The notes below the pieces were generated by a model, which did not search any database, had not been told where the DNA came from, and saw nothing but the letters and a program-made list of their open reading frames with translations. Position numbers and translations under genes: made by a program. Below, piece by piece: positions 1-64,000 of a stretch of 64,000 bases of DNA; position 1 is the stretch's first letter; every line of letters begins with the position of its first letter. Source of the DNA: a virus (lineage: Duplodnaviria; Caudoviricetes); the IMG/VR virus record IMGVR_UViG_3300027838_000002, positions 18,980 through 82,979 of that record. One strand, written 5' to 3'.

Positions 1-81
1 CTTCTTGACCATGCCGTCTTCCATTGACTGCTTGGTCCAGTTGCCTGCAGGCTCCTCGACTACATCATCCCACCCTACCAT
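1..81 (-). CDS. Partial hypothetical protein (runs off the left edge)
   Basis: ATG at 81-79 overlaps the RecA-like stop (TGATG); frame open to the edge (MVGWDDVVEEPAGNWTKQSMEDGMVKK). Confidence 0.4.
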   Translation of the reverse strand, partial: MVGWDDVVEEPAGNWTKQSMEDGMVKK

Positions 82-1466
82 CAAATATCCGCCAAATCCT
101 CAGCGTCGCTGGGATCAAAAGCAGCTTCCTCAGTAGTTTCTGGTGGAAGCAGCGTACCAATGGTATCAGCAATATCTGCTGACGTATTGACAGACTTACC
201 ATACATGGTTGGGTCAGGTGGCCCACCTGCTGGACCTGGGTTATCGACCATGTTCACGTAATCCTGCCCAAACTTAAACGCGCGGCGTTGTCGAATTCCC
301 AGGATCTTATAAAGCTCCAGGAGGATATCCGGACGATCATACTCGATAATCCTGTAGGCATCGGCAAACGAAGCCGGTGACTCTTCCGAGATGCCGAGCT
401 CGCGGGACCACACACGCCGCTTACTGAGCTGCGGGTGCAGGTCGACGACCTCGTTGATGCGCTTCCACACCGTCTTCTTGTCCTTGGCTTGCTGCACCAG
501 CAACGCCATGGACGCGTCATCCCAGTCGAAGAGATGCTTCTGGATACGCAAACCCGTGGCAGGATCATCTTCCCACCACCAACGGAACACCACGTCGATC
601 GTAATGCGACCTGGGCCCAAAGAGTTCTTCCTCGTTTGAATCCGAAGGTTGACGCCGCCCTCATCGATCTTCTGGATATCACGGACGCGCACCATTTCGA
701 ATTCGAACGTTTCCATGAAGGCAATAGCCTTGCCACCCGGCTTGTTACGGATAACAGCTCCGGTACGTGGATCGTTCGTCTTCTTGAGGTGCTGGATACC
801 GATCACGGTAAACGGCCAGTCAATCAAGTAGGTCGGGAGTGCCTGCAAGTACTTCGTCGTGTGCAGTGCGACATTGGAGTACCCGCGTTCCGCATGCCCT
901 ACCTTGTTGATTTTGACGAAGTCTTCCTGTGATGCCTTGGCACTGAGAGAATCAACACCGAAAACACAGGGAATAGCGCGCCCGGGACCGCCAGACTTAT
1001 TGCAGTACTTCTTCGCAGCATCGATGGAGTAGGTCAGCACCTGCTGCCACTCCTCGACATTCTGAGTCTGTACTGCCCGGAACTTCCTGTTGAGAAAGTC
1101 ATTATTGTGATCCCAAAGACCCTCCCGAATGTCAGGTGAGTCTTTGGTCTCGTTCTCAACCAACATCGCCAGCCCGCCATAAACGAGGTGCCAACGCATG
1201 ATCTCGAACATGAGCGAAGACTTGCAGCTCTCCTGTAGTCCGTTAATCGTAGTAATCCGACCCAGCGGGAACACGTCCTGCTGAATCAGGTACCGGAACG
1301 CCAGCCCCGGCATGGGAAGACCCACGAGACGTCTAACGATTTCCTCCTGGCTGCGAATCCTGTCACCACCCAGCTCAACCTTGAGCGAGTCGCACATCGC
1401 GGCCAACATTCCATCTTCTGCCGTTTTATGGGTCTCCGATGGCGTAACAGATTTCTTTCTGCCCAT
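81..1466 (-). CDS. RecA/UvsX-like recombinase
   Basis: FPLGRITTINGLQESCKSS (variant Walker A), FGVDSL (Walker B), IGIQHLK, PGGKAIAF, RIQTRKNSLG match RecA core motifs; likely start MGRKK at 1466 (track ORF starts 1526). Confidence 0.85.
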   Translation of the reverse strand: MGRKKSVTPSETHKTAEDGMLAAMCDSLKVELGGDRIRSQEEIVRRLVGLPMPGLAFRYLIQQDVFPLGRITTINGLQESCKSSLMFEIMRWHLVYGGLAMLVENETKDSPDIREGLWDHNNDFLNRKFRAVQTQNVEEWQQVLTYSIDAAKKYCNKSGGPGRAIPCVFGVDSLSAKASQEDFVKINKVGHAERGYSNVALHTTKYLQALPTYLIDWPFTVIGIQHLKKTNDPRTGAVIRNKPGGKAIAFMETFEFEMVRVRDIQKIDEGGVNLRIQTRKNSLGPGRITIDVVFRWWWEDDPATGLRIQKHLFDWDDASMALLVQQAKDKKTVWKRINEVVDLHPQLSKRRVWSRELGISEESPASFADAYRIIEYDRPDILLELYKILGIRQRRAFKFGQDYVNMVDNPGPAGGPPDPTMYGKSVNTSADIADTIGTLLPPETTEEAAFDPSDAEDLADI

Positions 1467-1473
1467 GATATCC

Positions 1474-1755
1474 TCAGTTAATGTCAACGTTCTGCGCCTC
1501 GGCCATGGCTGTGATCCGTGCGTCATTCACGGCTTCTCGAACTTCGTGGTCAATGACGGCGGCACGGAGGATCTTCACTATGGTTTCCCTAAAATGCTCC
1601 GTCTGCGGCTGCGGATTGGGAACCTCAGACTCTTCGCCCGTCGCCTCGTCGACCTCCATAATGGTGGCTTCCCATCCGTGGCAGTGGCAAAACGCGGTGT
1701 AAACACGATCAACCTGCTCATCGGGAACTTCAATCTCTAGTGTTATCGTCGCCAT
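1474..1755 (-). CDS. Hypothetical protein
   Basis: 93-aa ORF with AGGAG RBS, colinear with neighbours. Confidence 0.65.
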   Translation of the reverse strand: MATITLEIEVPDEQVDRVYTAFCHCHGWEATIMEVDEATGEESEVPNPQPQTEHFRETIVKILRAAVIDHEVREAVNDARITAMAEAQNVDIN

Positions 1756-1770
1756 CTGGTTCTCCTATCT

Positions 1771-1786
1771 CTATTGGCGCCAATAG
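1771..1786. repeat. 16-bp palindrome CTATTGGCGCCAATAG, copy 1
   Basis: Perfect palindrome; recurs at 20232, 27600 and 51353. Confidence 0.8.
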
Positions 1787-1808
1787 GACGCGCCCATGAT
1801 ACGCTGTG

Positions 1809-1854
1809 AAAAAAGAAATGATACGAGTACCGCGATCCGTGCGGTACTCGTATC
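1809..1854 (-). terminator. Rho-independent terminator
   Basis: 14-bp perfect stem GATACGAGTACCGC/GCGGTACTCGTATC followed by a U-rich tract on the minus strand. Confidence 0.75.
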
Positions 1855-1914
1855 GGATTGCGCTGGGATTCAGTGTTGGAGGCTCACGTCATCCCCGCGG
1901 CCCGAGCAAAATAG

Positions 1915-3303
1915 TTACTCGGACTGCTGTTCGCGCACTGCTTCCCTAGCGGCATCCATCACCGCCTGAGAACGCCCCGGCCGAATCGCGGCGTCCTCTG
2001 GGATGCTTCCCGTGGGTACAATTGGATCCTGCGTCTCGGCGGCCAAACCGGTGGCCGCACCGGTGGCCGCACCGGTGGCACCGCGCACAGAGCCAAACCC
2101 ACCAGCAGTAGTTTCCGTGCTAGCGTCAGTAGTAGCCGGAGCGGCAGCGGCTGGCGCACCAAACGCCTCATCAGCGGTTGAGGCTGCTGCAACGGAATCC
2201 GACGTAGGCTGCTGGTAAGTGGTACCCGACTGCGTGAAACTAACAGAAGCTGCCAGCTTGGCCCGAACACGATCTGTGATCCATTCCGGGAAATCACGAA
2301 AACCGTATTCGATGACATCCGGCGCAAACGAGTCGCAGAGCAACGCAGCCTGATCTTCATCAGGCATGATGTTGATCAACTCATCCCAGGCCATGACCTT
2401 GCCACGGACCATGTCAGCTACTCCGGACAGGTCAGCAGGGACGCTGTTCCATGCGTCATAGATAGTGCAACCAAATCCAAAGATACGGTTTTCACGCTCA
2501 CCGGTGGTACGACTTTCACCGAAAGAACCACTCTGAGACTGCATCGAAGGATCGGCAGCGCCGCCAGCTTGGTAGAAGCTGATGAACTTACCCTTTCCCT
2601 CTTCAAGCGAGGTCGGGTCACCATGGGTGAACATCTCATCCCAAGTGCCGTCGTCAGTAGCCCCATCTACCCTGGTATTCAGCAGGGTGGACAACCTGTC
2701 GTAGCACGATGGCCCCATCTCAAGCACGACGAGATCGTCATTCTGAGCTCCCCCGCGCGGAGGACTGTAGGTCTTCCCACGATGCTCCAGCAAGGCACCC
2801 TGCATGAGGTACAGATCAGACGGAGCACGCAATTCTGCACCACGTCCGGATCCCCCCTCAAGAAGCGGAGCCCATGATGCGTCAGCCTGACCAGCATCAC
2901 GTGCGCCCTTGATTGCACGGAACAACACCCATGCCGGATTGGTTGCCGGGTCATAGGTCTCGTCACGAGGGTCGTACAGCAAATAGGTCAAACCCTTGCT
3001 GCCGAAGTTGCGTACTGCCGGATACCCGCGAATCCAGTCCCCAAAATCATCAGGGGCTGACGAGTAACGGTATTCCGTTAGCTGCCCCTCATCTTCCTGG
3101 GCCACAACGGGATACGGTCTGAATACCGTTGTGGTGTGATTCCAGCTGGGAACCCACCCTTCCACTGAATTGCGGTAGCGGGGATTGAAAACGTAATCGC
3201 CCTGTCGTCCCTGCTTTTTACTCTTTCCATGCTGTTTGAACTTGAAGGCCCCGCCTCCAGTAGATGGTCGTGCCGCGTGCGTCATGGTCGCTTCCTTTTT
3301 CAA
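1915..3303 (-). CDS. Hypothetical protein, possibly ssDNA-binding/annealing protein
   Basis: 462 aa; aromatic-rich N-terminal domain and low-complexity Ala/Thr/acidic tail; lies between polymerase and RecA with its own promoter and terminator; function is inference. Confidence 0.5.
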   Translation of the reverse strand: MKKEATMTHAARPSTGGGAFKFKQHGKSKKQGRQGDYVFNPRYRNSVEGWVPSWNHTTTVFRPYPVVAQEDEGQLTEYRYSSAPDDFGDWIRGYPAVRNFGSKGLTYLLYDPRDETYDPATNPAWVLFRAIKGARDAGQADASWAPLLEGGSGRGAELRAPSDLYLMQGALLEHRGKTYSPPRGGAQNDDLVVLEMGPSCYDRLSTLLNTRVDGATDDGTWDEMFTHGDPTSLEEGKGKFISFYQAGGAADPSMQSQSGSFGESRTTGERENRIFGFGCTIYDAWNSVPADLSGVADMVRGKVMAWDELINIMPDEDQAALLCDSFAPDVIEYGFRDFPEWITDRVRAKLAASVSFTQSGTTYQQPTSDSVAAASTADEAFGAPAAAAPATTDASTETTAGGFGSVRGATGAATGAATGLAAETQDPIVPTGSIPEDAAIRPGRSQAVMDAAREAVREQQSE

Positions 3304-3346
3304 TTTTCCGAAAAAACGATTTCTTGCTTACATTGCTGAAGAACCC

Positions 3347-3375
3347 ATTATAGTTCAGGTATGAGCTGAATTCAA
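3347..3375 (-). promoter_or_regulatory. Sigma70-type promoter
   Basis: TTGAAT-17 bp-TATAAT upstream of 1915..3303. Confidence 0.7.
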
Positions 3376-3393
3376 CAACACAGTGCAAACAAA

Positions 3394-3582
3394 TCAAGAT
3401 GCTTTTCTCTTCACCTTTCTGAGTTGATGCGCCTTGCGCATACGGTCCTCAGCGTTATCAGGCACATCACGCGGCTCACCGGTGAATATGTCGCAGTTGC
3501 CGTCTGCGCGCTCTCCATAGAGCAATATCCGGTCGTCGCGGGTTGGATCCTCCGGCAGTGATGGAGCTTTGCTAGTAGCCAT
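3394..3582 (-). CDS. Small hypothetical protein
   Basis: MATSKAPSLPEDP...; ATG coupled to the polymerase stop (TGATG). Confidence 0.55.
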   Translation of the reverse strand: MATSKAPSLPEDPTRDDRILLYGERADGNCDIFTGEPRDVPDNAEDRMRKAHQLRKVKRKAS

Positions 3583-6500
3583 CACTCTTCCTCCTCTATG
3601 AACTGCGCCACCTCGGCCGGACTCAGGGTCTGACCCCAGTAACGACATACATCTACATCAGTGGATAGGTAGTACGGACCTGGTTGCCCTTCCTGCCAAA
3701 GCGTGCCATCGATGTCATTCGGATATACCGGGACATCTTCGGTCATGCACTTGGGCAATACGACTTCACACACTTCCTGCATGTGCCGATACGGCACTTC
3801 AAGAAGGACGGCATCATGAATCTGCAACACGATCCGGTAATCAACATCATGGTGCTTGCGATACTCGTAGAGATTGTGCAGCGCAAGACTCATTGCGTCA
3901 GCCACAAGGGACTGAATCGGGAAGTTCTGCGCCTGCCGTTCTGCCTCGCCGACCTTGGAACGGAGATCCGGAGAAATCTCATAGAAGCGCCTGTACCGCC
4001 CAAAGGCATTACGCAACCACCTCTGATCCGTGGCACGCTCGCGGCATTTGGATAAGAATCCTTCGACGCCGGGATATGTCTCAAAGTAATTGTTGATCAG
4101 TAGCTGCGCTTCAGATTCGACGATATCCACGCCCTCTTCACGACACTGCCGCGCGATTGCAGCTGCGCCACGTCCGTATGGTATCCCGAAGTTCACGTTC
4201 TTCGCCGCAACCCGCATACCGGAAACCCCAGCATCCTTGAGTCCGCTCTTGGTTGGCAGGCAGTCCAGGCGAAACGCACGGACTGCTGCCTGGGAATGGA
4301 TGTCATAGTGGTCGTCATGGACCTCAGGAAGCATGTTCCTGCGTACATGTTCGATGCCAGTGGGGTCATCAGCCAACCACATGATCGCAGCCAGTTCGGC
4401 TCCCGTATAATCAGCCTCCACCAGCAAGTGACCAGGACTGGCCGCAAAGATACTCCGGATTGGATACTCGTACCGCTCACCTATGATGCGGCGGTAATCG
4501 TCTTCACGCCGTTTGCTTATGTTCTGAAGATTGGGGCGTGCCGAAGACGCTCGCCCAGTCTCCAAGATCTGCATCAGGTGCGTGTGGATACGCCCGTCGC
4601 TGCTGACGTGGGACAGAAGACCCTGCTTGTAAATCTTGTCCCCATCATCGTCGAGCTCGGGCAAACCTTGCTCGTCCACCACGGAATGTCGCAAGGTGGT
4701 TTTCAATACCTGGTCCAAGAACCGAATGTCCCGGATCTGCGCAGCAATCGGATGCTGCTGGCCCAGGATACCCAAGGTCTCACGGTTGGTTGATGGGGTG
4801 TGCAGGTGCTCCTCGTTCCGGGTACAAATGTCGTCCCAGCTCTGTGGACGTGCGCCCGTGCTAGTGATGGGCTGCAGATTGAGCGTCACAACGCCGTCAG
4901 GGCGCATCAACTGCTGCGTGCCGTCGGGTAACATCTTGAACGCGTGCCGATCTCCGAACAGGACAGCGCGACAATGATGCGATGACGCAGGATTGAACTC
5001 AGCCCACCCAAGCTCTGCCCGCAACGACTCCACTTCACGAGATTTTGCTTCACTGAACAACCTGATCAAGTGCTCTGCCCGTTCCATGTCTACGAGCAGC
5101 CCACTTTGCTCCATCTCAAGGAAAGCCAGCGATGCCTTGTGACTAGTGGCATAAGCATCTCTGCAGTCATTACCGAACTCATCAGAGTTCAGCTCCTCGT
5201 CGAAGACGGAGTACAGGCGCCTGGTGACGTCTGCGTCGTAGTTAGCGTACGGATGCAAAACCTCTGCAGGACACTCACCGTATCCCTCCATGTCCTTGGC
5301 GGTTATCCCATTCTGTTTACAGTAATCAGTCTTCCACTGCTCCAGCTCCGTGTCGTACCGAGGACACCCAGTACGTCGAACAGCCTGCTCTTCCAGTTTG
5401 AACCTGGTTGTCTCGTGTAGTGCGTGGCACATCAACGATGTGTCAAAGCCATCAGCATATTGCTCACGTAGATCCAGCCCCAGCTTGTGTCTGAGCCATG
5501 GGAGATCCGACCTGAAGAAATGACCACCGACCTTCACGCCAGGTCGAGCAAACAAGCGGCTGAGCTGACGTGCCGCGGCATCAATTGACGGCACAAAGGC
5601 TGATTCCCCGCCTGCATGATTCAGCACGACACACACGGCAAACTTTGACCGGTGTGACCACTGAACGGTACGCAAGTAGGAGTTGGGCTCCCACGGGTAA
5701 TCACCATGCCACTCGGCATCGACCGCGATCACGTCACCACTCGGGTCAGCTAACGCTTCATCCACGAGACGAGCTAGCTCGCGCTCCTTGTACACAACGT
5801 GATGCTCGATATCATCTTCGGCGAAACCAATCGGCTGCCCGTGCGCCAGTGAGTAAAATTGCCTGATCGTGCCCAGCAGTTCATCGTACCTTTCAGGAGT
5901 GTGATGCACGGCAGCAGGGTGTACCGCGGTCATGACACGCGCAGTGTGGTGTTCCGGTGTTGCGCCCAGCTCGTGGGTTGGGAACTCATAGTCCATCACC
6001 CGCCCCTTCATGGCCTCGACGCCGTACCCGCGCCCAAGCAGGCACTTACTCGCTTCGCTGCCAAGACACAGGATGTAATCTGGACGTGTCAGTCGCAGCT
6101 CCTGCTGCAGAATGATCTCACAGTTTTTAACCCACGCAGCAGGCAGTGCCCCGCTGCTGGCCCGCGGACTGACATGGCGTACCACGTTAGTCATGTACCA
6201 CTCGGAAGCTTCTGATTCAGGTATTCCTGCTTCACCAACAGCCTTGTAGAGCGGCTCACTGATGGGGCCAACGAAGTTACGCCTGCCCGTGGGCCAGCTG
6301 ATTGCATTAACGCTCGGCTGCTTACCGATAACCATCACCTTCGGGTAGTGCTCTGAGAGCGCCACCGGCCCGCTCGCCTCCTGCCCCCATGGATGCCCCA
6401 CTACAAAATCAACAACGTGCTGCTGACCCTTGTGCGACACCGTCAGCGCGAACTGACTGTCATACAGCGCCCGCCAGTACAGGTATTTCAGGTATTTGCC

Positions 6501-6716
6501 CGGGTTCGTGATACTACGTTCACTGACCCGTCCTTTTGTGTACGCAGGCTCGGGATCTCCGAGACTCTGCGATGCAGCAATAAAGTCAGGACCAGGGAGC
6601 GGCATCCCAGGGCTGTTTAACGCGTACAATGGGTATTCGTCAAAAAGCCCGTCGACGTCGTCGGCCAACAGCAGTTGCCGAAACTCCGCGTCCAACATGG
6701 GAAACGTCGGTTGCAT
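3582..6716 (-). CDS. polA: Family A DNA polymerase with N-terminal uracil-DNA-glycosylase-like domain and 3'-5' exonuclease
   Basis: UDG family 4-like motifs (VIGKQP, NFVG, YMTNVV, RPDYILCLG, HPAA); Exo I/II/III (AVDAEW, HFFRSDL, YANYD); Pol motifs A ADYTGAEL, B RVAAKNVNFGIPYG, C QIHDAV. Confidence 0.93.
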   Translation of the reverse strand: MQPTFPMLDAEFRQLLLADDVDGLFDEYPLYALNSPGMPLPGPDFIAASQSLGDPEPAYTKGRVSERSITNPGKYLKYLYWRALYDSQFALTVSHKGQQHVVDFVVGHPWGQEASGPVALSEHYPKVMVIGKQPSVNAISWPTGRRNFVGPISEPLYKAVGEAGIPESEASEWYMTNVVRHVSPRASSGALPAAWVKNCEIILQQELRLTRPDYILCLGSEASKCLLGRGYGVEAMKGRVMDYEFPTHELGATPEHHTARVMTAVHPAAVHHTPERYDELLGTIRQFYSLAHGQPIGFAEDDIEHHVVYKERELARLVDEALADPSGDVIAVDAEWHGDYPWEPNSYLRTVQWSHRSKFAVCVVLNHAGGESAFVPSIDAAARQLSRLFARPGVKVGGHFFRSDLPWLRHKLGLDLREQYADGFDTSLMCHALHETTRFKLEEQAVRRTGCPRYDTELEQWKTDYCKQNGITAKDMEGYGECPAEVLHPYANYDADVTRRLYSVFDEELNSDEFGNDCRDAYATSHKASLAFLEMEQSGLLVDMERAEHLIRLFSEAKSREVESLRAELGWAEFNPASSHHCRAVLFGDRHAFKMLPDGTQQLMRPDGVVTLNLQPITSTGARPQSWDDICTRNEEHLHTPSTNRETLGILGQQHPIAAQIRDIRFLDQVLKTTLRHSVVDEQGLPELDDDGDKIYKQGLLSHVSSDGRIHTHLMQILETGRASSARPNLQNISKRREDDYRRIIGERYEYPIRSIFAASPGHLLVEADYTGAELAAIMWLADDPTGIEHVRRNMLPEVHDDHYDIHSQAAVRAFRLDCLPTKSGLKDAGVSGMRVAAKNVNFGIPYGRGAAAIARQCREEGVDIVESEAQLLINNYFETYPGVEGFLSKCRERATDQRWLRNAFGRYRRFYEISPDLRSKVGEAERQAQNFPIQSLVADAMSLALHNLYEYRKHHDVDYRIVLQIHDAVLLEVPYRHMQEVCEVVLPKCMTEDVPVYPNDIDGTLWQEGQPGPYYLSTDVDVCRYWGQTLSPAEVAQFIEEEE

Positions 6717-7794
6717 TTGCCTCTACTCGAAGTTGTACTCCACGCTCGCGCGCTGAGTTGTGAATAATTTCCCAAAGGGTATCTCGGTCAAAATCTGCGG
6801 GGTCTTTACCCGCCGGAAGTTGTACCGGCACGACACCACCAGACATGACGGGCAATAACCGCGCGGTAACGGCATCAATCTCTTTAGATGCATCGCCATC
6901 GAACATGATCACGGCGACACCACCCGACCAGGTTTCCGCCATCAACCGGGCTTGCATCTCATGCAAACTCTTCCCAAAAACAGCCACGGCCTGCGGACCA
7001 ACTGACCATACGTCTGTAGCACCCTCGACCAGCACAACGGGGTAATGCCGTGACGCAACATCGTAGTTGTACAGAATCCGTCGCTTGGGCATCTTTGGTC
7101 GCGTGTAGTACTTGGGTATGCCGGTGTAGTTCCAGTTGGCATCCCCGATGTACCTACACTGCCAGCCTACCAGCTCGCCGTGCAGATGCACCGGCGCCAC
7201 TATCCGGTTGGTAGCGGTGGGGTATTCAGGCCGCGCCACCTCGCAGTACGAGATATTGAAAACGCTATCCAGCTCGTTGATGTCGTAACCACGCTCCTCC
7301 AGATAAAGGATCGCGGCGTGCTGGCTCGGCAGATCACGCAGACGTATCACTGACCCGGGAGGGTCTACTGCAGACAGCGAAATGGGCACCTCTTCGCCAC
7401 CGGCGTGCACCATGGTATCCCGCCGACGTCTCCAGTTGATTCCGCGATACACCATGTTCTCGAACTGGTGCCTGCGCGCAGCGGAACTGATGCAGCCCTC
7501 GTTGTAACAAATGGCGAGATGCAGATTCTTACTCCGTTGGACCTCATCGTATACGCCGAATCGATGATTCACCCAAAGACGATGCCGCGCGTCATTGCAG
7601 AAGGGGCAACACACGCGGTAGTACTCACCGTAAGCTACGGCTGGTGCGTTACGCTCTCCTTCTCGAATGCTCATGGAGCGCAACGAGGGAATGTAGGCCT
7701 CTCCCTGATTGGCAACCATTACCAACCCGAACTCTCGCGTTAACCTCTCGTAGAGAGTTGGGTTTAACGGCTTCACCGTGCTGTCCATCATCAA
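6640..7794 (-). CDS. DNA primase (DnaG/TOPRIM type)
   Basis: Zn finger CPFC...C; YLEERG; RIVAPV; TOPRIM VEGATD and FDGD; KDPAD. Confidence 0.88.
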   Translation of the reverse strand: MMMDSTVKPLNPTLYERLTREFGLVMVANQGEAYIPSLRSMSIREGERNAPAVAYGEYYRVCCPFCNDARHRLWVNHRFGVYDEVQRSKNLHLAICYNEGCISSAARRHQFENMVYRGINWRRRRDTMVHAGGEEVPISLSAVDPPGSVIRLRDLPSQHAAILYLEERGYDINELDSVFNISYCEVARPEYPTATNRIVAPVHLHGELVGWQCRYIGDANWNYTGIPKYYTRPKMPKRRILYNYDVASRHYPVVLVEGATDVWSVGPQAVAVFGKSLHEMQARLMAETWSGGVAVIMFDGDASKEIDAVTARLLPVMSGGVVPVQLPAGKDPADFDRDTLWEIIHNSARERGVQLRVEANATDVSHVGRGVSATAVGRRRRRAF

Positions 7795-9464
7795 ATCCCA
7801 TGAAAGTCCGTTCCATCTGTTGAGTACTGACGATAACTCCGTACCTGACCTTGTGCGGGGGCGTCGGTAGTGCCCTGAAAACGATCCGCAACTTCCTTTG
7901 CCAGAATGGAACCAGTCTGCTTATCCACTCTGTGTGTAGCCTCTGCCGACACAATTTTCACCATGTCACCAGCTATCCTGAGCAGCATAGGTGGCTGCGG
8001 GTCACCCGCTCGCCGCCGCTTGGTGACCTGCATCCGCAGACAGTGATTTACCGGGTCACGATTTCCAAAGCACACACAGAACGATAAGTACATCGCGAAC
8101 GACTTGGACTCACTAGCTTGCGAATGATGTAACAGCTTAGCGGGGGACTTCTCGTTAGCCTCGCCAGAGAACTGATGCATAACCCATACCGGAATATCGT
8201 ACTTCTCGGCGATCTTACGCTTGATCTCATCGGGAAACATGGTGACCAGGTGCCGCAGGTTAGTAACATCACCGAGGCTGTCCCCGATGCGCCGCATGCA
8301 CGCGGCATACACGTAATCCACGACGACTAACGCCGGTCTTGAATCTGTCTCTCGACCGTCACGGGCCACCGCTGCCACAATCTCTTCCACGAATCCAGAG
8401 CCGATATCACCAGGTTGCCCGCCTTGCTGACAAAAGTCCACAATACGCATGCACTTATTGAGCATAGGGCGTGCGTCCACGTATCGCTCGTACTCGCCCT
8501 TGGGCTCCGGGTCCGCCATACGTTCTTCTCTCGTACGATTCGCAAATCGTTCTTCTTCGTACGGCTTGTAGTCACCACGTCGACTCAGGTCGGTTTCCGG
8601 ATCAGTCATGTTCTTGACAGTGTCGAGAGCAATACTCGCCGCGCAAGAAAGCATACGCTGGCGGATATACTCCTCAGTCTGCTCATAGCTGACCAAATAA
8701 ACCTGCCGGGGTGATCTCCCCTCTTCTGCCGCTATCATCATCTCACTCTTCATTGCCTCGACGCAGAGATGTATAGCTAACGTGGTTTTACCGCTGCCTA
8801 GCGGAGCAATCACACCATTCACTTCTCCCGGCGCGTGACCCCCATCCATGTACCGATCCAGGAATTCGAGCCCCGTGGTAAACGATCGCGTTGGTTTTGG
8901 TGTCCAGTCGTCCGGTATACCGGCTTTGACTGGGTTATGTGACACACTGCCGATCTTATTCAGCTGATCGGAAATTGGCTGAAGCAACCCCATCAAGTTT
9001 GATGGAGTACCACTGATGTGTGTGAATATCTTTCGTAACTCATCCGCCACCGTACGCTCTTCCATAAACTGGCGCAGCAGCTGTCGTCCGGTGTCCAGAT
9101 CAAGCTTACCAGGGACCACCCGCTCGAACGTCCAGTACAACATGCCAGGGTCGCTGGGATCCTCGCGCATGATGTTTTCGTACTCTTCACCGGACAGGCC
9201 TTCGGGATCGTCGTTGATCAACTTATCGACCACATCGACCATGGATGTATACGACAATTCACCACCACGTTCATGGAGCATAATTGCTGCGCGCCAGATC
9301 GCCGCGAACCCTAGCTCCTGGGTACTGAAGTGTTCTGGCTTGAGCAGCTTGGCCGCCTCCTGAAAAAGGATTGGATTCGTCAAGATCCGCACCATCAATG
9401 ATTCCAGCATCCGTGGATTAACGCGACCCTGCACGTAGCCTGGGTCCAGTCTTTGCTTGTCCAT
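7791..9464 (-). CDS. DnaB-like replicative helicase
   Basis: TTGLEFLD, APLGSGKTT, SYEQ, VVVDY, MHQFS; directly upstream of the primase. Confidence 0.88.
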   Translation of the reverse strand: MDKQRLDPGYVQGRVNPRMLESLMVRILTNPILFQEAAKLLKPEHFSTQELGFAAIWRAAIMLHERGGELSYTSMVDVVDKLINDDPEGLSGEEYENIMREDPSDPGMLYWTFERVVPGKLDLDTGRQLLRQFMEERTVADELRKIFTHISGTPSNLMGLLQPISDQLNKIGSVSHNPVKAGIPDDWTPKPTRSFTTGLEFLDRYMDGGHAPGEVNGVIAPLGSGKTTLAIHLCVEAMKSEMMIAAEEGRSPRQVYLVSYEQTEEYIRQRMLSCAASIALDTVKNMTDPETDLSRRGDYKPYEEERFANRTREERMADPEPKGEYERYVDARPMLNKCMRIVDFCQQGGQPGDIGSGFVEEIVAAVARDGRETDSRPALVVVDYVYAACMRRIGDSLGDVTNLRHLVTMFPDEIKRKIAEKYDIPVWVMHQFSGEANEKSPAKLLHHSQASESKSFAMYLSFCVCFGNRDPVNHCLRMQVTKRRRAGDPQPPMLLRIAGDMVKIVSAEATHRVDKQTGSILAKEVADRFQGTTDAPAQGQVRSYRQYSTDGTDFHGI

Positions 9465-9485
9465 TTCAAACTCCGTTTTGTAGCA

Positions 9486-10196
9486 TCACGACGCGCGCAG
9501 CGCCGCATCAAGATTGTCAGCTATATTCTTGACGACGACAGGAATGAAATCCTGCCATGCCGTGTCGTAGGCGTCCCTGTCAAACAGATACTGCCACGTT
9601 GCCGCATCTTCAAAATGCGTAGTCCATTCGGGGTAATCCACCTGAGCAGCAGCGCACACCCGGAACATCGGGGTAAGTGCCATCTGGGTGCTTATCAACG
9701 TCCGGTACATCGCGGACGAAAGATCCAACGGATCCACTTCAGCGTTCTGCAGCTGAAACACCTCGCGCTTGGTGAGCTGCCGCTGTACGCTCAGCTCAAC
9801 TTGAAGCTGGTGCGCCTGCTCAGCAGTGTGCTGTGCGTACTTGGCCCCCAAGTTATCACTCATCAGCCACGGAGGAATTGGTGGCTTACCACCTTCCCAC
9901 GTGCTGAACACCAGCGGTATCAGAGTGTAGGGATTCATCTTACCGCTAACGACGTGCTTGGCGATGCTAGGCCAAATAGCCTTCTTAACTCGGCGACCGC
10001 TGGGAGTTTCCCCGCCGTCCCAACTAGGAATAGGCCTGTTACCATAATTGGATTGCATCCCCTTTGTCTGAAACTGCCACGCACGGTACTCGCGCACCCA
10101 CAAGGTGCGTATCAACGCAGCCAGCTTAGAGACCGGCGGCGCTACGGACTGGTACTCCGCCTCGGGCTGGTTCAGTTCTGCTGCGATGTCAGACAT
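9486..10196 (-). CDS. Hypothetical protein (replication cluster)
   Basis: Long ORF colinear between helicase genes. Confidence 0.6.
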   Translation of the reverse strand: MSDIAAELNQPEAEYQSVAPPVSKLAALIRTLWVREYRAWQFQTKGMQSNYGNRPIPSWDGGETPSGRRVKKAIWPSIAKHVVSGKMNPYTLIPLVFSTWEGGKPPIPPWLMSDNLGAKYAQHTAEQAHQLQVELSVQRQLTKREVFQLQNAEVDPLDLSSAMYRTLISTQMALTPMFRVCAAAQVDYPEWTTHFEDAATWQYLFDRDAYDTAWQDFIPVVVKNIADNLDAALRAS

Positions 10197-10198
10197 AG

Positions 10199-10546
10199 TT
10201 ACACGTACGATTCCGCTCCGAACTGGCTGGGCCAACCACGCTCACTCGCTTCCCTGAAAGCCTCGATGAAGTTCTCTGATGTAAGCCCCTCAGTTGGAGC
10301 GACCTCAGTCTCTTCAAAATCCTCGACGTCGAGTTCACACCAACAATGGTCCGCCGCAGGGTGCGGGAAATTACTTTGATCCGCCCCCGGATGACCCAGG
10401 CTTACATCAGCAGGACAAAAGTAGGCTTCATCATCCAGGTAATCAGCGATATCTTCGAAGCTGACGTCTCCTTCGACGACTACTTCGGCGTACGATTTCC
10501 AGTTATCCGCATCTCTGTACATGTATGAGACATTGGTGTTAGACAT
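10199..10546 (-). CDS. Hypothetical phage protein
   Basis: Acidic 115-aa ORF with YMYRDADNWK and DHCWCE motifs. Confidence 0.65.
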   Translation of the reverse strand: MSNTNVSYMYRDADNWKSYAEVVVEGDVSFEDIADYLDDEAYFCPADVSLGHPGADQSNFPHPAADHCWCELDVEDFEETEVAPTEGLTSENFIEAFREASERGWPSQFGAESYV

Positions 10547-12062
10547 CTGCTACCTCCTGCGCCGAAAGCTTAATCTGCACCCATCCCTTCTTGGCATAGT
10601 TGCGATAACGCTTCTGGCTCTTGTTCTTGAGCGTACGATCAAAGTTATCCATGCAGTCGACTACTATGCCTTTCTGCTTACCTGACTCCTCGTGAATACG
10701 CGCCACACGTCCCGGCGCTTGGGTATCAAGGATTTCACTACCCCGGGCGTCCGCCCTAACCAGCACAGCCAACTGCTCAAAACTCACGCCAGTCGACCAC
10801 ACATCCGTAGCAATCACTTTCTTATACAGCTTGTCTTCGAACCCCATTCGAAGCTCTTCTCGTCGATCAGGGGTGACAGGCTCGTAATCCTCTGGAAGCA
10901 TTCCGTTACGTTGGTAGCGCTCGATATCTTCTGCTTCGATGCTGGCGTAGCAAAGCTCATACTCCGGCAGCTCCTGCCAGAGATAGATCGCATGCTCTAT
11001 GGTTTCCACCAATATCAGCACTTGGTCGTCATCAGCGTAGGAGCGTACGGCGGAGGCGATTAACGCATTCCGATTCGCGTTTCTCCATATCCCATGACGC
11101 TTTTTAGGCACTCCCTCCATTCCGGCGCACGGTGATGCACCCTGAACCGGCAGCCAGATGACTTGGATGGGAACGACAAGACCAAGCTCAGTAGCTTCAG
11201 CCCACGACATCTCAAAGATTTTCGGTCCGAACAGGTATTCCAGCTTGGCATCAGATCCGTCTGCACGGCCTTCGGGCGTAGCTGTCAGGCCGTAATTTCT
11301 GCTCAGCGTATACATCTTAGAGATGGCTGCAGAGTGTTTCGGGCTCATCAGCTCATGGACCTCGTCCGCCAGCAGGATGTCACAATCACCGCTGCTGTGG
11401 TGTAACGAGTCCGCCGTGAACACGGTAACACGTGCCTCTTCCCGTTTGCCGCCGCCGACTTGCCCGACGCTGGGAAGAAACCGCCTCAACGCCCGCACGG
11501 TACGCTGAACGACATCCTTCCGCCTGGTCACGATATGAATCTTGGCCTTCGGGAAAAGCAGGCCCACCATCGCCATCAGGTGAGATTTACCGAACGCCGG
11601 TGGGGCGTCGATGATCCCATATTCGTTCTCCACTATAGCTCGCAAGCACTCTTCCTGGCGTGCACGGAACTCGATGTTCCTGCGTACGTTGTCCCAGTCT
11701 TCCTCGAACGCGTTTACGCGAGGGCTTGGGGGCGTGTAGTCGACAAAATCGATGGTGTACCCGGCCGCGCCCAAGATCGACTGAATTTTCTGCAAGTAGC
11801 CGCAGCAGGTAACGATCTTGTTGTCACGGATACGATACAACTTCGTACGCGTTTGCTTCGTCGTATGACGCTGCCCTGTAACCTCGTCACGTTGTGCGTA
11901 TCCGTACAGGAACTGTACGTACGTATACGTCATCGCTGGACGTAGCAGCGAAAAAACGTGCGATTCCTCGACGGCGCTTCCGTCGGAGTACGACACCTCT
12001 AGCATTGTGCCGTACTTGCGAACCAGTACATCTTGTGTCACGGCATTTAAACTCCACCCCAT
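10539..12062 (-). CDS. Superfamily 2 helicase (UvsW-like)
   Basis: RARQ Q-motif, APPAFGKS, DEVH, TAT, STGVS, QAPGRVAR. Confidence 0.88.
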   Translation of the reverse strand: MGWSLNAVTQDVLVRKYGTMLEVSYSDGSAVEESHVFSLLRPAMTYTYVQFLYGYAQRDEVTGQRHTTKQTRTKLYRIRDNKIVTCCGYLQKIQSILGAAGYTIDFVDYTPPSPRVNAFEEDWDNVRRNIEFRARQEECLRAIVENEYGIIDAPPAFGKSHLMAMVGLLFPKAKIHIVTRRKDVVQRTVRALRRFLPSVGQVGGGKREEARVTVFTADSLHHSSGDCDILLADEVHELMSPKHSAAISKMYTLSRNYGLTATPEGRADGSDAKLEYLFGPKIFEMSWAEATELGLVVPIQVIWLPVQGASPCAGMEGVPKKRHGIWRNANRNALIASAVRSYADDDQVLILVETIEHAIYLWQELPEYELCYASIEAEDIERYQRNGMLPEDYEPVTPDRREELRMGFEDKLYKKVIATDVWSTGVSFEQLAVLVRADARGSEILDTQAPGRVARIHEESGKQKGIVVDCMDNFDRTLKNKSQKRYRNYAKKGWVQIKLSAQEVADV

Positions 12063-12088
12063 ATTGTGCTTACTGGGGTGGAATTGAC

Positions 12089-12117
12089 TTGCCAGGCTCG
12101 CAAATAGCGCTTACAGT
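12089..12117 (+). promoter_or_regulatory. Putative sigma70 promoter driving an antisense small RNA
   Basis: TTGCCA-17 bp-TACAGT. Confidence 0.45.
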
Positions 12118-12122
12118 AAGCG

Positions 12123-12207
12123 TGTGCCTGCACAACCGTCCTCCCAGTGGCAAAATGTAGGGACAACCGAAAGCCTGCCGTTTACCCACGGCAGGCTTTC
12201 TCTTTTA
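12123..12207 (+). ncRNA. Candidate ~85-nt small RNA
   Basis: Lies between the promoter and a plus-strand terminator; no ORF; two ACAACCG copies flank a hairpin. Confidence 0.4.
12169..12207 (+). terminator. Rho-independent terminator (plus strand)
   Basis: GAAAGCCTGCCG/CGGCAGGCTTTC stem followed by TCTTTT. Confidence 0.7.
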
Positions 12208-12219
12208 CATCTACGTATT

Positions 12220-12741
12220 TTACGTCGACTCGACTGGTGACTTACGCACAGTCGTTGGATCTATTGACCGCCTACGCGGCCGAACCTCTTCCACGCGAAA
12301 CGTACCGTAGCCCTCGTCCGGCTTGAACGACGAGATACCCTTGTACGTCCCCGCGACATCCATCAGCTGCCACAAGTCATCCATACTCAACCCATCAGGG
12401 AGCACGCAGTTCACCCCGATGGTGTCGCCAGATAAAAACGCCTCATGGAGGGCGTATCTGGGACGCGCCTCCGGCTTATTTTCCGGCGCCGGGAAATACC
12501 GACGCCATTTTTTAGGGACACCGTCGACGACGGGATCCCATCGAATCCTCTTCACAGCAGACTGGTGACGGCTCAAAACCTTGGCCGCGTATCGTATGAT
12601 ACCCGCCCACCAGGTTGGCAGAAACAGCACTCTGCCCTCGGGGTCGCGCCGCATTGCGAGAATGTGGTTCTTCCCATCAGCCCGTTTGACATCACCCGGG
12701 CAAGGCTGGTTGAACTGAATTCTCACCGTCACTTCTTGCAT
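12220..12741 (-). CDS. Stand-alone RAMP-superfamily (Cas7/Csm3-like) protein
   Basis: N-terminal beta-strand VTVRIQFNQP; RRDPEGRVLFLPTWWAGIIRYAA (cf. RD..G.P.IPGSS.KG.IR); EAFLSGDTI; C-terminal Gly-rich loop GTYKGISSFKPDEGYGTFRV. Confidence 0.6.
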   Translation of the reverse strand: MQEVTVRIQFNQPCPGDVKRADGKNHILAMRRDPEGRVLFLPTWWAGIIRYAAKVLSRHQSAVKRIRWDPVVDGVPKKWRRYFPAPENKPEARPRYALHEAFLSGDTIGVNCVLPDGLSMDDLWQLMDVAGTYKGISSFKPDEGYGTFRVEEVRPRRRSIDPTTVRKSPVEST

Positions 12742-12798
12742 CCCACCGACCCCTTGCGGGTACGAAGCATCCTACCGGTCATCCAAACGAATGTCGAG

Positions 12799-13740
12799 TC
12801 AGTGCTTCTCGGAAAGCATGTGTTTCTTGAAAGCACCAATCTCGGACTCAGACTTGAAGAAATACTCGGGGACAAAAAGACCGTCACCCCCGTGATACAG
12901 CGAGTCCAACCACGTGTGCCGCAAAAATCGCAGAAAGGTCTGCGCGGCACGTAATTGCCCCTTTATCGGATCGGTCGTGGCATGTTTTGCCCATACGCGA
13001 TACACGAAATTGCCCGGCGCCTGCAAACTAGGGTCTGACTGCATCACCGACTCCATGCAACGGTGCCAGCAATCCATCACAATACGACAGCGCGGATTAA
13101 ACTGACGCGACTTATAGGAATGCGCTGCGCCCGAATATGCCATCCGCACATTGTGCACTGTCAATCCGAGGTATGCTTCCAATCGAGCTGTGCGCTCCGG
13201 ATGATGCTGATCGATGTACCAGCGCGGATCACGAATAACAGCAATGAGACGAGCACACGCATGCTGCTCGCTCGACGCAAACGATAGCGCTGGCCAGACA
13301 GGGTGATTATGCAAAATTTGCAAAGATTGGTCTGAGACCTCTCCTCGCCGCTCCTGCACGGCCAACATGTAGGACGGATAGTCATGCGCGCCGAACTGGT
13401 GCCACCCACCCAGGCTAGACGCAAGCATGAAACGCCGAGATCTCACGAGCACAACTTCCGGGTCAGCGCGCTCCGATGCTGAATGACACAGCAGCGGGGT
13501 ACATATATACAACCGAAAGTTGGGGTCGTGGTGCTTCTTCAGATAAACCTCAAGGATTAACTCGGTGTTATCTGGGGTCGCCACGACATGGAACAAGGAA
13601 GACTGCTGGATGCGCGGTGACTGCATAAATTCACGCAGATCACTACCACTACACACCGGCAACTCTTGCCCATCCAGATACCATATGATCCCATCCGTAT
13701 CTGAATGCAATTTAAGGCTGACGTCTAGCGGATTATGCAC
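12799..13740 (-). CDS. Divergent IS110/Nop-domain-like protein
   Basis: HPVWPALSF..ACARLIAVIRDPRWY..TARLEAYLGL resembles the IS110/Nop HhH segment (A.LIAEIGD..RF....L.AY.GL); C-terminal helix RAAQTFLRFLRHTW. Confidence 0.5.
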   Translation of the reverse strand: MHNPLDVSLKLHSDTDGIIWYLDGQELPVCSGSDLREFMQSPRIQQSSLFHVVATPDNTELILEVYLKKHHDPNFRLYICTPLLCHSASERADPEVVLVRSRRFMLASSLGGWHQFGAHDYPSYMLAVQERRGEVSDQSLQILHNHPVWPALSFASSEQHACARLIAVIRDPRWYIDQHHPERTARLEAYLGLTVHNVRMAYSGAAHSYKSRQFNPRCRIVMDCWHRCMESVMQSDPSLQAPGNFVYRVWAKHATTDPIKGQLRAAQTFLRFLRHTWLDSLYHGGDGLFVPEYFFKSESEIGAFKKHMLSEKH

Positions 13741-13751
13741 CAGTTAGTCCC

Positions 13752-15932
13752 CTACAGTTGCACTACGTTATCAAATAGATGGCCTAGTGAATTTTCATGC
13801 GTAATCAGTACACACTGCAAACCACGTGACCCTGACAAATCTCGTAGCTTGCCCAACGCAACCGACAAGCAACCAAGATTGTCGTCGTCCAGGTAAGCCG
13901 TCGGCTCATCCAGACACAACAAGCTGAGATCGTTTGCAAACATCGAATTCACTGCGATCCGGAACGCCAACGCCAACACGACCTTTTGACCGCCCGACAG
14001 ACGCGTCGCCGGTTGAATTCGCCCATCCTCAAACAGAACTTCAAAGCCCATGCCCTCGATAGCGCGAATTTGGTAATCGGTATCAAATAGGGTAAGCAAT
14101 TCGTTGGTATCTGTCTCCAGCAATTCCAGGTAGTTCTGCGCGACGATTCGCGGCAGATTGTCCCGGTGTAGCAGCGTACGCACGGATTCCAGGTGTGTGT
14201 AGAACACGTCCTCATGCGCCAGGCTCGCAGCCGCCTCCTGGGCCTGGGTTAACTGGCTTCGACGACGAGTCACAACCTCGGTGGCGATGGCGGCGTTGTT
14301 GGCCGCCTCGATGCGTCGGTAGTGCTGGCTACGATTATGCGCACATCGCTCCTCTGCCTCCTGGACCTCGTCTTGCGTCATCCGCGCGTGCTCATCACGC
14401 TTACGGGTAATTGCCTCGATCTCGATGAGAAGATCTTCCATTATGCGCTGGGTGTAACCCCTGACTCCAACAGCCTTATCATATTCTCCGGTAAAACTGG
14501 CTGCCAGGATAACCTGCTGATCGTACTCGTCGACGAAAGTCATATTCTCGGATATCTTGTGATGATCGAGGAGTTCGCCGCCTGGCTCAGGTAGCTGGCC
14601 ATACTCTTCCTGATCCCGGTTTGTGGCCTTCTCCCACGAACTTCTCCAGCCGTTCCAACGCACCAGCGCCAGCCTATGCTCGGTGGCGTCGTCAATCTTC
14701 TTCTCGAAATCGGCTAGCTCATTAGATATTTCACCGAGGCGTGTACGTAACTCATCCGCATCCACGTCGATATCGTCCACGTGCGTGCCGCACGTAGGGC
14801 ATTCAGCCTTGTGATGCGCGGACTCCGGGTCAGCGAAATACGCCAGAAGATGATCACACTTTCGCTGCTCTATCTTAAGTTCGTCGATGACAGACAGCGC
14901 ATCAGGGGAAGACAGCTCATCAAGTGGCACCCAGCCTTCAGGAGGAGTCGGCTCAGGGTTAGCTTCCTCTTCCAGGCAGGCAGTATTTATACGCTGCTGA
15001 AGACGCTGCCGTTTATCGTGCTCTGCCCGCAACGACGTCTGCGCGGCCAATACCTCTTTTGTTTCCTCGCACGTCTTTCTGCCCTCATCCACAAGACAGA
15101 CGTAATTATCACGATCTTGCCGCGCACGCGCACAAACTTCCGCCAACCCCAGCAACTCCACTTCGTAACCCTGCAGTTTCTCGTGTTTCCCACCAGCTTC
15201 AACGTCATAACGCGTCCACTGATTGTGTGACGTAATGCGTATCCGGTCAGGATCCTCAGCATCAATGTAGTCACCGGAAATGCCAGGAAATTGGGTTGCC
15301 AGTATGATGTCGCAATTGCCCAGATCACGCTCAGACTCCGCTAGCTCGGACTGTAGGTGGTCCAAGTTAGGAAGAAGCACATGCGATCTGCGTTGCTCGA
15401 TCAAGAACGAGCCCACCGCCTCCCAGCACTTCTCTGCCTGCGAGACGCCGAAAAGCTTTTGAAATGACCGCGCACGCTCTGCAGGCTTTGCGGCCAGGGG
15501 AGCAAATATCTCACCCTGTTCCACAAAGACGTACTGATTGAGCATCTGCGTCGACACGCCGAGCAAGTCGGCAACAGCAGCACTCGCTGCTTTGTCGCCG
15601 CGAATCTTGTCGGCGTGGGAGTAGCTATGGTCAAGCTGAAAATACGACTGCTTGCCACGGAGACCACGTTGAACCGTGGCTGTAGTACCGTTGTGCTCAA
15701 ACTTCAGCTTGACGTAAGACGGCTCATCGTCATCAGCAAACTGGCAGATGTTCTCGACCTTCTTACCATTGGTACGACTGAAGTCACCGGTTAACGCGCC
15801 AAGCGCAGACACCAACAGGTTTGATTTTCCAGAACCGTTATGCCCAAGAAAGGCGTTGAGCCGGTTATGAAATTCAACCTCCTTGTGCCTGTGCTGACAA
15901 AAGTTGTGAACCTCCAGGCTCAGCAATTTCAT
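13752..15932 (-). CDS. SbcC/Rad50-like (gp46-like) ATPase
   Basis: GHNGSGKS, Q-loop VEQG, Zn hook CPTCG, LSGGQ, LDEPT, ITH; long coiled coil. Confidence 0.92.
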   Translation of the reverse strand: MKLLSLEVHNFCQHRHKEVEFHNRLNAFLGHNGSGKSNLLVSALGALTGDFSRTNGKKVENICQFADDDEPSYVKLKFEHNGTTATVQRGLRGKQSYFQLDHSYSHADKIRGDKAASAAVADLLGVSTQMLNQYVFVEQGEIFAPLAAKPAERARSFQKLFGVSQAEKCWEAVGSFLIEQRRSHVLLPNLDHLQSELAESERDLGNCDIILATQFPGISGDYIDAEDPDRIRITSHNQWTRYDVEAGGKHEKLQGYEVELLGLAEVCARARQDRDNYVCLVDEGRKTCEETKEVLAAQTSLRAEHDKRQRLQQRINTACLEEEANPEPTPPEGWVPLDELSSPDALSVIDELKIEQRKCDHLLAYFADPESAHHKAECPTCGTHVDDIDVDADELRTRLGEISNELADFEKKIDDATEHRLALVRWNGWRSSWEKATNRDQEEYGQLPEPGGELLDHHKISENMTFVDEYDQQVILAASFTGEYDKAVGVRGYTQRIMEDLLIEIEAITRKRDEHARMTQDEVQEAEERCAHNRSQHYRRIEAANNAAIATEVVTRRRSQLTQAQEAAASLAHEDVFYTHLESVRTLLHRDNLPRIVAQNYLELLETDTNELLTLFDTDYQIRAIEGMGFEVLFEDGRIQPATRLSGGQKVVLALAFRIAVNSMFANDLSLLCLDEPTAYLDDDNLGCLSVALGKLRDLSGSRGLQCVLITHENSLGHLFDNVVQL

Positions 15933-16414
15933 GCGCTGTTACCTCCCAAGTTCATGGCCCTCCCATACGATTTACCATGAGCACCAACTCCAACAGTTGC
16001 TGGCATGACAGTGTGCTCCAGATTGTACATCACATAGCAGTAATTTCTGAGAAACACCTCGCGATCGTAATCGCTAGTCATCATCAGGATTAATTTCTCC
16101 GCCGTGATCAGGGTCACGCGTGCATAGTACAACCCGTCGTAATACACATGAGAATTACGAATAGGAATAGACGCGGCTACCGGTCGATCCATACTTAACA
16201 CTGACCGTAAATCTTCTGCGCTCAATGCACGCGCCAGATAGACTTTCTCACTCGTTGTAAACTTCTCTCTGTAAGAGAGACTTGCCACCAGCGACCCTGT
16301 TTCAAAGCTGATTTCTCCCCAGGGACCAAGTACGATACCAGTATTATCAAGAGTATGATCGTCATCCGAGTCAGTCGGACGCTGTTTGGGTTTCCTCAGC
16401 AGCAGGTACTGCAT
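15929..16414 (-). CDS. Hypothetical protein
   Basis: 161-aa ORF coupled between the sbcD- and sbcC-like genes. Confidence 0.55.
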   Translation of the reverse strand: MQYLLLRKPKQRPTDSDDDHTLDNTGIVLGPWGEISFETGSLVASLSYREKFTTSEKVYLARALSAEDLRSVLSMDRPVAASIPIRNSHVYYDGLYYARVTLITAEKLILMMTSDYDREVFLRNYCYVMYNLEHTVMPATVGVGAHGKSYGRAMNLGGNSA

Positions 16415-17558
16415 TCATATGTTCCCTACGCATTTTGACAAGAAGTTCCCGCAGATCCGTAATACCGGAGCTAGACAGTAGCCGCATCGCTGTCTGGTAT
16501 TCTGCTGAATCAGGGTCCGCCACCAAACCTAGTGCCCCGGCGAGTCCCTGATCAATAACATCACGACGTGCTTGATCTTCAACTTCTGGCGAGTCTTGCT
16601 CAACCGATACCGGGCTCGTAAACAAGTACGCTTGGTCGCCGACCGTGGCGCGAATGCGGTTGTAGACGTCTGGAATAGTGTCCAAGTACGACACTCGGAG
16701 CAACGGCTTCGCGATAACCGCTGGAAGTGAATCCAGACGCTCGCCCTGGTTTACCAGCACGGACAACTCGTGGAGATCATCCTCGTGCTCAATAGCGACC
16801 TCATCGAAATGTCGAGTTTCCAGATTGTGATGCGACATAGAATGGCCTGGCTCGGACGAAATGTCGCCGTCGCGGAAATGGTAGAAGCACTTGTTGGACG
16901 GCTCGGAGATTGACCGCATGCTAATCGAGCCGGGGGAGTACATAGTGAGCTCATCGACATCCGGACCGGCCGGATAACACGCCTCCGTGTGCTCATGGAA
17001 ATCGCCGGTCAACACATGCTTAATCTGCGGCGCACGTACTAACAGCATGCTGAGCTCACACTCAGAGGGTATCCACCCTCCCATGAACTCCGACCAAACC
17101 TGGTGAGCCACCAGCACCGAGGCCTCGTCAGGAATGTTGTCGAAGGCTTCCTCGATGTGTTCTTTGGGCGTCCAATCAAGCCCGTAGAACGTTGCGCCGT
17201 CGATCTCGAACGTCTGCCCATGCACATGCGTGGGCCACGGATGCACACGCATCCACTCAGGTCGCCCATGATCTTCTCCAAGGTTACGTCGCACGCGCTC
17301 GTGCTGGCCCTGGATGAAGTAGACAGGTAGTCCGTCTTCCTGCATCCTGTCCATCTCCCGGCACATCACGTTGACGCTCACGGGATCCGGATCAGGCTTA
17401 TCGAAAAGGTCGCCACCTGCGATCAACGGCAGCTCGTTCTCGATACAGTAATCAACAATCTGCGCCAAACTGTGGTAGGAATCACCAACCATGGTTGGAT
17501 ACTTCACCCACGTCGTGTAGCTCAGATGCCAGTCAGCACTAAAAACGAAACCTGCGAT
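16371..17558 (-). CDS. SbcD/Mre11-like (gp47-like) metallophosphoesterase nuclease
   Basis: FVFSADWHL (upstream of the track start), GGDLFD, QGQHE, AHQ, GDFH, YSPGS; start proposed at ATC 17558. Confidence 0.88.
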   Translation of the reverse strand: MAGFVFSADWHLSYTTWVKYPTMVGDSYHSLAQIVDYCIENELPLIAGGDLFDKPDPDPVSVNVMCREMDRMQEDGLPVYFIQGQHERVRRNLGEDHGRPEWMRVHPWPTHVHGQTFEIDGATFYGLDWTPKEHIEEAFDNIPDEASVLVAHQVWSEFMGGWIPSECELSMLLVRAPQIKHVLTGDFHEHTEACYPAGPDVDELTMYSPGSISMRSISEPSNKCFYHFRDGDISSEPGHSMSHHNLETRHFDEVAIEHEDDLHELSVLVNQGERLDSLPAVIAKPLLRVSYLDTIPDVYNRIRATVGDQAYLFTSPVSVEQDSPEVEDQARRDVIDQGLAGALGLVADPDSAEYQTAMRLLSSSGITDLRELLVKMRREHMNAVPAAEETQTASD

Positions 17559-17561
17559 GGC

Positions 17562-17900
17562 TCAGCCCTCCCCTTTCGGGAACGATTTGATAACCGTATT
17601 CATCATCTCAGTGATGTGTTGTATCAGCTCCGCAGGCGGCTGAGAAAGTGCGTCGCCAAAGCCTCCCCAAGCCTCGCCGCAAATTCGGCAGACTGGTACA
17701 TCATTAATCCGCGAATCGATATCAGCCATGCTACTCCGAAATTCTTCTCCGGCGCCGTTGAGACCCTGCGCCGTATCGTACCTGTCGACAATGTGTGAAT
17801 TCGGAAAAGCCGACTGTAAGCTGAGCGCCAACTGAAGCGCGCAGTGATCTCGCAACGCAGACTTTTCGTAAAGCTCTTTAAAAAACGAAATTTCAGTCAT
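17562..17900 (-). CDS. Hypothetical protein
   Basis: MTEISFFKELY...; in frame with the sbcD-like gene, separated by one TGA. Confidence 0.5.
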   Translation of the reverse strand: MTEISFFKELYEKSALRDHCALQLALSLQSAFPNSHIVDRYDTAQGLNGAGEEFRSSMADIDSRINDVPVCRICGEAWGGFGDALSQPPAELIQHITEMMNTVIKSFPKGEG

Positions 17901-17907
17901 CAAAATC

Positions 17908-17936
17908 TTCCACATTACAGGAGCGTTTGCTACAAT
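17908..17936 (+). promoter_or_regulatory. Extended -10 promoter of csrA copy 1
   Basis: TTCCAC-17 bp-TACAAT with TG extension. Confidence 0.5.
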
Positions 17937-17990
17937 TCGGCCCAACCAGTAAAACGACACGCCCACAAAAGGCTAACCAAGGAGCAGACA

Positions 17991-18185
17991 ATGGGACGAC
18001 TTGTGCTGACTCGTCGACCTAACCAAGCTATTCTGATCGACAACAAGACGACAGTCACTATCATTAGCTGCTCACGGGGCAAAGTACGGCTAGGTATCGA
18101 CGCGCCGCCCAGCGTCCATGTGGTCAGAGACGACGCACACAAAGGTGCCCCTGACCACGAAGACAAATCAGTTAAGCAAGCCTGA
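17991..18185 (+). CDS. csrA: Carbon storage regulator CsrA-like protein
   Basis: LVLTRRPNQAILID...GKVRLGIDAPPSVHVVR; AAGGAG RBS. Confidence 0.88.
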   Translation: MGRLVLTRRPNQAILIDNKTTVTIISCSRGKVRLGIDAPPSVHVVRDDAHKGAPDHEDKSVKQA

Positions 18186-19628
18186 CACCGTTGACGTAGT
18201 GCTGTAATCGTCGAGCTCGTCCACGAGCAACACCTCTCCGTCATGCTGGCGCACGAACTCTGCGCCTGGAATGGCCCCATAAGCATTACTGCTGCCTTTA
18301 ACCAGCGCGTCCGGCTGGATCTCTCGGATCAGAGCCTCGGGCGTGTCTTCGTCGAACCAGGTCACAACGTCGACGAACGGAAGCTGCGCAATCGTTTTTG
18401 CGCGCAGCTCCAGCGACTGAAACGGACGGTCGTCCCCTTTGCCACGCTTGGCGGACGCGTCCGTATTCAGCGCGACTACAAAGTAAGGCCTGTCCAGCAG
18501 TCGGCTAGCCTCACGTAGCAGGTGCATGTGACCCTTGTGCAACAGGTCAAAATGCCCGTTCGTGAACGCGATACTGGCGTCCCTATTACGATGGACAGCC
18601 GCTCTGCGGATAGCTTCGCCTGGCGCACAGATCTTGTCCTCGATCAAACCCGCAGCTAGCTCTTCTTGAGTTACAGGATCCATCCCACGTTTCCTCACGA
18701 AAAGGCCAGCGGCAACATTTGCGTGGTTCACGTCGTCAGTTACTGCGTACGTCGCAGTAACCACATCACCAGCGCCGGAGACATCAACCACAGCTCTCGT
18801 ATCTGCAATAGCAGGGATTTCACCGAACTTATTGATGACGTGCGCCACTCCAGCGGAACCACACGTACAGATAATCTGCTTCCAGTTATAGGCAGACATC
18901 ATCTGTTTGCATGCGTGAAAAATCTCCTGCCGATCGCCATAGAGCTGATACAGCTCAGACTCATTAATCACAACACAATCCGCCCCAATGAATGCCTTGG
19001 CATTCGCGGGCTTTGGCGCTGCGATGATGCGATATTCGTTATTTCTGGCGATAAACTCCGCCGTGGCGGCATGATCTGCGAAGGCACCGCCGTCATAGTC
19101 CACCAGAATCACGGTATCGACGCCTGGCTTACTGTTGCCTTCAGCTCCATACAGATCATCTATGACAGACTGCGCCGCGTTCAACAGTCCGTCCTGTAAC
19201 AACTCTACCTGCTCCGGCAGCTCCCGCTCGCAGTCAAACCGGAACAGGTGCCGCCCGGTAGCAGCCTCAACGTAGCGCGTCTTGGTCGGCACCCTGAACT
19301 GCCTGTTAATACGGACTGGGGCGTACTCCAGACAGAAATCCCGGCCCTGCTGCTTAGCGTAGGCATCAATGCGCTTTTGAGCCTTGAGCGCAACAGCGCC
19401 CACCAAGCTCCCTGTGCCCGTCGGTGCAACCAGGATTGTATTGGCACCCAACATAGCAGCACTCACGGCCACCTGTCCGGCGCCGCCAGGAGTGTATTCA
19501 TCGATATACGCGTCATCTTCGGTACTCCTGCCCACAAGGACGGGCGCTTCAGGGGCAAGACGGCCCACCGTACACTCGACGCGCCGGTCAAGTATCAGAT
19601 CTCCGACCACAAGGATGCTCTTCGGCAC
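18168..19628 (-). CDS. hldE: Bifunctional heptose-7-phosphate kinase / heptose-1-phosphate adenylyltransferase
   Basis: ILVVGDLILD..LAPEAPV, GGAG, DVSGAGD (PfkB kinase); FTNGHFDLLHKGH, ALNTDASAKRGKGDDRP (nucleotidyltransferase). Confidence 0.9.
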   Translation of the reverse strand: MPKSILVVGDLILDRRVECTVGRLAPEAPVLVGRSTEDDAYIDEYTPGGAGQVAVSAAMLGANTILVAPTGTGSLVGAVALKAQKRIDAYAKQQGRDFCLEYAPVRINRQFRVPTKTRYVEAATGRHLFRFDCERELPEQVELLQDGLLNAAQSVIDDLYGAEGNSKPGVDTVILVDYDGGAFADHAATAEFIARNNEYRIIAAPKPANAKAFIGADCVVINESELYQLYGDRQEIFHACKQMMSAYNWKQIICTCGSAGVAHVINKFGEIPAIADTRAVVDVSGAGDVVTATYAVTDDVNHANVAAGLFVRKRGMDPVTQEELAAGLIEDKICAPGEAIRRAAVHRNRDASIAFTNGHFDLLHKGHMHLLREASRLLDRPYFVVALNTDASAKRGKGDDRPFQSLELRAKTIAQLPFVDVVTWFDEDTPEALIREIQPDALVKGSSNAYGAIPGAEFVRQHDGEVLLVDELDDYSTTSTVSGLLN

Positions 19629-19630
19629 AA

Positions 19631-19831
19631 CTACTCCATGTCCGCGTACTGCGCGGATTTGTTTTGGTCCCGCCTACTGGCGCGGGCGTTATCGTCGTTG
19701 CATCTCTTGCAAAGACGATTCCCGCAACTAGTAGAGCAAAACTCTTTCATACACTTCAAACACTGGCGAAACACCCCGTCGCACTCGTCGGAAATCTTCT
19801 TCTTGGAACGCGGCATCCGTGCCTCCCGCAT
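19631..19831 (-). CDS. Small Zn-finger protein
   Basis: RQCLKC..F.S...GNRLCKRC. Confidence 0.6.
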   Translation of the reverse strand: MREARMPRSKKKISDECDGVFRQCLKCMKEFCSTSCGNRLCKRCNDDNARASRRDQNKSAQYADME

Positions 19832-20598
19832 TAAACTGGTGCAACCGCATCAAACACTGCCGCAGAAAGCGTCAGAGAATAGTCCTTATCGTCATACTTG
19901 ATGGTCAACGGTGTGCAGTCGTCGCTACCGTTCTGCCCAACGAAATCCAAATCACGTATCGGAGGATGCTCTGCTACCACGTCCTCGCCGCCTGACAGCA
20001 GGTACGCGTCAACGTAATGATAGTTCTCAGCCGTCGATATCTCGACTACAAAATCAAGCGGCCCATTCTCGTGTGTAAACTCCGCATGCGCAAGACGTAA
20101 CAACGATGACCCAACCGGGGAATCTGGATCAGGTTCTGCCAATAACGCGAGAGCGTTATCCAGATCCGACTGGGTAACGGTCTGCTCGATCGGCTCCAAG
20201 ATCTCCTCGTAGCCAGGATCCTCCGGAGTTTCTACTGGCGCCAATAGAGCAGCAGGAGCCTCGTCGTGTGCATCAAGATCGGCGCCCTCCTCTGATTCGA
20301 ACACCTCGGTCAGATACTCGGTAAGAGACAGCTCCACGTTATCGTCGAGCATATCCGCGTAGTAGCTGAGCAGCGTTACCTTGGTCTCGTCAGCGATCTC
20401 GCGCTGTCCCCAGACATTCTTGGTACGCAGCGCTGCTGAATAAAGGGCGCTACCATTCTCGTCGAAGCTCGCTGATTTCACAAAAGAGTCAAACGGCATA
20501 TTCGGAAACAGCTTCTTGAACACGATGAACAGGCGCAACAGCTCCAGTTGTCTGACAAGTGACAGTTCGGTCGCGGTCAAAATATCAATGGCTGCCAT
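19831..20598 (-). CDS. Hypothetical acidic protein
   Basis: 255-aa ORF with GAGG RBS. Confidence 0.6.
   Translation of the reverse strand: MAAIDILTATELSLVRQLELLRLFIVFKKLFPNMPFDSFVKSASFDENGSALYSAALRTKNVWGQREIADETKVTLLSYYADMLDDNVELSLTEYLTEVFESEEGADLDAHDEAPAALLAPVETPEDPGYEEILEPIEQTVTQSDLDNALALLAEPDPDSPVGSSLLRLAHAEFTHENGPLDFVVEISTAENYHYVDAYLLSGGEDVVAEHPPIRDLDFVGQNGSDDCTPLTIKYDDKDYSLTLSAAVFDAVAPV
20232..20247. repeat. Palindrome copy 2, CTACTGGCGCCAATAG
   Basis: One mismatch to the 1771 copy; intragenic. Confidence 0.6.
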
Positions 20599-20653
20599 GA
20601 TCAGCTACCTCTCACACGGGCGTCAAAACAAAAGTTGTAACCAAGCTGCGCTA

Positions 20654-21592
20654 TCAATAAATACGCTGCTTGCGAAAACATCCATACATCAGTCGCATCT
20701 TCTTGCCCTCCAGGGCGTGCAAGATGCTAACGGTATCAGTAACGTCTCCCGTCAACAGAGCCACAGGATACGAGCAAGTTAACGACGCCACCCGTACCAA
20801 CTCTGGCCTGGACGGACGCACGATGCGCACGTATCGAGAGCACGCTCGCTTGAAAGCTAGTGGCAACTCCTTGTCGGCAGGTACTACAATCATCGCACGG
20901 TGCTGAATGCACCACTTATGTTTCATGGGAGTCACGGATGAAACAAGTAAAGCTCCAACAGGATCCAAAGCGCGCACGACATTGGCGCGGCTAGCAAACG
21001 AGTCATTTATCACTTTTGACAATGTTACTTCGTCTTTTCTGTGCTCCCGACGAATGTGCCCGAACACCACGTGATGCGTATAGGTCCTGTCAGCCACCGG
21101 GCTATACCTGCGCACAGACTCGTCATGGGCGCCATTGAACACCATAGCCCGCCCTCTGGGGACATATGGATCACCAGTACCACCGACCGGGGTAGGTGGT
21201 TGGTATCCTGCGGGAAGCGAAAAATCACCGGGAAACCGGTCTTCGATTCGTTTCCACATCTCGGATACCCAGCGCCCGTAGCAAAATGGGCAAATCACCA
21301 CCCGGTTACAGCTACGTGTAGCGGGATAAGCAGCCATGAAATACGGACGACAGTTTTTCATGTACTGCACACGAGAGCTGTTTGGTAACGCATGCCACCC
21401 CGCGTCCGCTAGCTCCGCCACACGAGAACGCCACTGACGGATAGCCTTCTTAACCAGACGAGGCACCACGACTTCCGCTAGGCTGGGACTTCGTGGGATA
21501 GTCTCGTAAATAGCACTCAGCACTGACTCACGTGCCACTACAGAGTGGTAGTTGTTCGGGACAAACTCACCCCGAAATGCTACATCAAACAT
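20654..21592 (-). CDS. Hypothetical Cys-cluster protein, possibly degenerate HUH/Rep-like
   Basis: C...SCNRVVICPFCY Zn cluster; start uncertain (track 21640). Confidence 0.45.
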   Translation of the reverse strand: MFDVAFRGEFVPNNYHSVVARESVLSAIYETIPRSPSLAEVVVPRLVKKAIRQWRSRVAELADAGWHALPNSSRVQYMKNCRPYFMAAYPATRSCNRVVICPFCYGRWVSEMWKRIEDRFPGDFSLPAGYQPPTPVGGTGDPYVPRGRAMVFNGAHDESVRRYSPVADRTYTHHVVFGHIRREHRKDEVTLSKVINDSFASRANVVRALDPVGALLVSSVTPMKHKWCIQHRAMIVVPADKELPLAFKRACSRYVRIVRPSRPELVRVASLTCSYPVALLTGDVTDTVSILHALEGKKMRLMYGCFRKQRIY

Positions 21593-21800
21593 CCCCCGCT
21601 TCCTCTTTTGTCTTGTGGCCGTTTCGGCAGCGGCGGGCAATATGCTTCAACACGACAGCCCACCGCGTACTGACCCTGGGCCACTCCTCATCATCGTACT
21701 GATAGCGTATCGAGGAAAGTACTTCTTCGATCGCTTTAGCCTCGCTTTGTCCGCTGGAACGCATGCGCTCCAAAACAACCTCAATCAACTCATCCATCAC
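21585..21800 (-). CDS. Hypothetical protein
   Basis: GGAGGAG RBS directly upstream. Confidence 0.6.
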   Translation of the reverse strand: MMDELIEVVLERMRSSGQSEAKAIEEVLSSIRYQYDDEEWPRVSTRWAVVLKHIARRCRNGHKTKEEAGDV

Positions 21801-21808
21801 TCTCCTCC

Positions 21809-21846
21809 AAAAAGAAGAGACGGCCGGGTGTTACCCCGGCCGTCTT
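21809..21846 (-). terminator. Terminator-like hairpin after solo guide unit 1
   Basis: AGACGGCCGGG-loop-CCCGGCCGTCT followed by a U-tract on the minus strand; duplicated at 22406. Confidence 0.7.
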
Positions 21847-21847
21847 T

Positions 21848-21884
21848 CACGCTTCAATCGTGGTACTCGCAGACCATGTGGTTA
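21848..21884 (-). ncRNA. Solo TIGR-like dual-spacer unit 1
   Basis: Minus strand TAACCA-CATGGTCT-GCGAGTACCA-CGATTGAA-GCGTG. Confidence 0.75.
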
Positions 21885-22181
21885 CTCTTCAATCTCCTCC
21901 TTGACCGACAAGTGAATCGTCGATCCGCCGGTCGCGTCAATGTGAAAGCCAGTCTCCTTCAGATTGGCTGAGAGTTGACACCCGACGTGGTACGCGACAT
22001 CGGCTTTCAGGTTGATGCCGTCGCGGGGGTCTCCCTTGCCGCTTGCTGCGGCGAAGATAGCGCCACAGGCTTCCTCGTCGCTCACGTCCTCGGGTACGTT
22101 GAACTCCAGCACCAGCCCGAAGTCGATCTTCAGTTTCCTAGTCTTCGTTGGAAATACGATGCGGCCATGCTGCTCACTCAT
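21882..22181 (-). CDS. Hypothetical protein
   Basis: MSEQHGRIVFP...; its stop TAA forms the start of the solo unit. Confidence 0.6.
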   Translation of the reverse strand: MSEQHGRIVFPTKTRKLKIDFGLVLEFNVPEDVSDEEACGAIFAAASGKGDPRDGINLKADVAYHVGCQLSANLKETGFHIDATGGSTIHLSVKEEIEE

Positions 22182-22392
22182 CTTCAATCTCCTCTTCGTC
22201 GCCAAACATCTTGTCAAAACAAGACCCGCACGTCCCACTGATGAGAACTTCGCGATCATCCGCCGACAGGTACGGCATGGCATCATGAATCAGTGCGCCA
22301 TTATGCCAGTTCGCAAGATCCTCAGCCACCACCGTGATACGCTGTGTTTCTTTGCACTGGACGCAATCAATCTCCATGAGCGTCTTCGGCAT
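22174..22392 (-). CDS. Small Zn-ribbon phage protein
   Basis: CVQC...REVLISGTCGSCFDKMF; GGAGGAG RBS. Confidence 0.7.
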   Translation of the reverse strand: MPKTLMEIDCVQCKETQRITVVAEDLANWHNGALIHDAMPYLSADDREVLISGTCGSCFDKMFGDEEEIEDE

Positions 22393-22405
22393 GTTGCTCT
22401 CCTCC

Positions 22406-22441
22406 AAAAAGAAAAGACGGCCGGGTGTTACCCCGGCCGTC
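22406..22441 (-). terminator. Terminator-like hairpin after solo guide unit 2
   Basis: Same hairpin as at 21809-21846. Confidence 0.7.
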
Positions 22442-22442
22442 T

Positions 22443-22479
22443 CACGCTCGCGGCATGGTACTCACGTATACCGTGGTTA
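22443..22479 (-). ncRNA. Solo TIGR-like dual-spacer unit 2
   Basis: Minus strand TAACCA-CGGTATAC-GTGAGTACCA-TGCCGCGA-GCGTG, directly after the Nop-domain gene. Confidence 0.75.
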
Positions 22480-23763
22480 CTCTTCAGAAGCTTCGTCCTC
22501 GGAGTCTTCGTCATCCACTTCCGGTGCCGGTGCCGGTGCCGGACGCGGAGCGTACAAGTCGCTAAGCGGCTTGCCACCCAGGTCGTCCGCAAGCGGGAAG
22601 TGCGGAATAGGGATGGTATGCGTGTGCGTACCATCGCCGTGCTCGATAATAAACGGCTTCGGAGGATCTTCCCCGTTGAGATCCACGTACATCACGTGAT
22701 GTAGATGCGACATGAAGATCTTCACCGCATAACGGCGAGCACGCGCATGAATATGCGCCGGGGCAAGCATTACAACGCCGCTACCAGGTGCGCCCTCGTT
22801 CGTGTTGAGGTACGGCAACCGCTTGGCCTGGTCCAGTGCCAGCACCTTAAGCATGGTGTCTGCGGTGTAACAGCCTTTCATCCACTTGGTAGCATAGGCG
22901 TCATCACTACGCTTCTGCTTCGTCAGGATGCTTACTGCCTGGTCCGAAAACGCACCAGCCATATTACGCTCGACCTCCAGGGCCTTCCGAGCCTGGAACA
23001 AATGGCCGTAATCGCAGTCTTCGTGATTTTGAAACTTCACGAAGCACTCGCCCATCTTGAACGCACAAAGCGACTTAAGCTCAGCGTTCCACGGACGCGC
23101 AGCCAGGTACTTCTCCATAGCAGCATACTTCTTGTACTTGGCAAAGCCATCAGACCAAACCTGCTGCAGCCGGACAGGATTAACGTTACACAGCGACGAC
23201 AACTCCGTAGCCAGCGGTAGCGAAAGGGTGCGCGCGGTCTTTTGCAGGTCGACCTGTTGCAACATGCTCTTCGCTTCCTCTTTGCCGTGCCAAGTGCGGG
23301 ACGGATCCAAGCCAGCGAAGCGCCACCACTTGCCCACGGTGGGAGTATTCCTGATATCCAGGTGCGCCAACAACCCAGCAGTAATCACCGGACCGATACC
23401 GTGATTTGACAAACACCATCGTCCAGCTGCGTACGAGGCAGCAAACTCACCCAGCGCACGCTTGATGTCCTCTTCTGCACGCTTAATATTCGCCAGTCCC
23501 CAACAGATGACCTCGTTAGGCTCAGCGTGCTTCTCAGTCTGCCGCTGCTGGCCCCGAAAACGGATACGCACGTTCTGCATCTGGTAGTACATGTCTACCA
23601 GGAACCGCGCCTCCTCGGATCCAAGTTCCGTAGCGGCTTTCCGCAAATCGCTGTCAAGCCTTTCAAGCAGCTCCCACTGAGACGCATCCACGGTTTGGGC
23701 TTCAGTATTCTCGCTAGCATTATCATCGTGTTCTGGCACATCAGGAAAATAAATTGAGCTCAT
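22477..23763 (-). CDS. IS110-related Nop-domain protein, TasA-like (no RuvC or HNH domain)
   Basis: Coiled coil LVDMYYQMQNVRIR; WCLSNHGIGPVITAGLLAHLD..TVGKWWRFAGLDP; PWNAELK; HIHARARRYAVKIFMSHL; no N-terminal DEDD RuvC domain; adjoins dual-repeat units. Confidence 0.8.
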   Translation of the reverse strand: MSSIYFPDVPEHDDNASENTEAQTVDASQWELLERLDSDLRKAATELGSEEARFLVDMYYQMQNVRIRFRGQQRQTEKHAEPNEVICWGLANIKRAEEDIKRALGEFAASYAAGRWCLSNHGIGPVITAGLLAHLDIRNTPTVGKWWRFAGLDPSRTWHGKEEAKSMLQQVDLQKTARTLSLPLATELSSLCNVNPVRLQQVWSDGFAKYKKYAAMEKYLAARPWNAELKSLCAFKMGECFVKFQNHEDCDYGHLFQARKALEVERNMAGAFSDQAVSILTKQKRSDDAYATKWMKGCYTADTMLKVLALDQAKRLPYLNTNEGAPGSGVVMLAPAHIHARARRYAVKIFMSHLHHVMYVDLNGEDPPKPFIIEHGDGTHTHTIPIPHFPLADDLGGKPLSDLYAPRPAPAPAPEVDDEDSEDEASEE

Positions 23764-24044
23764 TTTGTGTTCTCTGTTTCGTCATGTTCTTGTTTTGGTA
23801 GGTACTCATTATCGAGGCAACGCTTAAGCGCTACCTCTAATCGTCGGTTCTTACGCAACAACCACTTAACATCGAGAAACATAGTGCGCGAATCCAACTC
23901 AAAAACGGTTGGCGCTGCATACCTCTCGCGTAATTTACTGACGAGAACATCATCAGAAATGTCGTCGTCTGGATAGCTAGGATCAATCACAGCTCTGTCT
24001 CCAACATTGCCATGCGCACAATCGGCACACCGTAATCCAGCCAA
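23760..24044 (-). CDS. Hypothetical protein
   Basis: Fills the gap between the deaminase and Nop genes; start uncertain. Confidence 0.45.
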   Translation of the reverse strand: MAGLRCADCAHGNVGDRAVIDPSYPDDDISDDVLVSKLRERYAAPTVFELDSRTMFLDVKWLLRKNRRLEVALKRCLDNEYLPKQEHDETENTK

Positions 24045-24487
24045 AACGCATCGTCCGAGTTACCCCGGTGACCGCTACGGTTGTCCAGGTACACCAATCG
24101 CTTGATACCGCTTTGCATAATCAGTAGCGCGCAATCCTTGCACGGAATACCACTGATGTACATCGTGCCGCCCCGCCGGGCGTCCACCGACGAAAACATC
24201 AATGCATTCTGCTCACTGTGAATACAACAGTTCGGCTTATCGGTCGAATTGGGTGATAACCCCTCGCGGTAGCACACACCATCATTGCACGCGCCGCGGG
24301 GTTTCCCGTTGAAAGCCGTAGTAACAACCAGCCCTTCCTCCGATACGATTACCGTCCCATACTGTGCGCGCACACACTTGGACATCTCCGCTACTTCAAG
24401 AGCCAGGCGCATATAGCCCCTGTCCTTCTCGGTAGCAATGGGTGCGCGCATCCTATCCCATGCCGGTACGGTCATACCTTCGCTCAT
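23987..24487 (-). CDS. dCMP deaminase family protein
   Basis: SKCVRAQYG, FNG.P.G, CIHSEQNAL, PCKDC. Confidence 0.9.
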   Translation of the reverse strand: MSEGMTVPAWDRMRAPIATEKDRGYMRLALEVAEMSKCVRAQYGTVIVSEEGLVVTTAFNGKPRGACNDGVCYREGLSPNSTDKPNCCIHSEQNALMFSSVDARRGGTMYISGIPCKDCALLIMQSGIKRLVYLDNRSGHRGNSDDAFWLDYGVPIVRMAMLETEL

Positions 24488-24735
24488 GTCACTACTTTCT
24501 CGCCATCAATTGCGATATCAGCGGTTGTAATCAGGACCAACCTAGCGCCGCAGCTCATCAAGGGCGTGTGCGCAGAGTAAATCAACTTAGATGGTCCCAG
24601 GATCTCTGCCTCAGAACACTTGTGATTCTCTTTACCTACTTTCACCGTTATCGGTGGGTCCTCTGTACCTTCCTTGGTGTTCTTACGGATGACATGCATA
24701 TTAACGTGCACCCGCTTAATACGCTTTCTTGCCAT
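24484..24735 (-). CDS. Conserved-type phage hypothetical protein
   Basis: RVHVNMHVIRKN...PLMSCGARL pattern. Confidence 0.65.
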   Translation of the reverse strand: MARKRIKRVHVNMHVIRKNTKEGTEDPPITVKVGKENHKCSEAEILGPSKLIYSAHTPLMSCGARLVLITTADIAIDGEKVVT

Positions 24736-24736
24736 A

Positions 24737-25036
24737 TTAGTTCCACTCAGGCGTCCCTTCGTCGGTCTTAAGCGCTGTGACAAGTTCTGATGGAAACGCT
24801 ACAGGTTTCAAATCAGAATCCTGTACGGTCCAGCCCAGCGTCTGAAAGAGAATCTTGGTCTTTTCCCGAAACTCCGCAAAAGGCGACGGGATGCGCTCGA
24901 TGAGCGTCTTATTCTCGTGATCAATCTCGTATACACAGACTCCTTGCGGAGCTGCCCAAGTAGCACCCTGCTTGGTGGTACGAATTAACTGCTGCCCGAA
25001 TTGGATATCCTCTTCATCGGGTGTCCAGTCTGGCAT
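24737..25036 (-). CDS. Hypothetical protein
   Basis: GGAAG/GAGG RBS; colinear with neighbours. Confidence 0.55.
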   Translation of the reverse strand: MPDWTPDEEDIQFGQQLIRTTKQGATWAAPQGVCVYEIDHENKTLIERIPSPFAEFREKTKILFQTLGWTVQDSDLKPVAFPSELVTALKTDEGTPEWN

Positions 25037-25641
25037 TCTTCTTCCTCACGATACCTGTCAATAGCTCGGTAAATGGTCGCACGGCCTACACCGTAACGAC
25101 GCGCCATCTCGGCTACACAAACACGGCCAGGGCCTGGTTCAAAACGACCCTGATTATAGAACCTCCCTACGATGCCAAGCTGACTGTCCGTCAACTTCCC
25201 CTTACCCTTAGGAAACCTCTTCCGACCCCTCGCGTACTTACGCAAATGCGTAACAGCTTCTGACTTTGTGGCGTAGGCGAGATTGGACGGGTGAAAATTG
25301 TTCGGGTTGCCGTCCAACCGTATTACCTGAAACTTGTCTGCAGGCCGCGGCCCTAAAAAGGCCTCCGACACGATACAGTGGATGCGTCGCGAGTGGCCGC
25401 CATTGCGCGCCTCAACAGCGTGATACAACGTTACCGAGGGATCGCCGGAGCTGGGGAATGGCCAGTGCTTCAGGATACGCGGCTCACCTGCGATGGTACC
25501 GCCGCGCCATGTCACCCAGGAACGCACCCGCCCCTCTGAAGAGACGTCATATCTCCCGCCGTAACCAGGGACCTCTCGCCATTCCTCTACCCGCAGTCCG
25601 ACCTCGGAGCTGCCAACGGGTTGGTGGGTTCGGTCATCCAT
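24985..25641 (-). CDS. NUMOD4-HNH homing-endonuclease-like protein with C-terminal HTH
   Basis: EEWREVPGY..RYDVSSEGRVRS (NUMOD4); IHCIVSEAFLG..VIRLDGNPNNFHPSNL (HNH_3-like); MARRYGVGRATIYR. Confidence 0.82.
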   Translation of the reverse strand: MDDRTHQPVGSSEVGLRVEEWREVPGYGGRYDVSSEGRVRSWVTWRGGTIAGEPRILKHWPFPSSGDPSVTLYHAVEARNGGHSRRIHCIVSEAFLGPRPADKFQVIRLDGNPNNFHPSNLAYATKSEAVTHLRKYARGRKRFPKGKGKLTDSQLGIVGRFYNQGRFEPGPGRVCVAEMARRYGVGRATIYRAIDRYREEEECQTGHPMKRISNSGSS

Positions 25642-25710
25642 TCGACGATTTCCTGGTTACTTTCGCACCAGGCCTCGGCTGACGTGTCTACAGCGTCATC
25701 GCTTCTTTCG

Positions 25711-25977
25711 TCATCCATCACCCGTATCCTTAGTCCCGGCCTTCCTACGAATCACCCAGTCGATCGTGCTGTCGTCCGTATCCTTAGTCCCGGCCTTCCT
25801 ACGAATCACCTCGATCAGCATCAGTATCAATGCTGTAATCACAGCATCCAACCCAATCGCACGCCCCTCGGTTTCGTCGAAGTTGGTGGCGGTAATCCAC
25901 AACACAAACGAAATGGCGAGCAGTCCTGTCAACCAGTACAAGAACGGCCACAGCTGACTATTCCTCGGGGGAATCAT
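25711..25977 (-). CDS. Small membrane protein with a duplicated C-terminal segment
   Basis: Two hydrophobic helices; VIRRKAGTKDT twice (35-bp duplication at 25722 and 25776). Confidence 0.6.
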   Translation of the reverse strand: MIPPRNSQLWPFLYWLTGLLAISFVLWITATNFDETEGRAIGLDAVITALILMLIEVIRRKAGTKDTDDSTIDWVIRRKAGTKDTGDG

Positions 25978-26021
25978 TTTCCATTCTCCATTATCGCGTG
26001 GCTGTAATTCGCATGATAACA

Positions 26022-26391
26022 CACTCCCGCCTTTTGGTACTCTCCGTTCGCTTGGTTGCACGCTCCTGTGTTGGTACTCTCCGCCGCCCTGGTTACACGC
26101 TCGACAAGTGGAACTCGCTCAAGCCATGGTTGCACGCAATGAGGTTGGTACTCGCGGTGATGATGGTTGCACGCATACCTTCTGGTACTCGCAGTCATGC
26201 TGGTTGCACGCCAAAACTTTGGTACTCGCAGCTGGATTGGTTGCACGCGTGGTCTTTGGTACTCGCGAACGACTTGGTTGCACTCCCGTGCTATGGTACG
26301 CGCTCTTGAGTTGGTTGCACGCGGTTCAAATGGTACGCACGCCATCGCTGGTTGCACGCTCATAGTGTGGTACTCGCAGCCGTCACGGTTA
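26022..26391 (-). repeat. TIGR-like dual-repeat array 1 (10 units, 37-nt period)
   Basis: Plus strand alternates TGGTACTCGC and TGGTTGCACGC separated by variable 8-mers; the 10-mer starts at 26035+37n up to 26368. Confidence 0.92.
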
Positions 26392-26883
26392 GAAAACCCT
26401 GAAACCTCCGCAGTGCCGTAGAAACTCGATCCACTCCTTCAGGGATTCGTCATCAACGGAGTGCGGTGATCGCACCCCGTCAACGCCCTGCGCCCCGAAA
26501 CGCGCCTGCGCCGACGCGACCAGCGCTGCCTCGGCCAGGAAACCGGTCTCATCCGACGACTTGGGGCGGAGGTCAACAAATTTCCCCTCTCCATCAACGC
26601 GCATCCCGTGATCGACTTCGTGCCCATCGATGTTGTGCTCCATCCACTGGGAGAACCGCATGGCTATCTCGTCGCAGGTTTGCTGATCTTCGGGGCCAGC
26701 TCCGTCGTTGAAGCTCATCTGTAGCAGCATCTCTTCGTCGAGAAAGTCGCTGCACAGCTGCCGCATCAGGTCGTGAATAGGTCGCCAGGACCAGACGTTG
26801 GCCCTGAAATAACACCCAGGTTGATCTTGACCAGCAGCCGCCCACTCGTTGGCGAACCGTCTCCCGTACACATCCATGCCCAT
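26389..26883 (-). CDS. Conserved-type phage hypothetical protein
   Basis: MGMDVYG..YFRANVWSWRPI..EFLRHCGGFRVF; GGAGG RBS. Confidence 0.7.
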   Translation of the reverse strand: MGMDVYGRRFANEWAAAGQDQPGCYFRANVWSWRPIHDLMRQLCSDFLDEEMLLQMSFNDGAGPEDQQTCDEIAMRFSQWMEHNIDGHEVDHGMRVDGEGKFVDLRPKSSDETGFLAEAALVASAQARFGAQGVDGVRSPHSVDDESLKEWIEFLRHCGGFRVF

Positions 26884-26999
26884 TGATATGTTCCTCCGTC
26901 TCGTTTGTTGTTGAATAGCCTGCCACCCACCAACTGGTGGGTTGAGCGCATAAAAATTCCACCCTAACGGAAACTCGCGTGCCAAAAAACGGGTGGTCA

Positions 27000-27500
27000 T
27001 TTGCATGGACTGCCTGGACGCGCTCTCCAAGTGGTTCTGATCTCTGGACTTAAGACATGGCCATGCCTGGACATACCCTGGACGTCCCATGCACCTCCGG
27101 TATAGGGGTTTCTTTGAGCTATAGTGACTGGGAGAGACGAGCCAGAGACGAGCCAGAGACGAGCTCGGGGGAGGTGCGCGGGAGGTGCACGGGAGTTAAC
27201 GACCATAGGGGTTTCTTTGATCTATAGTGACTGGGACGGACGCTGTCCGGCCCATCCTGTCCGACTGTCCGACAACCCGACACATGCGGTGACACAGTTG
27301 TCACTCAACTTGAAAAATGTGCGCGGCATACAAACAGATCGGCCAGATTGACATTGACGGCAGCACAAATCTAGGAGTCGTAGCACATGACGTGGAATTT
27401 TGCTATAAGGTAAGCCTTACCTTATTAACCGTAGGTTGGTGACCGTCCCGGCCTAAAAGGGCCGGTCCGGTAGGAAAATATAATAGGTATCCTACTTGAG
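27000..27500. repeat. Non-coding repeat-rich region (candidate origin or regulatory hub)
   Basis: 32-bp direct repeat at 27102 and 27205; short tandem repeats GAGACGAGCCA, GGGAGGTGC, CTGTCCG, CCTGGAC; inverted repeat ATAAGGTAA/TTACCTTAT. Confidence 0.6.
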
Positions 27501-27568
27501 GACAACGACTTATGGAAAGAGCAAGCAGACAACGAAAGTAATTCACGTGTATTCTTCCTCAAAAGTCA

Positions 27569-27958
27569 TTACCGAGTCTGTTTTTCCTCTTCCGACCCGC
27601 TACTGGCGCCAATAGGCTCCATGAACTCCTCTTCTCGTGCGTAACCTCTCAACATCCACTCCGTTGGACGAATCTCTCCGAGCCAGTCCTGCACCGATGG
27701 GATCCGTCCCAGGTCTTCCATGACATGCTGTTCGCCAACAGAACGCACAGGAACCTTCCTGAGGTCCGAATTGACGATCGTGGTACCAAAGCGCTGCTCG
27801 CACTCGAAGATGCCCTGAGAGTGGTGCCTGAGGGCCCTGTGGCGTAGATCTGCCATGTGGGCCTTCGACTCGTCGAACCAGGTATGGATCTCGACGTAAT
27901 CGTCAGCTACGCCGCCAAATTTACGTGCGGAAGACACCGCGTGATAATACGGCTTCAC
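27569..27958 (-). CDS. DUF6915-like protein
   Basis: HAVSSARKFGG..DY..IH.WFDESK..D.RHRALRHHS.GIF. Confidence 0.75.
   Translation of the reverse strand: MKPYYHAVSSARKFGGVADDYVEIHTWFDESKAHMADLRHRALRHHSQGIFECEQRFGTTIVNSDLRKVPVRSVGEQHVMEDLGRIPSVQDWLGEIRPTEWMLRGYAREEEFMEPIGASSGSEEEKQTR
27600..27615. repeat. Palindrome copy 3, CTACTGGCGCCAATAG
   Basis: One mismatch to the 1771 copy; intragenic. Confidence 0.6.
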
Positions 27959-28413
27959 AGGGTTGACTCATGCTCAGACCATTCGGTGTGCTGGTAGTGC
28001 GCGCCATGAGAATGCGTAACCGTGCCATCGTGCAGGTCCACGAACATTTCACCCGTCGACCCCTCGTTAATCTCCCAGCCAGGGTGTCGATTAGCCAATA
28101 GTCGGTAGGCGTAATCTTCGATCACCTCCTCAACTGTTGGTTTTTCGTTCTGCCACTGATGCGGGCTCTCTGCTGCACTCACACCGGATAACTGGTGCGC
28201 AAGGAGCATCGCGTTCTCCGGGTGCTCTTGACCTGGCGCATCGATTTTTCTCGGTTGCTCGATGAACCTGATAAAGCCGAATGAACCGGAGTCGCCGTAT
28301 CCGTTGTAATCCATGGCGATGCGAGTGACGCCTTTTGTCTTCAGAAAGTCTACTGCCGTTTTAAGGGCCACGGCAAACGGGTCACTAGCTTCCTGTTGTT
28401 GGTCTTCTGGCAT
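27955..28413 (-). CDS. DUF6878-like protein
   Basis: YNGYGDSG...GWEINEGSTG; typically paired with DUF6915. Confidence 0.7.
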   Translation of the reverse strand: MPEDQQQEASDPFAVALKTAVDFLKTKGVTRIAMDYNGYGDSGSFGFIRFIEQPRKIDAPGQEHPENAMLLAHQLSGVSAAESPHQWQNEKPTVEEVIEDYAYRLLANRHPGWEINEGSTGEMFVDLHDGTVTHSHGAHYQHTEWSEHESTL

Positions 28414-28416
28414 CTG

Positions 28417-29409
28417 TTACTCCTCAAATACGATTGCACGCGTGTGCTCTTTGGTTAGTGCTCCCGAGGTATTGGGTACTTGTCGGTCGATTTTGCGCGT
28501 GGGGAGCTGGCGGAGGGTGGCAGAGCTGGCAGCGAATTCCTCGTCGTTAACGGTGCTCTGAAGCGCACGAATCAGCTGCTCGGCGATCTGCGGATCGTCC
28601 GTAGCAATACGCACCAGCTTTCGTATGTAGTCTGCGCTGGTCCGCGCGTGCTTATTGGCTGTAATCTGCTCCCCGCGCGTTACCAGTGTTTCACCACTTA
28701 CCAGGTCGTAGGGCTTCCGTCGTTTATCTGTAGGCAGCACCACGCTGACATTAGGCTGGTGAAAACCTTGACGATCACACTGAAATACGAAACGACGATC
28801 CCGATTAGGAGATCCCCAGGCGTTTTGAAAACTGAAAAAAGCTTGCCCGCGTTCGCGCCATACCTGCACCGGGGAAAAGCAGTTAGCAACCTTTCGAAGA
28901 CCGCATTCGAACTGCGACCCGCTGCTACGTGAGATTACGCACGACCCGTCCGGCCGCCATACCACCACGTCACGCATTCGCCGCACCGATCCGAATGTAT
29001 ATGAAAATGCGATACGGCCGTTGGGAATAAGCCCCTCACGCACATACGCATTATCCACGGTAGTCGCATGCAGCTCAGCAGGTAATTGACTCACGTAAAT
29101 ACCTGGCCAGCTCCTGCGAGCTACGAGGACGGTGGCACGATTCTGCATATCACGCCGGTCCGGAAAATGCACCCCCATCGCGTTACTCTGCCGGACACCT
29201 GCGAATCGCCAGACCCGCATCTTTCTGTACAAGCTCGCATCGTCCATCTTGTACCTGCGAATCGCCGGTCGATGCAGCACCATCGGATCGCGGTTGCCGT
29301 CGAAGAGGGGCGTCGTGTGTAACGCCCCGCGACGGGAAGCTGACACATCCTGGTAGATAGCGAGAGCTTGTTCGTATGAGCGTACGGGGAACCTCAGCTT
29401 ACGTGTCAT
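28417..29409 (-). CDS. Hypothetical protein, paralogue of 29726..30787
   Basis: Shared VVWRPDGSCVIS and P.DKR..P blocks. Confidence 0.65.
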   Translation of the reverse strand: MTRKLRFPVRSYEQALAIYQDVSASRRGALHTTPLFDGNRDPMVLHRPAIRRYKMDDASLYRKMRVWRFAGVRQSNAMGVHFPDRRDMQNRATVLVARRSWPGIYVSQLPAELHATTVDNAYVREGLIPNGRIAFSYTFGSVRRMRDVVVWRPDGSCVISRSSGSQFECGLRKVANCFSPVQVWRERGQAFFSFQNAWGSPNRDRRFVFQCDRQGFHQPNVSVVLPTDKRRKPYDLVSGETLVTRGEQITANKHARTSADYIRKLVRIATDDPQIAEQLIRALQSTVNDEEFAASSATLRQLPTRKIDRQVPNTSGALTKEHTRAIVFEE

Positions 29410-29713
29410 TTAATAGCCCCGGAAGATTTTTCATGGCGAAGCCCAGACCACTGCCGTATTCAGGCTCAATTCCACGAGCAGGTAACTGATCCCAGTCAAT
29501 CACGACGTCGATTTTAACCGTACCAAGAGGAGCTATCTGAACGAAATCCAACGCAGCTTTGAGCTCCTCCTTAAACATCGGGCGCCCAAAATCACGTTGA
29601 TAAATTCCGTTGAGGATGTCCACCACACTGTCGTCAATCTTGGTGAGGCCCTCTAACAGATCTGCAACCTCATCCCCCATATACATTTCCTGGGTGATTT
29701 GCCACCAACCCAT
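29399..29713 (-). CDS. Hypothetical protein
   Basis: AAGGAG RBS. Confidence 0.6.
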   Translation of the reverse strand: MGWWQITQEMYMGDEVADLLEGLTKIDDSVVDILNGIYQRDFGRPMFKEELKAALDFVQIAPLGTVKIDVVIDWDQLPARGIEPEYGSGLGFAMKNLPGLLNDT

Positions 29714-29725
29714 GTGTTTGGCTCC

Positions 29726-30787
29726 TTATGCGTCTGTGAAATGAAATGCTCGACCAGTCTTCTTGCTGTAATCGAGTGGCTTACGTGTACTTGACGACAG
29801 ACCCGCCGCAGGGATCACTTCTGCTGCTGCGTGTATTCTCTGTCTCGTAGCAACCTGTTGTGCGTATTCACGCAGATCCGGATGCGCTAACAGCAATTCC
29901 GGTGACCGTCGCAGCGTGTACTGCAATGAGCGTATAGCGCGCGTCCGGCGGTTTGCCTGCCGTTGATTTTGTCGCACATCGTACTCTGATAGCAACTTCG
30001 TCAGGACCACGTCACGACCAAGTTTAAAGTCATGGCGAACGTATGACATCGAACTTATTGGTCGTTTCCGCTTGTCTGCCGGGATGATGAATCCCGAATT
30101 TCTTAGAGTTCCGTCGGCAGTTCGCGGGAGCCCTAGTAGATCCATGTGCTCCAGGTTACTCCCATCCCCCCGAACCCACGGAAAGTGGTAATGGTATTTG
30201 ATGTTCGGAACCCACTTGTCTGGGCTCTTTATCCAGAACTTATCATTGATCGTTATTTGCACACTGCCATATTTGGACCATATGTAGTGCACGGGAGTGA
30301 AGTTGTAGACGCAACTACGTGTACCGTTTTCCCCGTAAGCACACACTCTTTTAGAAATCACACAAGAGCCGTCAGGACGCCAGACAACGAGAGGTACTGG
30401 CGTCCGCGCGCTCGGCGCATAGGAGATCTCAAAGCGATCTCGCGGCACTTCTTCATCTGTCACGTAGTTGTCATCTATGTCTGACACACCAAGCAAGGCG
30501 GGAAGCTTATAGATGTACGTGTTACAGGGCCACTGATACCACCAGTTACTGGCGAGCCAATCTTTACTATGACCTCTGCAGCGCCATGATGACCGTGGCA
30601 ACTTAATAGGGTACCCGGCGCCACAGCGCATGTGCTTGCGAGTCTCGGAAAGAGACGCTGGGCGGTCGATGCACATCAACATGGTGTCGCCGCGCGGACC
30701 GATGCGCTGATTTCGAACTGCCGCTACTGAGTTGTCGTAGATCCTTTTGATGGCAGCGTAGTTCACTTTTGCTTTAGCATTATACAT
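29726..30787 (-). CDS. Hypothetical protein, paralogue of 28417..29409
   Basis: Shared VVWRPDGSCVIS block. Confidence 0.65.
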   Translation of the reverse strand: MYNAKAKVNYAAIKRIYDNSVAAVRNQRIGPRGDTMLMCIDRPASLSETRKHMRCGAGYPIKLPRSSWRCRGHSKDWLASNWWYQWPCNTYIYKLPALLGVSDIDDNYVTDEEVPRDRFEISYAPSARTPVPLVVWRPDGSCVISKRVCAYGENGTRSCVYNFTPVHYIWSKYGSVQITINDKFWIKSPDKWVPNIKYHYHFPWVRGDGSNLEHMDLLGLPRTADGTLRNSGFIIPADKRKRPISSMSYVRHDFKLGRDVVLTKLLSEYDVRQNQRQANRRTRAIRSLQYTLRRSPELLLAHPDLREYAQQVATRQRIHAAAEVIPAAGLSSSTRKPLDYSKKTGRAFHFTDA

Positions 30788-30807
30788 GCGTCACGACCCC
30801 ATGAAAG

Positions 30808-30841
30808 CAACCCGCCGTACCCACAAGGGCACGGCGGGTTG
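30808..30841 (-). terminator. Hairpin, possible terminator
   Basis: CAACCCGCCGT/ACGGCGGGTTG stem, intergenic. Confidence 0.5.
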
Positions 30842-30870
30842 TGAATCTGCATCTGACAATGTAACCCAGC

Positions 30871-31866
30871 TTACGCTTTTTTACGGCTGTGAAAACTGCA
30901 AGTCTCATCCAGGATACGTTGTACGGCTTCGGCCCTACTGTATCCGGAACTTGCTTCCTTGCTGTTGGAAGCTTTGATATGCAATCCTTCCGCCGTCAAC
31001 TTTTTCGCAGTAACAGCCTCGACGATACGATCACGTCTGATAAGTCTCCGCGCGGCCATATACCCTTCCAGCCAGCCTGCCGGACGCCGTTCGTTGTACC
31101 GCGTGAACTTGATAAAGCGATGCAGTCCGCCAATCACGTCTTCACGTACCGCATCATCTTCACCCTCCCACATGTCATGGATCATTGAAAGTACGGTAAT
31201 GATGAGCTCAGAGCCGCCGTCCTTGTACAGCCGCTCCAGCCGACTCAGTGCGCGGACATACGGCCACTTACCAGTAACACCGGGCTCCAGCGGGATATCA
31301 AACCCGGCAGCACACACGGCACTGTAAATGTCGACCGCAAACTGATTATCAGCCTTCAGGGCTGAGCGAAAGATTTCAATCTTGGTAAGACGTGTCTTAC
31401 GTGCGTTCAACTGGTGGAACAGGTTTGCCTCGAACTTTGCGCCGGTAGACGCAACGATTTCGACGTTTACCTTTGTCACGCCCAGTCGTAAGGCGGCCTC
31501 GATGCGCTGCTGCCCATCGATAATGTAAAGCCCTCCACTTTGTCGCTTACCTACGACAGGCGTGCTGAAGGCGTCCCAGTTGAAGTAGTCGATGATCTGA
31601 GCAACCTGGCGCTCAACGAGCTTACGCTGGTAGGAGTAATCAACCTGCAAATCAGTGACGGTAATGCACTGGTACCGGCCCTTGTGACTGGGTTGTGCAC
31701 TGACGCTGTTGATGTTTTCTACTTTCAGCTTAGTTGCTGCCCGTTTGTCCAGGCGATGCTCAGCCGGACTGAGCATCGCGTCATCCGTGCGCCGTAGCGC
31801 CCGCACGGCTTTCTTCTCTGGCTGTACCTGCACCCGCTGACGAAGTTTCTGTTTGCGCCGACTCAT
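30871..31866 (-). CDS. ParB/Srx-like N-terminal domain protein (DUF6551/DGQHR-like)
   Basis: LQVDYSYQRKL..V..I..F....YIIDGQQRIEAA..EANLFHQLN. Confidence 0.7.
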   Translation of the reverse strand: MSRRKQKLRQRVQVQPEKKAVRALRRTDDAMLSPAEHRLDKRAATKLKVENINSVSAQPSHKGRYQCITVTDLQVDYSYQRKLVERQVAQIIDYFNWDAFSTPVVGKRQSGGLYIIDGQQRIEAALRLGVTKVNVEIVASTGAKFEANLFHQLNARKTRLTKIEIFRSALKADNQFAVDIYSAVCAAGFDIPLEPGVTGKWPYVRALSRLERLYKDGGSELIITVLSMIHDMWEGEDDAVREDVIGGLHRFIKFTRYNERRPAGWLEGYMAARRLIRRDRIVEAVTAKKLTAEGLHIKASNSKEASSGYSRAEAVQRILDETCSFHSRKKA

Positions 31867-32539
31867 CTAACTGCTCCTCGAATTCTGCCAAGAACTGTTG
31901 CACATCTTTCCATACGATATGCGCCTGTTTTGTAGTAGTCACCATCCGCATCGCAGATGAAAATTCAAACGTAGCCGAGTCAAGTACCGTAGACAGTCGA
32001 CCTATTGGATGATTGTGTGTCAATTCTGCGGCTACAGCAGAAGTGTAAATAGTTAACTCCCGTGCGTGCTCGGACCTCGGTACAAACGAGCCACTTGCGT
32101 GGTAGTGGCCTTCATTACTTTCCACGGCTAATAGCTCATCCAGAGATGCATACAAGTCATTACCATCAGAACGCAAAACCTGCAGACTTTTTTCGCGTGC
32201 TTCGTAGAGACCTTGCTTTTTCTCGCGCTCACCGTCGATCTCGCTGTTCAGGGATTTGCATAACTTATCAATAGAGTCACGCATCCACGCACAACGATCT
32301 TCGAGCTTGGCGCACTCACTCTCGTATTCCTTTTTTTGCGCTTGCCATGTCAGTCCCAGCTCTTCCATCTGTTGCAATACGGACGTGACCCCCAGCCGTT
32401 CGTGCGCCTCGACGGTGGCTTCCTTTTTCAAGGAATTTATCAGCCCGGGTTCTGCAGATAGCAGCCGCGACCTAAGTACTTCGACCTGCTCGGTTATCTT
32501 GTATAGCCATTCACTCTTTTCTGCTTGTGTCAGCGCCAT
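31781..32539 (-). CDS. Coiled-coil hypothetical protein
   Basis: 252-aa helical, E/K-rich ORF. Confidence 0.55.
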   Translation of the reverse strand: MALTQAEKSEWLYKITEQVEVLRSRLLSAEPGLINSLKKEATVEAHERLGVTSVLQQMEELGLTWQAQKKEYESECAKLEDRCAWMRDSIDKLCKSLNSEIDGEREKKQGLYEAREKSLQVLRSDGNDLYASLDELLAVESNEGHYHASGSFVPRSEHARELTIYTSAVAAELTHNHPIGRLSTVLDSATFEFSSAMRMVTTTKQAHIVWKDVQQFLAEFEEQLDESAQTETSSAGAGTAREESRAGATAHG

Positions 32540-32548
32540 TTTTGCGCG

Positions 32549-33298
32549 CTAACCTCCTGATGGGTTCAAGTTATAGATTGACACCGCGGGGTGTTCGTCT
32601 TCGGCATCGGGTAAGAAGTCCTCCAATACCAGGTCATTTAACGCGATGCGCGCTTTGCCTGCCATCTGGTCAGCTCCCCAGTTGAGTTCAACGGTGAGCC
32701 TTTCAATCCAGTGGTAGTGGAAAACAAAACCCTGTCGAGACAGGGCTTTCATGGACATCCACAGTGCACGGTTGGCAACAGATTCATTGCTCGCCAATTC
32801 CACCGCTGTCCCCTGGTTTGCTATCACACGACTGTCTGTTACGACGTGTACGTTTAGTGGGCGCTTTTTAGTACCATCTTTCGCAATCTGTCCGCTGTAC
32901 CAAAGCATGGCATGCACGTACGCCATGAGTTCGCCAACATTCACCGTACCGGAGTTCATCGCGCCATACAGCATCTTCCGTGAGCGCGATAAACGATCAA
33001 TGAGAATACATGACCATCCGCAACCAATCCCCCAACCGTGCCCGGAACCATCACCAAATAACAGCACATCCCAGTCCCTGATGTTCAACTGATCAAGGAC
33101 TACACTGAGTGGCGTTCTTTCAGGTTTCCGGTTCTTCTTCTGTCGTTTGCGGGATCGTTGCAGCAAGCTCTTCGAGAGTTGTGATTTTTCTCCCGAGGTC
33201 TTCGATGATCTTTTCTTTTTCCGTGATAGTTTCTTGGCGCTCATTAATGACCTTTGCTTGCTGATCAGCGGTTTCCCCTGCGGCGAAGAGTAATTCAT
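32549..33298 (-). CDS. Ribonuclease HI-like protein
   Basis: LFGDGSG, NVGELMA, VVTDS, HWI, N..AD.MA catalytic D-E-D-D pattern; true start probably downstream of 33120. Confidence 0.8.
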   Translation of the reverse strand: MNYSSPQGKPLISKQRSLMSAKKLSRKKKRSSKTSGEKSQLSKSLLQRSRKRQKKNRKPERTPLSVVLDQLNIRDWDVLLFGDGSGHGWGIGCGWSCILIDRLSRSRKMLYGAMNSGTVNVGELMAYVHAMLWYSGQIAKDGTKKRPLNVHVVTDSRVIANQGTAVELASNESVANRALWMSMKALSRQGFVFHYHWIERLTVELNWGADQMAGKARIALNDLVLEDFLPDAEDEHPAVSIYNLNPSGG

Positions 33299-33590
33299 GA
33301 AACTTGCTTGTTTGATACTCTAACGCTCGCACCATTCGATCTGTCACCAACAATATGTGGTGTGGTGACATGCCAACACCTTCTCGTGTTATGTATATTG
33401 CTGGCACCAATTCCTGCTGCGGTACGCTCCACGCAGGTACGACCGTCAGTACTTCCAATTCAGGCACGTCCTGAACTAGCTCACTGGCAAACTCGAACAC
33501 GCGCCGAATGACTTCCTGGTCAAATCGTTCACGTTGTGCTGGAGACTCGTCCTTGGTAGTCTGTTGTTCTTCCGGCGTTTCTTCAGGCAT
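33120..33590 (-). CDS. Hypothetical protein
   Basis: AGGAG RBS; C-terminal coiled coil. Confidence 0.6.
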   Translation of the reverse strand: MPEETPEEQQTTKDESPAQRERFDQEVIRRVFEFASELVQDVPELEVLTVVPAWSVPQQELVPAIYITREGVGMSPHHILLVTDRMVRALEYQTSKFHELLFAAGETADQQAKVINERQETITEKEKIIEDLGRKITTLEELAATIPQTTEEEPET

Positions 33591-33599
33591 ATTGCTCTC

Positions 33600-33917
33600 C
33601 TAGTATCTGAGATTTGCTGGGAGCACGGCATTCAGGACAGTCGATACCCTGAGTGCGGCGAGTCCGTAGATCGGGAGTTTTACGATATCGTCCCACGGAC
33701 CCGGTAGGAAGCATGAAATCAGCAAAAGTAGGCAAAGCATCCACGCAACATGGTGCGACAAGCAGAACGGGCAATTGAACAGCTCAGCAAGCTTACTGCC
33801 CTGCTCTTCCTTGACTTCCAAATATGCGCGCGTGCTGGCAAAAACGCTACCATTGAACCAGGTGTCACAAACCTGGCCAATGGACAGCGCAAGGCAGATC
33901 AGATCGAGAATTGACAC
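33600..33917 (-). CDS. DUF1360-like membrane protein
   Basis: LAELFNCPFCLSHH flanked by hydrophobic helices. Confidence 0.6.
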   Translation of the reverse strand: MSILDLICLALSIGQVCDTWFNGSVFASTRAYLEVKEEQGSKLAELFNCPFCLSHHVAWMLCLLLLISCFLPGPWDDIVKLPIYGLAALRVSTVLNAVLPANLRY

Positions 33918-33926
33918 GGCTACCGC

Positions 33927-34133
33927 CTATTTGTGTCTCGATTGTTTGTATTCGTCATACGTGGCCATCGTGCGTTCACCGTTACCTTCTGCCCGATTAT
34001 GCAACTTCAACAGAAGCCACAACACAAGTACAATTGCAAAGACTGGCATCCCACTTCCACCTACCAGCATAAACCCGCCAACAACAAACCACACTGCTAC
34101 CACCCAAAAACTGTTCAACTCAACTACCTCCAC
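33927..34133 (-). CDS. Small membrane protein
   Basis: Two hydrophobic segments; GGAGG RBS. Confidence 0.55.
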   Translation of the reverse strand: MEVVELNSFWVVAVWFVVGGFMLVGGSGMPVFAIVLVLWLLLKLHNRAEGNGERTMATYDEYKQSRHK

Positions 34134-34329
34134 CCTCCTCGAACCAGGGGTCTGTTACTTGGTTAGTATCAGGCCCCGTCGTGTTGGTTAGCTCTGGAGG
34201 AAAACTTGTCGGATACGTGTGAATACGGTTACCGGACTCGTTGTACTCGGACGTTGGACCACGGCGAGTGTCCACGAGTCGTTTACGCTCACGGTACAGT
34301 CGAGCGCTTTTGCCGATATTGACTGGCAT
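34120..34329 (-). CDS. Hypothetical protein
   Basis: Colinear small ORF. Confidence 0.45.
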   Translation of the reverse strand: MPVNIGKSARLYRERKRLVDTRRGPTSEYNESGNRIHTYPTSFPPELTNTTGPDTNQVTDPWFEEGGGS

Positions 34330-34390
34330 GTTAAACCTTTCTACGGTTCAAAGAGGAGGATGCCGCGCACCCTTTAGTAGCGGCATATTA

Positions 34391-34642
34391 TCAATAATCC
34401 TCTTCGATTGTAACAATTTCCCGTACGATGGTCGTCCGACGTCGCTTAGGTTGTTGCGACCTAAGCTGCTGTCGATTTCGCGAGCGTCCCTGCTTCGCAA
34501 GTGGTTCCGACTTCTTACGTGAAAGTGCCTTGAACGGTGTCGTAACAACATCAACCGCCCAACTTGCTAAGAACTCGATTCCGTCTTCCAATCCCTGTAA
34601 ATCTGACGGGCCCTCATTCTTGTAACGGGACAGATCGGACAT
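34391..34642 (-). CDS. Hypothetical protein
   Basis: MSDLSRYK... with GAGGAGG RBS. Confidence 0.55.
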   Translation of the reverse strand: MSDLSRYKNEGPSDLQGLEDGIEFLASWAVDVVTTPFKALSRKKSEPLAKQGRSRNRQQLRSQQPKRRRTTIVREIVTIEEDY

Positions 34643-36515
34643 GGTAACGTCCTCCTCTGCTTCACGGAACGTAGCCGACATCGTAGCATCGTTCCAAAAT
34701 GATGTAACTGGAGCGCAAGATCTCGGTCTACTGGAGCGCGTAGTTGGACTACGCTCCATGGCCGATCTCCGATGTCTACCCTCCATCGTCCCAATTTTGC
34801 CGCTACTGCTTAATCTGAAGGGAAAGCCGTATACTTTAGAGCAGCACTTCCCATTTAAGCAGTTGTTCCGGAACCACCAACCTCGGCGGGTGGTACTCAA
34901 AACGGGACGTCAGGTATCAAAATCAACGAGCCTGGCAGCGCATGGAGTCGTCGTGTCGAATATGCACGACCACTTCTCCACGCTGTACATTACGCCATTG
35001 TACGAGCAGATTCGTCGATTCTCCAACAACTACGTACGACCATTTGTCGATGAAAGTCCGGTGAAAAATTCGTGGCTGGAGGGCGCGGGATCTGAGCAGT
35101 CTGTGCTCCAGCGCAGCTTCAAGAATAGATCCAGAATGATCTTCTCGTTCGCGCTACTAGACGCCGACCGCATACGTGGTATCCAGGCAGACAAGGTAGC
35201 GATTGACGAAGTGCAGGACATGGACCCTGCGCACATCCCAATTATTCATGAAACCATGTCGGCATCTCCGCATGACCTTGCCCAATACACAGGAACCCCG
35301 AAGACATTGGACAACGCTATCGAAGGGCTGTGGCAGCAAAGTAGCCAAGCCGAATGGTTTATGCGCTGCAATAGCTGTAACACGTGGAATATTCCTTCGA
35401 TGGATTACCACGTGGACAAAATGATCGGGCCAGTCCGCGAAGACATCAGCGCCGATAATCCCGCGGTGGTGTGCTACTCTTGCCAAAAATCCCTCCACCC
35501 CAGGCAAGGACGATGGGTGCATCGCTACCCTGACAAGCGGTGGGATTTTGCAGGGTACCATGTGCCTCAGATCATAATGCCGCTTCACTATTCCAATGCC
35601 GACAAATGGTCAACTCTGCTCGGTAAGCGTGACGGCTGGGGCAGCACGTCACCAAATATCTTCTACAACGAAGTACTGGGTGAAAGCTACGATGTTGGCC
35701 AGAAACTGGTCAGTCTATCGGAGCTCAAAAAAGCTGCATCGTTGCCGTGGAAAAACAATCCGGATGAGCCCGATCCGCAGGCACTTAGCTCGGCGAAGCA
35801 GTATGCAAACCTGGTGCTGGCAATTGACTGGGGCGGTGGTGGAATAGAGGGTGTCAGCTTCACTACTATCGCCGTGCTGGGATGGTCAAGTGGGAAGATT
35901 GACTGCCTATGGGGTAAGCGACTACTGACTCCGCATGATCACGTCGGCGAAGCAATGGAGTGCCTCAAGTGGTTCAAGACGTTCGGTTGTCAATACATCG
36001 CTCATGACTACACAGGTGCTGGCACCGTACGTGAGACGATCATGGTGCAACAGGGTTTCCCTATCAGTCGCCTGCTGCCAATATCCTACGTGCGCGCCGC
36101 CACACATGCGCCCATGTATCACGTACCAGCAACAGTGTTACACCCTCGGGATCATTACCGGGTAGACAAGACCCGAACGCTCCTGTACACCACCACGTCT
36201 ATCAAGCTGGGCCATATACGATTCTTCCAGTACGACCACGAAAACGTCGATAATCCTGGCCTACTCCACGACTTCCTGGCCCTGGTGGAAACGAAGACCG
36301 CATCACGGCAAGCCAGTGACATCTACACGATCACCAGGGCTGCCGGTGTATCCGATGACTTCGCGCAGGCTATGAACATCGGATGTGCTTCGCTTTGGCA
36401 CGTCACTCAATCCTGGCCAAAGTTTGCAGGGGCAGCGCCGCTCACATCAGCTCAGGTTGAGGCGGCAACAGACAGGCGAGAGGATGTGATGGGCGGCTAC
36501 GGGGCTATTCCATAA
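34641..36515 (+). CDS. terL: Terminase large subunit (GpA-like)
   Basis: LKTGRQVSKST (Walker A), IDEVQD (Walker B), TGTPKT, CxxC pairs, FYNEVLGESY, AIDWG and DDFAQA nuclease residues; start may lie further downstream. Confidence 0.88.
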   Translation: MVTSSSASRNVADIVASFQNDVTGAQDLGLLERVVGLRSMADLRCLPSIVPILPLLLNLKGKPYTLEQHFPFKQLFRNHQPRRVVLKTGRQVSKSTSLAAHGVVVSNMHDHFSTLYITPLYEQIRRFSNNYVRPFVDESPVKNSWLEGAGSEQSVLQRSFKNRSRMIFSFALLDADRIRGIQADKVAIDEVQDMDPAHIPIIHETMSASPHDLAQYTGTPKTLDNAIEGLWQQSSQAEWFMRCNSCNTWNIPSMDYHVDKMIGPVREDISADNPAVVCYSCQKSLHPRQGRWVHRYPDKRWDFAGYHVPQIIMPLHYSNADKWSTLLGKRDGWGSTSPNIFYNEVLGESYDVGQKLVSLSELKKAASLPWKNNPDEPDPQALSSAKQYANLVLAIDWGGGGIEGVSFTTIAVLGWSSGKIDCLWGKRLLTPHDHVGEAMECLKWFKTFGCQYIAHDYTGAGTVRETIMVQQGFPISRLLPISYVRAATHAPMYHVPATVLHPRDHYRVDKTRTLLYTTTSIKLGHIRFFQYDHENVDNPGLLHDFLALVETKTASRQASDIYTITRAAGVSDDFAQAMNIGCASLWHVTQSWPKFAGAAPLTSAQVEAATDRREDVMGGYGAIP

Positions 36516-36517
36516 AA

Positions 36518-36739
36518 CACGCGCGGTAGTTGGTACTCGCGAGGAGTTTGGTTACACACCAATATCATGGTACTCACTCAGAACTTGGTTGCACGCAGCT
36601 AGCATGGTACTCGCCTCTGCCGTGGTTGCACGTGCTTCTTTTGGCACTCTCCCCGCACCTGGTTGCACATTCCCCTATTGGTACTCTTCTCGAACCTGGT
36701 TGCACGCACGCAGATTGGTACTCGCTCGTGGTTTGGTTA
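36518..36739 (-). repeat. TIGR-like dual-repeat array 2a (6 units)
   Basis: 10-mer at 36531, 36568, 36605, 36642, 36679, 36716. Confidence 0.9.
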
Positions 36740-36835
36740 CTGCTTCCTGCGCCCGTACCTACAGATGATCAGCGTCGTTATCACGACACAGGCACAGATG
36801 AGCAGGGTCTTCAGGACTTCAGGTGAAACACACAT
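36737..36835 (-). CDS. 32-aa single-TM peptide embedded in the array
   Basis: MCVSPEVLKTLLICACVVITTLIICRYGRRKQ; hydrophobic core and basic tail; absent from the ORF track. Confidence 0.55.
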   Translation of the reverse strand: MCVSPEVLKTLLICACVVITTLIICRYGRRKQ

Positions 36836-36976
36836 CTACTATGGTACTCGCAAGTTTTGTGGTTGCACGCATCGATCGTGGTACTCGCGTCGATGGTGGT
36901 TGCACGCGCTTCTTTTGGTACTCGCGCGACGCCTGGTTGCACGCGATACGCATGGTACTCGCTCGATCAATGGTTA
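36829..36976 (-). repeat. TIGR-like dual-repeat array 2b (4 units)
   Basis: 10-mer at 36842, 36879, 36916, 36953. Confidence 0.9.
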
Positions 36977-37591
36977 TTGACACCATTCGGAATCCCAGAT
37001 CATCTCCACATTCTCACCGTGCAGGATTCCAGTGGGTGAGATGTACGGGCGCCCCAGCCCGATCAGGTCTTCGTACGAGACCTTGAGCCGCTTCTCGGGG
37101 TCGCTGGCTACCACTAGTTCCGAGCAATACAGCGCTTTCACGCCCAGCTCGAACTTGTTGTCGTAGTCCAGGCCCTCAAACGTCAGGCAGGTTTCGACGA
37201 CCTTCTTGACATACTCGCCATCCCAGTCCGTACAGCGCAGGATGACAACCCTGTCTGCCTCGTGGCAGATGTCGTAGAACTCGGACTTCTTGTAGCCGAC
37301 GCGTGTCATTTCGGCAACTTCGAAGCCGCGCTCTGGTGACTTGCTGAGGCACAGCGCAGCGTGAGGCAGTTCCCCCGGGATGATGAAGCTGGTGAGCTTC
37401 CAGTTGTCCTTGGTCAGGAGAATGTCACCTACGCGCAGCAGCTCAAAGCCTTCCCGGTACGTGAAGCCGCGGATGGCGCTGTAGTACGTGTTGAAACGCA
37501 CGTACGGGATCTTGTCGAGGATCCAGTTGTAGAGCCATGTTTCCATGGCCCAGAAGGCAAATCGTGACCAGAGGCTACGTAAGAGTTGCAT
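36974..37591 (-). CDS. Permuted papain-like NlpC/P60 amidase (YiiX/YebB-like)
   Basis: GDILL, HAALC, YD..F....LYCSELV, ISP. Confidence 0.8.
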   Translation of the reverse strand: MQLLRSLWSRFAFWAMETWLYNWILDKIPYVRFNTYYSAIRGFTYREGFELLRVGDILLTKDNWKLTSFIIPGELPHAALCLSKSPERGFEVAEMTRVGYKKSEFYDICHEADRVVILRCTDWDGEYVKKVVETCLTFEGLDYDNKFELGVKALYCSELVVASDPEKRLKVSYEDLIGLGRPYISPTGILHGENVEMIWDSEWCQ

Positions 37592-37596
37592 AGATT

Positions 37597-37855
37597 CACG
37601 CTGCTATTGTGGTACTCGCTGATATCATGGTTGCACGCATTTCTATTGGTGCTCGCCCAGGCACTGGTTGCACGCTTGTTTTTTGGTACTCGCGCGGGTC
37701 CAGGTTGCGCGCCGTCTTCATGGTACTCGCTGCTGGATTGGTTGCACGCTGTGATCGTGGTACACGCGGGTCTGTTGGTTGCACTCTGGGACCGTGGTAC
37801 TCGCGCCGAGTTTGGTTGCACGCAGATATGTTGGTACTCACCAATACTATGGTTA
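37597..37855 (-). repeat. TIGR-like dual-repeat array 3 (7 units)
   Basis: 10-mer at 37610+37n up to 37832. Confidence 0.9.
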
Positions 37856-40762
37856 GAACTCGTCGTCAGGAGGTACTTCGTTGTACCACCCTTCGGCTTC
37901 CGCTACGTCAAAATCACTCTGGGCGTTGTCGTCAGTTTCTTCCGTGGCCTCGTCGTCTGACTCATCGTCTTCCACGACGTCAAAGTTGTCCTCGCGTAGT
38001 CTGTCGTCGGGCATTGGGGCTCCTCCGTAATTTTTTGCTTTATGACGAGAATCGCGATCGCTGAGAATCTCGGTCCACCAGAGCTTGTCCACCCACCAGT
38101 GCTCGGCGTCGTCCCGAATAAGCACCCCTGCGCTGTGCATCTCCTGCGATAGCCGCACCATGTCTAATAACGGTATCTCGGGTACGGTGACAAGACTATT
38201 TATGCGTTTCTTGCTCACCCTGACGTGCTCACCTGATACCGCTATGGCTGGCGCGTGACTCTGTTCGAATTCTTCGTTGATCGTTGTCAGCTTACCTGAC
38301 ACCAATCCGTGGTACACCAGCTCTGCGAAGTAGTCTAGCGGGTCCGGCGCAGAGTCTAACAACGCCGCCGCTTGACGAAATACCGTGTCGTCATTGGTCA
38401 GGTCCCCGAACCATGCTGACATATCCGCGAGCACCGACTCCACGTACGAGCCTGTGTACGTTAAACGAAAGCGGCGGGCCGCCAGGTGCTGTATGTACGC
38501 GGGTAAAATTGGCGCGCCCACACGTTGCAGCGTTCCGCCGACTGAAGGTGCACCATCTACATGGATCAGGTTCCAGCCACCGTTGATCATCAACGCCTGT
38601 GCGTGCTGCGGCAACAGATCAACTATGGCGTTCTTTGCGTCAGGGTGCTGTAGCCAGTCTGCTAGCAGCTTGTTCTTGTACTTGTCACAGCGCAGGTATA
38701 CCGGCCACTGGTGCCGTACAATGGCTGCCGAATTTTTGGCAACAACTCTCTTGAAAGCCCCAAGCGCACTGACATCAGTGGTGATGCAGCCCAGGCTGGT
38801 GGCAGTAGCAGCCCCCAGCGAGGTAGCTGCAGCTCCTAGAAGTACCAACCCCCTGCGATCTTGATGGAGTACCTCTGCAAGCAGATTACTGGTGATGTGT
38901 GCTGCGGTCGCCCAGAATACTGCGGATGATTGACTGGACGCGCCCAGTGTTTTCAGCGTCTCGTGTGGAATATTCCCGGGGGCCTGTAGATCACGTGCCG
39001 GTGTCATTTCAGTCAGGGTATACCAGGCGTCTTGCTCTAAGACGTGTCCGCCAGGGTGTACCTCGAACCGTGGAAACACGAAGCGGTCGTCTACCCACCC
39101 AAACGACTCGATCCCTTTGTTCGATGTTGGTTCGTGGAAACCTTGTGCCAGTCCCAACAGGTGTTGCGACCAACGTGGCTGTATGTTGGGACGACCCATG
39201 CCGTGGCGGGCGAGCAGGTTGCGCAGCCAGGCGCCTGTTTTATTCTCCATAACGCTAGCCAGCTCAGCGAATTCAATAACCTGCTCGTCACGAGTGACGT
39301 TTCCGCGATACTCCGTTACGTTTTCGTCAGGGTAGTAAACTACGTTCTCCAGTCGAATGATCGTGTCGGATAAAATCTCGCCGGAAGCTAGCGTCCAGTG
39401 TCCGTCCTTTTCGAGAACGGTCTTACCGTTTATGGCTATGCTGCGGTGCTTTTCCTTACCCGCGGTCTTTATCTTCTGCAGCTTGTTACATATCGCTTCG
39501 CTGCACTGCTGCATAAACCGCGCCAACTCTACGTCTGACATGTTTAGGTACAGCAGCAGATTCTCACATTCAGCGAGCTCCATCTTTTCCAGCTCGGTTT
39601 CCAGCACGTCTTCCCAGGCCCGCGACTGCCGCACCATCCGCTCCAGCCACTCAACTGGACGACGCCTACTCACGTCGTCAGGAAGGGCACGCAGAGAGTC
39701 ACTCACAGCAATGCGTCCCTTGGCGCACATAGCCTGTTGTATCAGCTCCGGACTTAATTCCGGTGCCCAAATGATGTAGTCGCGGTGGGCTGCATTCTTC
39801 CACACGTGCCTGTTCGAGATACGCCCGTCTATGATTGACCCACATATCGGGAGAGGGGTGTTATTGTCCCGGAGGTGCCGCAGCTGTAGTTTCAACGCTG
39901 TGACCGGGTCGTTCAGTACGAAAGTTGTTGATCCAAACTTCTTGTGTTCGATCGTCAAGGTCTCGTACATAGAGAGCCCTGAATCCCATATCGGGGCCTG
40001 ATCCTTGGTTTCGAACTGGTGCGAAACCACTGGAACACGTTTGAATACAAAGTCGTCCGGAGCCTCGGCATCCCTTCCGATAAACATGAACGCGTGGATC
40101 TTGCCGGGGGCCGTGTAGAACGGGATGACAAGCACGTCGGCCCAATCCTTACCCTTGAATACACGGCCACGCCCAGCGTTGAGCGAGTCGCCTTTTTTGA
40201 GACGGTTTGTGCACATCGTGTGGTGCAGCGCCATGCGTACGTCGTTAGCGTGGCAGCCACCCAGGAACCTCCCGGCACGCTCAAACCAGGTGGACGTCGG
40301 AGTTGCCGCTCGTCCAACTAGTTTCTGGCACAGTTCTACCATCTGTTCGGTGTCCTGCAGCGGAAGGCGTTTTTGCGCGGACTCCCACATATCTTGCAGG
40401 CGCTGACGGTGCCGTATGTGCGCTTCCTCGTATTTTTCCACAGCGATGGGATCCAACACCTTCGAGATTACCGCGATCCCCTGATCACGCAATTTTCGAA
40501 AAACGTTGACGGGGTCTAACCCCCAGGCTTTTCCGGCCAATTCCACCGTATCGCCCGTAAACTGGCACGCGGAGCAGTAGTGCCATTCGCCACCTGATAT
40601 ACTATCCTTGTAGACACGAAGGCCCTGCTGTCGGCATAATGGGCAGCAACACACAGTTGGTAATACCTTTACCGGTATTTCCACGCCCAGTAAGGGCAGA
40701 ACCTGGTCCCAGCTAATATGGTAGTTGAGACTGCAGACTCTCGTGCTTTTGGAGAATGACAT
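37853..40762 (-). CDS. Large protein with N-terminal CHC2-like primase Zn finger
   Basis: CPLC..WHYCSAC..GD.VEL; 969 aa; no clear TOPRIM or Walker motifs. Confidence 0.6.
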   Translation of the reverse strand: MSFSKSTRVCSLNYHISWDQVLPLLGVEIPVKVLPTVCCCPLCRQQGLRVYKDSISGGEWHYCSACQFTGDTVELAGKAWGLDPVNVFRKLRDQGIAVISKVLDPIAVEKYEEAHIRHRQRLQDMWESAQKRLPLQDTEQMVELCQKLVGRAATPTSTWFERAGRFLGGCHANDVRMALHHTMCTNRLKKGDSLNAGRGRVFKGKDWADVLVIPFYTAPGKIHAFMFIGRDAEAPDDFVFKRVPVVSHQFETKDQAPIWDSGLSMYETLTIEHKKFGSTTFVLNDPVTALKLQLRHLRDNNTPLPICGSIIDGRISNRHVWKNAAHRDYIIWAPELSPELIQQAMCAKGRIAVSDSLRALPDDVSRRRPVEWLERMVRQSRAWEDVLETELEKMELAECENLLLYLNMSDVELARFMQQCSEAICNKLQKIKTAGKEKHRSIAINGKTVLEKDGHWTLASGEILSDTIIRLENVVYYPDENVTEYRGNVTRDEQVIEFAELASVMENKTGAWLRNLLARHGMGRPNIQPRWSQHLLGLAQGFHEPTSNKGIESFGWVDDRFVFPRFEVHPGGHVLEQDAWYTLTEMTPARDLQAPGNIPHETLKTLGASSQSSAVFWATAAHITSNLLAEVLHQDRRGLVLLGAAATSLGAATATSLGCITTDVSALGAFKRVVAKNSAAIVRHQWPVYLRCDKYKNKLLADWLQHPDAKNAIVDLLPQHAQALMINGGWNLIHVDGAPSVGGTLQRVGAPILPAYIQHLAARRFRLTYTGSYVESVLADMSAWFGDLTNDDTVFRQAAALLDSAPDPLDYFAELVYHGLVSGKLTTINEEFEQSHAPAIAVSGEHVRVSKKRINSLVTVPEIPLLDMVRLSQEMHSAGVLIRDDAEHWWVDKLWWTEILSDRDSRHKAKNYGGAPMPDDRLREDNFDVVEDDESDDEATEETDDNAQSDFDVAEAEGWYNEVPPDDEF

Positions 40763-41927
40763 GGACGTCGTGCTCGATCAAATCCAAGATACAACTGGCC
40801 GCGAGATCCATCGACTTACTTCACTTTACCCGCCTCCGGATTTCGTAAAAACTGCTTCTCATGATAACATCTGCGGCACATCTAAAGCATTGCCAGCCCA
40901 TCTCTATGGCGATGCGATTAAGCGAACATACCCGTGCCACAACCCCGCGGCAACCTGGATGAGTGCAGCTTTCTTCGGTGACAAACAGGCTAGCTACAAC
41001 CAAGACAACTCACAGCGTATCAAGAGTAACATTTTACGTTGCGCTATTTACTACGGTATTGGCGGGCAAGTCACCGCGCTCATGGACAAGATTGCGACTG
41101 ACAGCAACGACACGATGGAATCGCTGCCAGATTCTGATTTCGCCTGGGTGTGGTTACAAGACGACGGACGAAAAGAACGCCACCTGCCCCTGCGCAATGC
41201 GCATGAGATCAAAGCGGCAGCCGACTATCTTGTAAGCTATCGTGACGAATTTGTGTTCGACGATCGCCACAAAATGTCGGAAAAGATCATCAAGAAGGCG
41301 CACGCCCACGGCGTGACCGTGAACGAAGACGTGCTAAAGCAGGCTGGGCACGGCCACTGCTCCATCAAGGCGGCTGCCCGCTTTCTACGTGATCGCGCAC
41401 GGATTATCAAGAACGCAGAGATTGCCGACCAGCTGATCAAAACAGCTGTAGCGATTGAACAGTGTCCGGCCAACTCTCGTGAGCATATGTTGAAGCTCGC
41501 GAAAACAGTATCCGACATCGACCAGGAATTTGGTATCCACCGTGACTACAGTGCGGCAGTACCAAGACCCGAGGATGCCTTGTTCGGAATTACCGAGATG
41601 ACAATAAAAACCGCGCACTCCGCACACATTCCGATGACTAGTGGTGCCATCTACAAATTGGCCGATTTGGCCGGGGTCAAGCTGCAAGACGTGCGTGATT
41701 GGATGGGTAGCGAGCTTGCTGACGAAGTCAGCGCTGGCGGGTTACTCGTTGATCAGGAAAAACTGGCTGAGATCTTGCCAACCCTGCCCCGCGAAGATGC
41801 TGAACTGTTTGAGCGCATGCTCAACAAGAACGGGATTAACCCGTTCGCGAAGGAGGCATCATCCGAAGAGCAGGGCTTGAGCAAGCAAGATCTGTTCAAG
41901 ATCGCAGCTGGTTACGTCGAGAACTGA
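40761..41927 (+). CDS. Hypothetical virion/head-associated protein (DUF6582-like segments)
   Basis: GGAG RBS; DSDFAW..RHLPLRNAHEIKAAADY..IIKKAHAHGV; many K-x-A motifs. Confidence 0.6.
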   Translation: MDVVLDQIQDTTGREIHRLTSLYPPPDFVKTASHDNICGTSKALPAHLYGDAIKRTYPCHNPAATWMSAAFFGDKQASYNQDNSQRIKSNILRCAIYYGIGGQVTALMDKIATDSNDTMESLPDSDFAWVWLQDDGRKERHLPLRNAHEIKAAADYLVSYRDEFVFDDRHKMSEKIIKKAHAHGVTVNEDVLKQAGHGHCSIKAAARFLRDRARIIKNAEIADQLIKTAVAIEQCPANSREHMLKLAKTVSDIDQEFGIHRDYSAAVPRPEDALFGITEMTIKTAHSAHIPMTSGAIYKLADLAGVKLQDVRDWMGSELADEVSAGGLLVDQEKLAEILPTLPREDAELFERMLNKNGINPFAKEASSEEQGLSKQDLFKIAAGYVEN

Positions 41928-42268
41928 GCAACAAGCTCGGCCATTTTCTCTTCTGGGACGACAGCTTTAAACTGAGGCTTCGTGTCGTCGTCACCACCGC
42001 AGTAGTGCACGGGGTCTCCGCACTTTACTGCTTCGCAGAAGATCGGGTCGTTGTTTAGCGTCCCGATGCCTGCGTTCTCACCCCCGGCGATCACCTCAAC
42101 CCACATCGACTCACCGCCGACATTTTGATCATTCTCCGCTACCGGAAAATTGATCACCTTGACGTATTCATCCCCATCTTCGGATCGGAGCCAGTACGGG
42201 GGTGCTCCCTTAGATTCAGCTGTTATCATTCTTGCCACCTTTCGATTTTCGTTCGAAGCGTTTGTCAA
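41912..42268 (-). CDS. DUF2314/YegJ-like protein
   Basis: GESMWVEV..GTLNNDP...GD.V. Confidence 0.55.
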   Translation of the reverse strand: MTNASNENRKVARMITAESKGAPPYWLRSEDGDEYVKVINFPVAENDQNVGGESMWVEVIAGGENAGIGTLNNDPIFCEAVKCGDPVHYCGGDDDTKPQFKAVVPEEKMAELVAQFST

Positions 42269-42593
42269 TCATTTGCTTAGCCGTATCAAACCCGCGTGCG
42301 CAGAGGTAGACGAGCACCACCGGCGACACCAACACAGCAGCTACCAGGGTGCCGATCATTACCACTACGAAAGAGACGAACGTAATCGACGCCTCCAGGT
42401 ACGGCATAGCGCGACTGGTTGACGTCTCGATTGCGCGTACATTGAGTTCATTTTGTTCGTGTAGTTTATTCGTGACATCAGTAACAACTTCTTCAGTCAC
42501 GTCTCGGGCGTCTCCGACGACAGTTCTGAAGGGGACGCTTTCGCTAAGGGTTTGACTTCCCATAAGTGTTCTCCGGTTTTGAATACTGCCCAT
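42216..42593 (-). CDS. Hypothetical membrane protein
   Basis: Long hydrophobic segment. Confidence 0.45.
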   Translation of the reverse strand: MGSIQNRRTLMGSQTLSESVPFRTVVGDARDVTEEVVTDVTNKLHEQNELNVRAIETSTSRAMPYLEASITFVSFVVVMIGTLVAAVLVSPVVLVYLCARGFDTAKQMIDKRFERKSKGGKNDNS

Positions 42594-42913
42594 TCTTTAT
42601 TGGTCAGCGCCCTAAGTTCTCCGTCAGAGTAATCGTACTCTTGGTAGCGTTGGTATTGGACCCATTTGTCAGACTCTGGCGTCGTGTTGGTTTCCGTAGG
42701 AGTACACTCCCACACGTAGATTCCAAATGTTGGCCAAGCATCACAACCACCTGGCCACGCATAGCTGCCGCCCATGTAATCGACGAAATCGTCGGCGCCA
42801 GAGCTAGCGTGCTCTTCTTCTATGGCGGGGCCAGTGACCGCCAGGATCTGTGGCGTGTTCGGCCCAAACGCGACAAGGAAGCGATCTGTGCGCTTCCGTT
42901 TCTGCTTAGCCAT
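42497..42913 (-). CDS. Hypothetical protein
   Basis: Colinear, translationally coupled. Confidence 0.55.
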   Translation of the reverse strand: MAKQKRKRTDRFLVAFGPNTPQILAVTGPAIEEEHASSGADDFVDYMGGSYAWPGGCDAWPTFGIYVWECTPTETNTTPESDKWVQYQRYQEYDYSDGELRALTNKEWAVFKTGEHLWEVKPLAKASPSELSSETPET

Positions 42914-43169
42914 TGTCGAGACTTACAGGCTCAGGTGCGTCGATCATGACCATAAAATTGTAGCTCCCGTCACCATCCGTCTTACTTCCAAAGAGCTCGC
43001 CAGGACCATTACCCTCTGCATCTCGGCTGGGGTAGATCAGCGTACCATCGTCGAGCACGAACACGGGAACCGAGCCAAACTGCTGCGCGTCCCATCCTTC
43101 CGCCTCTAATTCTTCGTTACTCATCACGCGCGCCTCTACGATACGCCTTCCCACAAACTCAGTTGACAT
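42906..43169 (-). CDS. Conserved-type phage hypothetical protein
   Basis: LDDGTLIYPSRDAEGNGPGELF. Confidence 0.65.
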   Translation of the reverse strand: MSTEFVGRRIVEARVMSNEELEAEGWDAQQFGSVPVFVLDDGTLIYPSRDAEGNGPGELFGSKTDGDGSYNFMVMIDAPEPVSLDNG

Positions 43170-43446
43170 AGTGTCTCTCGAATGAAATGTTGAACGTCGG
43201 TCCGATGTCCCGTGTATTTTTCCATATCCTTATGTTCGGGACACCGTTCAAAAAGTAAATCTCAATGGGAAACGCTTTCCCGTCTGATTCCTGCGGCCCA
43301 TGACTGTAACCATCAAACCCTATTTTCAAAGATGACGTGGACAGGCTGTCAATCAATACAGCTCCCACCGGCGCGCCATCAGGCTTCGTGGAATCAGGCA
43401 TGGGCCGATGTGAACGCTTAATTGTCAATTCTGTCTCGCTGTTCAT
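43159..43446 (-). CDS. Hypothetical protein
   Basis: Colinear small ORF. Confidence 0.5.
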   Translation of the reverse strand: MNSETELTIKRSHRPMPDSTKPDGAPVGAVLIDSLSTSSLKIGFDGYSHGPQESDGKAFPIEIYFLNGVPNIRIWKNTRDIGPTFNISFERHYVN

Positions 43447-43633
43447 CCTTGCAACCTTTTGATTTCAGAAAACAATTAGCGTTGTAGACTATGTCTTTCA
43501 GGAGGTCGTCGATTTCTTCGTGAATCGACTGTTTTCCTTTTAACCAGTCGTGCGCATCGTCCCTTATGGCCTCCAGCATATCCTCAGCTGTCGGCCGGTG
43601 GGACTTCGTCTTCTGAGGGCGATCCTCCGTCAT
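43418..43633 (-). CDS. Hypothetical protein
   Basis: GAGGAG RBS. Confidence 0.5.
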   Translation of the reverse strand: MTEDRPQKTKSHRPTAEDMLEAIRDDAHDWLKGKQSIHEEIDDLLKDIVYNANCFLKSKGCKDEQRDRIDN

Positions 43634-43802
43634 CGTCCCGCTCCTCGATATCGAACTGCGCGCGTAATGCGTCCACTTGTTTGTGCGCTAATGCCGACGG
43701 CCGCCCATCAATCCATGACGACAGATTAACAGCCAACGCAAGTGCACGGTCTCGCTGCTCAAGATAACTCTCTGCAGACAACTTACTCATATGTTGCCTC
43801 AT
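43584..43802 (-). CDS. Hypothetical protein
   Basis: Colinear small ORF. Confidence 0.45.
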   Translation of the reverse strand: MRQHMSKLSAESYLEQRDRALALAVNLSSWIDGRPSALAHKQVDALRAQFDIEERDDDGGSPSEDEVPPADS

Positions 43803-43864
43803 CTTTGACTGTCAAGAACGTCTGCAATTTATACTGACTGGCCCCACGCGCAGCAATAGCCCTG

Positions 43865-44068
43865 CTACTCAGTATCGATGCGGGAAAGCTCAACCAATTC
43901 GTCCGCCGCGTTTATGCGTGCCTGCACTTCACCCCTGTGGATAATCACGCTCTTGGGCGCTTCGACACCAAGACGGACGGCACCTTTATGGATCTCAAGA
44001 ACGGTAATCACAACACGACCGCCGTCGATGACGATCGTTTCTTCCGGTTTCCGTGACATTACTAGCAT
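43865..44068 (-). CDS. csrA: Carbon storage regulator CsrA-like protein, copy 2
   Basis: MLVMSRKPEETIVI..VRLGVEAPKSVIIHRGEV. Confidence 0.92.
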   Translation of the reverse strand: MLVMSRKPEETIVIDGGRVVITVLEIHKGAVRLGVEAPKSVIIHRGEVQARINAADELVELSRIDTE

Positions 44069-44077
44069 TTACGCTCC

Positions 44078-44350
44078 TCAGCCCTCCACTCGTTTTAAGA
44101 TGTCCCACAGTTTGCATATCGCTGCACCCCCTGATCCGGAGTGCGCGAGCGCATCCCATTCGACTGGCGCTTCGTCTCTTGCCTTTCGCAGCAAGTTTAA
44201 GCAATCGCTTGCGAGCAAGGCATCCATCGGTATATTCTTCTGCAATCCCAATGCATCAGCGACACGCGCTATCTCGCTGATGAGCTTGGGTACCGCTCCT
44301 CCGTAAAATTGCTGGCCCATGGCCGTCTGAAAAAACTCTGGTCCCGCCAT
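44078..44350 (-). CDS. Hypothetical protein
   Basis: EFFQTAMGQQFY motif; AGGAG RBS. Confidence 0.6.
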   Translation of the reverse strand: MAGPEFFQTAMGQQFYGGAVPKLISEIARVADALGLQKNIPMDALLASDCLNLLRKARDEAPVEWDALAHSGSGGAAICKLWDILKRVEG

Positions 44351-44370
44351 CTGGTTCTCCTAAACAAATA

Positions 44371-44398
44371 CCCCGACCTCCACGAAGGGAGGCCGGGG
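44371..44398 (-). terminator. Hairpin after solo guide unit 3
   Basis: CCCCGACCTCC/GGAGGCCGGGG stem followed by a U-rich tail on the minus strand. Confidence 0.55.
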
Positions 44399-44404
44399 CG
44401 GCTA

Positions 44405-44441
44405 CACGCAAGCCTGATGGTACTCGTCGGGACTATGATTA
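44405..44441 (-). ncRNA. Solo TIGR-like dual-spacer unit 3
   Basis: Minus strand TAATCA-TAGTCCCG-ACGAGTACCA-TCAGGCTT-GCGTG; spacing identical to array units. Confidence 0.65.
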
Positions 44442-45680
44442 GAACCGGATAGCTCGACTATACCTTCCGAACGCTTCCATCTGCGAAGCCTGATCCTCAG
44501 CCTGTTCACGCACGTTGCGCATTGCCTCGGCCAGCCCATTATTCTCAGCCTCACTCATCACGCTCACATCTTCACGCCTTGCAACGCGTAGACTTTCCAG
44601 CGTGTCAGGGTTGCCGATTTGCTGTTCCAGCTCACGGATGCGGCGCTCCAGGGTGGCGTCACCCATAGATCCGAACACGCGCAGCTTCTCGATAGCCCGT
44701 TTAACCGGTTCCACCGAGTTGCTTTTCACCTGTCCGTCTCGTGACATTAACTCGTGAAGCACGTCCAGAGTACGTACCAGCTCGGCACGTGGCTCAGCCA
44801 CAACAGATTCGGCAATAGCTTCAGACAATTCCTGCGTACGCTGCCGCGCCCGCTGACGCGTTGCGCTCACATTGACCTCTTCGGCCTCTTCGACACGCAG
44901 GTTTAGCGGAAGCACAGTAAACTCAACCGCGGTGTGCCGCAGCATGTGTTCCCTCGACGGGATATGCCTCGCCGCTTCACGATACGCATCAGTATCGCCC
45001 AGTTGCTCACTGATCGCTTCGTGGAATGCGCTGATATCGCCAGCGATTTCATCACGAACGTAATCTTGTAACTGCGTATGGAGGTCTCTCAGTTCTTCTT
45101 CCAGCGCGTCGAGTCGACTTTCTGGGACGAGATAGCAGCCCTTGATGTAGTGCGAGCCGCCACGCCGGGAACGGATTGGAATACTCGTAATTCGACAGAG
45201 ATTCCGCACATCCAGTTCAATCCGTTCCAGCTTCTTCTTATGCTCTTTCGGCATCAGTTTCCATCGCGGATCAGTGGCCTGGCTGTTACTCAGCTCCACG
45301 CCATTGACCTCAACGTTGGCACCGCGCACCGTGTAGTTGAGCCGCGGGCGGTGAGTCGAGACGCTCACCATGTAAACGCGGTCCATACGAATATCTTCGT
45401 CCTGGGCAGGTTCCCAATCCGCGTCGAGCAGAGCCTGCCGATTTATCTCATTATCATCAGCACGTGCTGACTCGCGCCGCTGCCGCGCCGCGGCTAACTG
45501 CGCGGCTAACTGGTCGTCCTCAGCTTCCGCCAGGTCTCCTTCTTGAACAATCTCGGCGACCATTCGGTCGTCTTCCGCGACCAGGTCGGCGAGGCGTTCG
45601 GTAGCCTCTCCGGGTAGTTGCTGAGGCGCTCGTACTCGAAACGTCTCTGGGGTGTCAGTTGACATCAGAATCCTCTTCAT
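44439..45680 (-). CDS. DUF3150-like protein
   Basis: Helical protein with G.YLVP motif; position in the DUF1257/DUF2997/AAA module. Confidence 0.55.
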   Translation of the reverse strand: MKRILMSTDTPETFRVRAPQQLPGEATERLADLVAEDDRMVAEIVQEGDLAEAEDDQLAAQLAAARQRRESARADDNEINRQALLDADWEPAQDEDIRMDRVYMVSVSTHRPRLNYTVRGANVEVNGVELSNSQATDPRWKLMPKEHKKKLERIELDVRNLCRITSIPIRSRRGGSHYIKGCYLVPESRLDALEEELRDLHTQLQDYVRDEIAGDISAFHEAISEQLGDTDAYREAARHIPSREHMLRHTAVEFTVLPLNLRVEEAEEVNVSATRQRARQRTQELSEAIAESVVAEPRAELVRTLDVLHELMSRDGQVKSNSVEPVKRAIEKLRVFGSMGDATLERRIRELEQQIGNPDTLESLRVARREDVSVMSEAENNGLAEAMRNVREQAEDQASQMEAFGRYSRAIRF

Positions 45681-46005
45681 TCAGTTGTGGGTACATCCCA
45701 TGCTCATCAATCCAGGCTACCTCAGCAGCTAGTGCATCAGAACGGGTATCAAAGGGACCTAGCACAGGGCCGTTCATCGGCATCATATTCGCCCACCAGC
45801 AAGCTTTACTGGGAGACGCTGATGCGAGATGATCATTCATCTCCTCATTCTTATCGAGGAGCCAGGTCCGCGCATCTGCTGTCAGCTCGGCGGTCGGATC
45901 TACGTGCGAGGCCCGACGAAGCTCGACAGTGCCGAGCTTCGTCAGGTCAATTTCCTCGCCGTAGATGGTCCGAGCCGTGCCGTCACGGTCGAACCTGATC
46001 TTCAC
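45655..46005 (-). CDS. Conserved-type hypothetical protein of the AAA module
   Basis: IYGEEIDL..LG....RASHVDP..GPVLGPF..R..AL.AEV.W. Confidence 0.65.
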   Translation of the reverse strand: MKIRFDRDGTARTIYGEEIDLTKLGTVELRRASHVDPTAELTADARTWLLDKNEEMNDHLASASPSKACWWANMMPMNGPVLGPFDTRSDALAAEVAWIDEHGMYPQLNEEDSDVN

Positions 46006-46208
46006 TCTTCCGCCCCGTCCAACCGGGTGTGCTGATGCACTTCGCTTTCGCTGTAGAAGTCAGCAGTATTCTCATTCGAGGTTTTGGTGCCCAGCGCCTT
46101 TTCGATGAAATCCGATGCGCTTGTACACTCACCTCCAGCAAATCCAATTGTTTCAACAGTCGTTTCCGCCTGCTTGTTGAAACGGATCTTAATTTTCCTA
46201 CTAGTCAT
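46002..46208 (-). CDS. DUF2997 family protein
   Basis: VETIGFAGGECTSASDFIEKALG......TADFY. Confidence 0.78.
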   Translation of the reverse strand: MTSRKIKIRFNKQAETTVETIGFAGGECTSASDFIEKALGTKTSNENTADFYSESEVHQHTRLDGAEE

Positions 46209-46219
46209 GAAGCACCTCC

Positions 46220-46699
46220 TTACAGGGTCAGTCCGCCACTGGGATAGTTCAGATCAGTTCCGCCGTCGACTCCACCACCAGGCATGTTGATGGTAACCTC
46301 GATCTCTTCTTCCCCGGTTTCGGGGTGCAGGACGATCTCTTCATTCCAGGTATATCCGGCCTGTCCGGCTTCAAACTCGGCCTTCTCCACACCGTAGATC
46401 TGACGGAATCCGTCCATGTAGGACTGCTGCCCCCAGGATCCGCCGTAGTTATCGCTGTAAACCTTACCCTTGCGGGTAACTTCGGACCCATCTTCCAGCA
46501 CGTCGGTCCATTCGCACTCGGTATCAATCACGATCGGGTACTTCCACTCTGGAAGTTGCACGACGATTCCACGTGCAATAGTGCCGTCATACAACCGCAC
46601 TTCACCTTGTTCTTTTACGTCGTAACCCAGACGCTCTGCTGCTTTGATAACGACGCTGGCATCTTGCACGTCGATATCAATCGTTGCTGTGTGTGACAT
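46220..46699 (-). CDS. DUF1257 family protein
   Basis: MSHTATIDIDVQD..LPEWKYPIVID..DNYGGSWG..RQIYGVEKA. Confidence 0.78.
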   Translation of the reverse strand: MSHTATIDIDVQDASVVIKAAERLGYDVKEQGEVRLYDGTIARGIVVQLPEWKYPIVIDTECEWTDVLEDGSEVTRKGKVYSDNYGGSWGQQSYMDGFRQIYGVEKAEFEAGQAGYTWNEEIVLHPETGEEEIEVTINMPGGGVDGGTDLNYPSGGLTL

Positions 46700-46713
46700 G
46701 TGTGTCCTACTCC

Positions 46714-48492
46714 CTAGCTCAAGTTGACGCCGCGACTACGCTGGCGGCCACCACTTTTAACTGCTTGACGGGTACTGGAACTGACTGGTCGAGCGCGCTC
46801 CGCGCAGAATTTGCGGATGCTCTCGATATTCTCCTTGTCCAGAACGGACAGGGGTACCGTTTCCTTGGTGGCGATTAGCAACTCTTCGAAGTCGGGCACA
46901 CCAAGATTCCTGTCCGTAAACGACGACAACCGCGCCGATTTCACGACATCTTCGATTTCACTGCCGACAAAGCCGTCAGTCTGGTCGATGAGTTCGTGCC
47001 ATTCCTCTTCGGAGCATACGGAAGACGGGTCTTCGATACCGCGCTTACGCAAGTGGATGTCGAAAATTTCCTTACGCTCGTCCTCGATCGGCAGATCGGT
47101 GTAAAAGATCTCGTCGAATCGGCCTTTGCGCAGGAACTCAGGCGGAATTCCATTGATCCGATTCATGGTCATAATCACAAACGCTTGGCTTTCCTTCTCC
47201 TGCAGCCAGGTCAGGAAGCTACCAAAAATTCTACGGGTAACGCCACTGTCGCCAGTAGAGTCATTAGCGCCGCCCCAGACCTTATCGGCTTCATCGATGA
47301 GCACAACACACTGCTCCATCGCGTCGATGGTCTGAAGCATTTCACGCATCCGCTTTTCTGACTCACCAACCAGCGAGCCAAAAACGGAAGAAATGTCAGC
47401 CATGACCAAAGGCTGCTCAAGTGTCCGTGCAATTATTCTGGCGAAAAGACTCTTCCCAGTGCCTGGCGGACCGATCAACACAAGACCTTTCAACGGATCG
47501 ATCAAATGCTCGCGAGCTTGCGCGGTGAAACACACACCACGCTTCGAGATCCACTTTTTGATCACGTCAAAACCACCGACCTCGTCCGCAGACGCGATCT
47601 TCTGCTTGTGCACGTAGGTCAAACCAGCCGTGCGCTTCAGCATCTTGGCCTTCTCATCCTCGATTGTTTCCAGCAGGCCTTCCTCGGCAAATCCACCGTG
47701 TTTCACAACACACAGTGCCAGCACGTCTCCGGCCTCGTTGGACTTCAATCCCCTCAGGGATGAGATAATCTTCTGACGTTGCTCTTCCGTGCACTGCGCT
47801 TTACTCAGATCAGACTGTCGTACTCCAGACTGCACGTAGTCAAATACGTTTGCGAGCTCGTCTTCAGACGGCAGCGGAAAATCCACGACGGTCGTGGTTG
47901 CCTGTAGCATCTTCGGTATCTCGATATTGGTGCCAACGATGATGATAGGCCGCATGTAGTCAGAGTTGGACAGCACACCACGATCAACAAGCAACTGCCA
48001 TTCCTGGGCAACTGCCGGGTCTCTCAGGAAGATGTGAAAATTGCGCAAAACGCAGGCAACGTCCCCTTCCATGCCCTCGGCAACTCGCTGCAACGCCTTG
48101 ATCGGGTTAGTGATCTGCGGTGCGTCGGTAAAACCGTTGTTGATATCCCATGTGACGAAACCCATGGACTTTTTGTTTTCCGGTGTATTGCTCTCCTCGG
48201 CGGCCTGCAGGGTCCCCAAGTGCTGCCTAATACGGTTTTGCAGCTCGACAACACCAGCAGCAGCACGTGCGCGCCCGTCAGCCCGTAACTTCTCTGCGCG
48301 TTCTTCTAGCTCGTCCAAACGCTTTTGAAGTTTTTCAATCCGGGCTGCGCGTGTGAGCGAGATATCATCAGCAGCCTGGTTGATGCCTTGCTCTGCTCTT
48401 GTAATTTCACTGGTATCGACGCACAGCGCCTGGCGTCCAGATTGGATGTAATACGCAATAGAATCCACAAAATCTTGTTGAACGATGTTCAT
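46714..48492 (-). CDS. AAA+ ATPase (Ycf46-like)
   Basis: EVGGFDVIKKW, GPPGTGKS, SLVGESE, IDEADK, PPEFLRKGRFDEIF. Confidence 0.9.
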   Translation of the reverse strand: MNIVQQDFVDSIAYYIQSGRQALCVDTSEITRAEQGINQAADDISLTRAARIEKLQKRLDELEERAEKLRADGRARAAAGVVELQNRIRQHLGTLQAAEESNTPENKKSMGFVTWDINNGFTDAPQITNPIKALQRVAEGMEGDVACVLRNFHIFLRDPAVAQEWQLLVDRGVLSNSDYMRPIIIVGTNIEIPKMLQATTTVVDFPLPSEDELANVFDYVQSGVRQSDLSKAQCTEEQRQKIISSLRGLKSNEAGDVLALCVVKHGGFAEEGLLETIEDEKAKMLKRTAGLTYVHKQKIASADEVGGFDVIKKWISKRGVCFTAQAREHLIDPLKGLVLIGPPGTGKSLFARIIARTLEQPLVMADISSVFGSLVGESEKRMREMLQTIDAMEQCVVLIDEADKVWGGANDSTGDSGVTRRIFGSFLTWLQEKESQAFVIMTMNRINGIPPEFLRKGRFDEIFYTDLPIEDERKEIFDIHLRKRGIEDPSSVCSEEEWHELIDQTDGFVGSEIEDVVKSARLSSFTDRNLGVPDFEELLIATKETVPLSVLDKENIESIRKFCAERARPVSSSTRQAVKSGGRQRSRGVNLS

Positions 48493-49256
48493 TAAGAAAA
48501 CCTCATTGCTCTGCCAAAGGTCTTGGCGTCGTCACTATCGCTAGACTTACCGTTAAGTCCTTGCATAAGAAGTAGTTTTATCTCGTCTGGATCTTTACCT
48601 ATGGTTGCGGCCATAGCCTCTAACCACTTTTCAAAAGCAACCATTAGCTCGGTTGTGATGGAAGCTTCACCGGGGGACAGGGAGATGTTAACTGCCATAC
48701 GTTCCAGACTGGTAATCTGGTTTAGCAGAGCAACACTAGTCTCATCAATTTCCTGCTCAAAGTTATCACGCATACGTTTACGGAACTCTGAGTCCAGCTT
48801 CGCTGCCATCTCGTATATTGCACGCAATATCCTGGCTTCCGCAGAAAGGGACAACCAGCTTCTGATCTTTGTGCGCAGTAGATACGCCCAACTCTCTACT
48901 CCGGTAATACTATTCGCGGCATACCACATGCCATCTGGCAACAGAATACTGAAAGTCGTACGGACTTCGGTCAATGACCGATGTTCCTGCTGACTTAGCA
49001 GTACGATGCCTGGAGGCATCGGCACAGAAATCCCAGTTGGTAAGAAGCCCATAGTTCCCGATATGCCTGGCTGGTGGAAGCTCGGCCCCCTCGTCCATTC
49101 CGCCAGCATATCGCAGCTACCTTTATAGTCATAACCACTTCTCGCGTTTACTGGGACCTCCGTGATAATTCGGCACCATTGCGCATCTTTAGGGGTTTCT
49201 ACAGTGATGTGTTCCATAAAATTAGCCCGCCGTACCTGTTGGCAGACGGGCCCCAT
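48492..49256 (-). CDS. Hypothetical protein
   Basis: Coupled (TAATG) to the AAA gene. Confidence 0.6.
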   Translation of the reverse strand: MGPVCQQVRRANFMEHITVETPKDAQWCRIITEVPVNARSGYDYKGSCDMLAEWTRGPSFHQPGISGTMGFLPTGISVPMPPGIVLLSQQEHRSLTEVRTTFSILLPDGMWYAANSITGVESWAYLLRTKIRSWLSLSAEARILRAIYEMAAKLDSEFRKRMRDNFEQEIDETSVALLNQITSLERMAVNISLSPGEASITTELMVAFEKWLEAMAATIGKDPDEIKLLLMQGLNGKSSDSDDAKTFGRAMRFS

Positions 49257-49276
49257 GCAGCCACTGTGAGGTCGAG

Positions 49277-49966
49277 TCAGCTACTAAGGAACTTTTTCAT
49301 TTTTCCCGAGATATCGTTTGTGTCGCCATGTATTAGCGGCAACTCCGATATTTGATCGACCAGTTCGCGTAGATTACTCTTCACATACGTATCAACGTCA
49401 TCTGTCTTTTGTTGCGCAAACTTGTAGATCATCTCAAACATGACAGGGTCGTCTGAAAAATTCGCAGGCTGCCTATACCCAGGATCCTGCCGCGCTATTT
49501 TCAGTACATCCGGTGGATTGATGATCCCTTCGCTGTGCATAGTCTCAGAAATGTACCCAATGATCTCAGGCTTGAAAGGGTTCTCATCTTCGGGGGCTGC
49601 TATCAACAACGCCTCAACGATACCCCAGGCGATCTCCGAAGAATCCGCTGGATCAAAGGTTTCAGGCGAGTGTGTATCGTTGCTGAAAATGTTACACAGG
49701 TGAATGAAATCAGGTAACGACCAGAAGAAGTCATCTGTCGTCAATACCGTGATAGCGGCCATCAACTTATCAAAGTTGACCGGTGGCAGTTGGATCTGAA
49801 AATCGTCTTCGATTTCCATTTCAATCGTCTGCGGATCCCAGTACAGGCCGTCGGTTGTGTAGCGGTCCATGAACAGCGCGAGCAGGGGCAGTGCATGCGT
49901 ATCCGTATTCACCAGAATACTACGCGCCAGGTTGTGCGTCCCCACGGTCCGCGTTAGTTGAGGCAT
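49277..49966 (-). CDS. Hypothetical protein
   Basis: 229-aa acidic ORF with GGAG RBS. Confidence 0.65.
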   Translation of the reverse strand: MPQLTRTVGTHNLARSILVNTDTHALPLLALFMDRYTTDGLYWDPQTIEMEIEDDFQIQLPPVNFDKLMAAITVLTTDDFFWSLPDFIHLCNIFSNDTHSPETFDPADSSEIAWGIVEALLIAAPEDENPFKPEIIGYISETMHSEGIINPPDVLKIARQDPGYRQPANFSDDPVMFEMIYKFAQQKTDDVDTYVKSNLRELVDQISELPLIHGDTNDISGKMKKFLSS

Positions 49967-50420
49967 CCGTGCTCTCCAGTTCTTTGTAGTTCCTGACGAA
50001 CATGACCGTGCAGGAGTAACTCAACGTCTCCAGCGTGGGTTTCTCCAGCCTTGGTACCATGTCACCCGTAGTCAGATCGAAGAAATCCGTCATCCCGCTG
50101 AACGTCACAAATCGACGATCGGCGAATATCAGCAGGTTAGGCGGTTGCTGGTCAAAGCCCGGCGCCGCTGCCATCAACGCGTCACCAACCTCCATGATAC
50201 TTGGACCCAGTTCTTGCAACAACAGCGCGATTTGCGCGGAATCACAGAACGGAATACCATCCAGCAAATTTGTCACCCAGAGCAGCAACGATTTGCCGGA
50301 TGGCAGCATGGCTGCCGGATCTGGTTCATTCTCATTCAGTACGGTCTTGAAAAATGCCCGTATTTGCACATCTGACATGAACGAACACAGGTTGCGTACG
50401 CCACCATACTCGAACATCAA
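49920..50420 (-). CDS. Hypothetical protein
   Basis: Colinear, translationally coupled. Confidence 0.6.
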   Translation of the reverse strand: MMFEYGGVRNLCSFMSDVQIRAFFKTVLNENEPDPAAMLPSGKSLLLWVTNLLDGIPFCDSAQIALLLQELGPSIMEVGDALMAAAPGFDQQPPNLLIFADRRFVTFSGMTDFFDLTTGDMVPRLEKPTLETLSYSCTVMFVRNYKELESTDASTNADRGDAQPGA

Positions 50421-50686
50421 ATCCCCGAGACGATCCTGAAATCGTTACGCCAGCCGGTAACACATTCCCCTTCGATGGATTCGAGAGTATTACCCTCGGT
50501 ATCGACGGGGTAGCACCCAGACTGATCCGAAATTCCCGGCTTGGACATACCAAGCGCCGCGGCTTTTTGCAGCGCCATGTGCTTGGCTTCCGTACTTGCG
50601 ACATCATCAATGGAGTCTCCACTGACGATAATCGTACTTTCCTGTCCTGCAAAAACGCACGCGTCGTCAATAATCTTCACGGTCAT
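50417..50686 (-). CDS. Hypothetical protein
   Basis: Colinear, translationally coupled. Confidence 0.6.
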   Translation of the reverse strand: MTVKIIDDACVFAGQESTIIVSGDSIDDVASTEAKHMALQKAAALGMSKPGISDQSGCYPVDTEGNTLESIEGECVTGWRNDFRIVSGI

Positions 50687-51105
50687 TACTCGTTTTCCTC
50701 GTTTCCCTTGGAATCATACTCTGAGACGTTAGCCTTCTTACTGGCATATTGTGCGGCAACGTAGTCGCGCACATGTGGTAACACCTGGTGGAACTTTTCG
50801 ACAATATCCACAAGTTGGATTTCTTCGAAAATACGGGCGATCTCTTTCTGAATGCGCTTTAGCTGCATATTAGTGTACTTCCCACGCTGCGCAATATCCA
50901 ATGCCCGCGCGAGCTTTTTGTCTTCTGCGCACACGCGTTCAAACGCCTCCGCGTCCATCCAGGCCATCGCACCGTGGCGATAGCTGGTGGCAAACAGGTT
51001 GTGCATCGGTGACTTCACCATGTTACGCAGGCGATACCCGCAGTGTAAAATGTGGTCGTTTGGTTCTTGTAATTCATACAACAGTTTTGGCTTACGTTTC
51101 GCCAC
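50686..51105 (-). CDS. Hypothetical protein
   Basis: GGAG RBS. Confidence 0.6.
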   Translation of the reverse strand: MAKRKPKLLYELQEPNDHILHCGYRLRNMVKSPMHNLFATSYRHGAMAWMDAEAFERVCAEDKKLARALDIAQRGKYTNMQLKRIQKEIARIFEEIQLVDIVEKFHQVLPHVRDYVAAQYASKKANVSEYDSKGNEENE

Positions 51106-51352
51106 GCATTTCTCCGTACAATTTCCTGATAGCTAAAAGATATTGTGGGATGCGCCACACTCAAACAGATCACTCTGCCAGAGTGTGGCGCACCGTACCG
51201 ATGTAATAACGGGTGGATGGGATTTACTTGTTCCCACAAGTCGTTATCGACTGCCGCCGTCTACCTGAACTCCTCAACCATTTGGCCATCGGAACTCAGT
51301 AGTGCGCGCACCTTAGTTCAGTCACCACCCTAGCCGGGGTCGCGTACCCCGG

Positions 51353-51368
51353 CTATTGGCGCCAATAG
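51353..51368. repeat. Palindrome copy 4, CTATTGGCGCCAATAG
   Basis: Identical to the 1771 copy; intergenic. Confidence 0.8.
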
Positions 51369-51400
51369 GCGCCCGTTGTGTTGTTGCAAAGCTGTGCTGG

Positions 51401-51440
51401 AAAAGAACCCACCCGAGGCGCGTAAGCGCCCCGGGTGGGG
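51401..51440 (-). terminator. Rho-independent terminator closing the ncRNA region
   Basis: CCCACCCGGGGCGC-loop-GCGCCTCGGGTGGG followed by TTCTTTT. Confidence 0.7.
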
Positions 51441-52000
51441 TGGACAGTGACCGCTTGTCGAGCGTCAGGGTGCTTCCCCCTGATATTACTTGGAGTAGTT
51501 TTAAGCCGTTCCAATCTCGGCTATGACTTTTCGGGCATCGGGCTGTCGCCTAGCGACACTCTCAACAGGGTTGCATTCAAGCGACCCTATCGACACCTTC
51601 TGCACTATTCTCTTGGTCTAGTGTCATCAACTAGACCTTGAACGACCACCTTGCCAGGATGGTCGTTGAATTTTGTTTCCGTGGTGACATAAGGCTTGAG
51701 CCTTGCGCGCACCAGGATTTTGAGACGGACATAGTGGACAATCCGCCTGCGAGGACCAGCGATGCTTACATAAAGAGAAGCAGCGATCCTCGACTTGAGC
51801 CAGAGAGTTCCGGCCCGAGCCTTTTAACGTCCTGCTCAGGACGACCGCAAAGGGGGCGGATCAGGAATTGAACCCGGATCTTCCGATCACCTACGTAGCG
51901 GTGCACACCGTGGATTTTTAACCGGAGACAAGTAGTCCGCGGAACCCGAGGTTTACTCGTGCACGTAGCGTAAAGTCGGTAACCCAACCATGGGCGCCCC
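51401..52000 (-). ncRNA. Candidate large structured ncRNA(s) with a 5' tRNA/tmRNA-like domain
   Basis: No credible ORF; many hairpins; GGGGCG/CGCCCC closing stem and T-loop GGTTCAATTCC; upstream promoter motif and downstream terminator. Confidence 0.55.
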
Positions 52001-52019
52001 TTGAGGAACCCTAGGGATC

Positions 52020-52056
52020 CTCAAGGTATTATGACCGGTTTCCCTCCGTTATTTAG
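52020..52056 (-). promoter_or_regulatory. Repeated promoter-like motif, copy 1
   Basis: CTAAA-18 bp-CATAAT with shared AAACC(A/G)GTCATAATACCTTGAGG. Confidence 0.55.
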
Positions 52057-52178
52057 GTCAACCGGATAGTGTCTTTCGCGCTAGTTACGCGGGTCATTGC
52101 TGTACATGGCTCCGTCAGCGGGGCGTACAAAGAATCCCCACCCGAGCCACGCCAGCACCACAACGGTTAGCCAACCCA

Positions 52179-52532
52179 TTAAAAGTCGATCTCGCCGTCA
52201 TAGTCGTGGGCAGGTTCTACTTCTTCGTCGAAGTCGTGCACCCAGAACGGCGAGGTACCCTCCGGGTCATTCCGGTACTGATTCCGTTGTTCGGCAGCAG
52301 CCTCGGCAACACTGTCCTTAAGATCAATGCGCAGTACCACCCCGGTGGGCAGATGCATCAGCTTAAGCCAGCTGTTGTGACGGTGGTGAGTATGTTCCAC
52401 AATCCAATCAGGGTCGGTGCCGATGCGGGATGCCATCGAGGAAAAACCGAATAACTCCGAGACGATCGGCGCACCGTCAGCGTCTCGGGGGATCTCGATG
52501 GTATCTTCAACGCTCACCTGCAAATCACTCAT
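52179..52532 (-). CDS. Hypothetical protein
   Basis: Acidic ORF with RBS. Confidence 0.6.
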   Translation of the reverse strand: MSDLQVSVEDTIEIPRDADGAPIVSELFGFSSMASRIGTDPDWIVEHTHHRHNSWLKLMHLPTGVVLRIDLKDSVAEAAAEQRNQYRNDPEGTSPFWVHDFDEEVEPAHDYDGEIDF

Positions 52533-52701
52533 CCTCGTGCTCCTTTTTCTTATGTCGTGGTCCGTCCGTATCCAACATCACCGCCCCCAGCAACAACATC
52601 CCGGACCCTACGAGAAGCGGGGTCTGGTTGCTGTATGTCGCTCCCAGCATTACGAATCCGCTGGTCGACAGTAGTACCCATCCGCACAGCAGTTTGGCCA
52701 T
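52525..52701 (-). CDS. 58-aa two-TM membrane protein (absent from track)
   Basis: MAKLLCGWVLLSTSGFVMLGA...; AAGGAG RBS. Confidence 0.5.
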   Translation of the reverse strand: MAKLLCGWVLLSTSGFVMLGATYSNQTPLLVGSGMLLLGAVMLDTDGPRHKKKEHEDE

Positions 52702-52713
52702 TCAGCGCTCCTT

Positions 52714-52800
52714 TTATTTCCACCATTCCAACCAGTCAGCCAGGGCGCAGATGACGCCCAGGCAAACCAAAATGGCGAGGAAGGTCCCAATGTCCGGCAT
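52714..52800 (-). CDS. 28-aa single-TM peptide (absent from track)
   Basis: MPDIGTFLAILVCLGVICALADWLEWWK; AGGAG RBS. Confidence 0.5.
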   Translation of the reverse strand: MPDIGTFLAILVCLGVICALADWLEWWK

Positions 52801-52862
52801 TAGTCTTCTCCTATAGATAAGAAGACAGCCCGCGCGGCAGGTGGCTACGCGAGCTATGAAGC

Positions 52863-52899
52863 CTCAAGGTATTATGACTGGTTTTTGGCGGCTGTTTAG
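52863..52899 (-). promoter_or_regulatory. Repeated promoter-like motif, copy 2
   Basis: Same CTAAA-18 bp-CATAATACCTTGAGG layout as at 52020. Confidence 0.55.
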
Positions 52900-52903
52900 C
52901 TGG

Positions 52904-53227
52904 TCAAAAACTTAGCTTTATGACATTACCCCCGGCTCCAGCGTAGGTGATGAGAATTTTCTCAGCCTGCAGCATCTCTTTCAACTTGAGCTTTTTAACG
53001 CTACCCATCCCGGCCAGGCAACTCTTAGCCGTGGAGTAGGCGTTATTCTGGGCGCGGCGTTTGCGGCAGCGCCCACAACCCCCGCGGGCCGCCGTAACGG
53101 ACTGCACTGCGCCCAGGCACGGAAACTCATCTGTAAACTTCTTGTCAGAAGCCATACGGTCGATGGTTGCGTTTTCAATTGAAACGACTGCTGGCATGCG
53201 CGGTACGCCTAAACTATGGAGGATCAC
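52904..53227 (-). CDS. Hypothetical protein with CxxC
   Basis: GCGRC motif; colinear. Confidence 0.55.
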   Translation of the reverse strand: MILHSLGVPRMPAVVSIENATIDRMASDKKFTDEFPCLGAVQSVTAARGGCGRCRKRRAQNNAYSTAKSCLAGMGSVKKLKLKEMLQAEKILITYAGAGGNVIKLSF

Positions 53228-53690
53228 CCACGGTCACGGTTGCAGTAATAGGTACCGCCTCACCAGAACCAACGCCTGATGGGCCCACATCCCCATCGCC
53301 AACTATGAACGTAGTCTGGTCGTCAAACGTATCCAGCCGCTCAAGTGTATTTTTCAGCTCTGTTACATCCTGAAACAGCGCCACCCAGAATTCTTCAGCA
53401 ATTGTCCTGCTACGCACAATAACATCCACCACGTTCAATCGAAACCAGGGAGGGTCAGAGCCGGACACAGGTGCGTCTTCTGGGAAATCTTCGAGGTCAG
53501 ATGGGCTAGCGACATGGTCAAATTGTGCGACTTTCGTCTCGTCGTTCGGGTTAAGTGGGATCTCTCGGTATACGAAGATCTTGGGAGACAACCCGCTAGC
53601 GCCGGTTACCGTGATCTTAATACGAGTGCCATGGACAGCGTTGCTCGTATGCGCGGTGATATCACGTTGAAGATCGATTTGGTACGACAT
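53214..53690 (-). CDS. Hypothetical protein, possibly structural
   Basis: Beta-rich 158-aa ORF with GAGG RBS. Confidence 0.55.
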   Translation of the reverse strand: MSYQIDLQRDITAHTSNAVHGTRIKITVTGASGLSPKIFVYREIPLNPNDETKVAQFDHVASPSDLEDFPEDAPVSGSDPPWFRLNVVDVIVRSRTIAEEFWVALFQDVTELKNTLERLDTFDDQTTFIVGDGDVGPSGVGSGEAVPITATVTVGDPP

Positions 53691-53693
53691 CCT

Positions 53694-54164
53694 CTAATCT
53701 CCCTTATGTCGGAACCGCTCGTCCGGCGGCGTCGTCAGCGCTTTTCTTGCCGACCAGAACCGTTGTAGTCTACTACGTATTGTCGCCTGGTTGATCCCGG
53801 TTTTCTTGGCCCAGTAAGCAACTGTACCTACCTCATCATCAAGTGTCAGGTGTAGGGCGCTTCTTTGACTGTGTTCACGTGGGCGCAGCATAAGCACATC
53901 ACAGATGGGCCATTTGTAGGTGGATAGTCTGCTACGTATCGTGGCGGCGTTAATCCCAAGTTCTTCCGCCCACGCGTCTATGCTTTTGCATTTCCCGTTG
54001 AACGTCAACATGCGTCGGCGGTTTTTTCCGTTGGGCTGTATTGTCAGGGCCTGGTGTATCGTCCACCCATAGTGATACACACGGCTCTGCAGGGTGCCGA
54101 GACTTATCCCGACCTCCTCAGACCATGCGCGCAGACTTTGGGTTTTACCTTTGTGTGAGAACAC
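53694..54164 (-). CDS. Protein of three tandem HTH-like repeats of the type appended to phage HNH endonucleases
   Basis: Three copies of G...S...W....GI...T..SR....W....AL. Confidence 0.65.
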   Translation of the reverse strand: MFSHKGKTQSLRAWSEEVGISLGTLQSRVYHYGWTIHQALTIQPNGKNRRRMLTFNGKCKSIDAWAEELGINAATIRSRLSTYKWPICDVLMLRPREHSQRSALHLTLDDEVGTVAYWAKKTGINQATIRSRLQRFWSARKALTTPPDERFRHKGD

Positions 54165-54184
54165 GCCAATAGCACCTTACATGT

Positions 54185-55375
54185 TTACTCGACTGTGGAC
54201 GCCGAGCCTAGTTTTCGTGATGTATCTGTGGCACCATCTGGAGATGCGGCCGCTTGTTTAGTGTTAGGTGACTTGTGTAGCTTATCGATGATTTGCAATG
54301 TTGGCGTGGGTTGTGCCAACCCACCCAGGTCATGGAACACGTCATTATGCACAACGGGCTCCAGCCGCATCTCGCTTGGCGAGATTGGTGGCAGCGTTTT
54401 GTCCGTATAGTAACTCATGACAGCCTCCACGACGTTTTCAGCTGAGATCAGGTCCATGCAAAGTGGAACAGTCTGCGCAGCTTTCTCAACGGGTCTGTGG
54501 CAAATCGATCGGTCACTGTTGATTTGAACTACTTTGTTTCGCCAGCATCCTCGGTAGTGGCAGCAGTCGAGGATTCCGATTGTGTGCAGGAATCTGTGGG
54601 GGACTTGCATTTTTCCTGAGGCTGTTGGTCCGAATCCTCTGTTTTCGTTGACGTAGGCTTCCCACCACCACGCTTCACGCCCGCCCGCCAGGACGACACA
54701 TGGACGCCGCAAGGCAGCGGCAAGATGCATGGCAAACGTAACCCCGCAGATGACTCCGTCGGCATGATGAATAAGCCTCATTAAATCCCTGATCGTGGTT
54801 TGCCCGACCATGTCCACAGCACCGCGCAGAGGCGGATGCCAGTGACCTTTACCGGATGCTCCTGCTTGTACGCATGTGATTCCCAGGTGCTGCAGTTGGT
54901 TGACTACTGCTTGAAATTTTCTTGTTTCCCATACCTTGGCTGTGAAATCTGACTTACCGCCCGAAACGACTACCCAGTAACGTCCGTCGAGTATCGGTTG
55001 TTTTTCCCCGTGCGACAGGTGCACATCCGGCCACGGGTACCTGAGTTGAACATCAGTGCCGTACTTTCTGTTGAACGCCCTGTGGAAGTACGAGAGAAAA
55101 TGGATGGTTTCATTGTTCTGTTCTTTTATTCCCTTGCCGTAACAGATCCTGAATAACTCTACATCGGGATCTGTTGGCTTCAGCCTCGTGATGTGTGGGT
55201 TATTGCGCCAGAGGGACATGCAGGAGGTTTCCACGCCGATGGCAAACTCCTTGCTGTACGTGAGCGCCAGGTCACGCACAAGTGCTGTCAGTACAAGCGT
55301 GTCTCCTGGTGCGTGACTGTGTTGTAGGATGATTCTCTTTTGCCGCATGATTAGGGTGAGGATTTCTCTCTGCAA
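54185..55375 (-). CDS. Glycosyltransferase family 9 (heptosyltransferase-like)
   Basis: [63 protein letters not shown]. Confidence 0.85.
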
Positions 55376-57900
55376 GTCTGCCGGGTGAGGGGCTGGCCAT
55401 CATCATTTGGGCAATTGCCTGGTACGCCGCAGGGAGAAACAGGTAGCCCAGCTTCGGCAACTGGTTTACATTCACATATTTCGCCGGGGTGTGCCGGGCA
55501 GGTAGTAAGATCGTGATTGATATCTAATACCCATTGGCCAGTTGTTGCGGGTGGCGCCTGCGTCCAGATGTACGCACAGTTGCCAAGGCAGCCGACACAG
55601 TCACCGTCATTATCGCAAAGGTTTTCTGCTATGCCGTCGGTGCGCTCAACACACTTATTGTTACTGTCGCACTTCTTGTAGACAGTCGGAGTCCCGCCTG
55701 GGCACGGAACACCCGGGGATACACAATTGTCCTCGTTAGCAATGTCATGCGCGCTATCCATTACCGCTTCACATTCACCTGTGATATCGTTGCATTTCAA
55801 GTGTCGGCAGTCGTCGTGATCGTCAGCGGTACTGCAAAGGTCGAAGCCGATACCGTCTACAGGCACACAGAAACCGTTCACGCATGCCAGATACGTGTCG
55901 GTGCCGGTAGGAGAAACATTTTCCAGAGTAGGACACTCATCGGCAGTGGTGAATTGGAAGCACTGCTTAGTAGTAGTTTGCAATCCCACCGGAGCTTCCG
56001 TTGGATAATCTGGACAACAGCAAGCAGTAATATCGTCACTGCAGGAATCTCGGTGCAGATACCACTTCCCGCCGGTTGGACCACTTGGCCGGGCCTCGTC
56101 GCCCACCACCCACTTGTACTCGCAAGTCTGATCGGAACAGGTCGCTTCTCCTCCTCCAGCATTTTCACAGTCATCGGTACATTTGCATATGTCGATCGTG
56201 AATTCTTCAGTGGTAACATCGCCGTCGGTGACTAGGTCGGTGACGCCGCAATCATCCTTTTTCGTCGAGTATTTTTGCTTGGTGGTGGTGAGCTTGATTA
56301 TGCAGTCACTGCCGTTACTGCCACTTGTATCTTTTTCAAGCTTAACGTCTGTAACCGCGCTAAACGTATCAACAACAGTGAGCTGTTTTGGTTCACATGG
56401 CAGGGTTTCGTCGGGACCCGGTCCGGGTGCTGTTGGGCCGGGACCACAATCACAAGTATCGCCACAGCCATCCGCTTGATTGAGAAGTGGCGCCCATTGG
56501 GTGGTAGTATTATCCCAGTTCCAGATACAGGCGGTGTCACAATCGGCTGTCTTAGCCTCACCACAATCCAGCTTTTTACAGGGATCGCACTCCTCACACT
56601 CGACCGTGGTCGTGGTACCGAGGGTGGTAGCGCTGCAATCTTCCTGGGGAGGTAGTACAACCTCTGCGCCCTCATCACAACAATCACCGCCACCAGCTGG
56701 GGGCTGAAGCACCCACTCAAATACGCCGGGCGATGGTTCTTCACACTCGTATTCACATTCAGAGTTTGGTGTTTGCTCTTCCCCGCATTCCTGGGTGTCG
56801 GTTTGACCGGATGCTGTTGGCGCTGCATCGGGCTCAGGACAATCGCAGGCGTCTGGCTGGCATGGCGTATCCAGCGTCCACTTGAATACTGCCCCGCCAG
56901 GCTGGCCACCGGCAGTGTTGAAGACGCACGGTACCGTAGTTTGGTGCCCGTCGTCGCCACCAGTGGCAGGATCAACGCATTTTAATTTTTTAACTTCTCC
57001 ATCCTGTGTGCCGTCTCCTAGCGCGGCCAGGGCTTCGGCCTCGGTCCCGCAGCCGCATTTGGTACCAGCTGGACATGTACTCGTACCAGTGACCTGGTCC
57101 CAGCGCCCAGTTCCTGCTGCATCACCAATCCATTCCCAGTCGCAGGTACCAACATCGCACAGGGCAGGGAGGTCGGCTACCGGTACGCAACCGCCGCAGC
57201 TGGCGCCCGCCCCACAACCGCCAACTGGTAGGAGAGACCATTCACCTGGAGGGTCGTTCCACACATACGTGCAGTCACCGCAGCCGGGTTCGCAGGGAAC
57301 TTTTTTTATGGTACCAACTACATAGTTGGTATCAGTTGGCGCTGGGCCACATTGACAGTCAGCTATGCAGTTACTGGATAGAAGAACCCAAACGATGTCT
57401 GCGCCGGGCCCCGTTGGATCAATATCCAACACATACGTACATTCCTTATCACTGCATTTGCAGTCTGATTCGCACTGTGACTTCCACGTACAGTCGTCTT
57501 CACATTCAAACGACCCATCATCTCCATCGGCACCTTGTGGTCCCATTGGTCCCATGGGTCCTGTGGGCCCTATCGGCCCTATCGGCCCTATCGGCCCTAT
57601 CGGCCCTATCGGCCCTATCGGCCCTGTGGGCCCTTGCGGTCCGTCACTTGGACCTTGCGGACCAATTGGTCCTTGCGGACCTATAGGTCCCTGTGGGCCG
57701 CCAGCGGCTGCCTGTGGACCCTGCGGACCCTGCGGGCCAATTGGACCCGGCGCAGGTACTTCTATCTCCAGATCAGGGCAGTCGAAGATTGCCGGAGGCG
57801 CTTCCGGAACATCACAGTCCCCAATGAAATTGAGGCTGCTAAGCGACGAAAGCGACGAAAGGCCGGGGCATTTATCCGGATCGAAGATTGGCTCGGTCAT
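55351..57900 (-). CDS. Collagen-repeat, Cys-rich putative virion fibre protein
   Basis: About 22 Gly-Pro-X triplets followed by ~700 aa of Cys-rich modules. Confidence 0.75.
57566..57619. repeat. 9-bp tandem repeat GGCCCTATC x6 (collagen GPI)
   Basis: Direct reading of the sequence. Confidence 0.9.
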
Positions 57901-57929
57901 TCGTCGAAGTCCATTTCAACGGTGCTAAC

Positions 57930-58601
57930 TCACCCAGCTTCGTTGGTAATCTTCGGCCAGTGATTCAGTGGGCATTGAAACGCACGACCACGCGCCTTGA
58001 GATGCAGTTGGCATCCACATTGCATACAACGATTACCCTGGCGCATCTTATCAGGGCAATCGTCACAGACTGCCAGGCGCTCTTCGTACTGCTCTTCCGT
58101 CACCGTCTTCATTCCATCGAAGACAAAGTCCTTCAGTGACCTGGCCAGGTTCCACGCCTGTCGCGCTACTGGGGGTGGTTTCGGGGATGCTTCGTCTACT
58201 TTTGTTGGGGTGACTGCTTGTTGGTCACCCGGAGCCATCATTACAGCAGCAAGCTGTGTTTCGGCTATCTTCACGAACTTGAGCGGGGTGGTGCAGTGAG
58301 GGCACTCCACCTTTGCGCCCTCAGCCTGCATGGGCGCAGACATGAGTACGCCGCACCCAGGTGCAGGGCAAACAAACTGACTGACTGGTGGCGCTTCCTG
58401 TTCCATGGGCGTGCCACCCTCCGCGTCATAACCTGGCTGGCCCGGCCCTACGCCAGACTCCCATTTGTTAAACCATTCCTCCGACGTTTTGCACAAGTGG
58501 TGCATCGGAGGAGTCTTGGTTATTTTGTGCCGGACGCATTCGCCCGGTGCTTGGCAGTCACATGGCACTATGGTCAGTTTCCTATTCGCAGCAGCGGACA
58601 A
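57930..58601 (-). CDS. Cys-rich Zn-binding protein (DUF6171-like C-terminus)
   Basis: ERLAVCDDCP..RCMQCGC.L.LKA....CPL.HW; Zn ribbon CPAPGC..CPHC. Confidence 0.6.
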   Translation of the reverse strand: MSAAANRKLTIVPCDCQAPGECVRHKITKTPPMHHLCKTSEEWFNKWESGVGPGQPGYDAEGGTPMEQEAPPVSQFVCPAPGCGVLMSAPMQAEGAKVECPHCTTPLKFVKIAETQLAAVMMAPGDQQAVTPTKVDEASPKPPPVARQAWNLARSLKDFVFDGMKTVTEEQYEERLAVCDDCPDKMRQGNRCMQCGCQLHLKARGRAFQCPLNHWPKITNEAG

Positions 58602-61600
58602 TGTTGGCTCCGACGTTCGATGCGGGTGGAGTCGGCGGCCCGCACGCTCCGGTGCAATCGTTGGATGTTAGGGTGTAGCTGATGCCGGTCCACATGAAGC
58701 TGGCACATCCGCACGAACATGACACATCACACTCCAATGGATCGGCCAGCTCGGCACCAGTGGGCACGTCTTCGTCGGAGGCGACGCCGACCGGAGAAAT
58801 TGTTACCCCGCCACCAGCCGTGGTACCACCAGGTATGGCTTCCCCGGATCCTACACTAGGCGGCGCAATAGACAAGCCGCCGCCACTAGGTATGGGCACC
58901 CAAGTGGATCCAAAGTCTTCCGCAGAATCGACGCCAGCGGGCGAGATAGTTAAGCCGTCCGGCGGGACGCTGCAGTCTGTGTACGTGACCTGCGGCGTGC
59001 CTGTCGGGGTATCAGAGCCATTTACTGTTGGGGCTGAAGTTACACCTTGCAGGCCACTGGCAGTACAGCATGGCGTAGCAAGTCGCCAGTTACCACCGGT
59101 TAAAGTAACAGCAGCAAGTGGTCCGTGATCCGCGCCAGTCAGCGGCGGCGGCTCCCAAATCCACTTAGCGGGCAAGTAATCCTGCGAGGGACAACCAGGA
59201 CCACTGATAGCGGCGGTAGCCGTGGCACCAGCGCCGTCGCCTCCTGATATGGTGATGATAGGCGCGGTCGCATAACCGGAGCCGCCGTCAAGAAGAGTAA
59301 TTGCAACAACACTACCGTTGTAAATAATGGCTGCCGCTGCAGAGCACCTTCCGTGGCCGTCTTCTACTGTTACCTTGGGTGCGTGTGTGTAACCAGAGCC
59401 GCCAGCGGTAAGTGACAACGCGTTAACGCCCCCGCCAATAGTTGAGACGTTGCTGGAGTCTTCCGGCTGCTGAATTAATCCTGATTGTACAAGGTCAATG
59501 ATATACGACTCGGTGCGCTCGTTACCTGCCCAGCGCGCGTTGTAGTTCTTAGCACTCTCATTTCCTGCGCAGTCCGGGAAACACACCCCGTCGTTTGCGT
59601 TACACGGGGTGGCCAACCCACTCCATGTGCTGGAAACAAGCAACTTGGTTCCATCGGGATGCACCTGGATACGCGGTGATGTATCGTAGAACGTGTTGGT
59701 GGCAGTACGGTGATGCGCGATGCGGACCATCCCGACGTTCGGATTGTCCAGGTTAAACGCGACAATTTCGCCAGCGAACAGGCCGCCCTCGCCGAGTTTA
59801 ACCCCGGAAGGAAGATCCGGATCAGTTATGACACCGGCAGCGTCATCAGGGTCAGTAATTTTCTGGCGATAAGCTGACCCATATGACACGTATACATAGG
59901 CAGCGTTGCTGATAACCGCTGCCGGATGATCTCCCGGAGGAGCTACCGCGTAGGACGGATATGCCGAGTATTGGTCCGTCTTGTTATGCGACCGGGGACC
60001 ACCAGGGTTATCCAGTGATCGCATGGAGTTTTCTGATGTGACCCAAATACCGGTGCCGCTGGTGTACGCGGCGTTTCCAGTTGAGCCGTCCAATTCAAAA
60101 GTATCAGCGGTAATATTTGCAACGGTATGCGTGCCGTTGGCGTTGGTATTGCCCCCAACCGCGCTGACGATGATTTCTTGCCCATTCGCCAGGCCATGAG
60201 CAGTAGAGGTGATAACAATAGGCGACGCATTGGTTACCGCGGTAATTGGTGAGAGAGTGGGATGCGAATACTTGCTTGCAGATATTGTTGTTAAATCTGC
60301 GGCAATCATACGACCAATCCACCCACATGGATTGTCAACAGTTACCAGGCCCCATTTATCAACAGCACCGTCGGTACCGGAAATACTGTAACCGGTATCC
60401 ACCTCGGCCAATGATTTACCGTGTACGGTTGCTAGATCTCCTCGGTTGGAATCTGGCGTACCGCCTATGAAGAATTCATTTGGCTTCTGAATGGTGTCAC
60501 CAAAGTGTGACTGTGCGGTAGTCGCTTTGGAGCACGCGAATGACGGGTGCTGGAAATCGATAATCGGGAAGTGCCCGTGATTGAGCGACCCGTTTGCGAC
60601 ATCCGTGTTTCCATCAGCCATTGACACCGACGCTGAGTTCGTCGGCGATGTGTTCACTGGCGTAATATTGAATTCGGTCCCGTACAGAGTTGCACCAACT
60701 TCAGCAGATCCCTGGTCAGCGGGATCTGTTGTGTACGCCAGCATGTCTACTTCAAAGAATCTCCAGCTGTCCTTTGAAGTTGCGCCGCTGAAGACACCAT
60801 CCTGGTACCGCACAGCGATATAGCGCCCATCTCGTGAGAACCGGACGGAGTTTGTGGATGCCCCGACGAAGACGCCATTCGACAGATACTGCTCACCTTC
60901 CGTGCTCAGCACCTGGCCAGATGTTTGATGTGAAGCCCATCCAGCGCCGTACGTGGAGTTACCGGTTAGGTTGATCGCAGCGACCACGGGCCCCGGTGTG
61001 GTAGTCGTGGCTGCGTCGTAATCCATGTTGACGATGTATAGCCATGGCTCGATGCCCTGTATTGCTTGACCATGTTTCTCCGGCTTATGCGCAGATTGAT
61101 TACCAACTATGTAGTCGGGGTTTTGAGTGGCGGTGAGATCCGTAAGTTTGGTGGCATTGGAAGTATCATTTATCGTATGCCACCGGTTACCCATCATGGC
61201 GACGTACGTGTTTTCAGCCACGGTGACCTGCTGGTACCAGTCACCAGTGCCCCCTACATGGGTACCGGCATCAACGTCGACTTCAATCTCAAACGTATTG
61301 TCGGTGACGTCCGTGACCACCCAGGTGCCATTAGCTCCCGTTTGCCCCTCCACGTCGAAGATGACAACCGTATGTCCGATGGCAAGCCCGTGGCCTGACA
61401 CCGTGGTGACCGTCAGCGTGGTTGAGCCAGTGGTTACACTGGTTATCGCTCCTCCGTCGACAGGCGTGCAGGTCGCGCAAGTCCCGCGGCCACCGTGTTT
61501 GAACGTCAAACCGTCAGAAGCATTCTTGTACTTCGCGGGGAACGTCGGGGTAAGCTTCCCAGTCAGCATCGTAAAGAACGGTAGCTGGAACTCGCTTACG

Positions 61601-64000
61601 AACTGGTAGCCGGTCTTCGTTGTATCTCCCGAACTGGCTTTACCGGCATTCTGTTGGTTTTTGTAGTAGGTAACGAAGTTCCTGTTGTCTACAACGTTAT
61701 AGGCATGTTGGCGAGTAGCCGGGTTCATACTCCAGAAGTTGTTGGCGCCATCCAGGAGCGTTATCATCAATGGCTCATACGCGTCACCAAGCGGGCGTTG
61801 CTTGCTAGCCTGCCAGGCAGGCGCACTCGTTTCAATCAGTGTCTTGCCGCTTACACGATCACTGGCGGCCACGCCATTGGAGAACTTGGCGCCGCCGTCA
61901 TAAATCACGAAGCGATGAGTTCCGGAACCACAGTCCGGGTCCGCTCCAGAGGGACATCCTGCAGAATATCCAATGCCGTAGTTGTAATCCCACGGGTGCC
62001 GCCGAGCACCCGGCTCCCACCACACGTTGGTGTCACGAAGTTGCAGCAGCGTGCCGTCCACATTCCAGGCTAATTGCACTGGATACATCTGCTGAACTCT
62101 GTCTGTTACGTGATACGTTTTTTGTTCCGGGGCCCATGCTTTGTACAACTCCCACGGATTCAGAGCTTGCCCGCCTTCCGAAACCGGCCCAGTGTGCGAA
62201 GTACCGCATGGGGCACGGGCACCGACCTTACATTCCTGATCCGGCGTAATTCGACGAATATCCGACTTGAAAATTGGATCGTTTACTCCGTGTTGGTGCG
62301 CTGGCCGAGTGGTGTCCGAAATCTGGTCGCAAGTTAAGTACCCCCAGTTGCCGGTACCGTTTGCAATCTGATTAGTGATAGTCAGGTCAGCAAGGGTCAC
62401 CTGTACACCAGCAGTGCCAGATGTGAGCCCGCATACACCAGGATCTGGATCAGGGTCTGGATCAGGGGGACATTCATCATCGAAGTCAGGGTCGCATGGT
62501 GGATCATTTGGATCAGTTGGATCCGGGCATGTGCCGGTCACGCCGCACGTTTCATACGCGGCTACCAGTGCACAGCGGTCTGTAAGTGATCCCGCGATCC
62601 CGTCAGGAAATCTCAACTCAAACGTAGTGCTGGTCCCGGCACTGGTGAACATCAACGCAGTTGAATCACCTTCTGCGTGGCGTAATCCAAATGCATGTCC
62701 AAGTTCGTGGGCGGCAACGTACTTGATACTGTACGCGTCACCTTCTCCCCCCAAATCCGTACGCCAGTTTTCATTTTGATCAAAGAACAGGTCCCCGCGG
62801 ATACTCCCGCATGAATTACAATCACCCTGACTATTGTCCCTGGTTCCATCGCCGCTACCTTCCTGCCCTGGTAATAGGCAGTATGCAAGTGATGCGCCTT
62901 GTTCAGGCTCGCCGTCGTCATCAAGGAATGGATACATGCCAATACGAATATCGCCTACGCGATGCGTGCCTGGGACTGCGTAGAAGTTTTCGGACACGCA
63001 ATTCCACCAATCTATCGCACCGTGATCTTCTAAGCCCAGGTTCTCAATGTTTAGCGTAAGATCCGGGAACACTGTCTCAAAAAACGTCTTCCACTCATCA
63101 AGCGCGGCCACTACCTCGGCCATAAACTGAACATTGGTAACCGTAGGAGATGTACCCGTGTCGTATCCCCCGTAGTCCCTGAGCTCTGCTGCCTCCGTTG
63201 GCCCACCGTCCCCAGGCCCGCTGCAGTCTGGACATTCCTGGCTCTTACATACATGTATTTCTGTACCTTCCCGAATGAAACTTACAAGAAAAGTAACTTC
63301 CTGCGGACCGCAACCGGCGTCAATGTCAGCTATAGCATCACATAGAGGTGCCCACGTGCGGTCTGTTGGAAGGAAGAGGGGCGTAGCGGGGCACGCAGCG
63401 GGATCAGAGGTATCCACACGACACTCGACCGTCGACTGTTGTCCGTCGCTTATGCCGTCCGTGGTTGGAGGGTCGCATACGCATTCACCTGGGCACGGTG
63501 TCGTCAAGTGCCAGGCATCGCAGTCAATCGCCTGGCCGCTACTCGTTTGGATAAGAACGGGGTACGCTGTCAGTGCGATGTTACTGGTGGATGCGATGGT
63601 GACATCGGGAATGTCGTCGTCGATCTCCGTGAGCACGTGTGTCAACGTAACTGAGCCAATACCCAATTCCGTGCTCAGGTCAAGCGACTTAACCGTGGCG
63701 TTCTGCGACCAGGCTATGTAGATCGGGTCTAGTTGAGTACCACCGGCGAAGCTAGTAACCGTGCAATTCGACAGATTCTCGGTGATGCCGCTGTTGCCTG
63801 CGACACCGACGGTAGCTTGCGTCAGTGTTAGGGTTCCTGATCCGTTATCAACAACGGTGATTTTGCCGCCGTGGCCACCAGCGTGTTCAATGGCTAACTT
63901 CAACTTGTCCGCGCTATCTGCCGCGTCTACATCAGCTTTAAACTGATTAGAGCCTGATAAGAAGTCAGAGGATAGCCACGCCGTATACGTAACCGAAGTT
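58582..64000 (-). CDS. Very large virion/tail-fibre-like protein with a matrixin-type metalloprotease domain (partial; continues past the right edge)
   Basis: HELGHAFGLRH..ALM (metzincin motif with Met-turn); ITAVTNASPIVITSTAHGL beta repeats; GGSGY repeats; frame stays open to 64000. Confidence 0.75.
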   Translation of the reverse strand, partial: TSVTYTAWLSSDFLSGSNQFKADVDAADSADKLKLAIEHAGGHGGKITVVDNGSGTLTLTQATVGVAGNSGITENLSNCTVTSFAGGTQLDPIYIAWSQNATVKSLDLSTELGIGSVTLTHVLTEIDDDIPDVTIASTSNIALTAYPVLIQTSSGQAIDCDAWHLTTPCPGECVCDPPTTDGISDGQQSTVECRVDTSDPAACPATPLFLPTDRTWAPLCDAIADIDAGCGPQEVTFLVSFIREGTEIHVCKSQECPDCSGPGDGGPTEAAELRDYGGYDTGTSPTVTNVQFMAEVVAALDEWKTFFETVFPDLTLNIENLGLEDHGAIDWWNCVSENFYAVPGTHRVGDIRIGMYPFLDDDGEPEQGASLAYCLLPGQEGSGDGTRDNSQGDCNSCGSIRGDLFFDQNENWRTDLGGEGDAYSIKYVAAHELGHAFGLRHAEGDSTALMFTSAGTSTTFELRFPDGIAGSLTDRCALVAAYETCGVTGTCPDPTDPNDPPCDPDFDDECPPDPDPDPDPGVCGLTSGTAGVQVTLADLTITNQIANGTGNWGYLTCDQISDTTRPAHQHGVNDPIFKSDIRRITPDQECKVGARAPCGTSHTGPVSEGGQALNPWELYKAWAPEQKTYHVTDRVQQMYPVQLAWNVDGTLLQLRDTNVWWEPGARRHPWDYNYGIGYSAGCPSGADPDCGSGTHRFVIYDGGAKFSNGVAASDRVSGKTLIETSAPAWQASKQRPLGDAYEPLMITLLDGANNFWSMNPATRQHAYNVVDNRNFVTYYKNQQNAGKASSGDTTKTGYQFVSEFQLPFFTMLTGKLTPTFPAKYKNASDGLTFKHGGRGTCATCTPVDGGAITSVTTGSTTLTVTTVSGHGLAIGHTVVIFDVEGQTGANGTWVVTDVTDNTFEIEVDVDAGTHVGGTGDWYQQVTVAENTYVAMMGNRWHTINDTSNATKLTDLTATQNPDYIVGNQSAHKPEKHGQAIQGIEPWLYIVNMDYDAATTTTPGPVVAAINLTGNSTYGAGWASHQTSGQVLSTEGEQYLSNGVFVGASTNSVRFSRDGRYIAVRYQDGVFSGATSKDSWRFFEVDMLAYTTDPADQGSAEVGATLYGTEFNITPVNTSPTNSASVSMADGNTDVANGSLNHGHFPIIDFQHPSFACSKATTAQSHFGDTIQKPNEFFIGGTPDSNRGDLATVHGKSLAEVDTGYSISGTDGAVDKWGLVTVDNPCGWIGRMIAADLTTISASKYSHPTLSPITAVTNASPIVITSTAHGLANGQEIIVSAVGGNTNANGTHTVANITADTFELDGSTGNAAYTSGTGIWVTSENSMRSLDNPGGPRSHNKTDQYSAYPSYAVAPPGDHPAAVISNAAYVYVSYGSAYRQKITDPDDAAGVITDPDLPSGVKLGEGGLFAGEIVAFNLDNPNVGMVRIAHHRTATNTFYDTSPRIQVHPDGTKLLVSSTWSGLATPCNANDGVCFPDCAGNESAKNYNARWAGNERTESYIIDLVQSGLIQQPEDSSNVSTIGGGVNALSLTAGGSGYTHAPKVTVEDGHGRCSAAAAIIYNGSVVAITLLDGGSGYATAPIITISGGDGAGATATAAISGPGCPSQDYLPAKWIWEPPPLTGADHGPLAAVTLTGGNWRLATPCCTASGLQGVTSAPTVNGSDTPTGTPQVTYTDCSVPPDGLTISPAGVDSAEDFGSTWVPIPSGGGLSIAPPSVGSGEAIPGGTTAGGGVTISPVGVASDEDVPTGAELADPLECDVSCSCGCASFMWTGISYTLTSNDCTGACGPPTPPASNVGANIVRCCE

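Follow-up and report, generated by a model that had tools for sequence, protein, structure and literature searches.

The locus examined here lies in a 64,000-nt stretch of marine phage DNA (the window), which corresponds to bases 18980–82979 of an 82,979-bp IMG/VR record whose completeness is rated at ~40%. The record encodes a DNA polymerase, a DnaB-like helicase, an SbcC-like nuclease, and a large terminase, and the minus strand carries almost all of its genes. Relatives of the terminase (50–68% identity) are found on contigs that reach 205 kb, including two with terminal repeats, and the source record is thus a fragment of a ~200-kb marine phage. Using the presence of at least half of the sampled words as the criterion, near-identical DNA was detected in at least 13 seawater or marine DNA runs under 13 study codes. 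The largest gene-free gap of the 83-kb record, at window positions 51106–52178, holds the non-coding RNA (ncRNA) region that is the subject of this analysis. It is bordered on the upstream side by a 117-aa ORF (52179–52532) and on the downstream side by a 139-aa ORF (50686–51105), neither of which matches a known family. For the ten proteins encoded around the locus, searches of Pfam and PHROGs returned matches only for an AAA ATPase and an HTH-repeat protein, and none of the matches was RNA-related.

The boundaries of the segment 52026–51400 on the minus strand look like those of a transcription unit. A promoter-like motif of ~45 nt (52019–52057, minus strand) contains the core AACCGGTCATAATACCTTGAGG at 52040–52019 and a −10-like CATAAT at 52033–52028. 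This sequence repeat occurs three times in the 83-kb record (window 52019–52040, window 52862–52883, and genome 7269–7290), each time on the minus strand and in an intergenic position, and in distant relatives GTCATAAT stands at a fixed distance of ~35 nt past their terminators. A generic sigma-70 scan did not call the motif at 52019–52057, and a search of IMG/VR for the core as an exact pattern returned no match. The likely 5′ end of the transcript is a predicted leader hairpin (TTGAGGA...TCCTCAA; 52001–52024, minus strand), the apex of which is altered at positions 52008, 52014, and 52017 in a variant from sequencing run X13 while the 7-bp stem is kept. A likeness of the leader sequence 'RIPRV' to bacterial peptides is undone by the same variant, which changes three codons and retains the hairpin. 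At the opposite end, as the initial annotation had described, the region closes with an intrinsic terminator (51399–51439, minus strand), composed of a 14-bp G+C-rich stem (51439–51408; 12 of the 14 pairs are G-C), a TTAC loop, and a TTCTTTT tail. The sole variant seen in this element, at 51424, falls in the loop. From these boundaries, we infer that the promoter at 52019–52057 directs transcription of the region as one ~620-nt RNA.

Between the terminator and gene 50686–51105 is a manA-like element (51354–51207), located outside the ncRNA region and detected as a sub-threshold match to the Rfam family manA (RF01745; 30.8 bits, gathering score 55.2, E 8.8e-6). The manA RNAs are described as 5′-UTR elements in marine phages and bacteria (PMC2864571). 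The element resembles these RNAs in its marine phage setting and in the alignment of conserved core letters and pseudoknot arms (PMC2864571), but one stem of the model is absent and the score lies below the gathering score. The ncRNA region might accordingly be read as a long regulatory leader of gene 50686–51105, in which the hairpins and terminator would act as an attenuator together with the manA-like element, and a promoter scan between the terminator and that element indeed found no separate promoter. We regard this as unlikely, given a very strong terminator with no visible competing anti-terminator and a length of 620 nt that far exceeds known leaders. The motif TTTTAGCTATCAG, which follows terminators in relatives, is also situated immediately ahead of gene 50686–51105 and suggests that the gene belongs to a separate unit.

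The minus strand of 51395–52030 is predicted to fold with a minimum free energy of −268.8 kcal/mol, corresponding to a z score of −7.7 against dinucleotide shuffles. In a repeat folding test, the z score was −7.5, whereas 18 control windows, matched in length and drawn from the source genome, spanned +1.2 to −4.7; it is the strongest among the 19 windows tested. The region is a bounded, gene-free, and exceptionally structured unit, and the ~600-nt structured region proposed in the initial annotation is therefore real, as judged from the gene-free gap, the folding score, and the promoter motif and terminator at its ends. The chain of further hairpins that had been noted in its 3′ part is likewise present, as a predicted array of approximately nine hairpins (51440–51814, minus strand) without a detectable homologue.

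The plus strand of the region folds almost as well as the minus strand (z −7.5), and many of the stems are perfect palindromes. That both strands fold nearly equally well implies that most stems are plain palindromes, which would form in single-stranded DNA too. A DNA-level element could thus have given rise to the hairpins as by-products of inverted repeats; examples would be an origin of replication, a site for packaging or recombination, or palindromes bound by proteins. A further palindrome, CCTATTGGCGCCAATAGG, is located at 51353–51370, just beyond the terminator, and has three other copies in the genome, and the altered leader apex of the X13 variant resembles an inverted copy. Nonetheless, we judge a DNA element to be rather improbable: the promoter motif and the terminator take the orientation expected of a single unit, no GC-skew switch is found at the ncRNA region, contigs from RNA libraries map to it, and the G·U pairs and a one-sided G·U to G-C change described below are strand-specific.

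Positions 50600–52700 were compared with contigs from two DNA and two metatranscriptome runs, and the natural variants recovered in this way keep the predicted structure of the region. In the hairpin at 51717–51678, a compensatory change from U-A to G-C joins 51714 with 51682, and the 14-nt tip of this hairpin (51693–51706) is deleted in the same variants. The variant 51926 A>G (plus strand) converts a G·U to a G-C pair in the inner hairpin of the 5′ domain. Divergence of the RNA region in run X13 amounts to 3 of 385 and 2 of 265 sites, in comparison with 16 of 333 in the downstream neighbour gene; because the gene on the upstream side (52198–52700) differs at 0 of 503 nt, the low divergence of the RNA region may partly reflect mosaic recombination. 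Both metatranscriptome runs (2/2) contained contigs of 151–199 nt within 51451–51834. These contigs, at 51451–51648, 51539–51689, and 51707–51834, lie on the hairpin array and the pseudoknot module described below, are of read length with a depth of 2–3.7, and are confined to this interval, with none over 51852–52000; one of the two libraries also yielded a contig on the neighbouring gene. They provide weak evidence of expression, as carry-over of DNA is possible. The suggestion that the region encodes a large phage ncRNA is supported by the combination of the gap, the promoter motif and terminator, the fold, the variants, and the metatranscriptome contigs.

The 149-nt 5′ domain (51852–52000, minus strand) had been proposed to be a tRNA/tmRNA-like head. 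The letters underlying that proposal are all present on the minus strand, including GGGGCG at 52000, CGCCCC at 51857–51852, the GGG-TTCAATT-CCT hairpin, and the long CCGA...TCGG helix. In the predicted fold, the domain consists of a 6-bp closing stem, a 4-bp small hairpin, a long arm of ~95 nt, and the hairpin with the TTCAATT loop. The likeness to tRNA and tmRNA thus resides in a closing stem rich in G+C, a TTCAATT loop with a G-C closing pair, and a long helix at the position of the anticodon arm. The differences are more extensive. Read from the sequence, the putative acceptor has 6 pairs where a tRNA has 7, and the putative T stem can be drawn with 4 pairs and a C-A mismatch or with 7 pairs and a bulged C, which gives a stack of 6 + 7 pairs with a bulge in place of the 7 + 5 of tRNA. 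A branched arm of ~95 nt replaces the anticodon arm with its 7-nt loop, position 3–70 is G-C rather than the G3·U70 of alanine identity, CCA is not encoded, and the domain spans only ~150 nt. When folded alone (151 nt), it reaches a z score of only −2.6, and its acceptor pairing is lost when the whole region is folded together.

Dedicated detectors gave a consistent result. ARAGORN, run with default settings and with introns allowed, reported 0 tRNA or tmRNA genes in the window or in the 83-kb record and called no tmRNA tag reading frame. At a relaxed threshold (95%), the sole call it made at the locus was a 'tRNA-Ser' at 51327–52184 that is implausible, with a 771-nt intron spanning the entire gap. 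The 4227 models of Rfam 15 produced 0 matches at gathering score in the 64 kb; at E ≤ 10, a 1.4-kb segment (51000–52400) returned only the sub-threshold manA match and noise, and the 251 nt around the 5′ domain returned no tRNA, tmRNA, or tRNA-Sec but two noise hits. By way of comparison, the RF00005 model detects 1–9 tRNAs in 25 of 32 relatives. A single-sequence covariance model of the 5′ domain (R2) recovered its own locus at 188.9 bits, as a positive control, and found no match at E ≤ 1 in any of 36 other phage records. A scan for an acceptor plus T arm across 1.7 Mb of loci gave 15 hits versus 14 in reversed controls and missed the 5′ domain itself; it was discarded as having no discriminating power. 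A 73-aa ORF that begins with TTG and runs across the domain was rejected, as it has no ribosome-binding site. The 5′ domain is therefore tRNA-like only superficially; it is neither a tRNA nor a tmRNA, and no relationship to either is detectable, although it is possibly a very degenerate descendant of an enlarged tRNA gene.

These data bear on the idea that the domain functions as a tRNA mimic or mini-tmRNA; RNase P would then cleave it, CCA would be added, and it might be charged or serve as a decoy for tRNA-directed enzymes. Odd, enlarged tRNAs do occur among relatives of the source phage: G004 has a 123-nt tRNA-like element with G3·U70 and A73 (RF00005, 32.3 bits), and G026 has a 101-nt tRNA-Ile(UAU) with an extra arm of two hairpins. 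In Nostoc phage NMeng1, an annotated tRNA pseudogene follows 11 nt past a copy of the pseudoknot module. The small hairpin of the domain contains GG, which adds to the closing stem and loop noted above. Set against the silence of ARAGORN and Rfam, the bulged 6 + 7 stack with G3-C70, the missing CCA and tag frame, the poor folding score of the isolated domain, and the lack of a homologue in the 36 records, these points leave a functional mimic quite doubtful. The initial annotation had also allowed for a mini or permuted tmRNA and had named Infernal/Rfam and ARAGORN as checks; neither matches the domain to a standard family, and an attractive but unsupported claim of a new tRNA/tmRNA mimic is thereby removed. 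Covariation with homologues, another check it had named, supports the downstream module but finds nothing to compare for the 5′ domain.

Comparison with other phages indicates that the locus is variable. No match to the 801-nt region was found by blastn in 50,697 GenBank phage records, and single queries of IMG/VR with the 139-aa and 117-aa flanking proteins and the AAA ATPase returned no relatives. When 901 nt were compared with 32 related records by blastn, only the 27-nt module at 51843–51817 fell below E 0.01. In relative G004, whose ATPase is 43% identical, gene order is conserved on both sides and the interval is filled by other small ORFs; in two metagenome contigs (L131 and L132), the flanking genes are kept, small ORFs again occupy the interval, and the locus is absent. 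A closer contig (L133, 73% identity) ends before the position of the locus. Because these syntenic relatives do not carry the locus, the RNA unit and its two orphan flanking genes constitute a variable accessory stretch, and the unit is lineage-specific. Two further candidates were dismissed at this locus: a type III toxin–antitoxin RNA or tandem array, as the ncRNA region contains no tandem repeats, and a flanking 23-nt direct repeat (78% identity), which was judged to be a chance match.

A variable region that is absent from relatives could also be evolutionary debris without an overall function, made up of decayed small genes or a tRNA cluster with leftover terminators, in which the module would be the tail of a lost gene. 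The module does follow ORFs elsewhere (see below), and tRNA content differs in the direction that such decay would predict, with 8–9 tRNAs in 7 of the 9 relatives rated at least 90% complete (the others include records with 4 and 0) and none called by ARAGORN in the 83-kb source fragment. Decay is, however, difficult to reconcile with the strongest folding score among the 19 windows, with variants that keep the structure, with a divergence in X13 below that of the neighbouring gene, and with an intact promoter motif and terminator. We consider it improbable that the unit is a relic.

The pseudoknot module, CGTCCTGAGCAGGACGTTAAAAGGCTCGG (51815–51843, minus strand), lies directly between the 5′ domain and the hairpin array. 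It contains a 5-bp hairpin (S1, GTCCT/AGGAC) with a GAGC loop that can pair with a GCTC located eight bases downstream (S2). The two helices correspond either to an H-type pseudoknot or to a pair of competing helices. In an alignment of 31 copies, 98.9% of 279 cells pair in S1 and S2, compared with 37–51% when partners are slid out of register. Four cells carry changes on both sides, a number reached by 0 of 500 shuffles. These include a change from UA to AU at S1 pair 6–17 and, at S2 pair 10–30, changes from GC to AU (twice) and to UA (once). On the given strand, G·U pairs number 3 and 4 in S2 and 2 in S1, which on the other strand would be A-C mismatches. The copies were gathered by similarity to the S1 sequence, which limits the variation that can be seen. 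A profile of the alignment (R1; CGTCCTGAGCAGGACGTTAAA..GCTC) finds the module in its own genome at 42.9 bits (E 4e-11) as the one copy in the fragment, a score that is partly achieved by construction, as that copy is a row of the alignment behind R1. Within these bounds, the alignment shows the module to be conserved, with covariation in both of its predicted helices. What had been annotated as a potential H-type pseudoknot (CGTCCT-GAGC-AGGACG..GCTC, 51843–51817) is thus a widely conserved element with two covarying helices. Because the module is the only part of the unit with homologues, the predicted fold of the other ~590 nt is backed by thermodynamics and a few variants from natural populations.

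The exact 19-mer GTCCTGAGCAGGACGTTAA is present in 8 stretches of IMG/VR and 19 contigs of GTDB. One of the IMG/VR stretches, contig L143, is identical to the module at 29 of 29 nt and has no protein similarity to the source phage. The GTDB carriers are mostly Thermodesulfobacteriota MAGs, with others assigned to Omnitrophica, Saccharibacteria, Cytophagia, and Geobacter and one MAG labelled Aquaspirillum; the contig in the last case is, judging from its terminator and promoter motifs, from a phage of the source phage's family. Looser matches are found in the cultured Vibrio phages 1.238.A and 1.245.O, Streptococcus phage MissE2, Microcystis phage Mwe-JY13, Nostoc phage NMeng1, and three plasmids, and R1 detects nine copies in a single 1.1-Mb Saccharibacteria genome. 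The closer relatives G001–G022 have no strong R1 copy, with G016 and G018 reaching 17.7 bits only. At the loci of other module copies, Rfam identifies only ordinary tRNAs and leaves the module uncovered, and a literature search for the module letters at any position gave no match. On its letters and predicted pairing, the module is a new and widespread RNA motif that is uncatalogued in Rfam 15.

The setting of these copies offers clues to what the module does. In the copies that were read, the module usually starts 5–13 nt past the stop codon of an ORF on the same strand, and in all of them its orientation is that of the upstream gene, a further point against the DNA-level reading of the locus. 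The upstream ORFs in the Saccharibacteria genome and L143 belong to the mobile-element families DUF3768 (three times), DUF7249, and DUF932. A run of 5–8 T follows S2 directly in 9 of the 31 aligned copies, such that the module itself would be the terminator there. The module thus resembles intrinsic terminators in its location at the 3′ ends of genes and in this T-run, but differs from a plain terminator in a sequence conserved across phyla and in possessing a second, overlapping helix (S1). A U-run is absent from the bacterial small-ORF copies discussed below and from most Saccharibacteria copies. The copy in the source phage likewise lacks a U-run and, in contrast to most others, has no ORF ending ahead of it, the nearest upstream in-frame stretch being 9–14 codons without a credible start; consequently, the usual role may not apply there. 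In relatives G023 and G025, the module is similarly found inside non-coding loci of ~500 nt.

A small pseudoknot in phage RNA also invites comparison with self-cleaving ribozymes. HDV-like ribozymes adopt a nested double pseudoknot with P1 at the cleavage site and a 2-bp P1.1. Set against this general topology, the module differs from HDV-like (theta) ribozymes in having no P1 or P2 partners and a pairing of 4–7 bp between the loop and downstream sequence. Theta ribozymes are reported next to phage tRNAs (PMC10879173); at the source locus, the searches at E ≤ 10 gave no HDV-family Rfam match.

A subset of bacterial copies has a different relation to the reading frame. In 15 of the 19 GTDB contigs, the TGA of the module is in frame near the end of a Cys-rich ORF of 24–38 aa that is preceded by a strong ribosome-binding site; the pattern is ...HCSEGC...S-TGA-A-G-R-TAA, with three more codons between the TGA and the TAA. 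Three of these ORFs lie upstream of hldE, and a search of the small Cys-rich peptides against NCBIfam assigned no family. Where the frame was read in phage copies, the TGA is mostly out of frame with the upstream ORF or past its stop. An in-frame TGA spanned by a conserved RNA structure is reminiscent of bSECIS elements, whose consensus places a small apical loop 16–37 nt past the UGA (PMC13188914). Unlike that consensus, the structure in the bacterial module copies begins before the UGA and the spacing does not fit. The copy in the source phage has no ORF to which a SECIS function could apply.

These bacterial copies admit a more speculative reading, in which the module would be a new and very widespread class of RNA element acting at translation termination. 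In Thermodesulfobacteriota, where it encloses a UGA that stands in frame four codons ahead of the C terminus of a 24-aa Cys-rich peptide, it could bring about selenocysteine insertion, or a regulated termination that signals the status of selenium or a release factor. Copies of the module at the ends of early or accessory genes would have been acquired by phages and mobile elements from many phyla, and the 620-nt RNA, which has no ORF, would be a decoy or sponge for the factor that recognises the module (SelB, a release factor, or a nuclease). We hold this to be a long shot.

Our preferred explanation, to which we assign a probability of about 0.5, is that 52026–51400 on the minus strand is an orphan ncRNA transcription unit and that the portable module acts as a transcript-end element that divides the RNA. 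A phage promoter would give rise to an RNA of ~620 nt that begins with the 5′ hairpin, folds into roughly a dozen hairpins, and ends at the intrinsic terminator. On this RNA, the module would serve as a transcript-end or 'punctuation' element, as suggested by its location in other genomes, nearly always 5–13 nt past a stop codon and shortly before a terminator. Such an element could block 3′ exonucleases, mark a site for endonuclease cutting, or tune termination, and a role at transcript ends or in processing is our best guess. In the source phage, processing at the module would split the primary transcript into a ~190-nt 5′ RNA, made up of the leader, the 5′ domain, and the module, and a 3′ RNA that carries the hairpin array.

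Large ncRNAs such as GOLLD and ROOL are known from phages and prophages, some of them beside tRNAs. The 620-nt unit is like these RNAs, as generally described, in extending over hundreds of nucleotides with many hairpins and in being phage-borne and non-coding. It differs in having no Rfam match at the thresholds tried and in that a conserved multi-helix core is not supported by homologues, and it may consist of separate local hairpins in a row rather than a single global fold. Should the transcription unit be real, this orphan would join the short list of large structured phage ncRNAs, and its carrier is a widespread marine giant phage, as the seawater DNA runs attest.

The more useful result is the small pseudoknot, of which 19–29 letters are kept across Vibrio, Streptococcus, and cyanobacterial phages and marine giant phages, and the same letters recur in Thermodesulfobacteriota and in the Saccharibacteria genome with its nine copies. 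As the module is short, conserved, and consistently located just past stop codons, a conserved cellular machine probably recognises it. Identifying that reader could yield a compact 3′-end part for engineering and would explain a recurring feature of the transcripts of phages and mobile elements.

Beside the candidate ncRNA unit, a covariance-model search placed a manA-like RNA element (RF01745) on the minus strand at window 51207-51354, scoring 30.8 bits (E 8.8e-6 in a search space of 1.4 kb) where the family's gathering score is 55.2. The match is sub-threshold; the pseudoknot arms and the conserved core letters of the element can be aligned to the family. The 139-aa ORF lies downstream of it, and its setting agrees with the marine phage habitat given for manA in the published description (PMC2864571).

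Between the manA-like element and the ncRNA terminator is a copy of the palindrome CCTATTGGCGCCAATAGG (window 51353-51370), which occurs at four sites in the genome (the others at 1771-1787, 27599-27617 and 20236-20247) and could be a protein-binding site. A second recurrent element, TTTTAGCTATCAG, is located at window 51126-51138 and at genome positions 4825-4837 and 11698-11710, and is shared with distant relatives (loci L114-L116). In these relatives nearly every terminator is followed by a T-run and AGCTATCA, with a GTCATAAT promoter ∼35 nt beyond. The arrangement appears to constitute a terminator-promoter cassette used across the family.

Two relatives, G025 and G023, carry non-coding loci of ∼500 nt (L115 16232-16760 and L116 15340-15810, respectively, both on the plus strand; folding z -6.7) that are homologous to each other and are each bounded by a promoter at one end and a terminator at the other. 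Each contains two to three copies of the conserved 29-nt pseudoknot module, as well as repeated sub-domains predicted to resemble interleaved pseudoknots; an Rfam search of the two loci returned no match. The module is also found in Nostoc phage NMeng1 (L179 1501-1608), 11 nt 5′ of a gene annotated as tRNA-Pseudo-GAC, a second case in which it adjoins a tRNA-like element.

Enlarged tRNA-like genes are present in other relatives. The closest long relative, G004, encodes a 123-nt gene (L126 1754-1879, minus strand; G004:C1:74256-74378) with normal acceptor, D and T arms, alanine-type identity elements (G3.U70 and A73) and an anticodon loop enlarged by an insert of ∼61 nt. The gene matches RF00005 at 32.3 bits, compared with 12.9 bits for tmRNA, and a small HTH-like ORF terminates at a stop codon that overlaps its 5′ end. 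In G026, one member of a six-tRNA cluster is a 101-nt tRNA-Ile(UAU) (L127 1459-1559, minus strand; G026:C1:115458-115558; 53.9 bits) whose folded variable region bears two extra hairpins.

In GTDB contigs, tiny ORFs with strong ribosome-binding sites end inside the module, in the form S-TGA-A-G-R-TAA (L150, L152, L154, L156, L157, L161 and nine further loci). The encoded peptides fall into two types that share an H-C-x-x-x-C type motif, and an NCBIfam search with them gave no family match; hldE lies downstream of three of the ORFs. Unannotated selenopeptides or leader peptides are possible identities.

Elsewhere in the window, the minus strand encodes a 428-aa ORF (22477-23763) matching phrog_4285, annotated as a transposase (E 4e-28), and a 156-aa protein (53694-54164) made up of three HTH repeats and lacking a nuclease domain; among its PHROG matches is the DNA-binding portion of HNH homing endonucleases.

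The T-run/AGCT plus GTCATAAT cassette of the phage family recurs, together with two tRNAs, on L159, a contig from an Aquaspirillum-labelled MAG. This contig is probably a phage of the family that was binned with a bacterium, a placement that may be a binning artefact or may provide a hint of the host.
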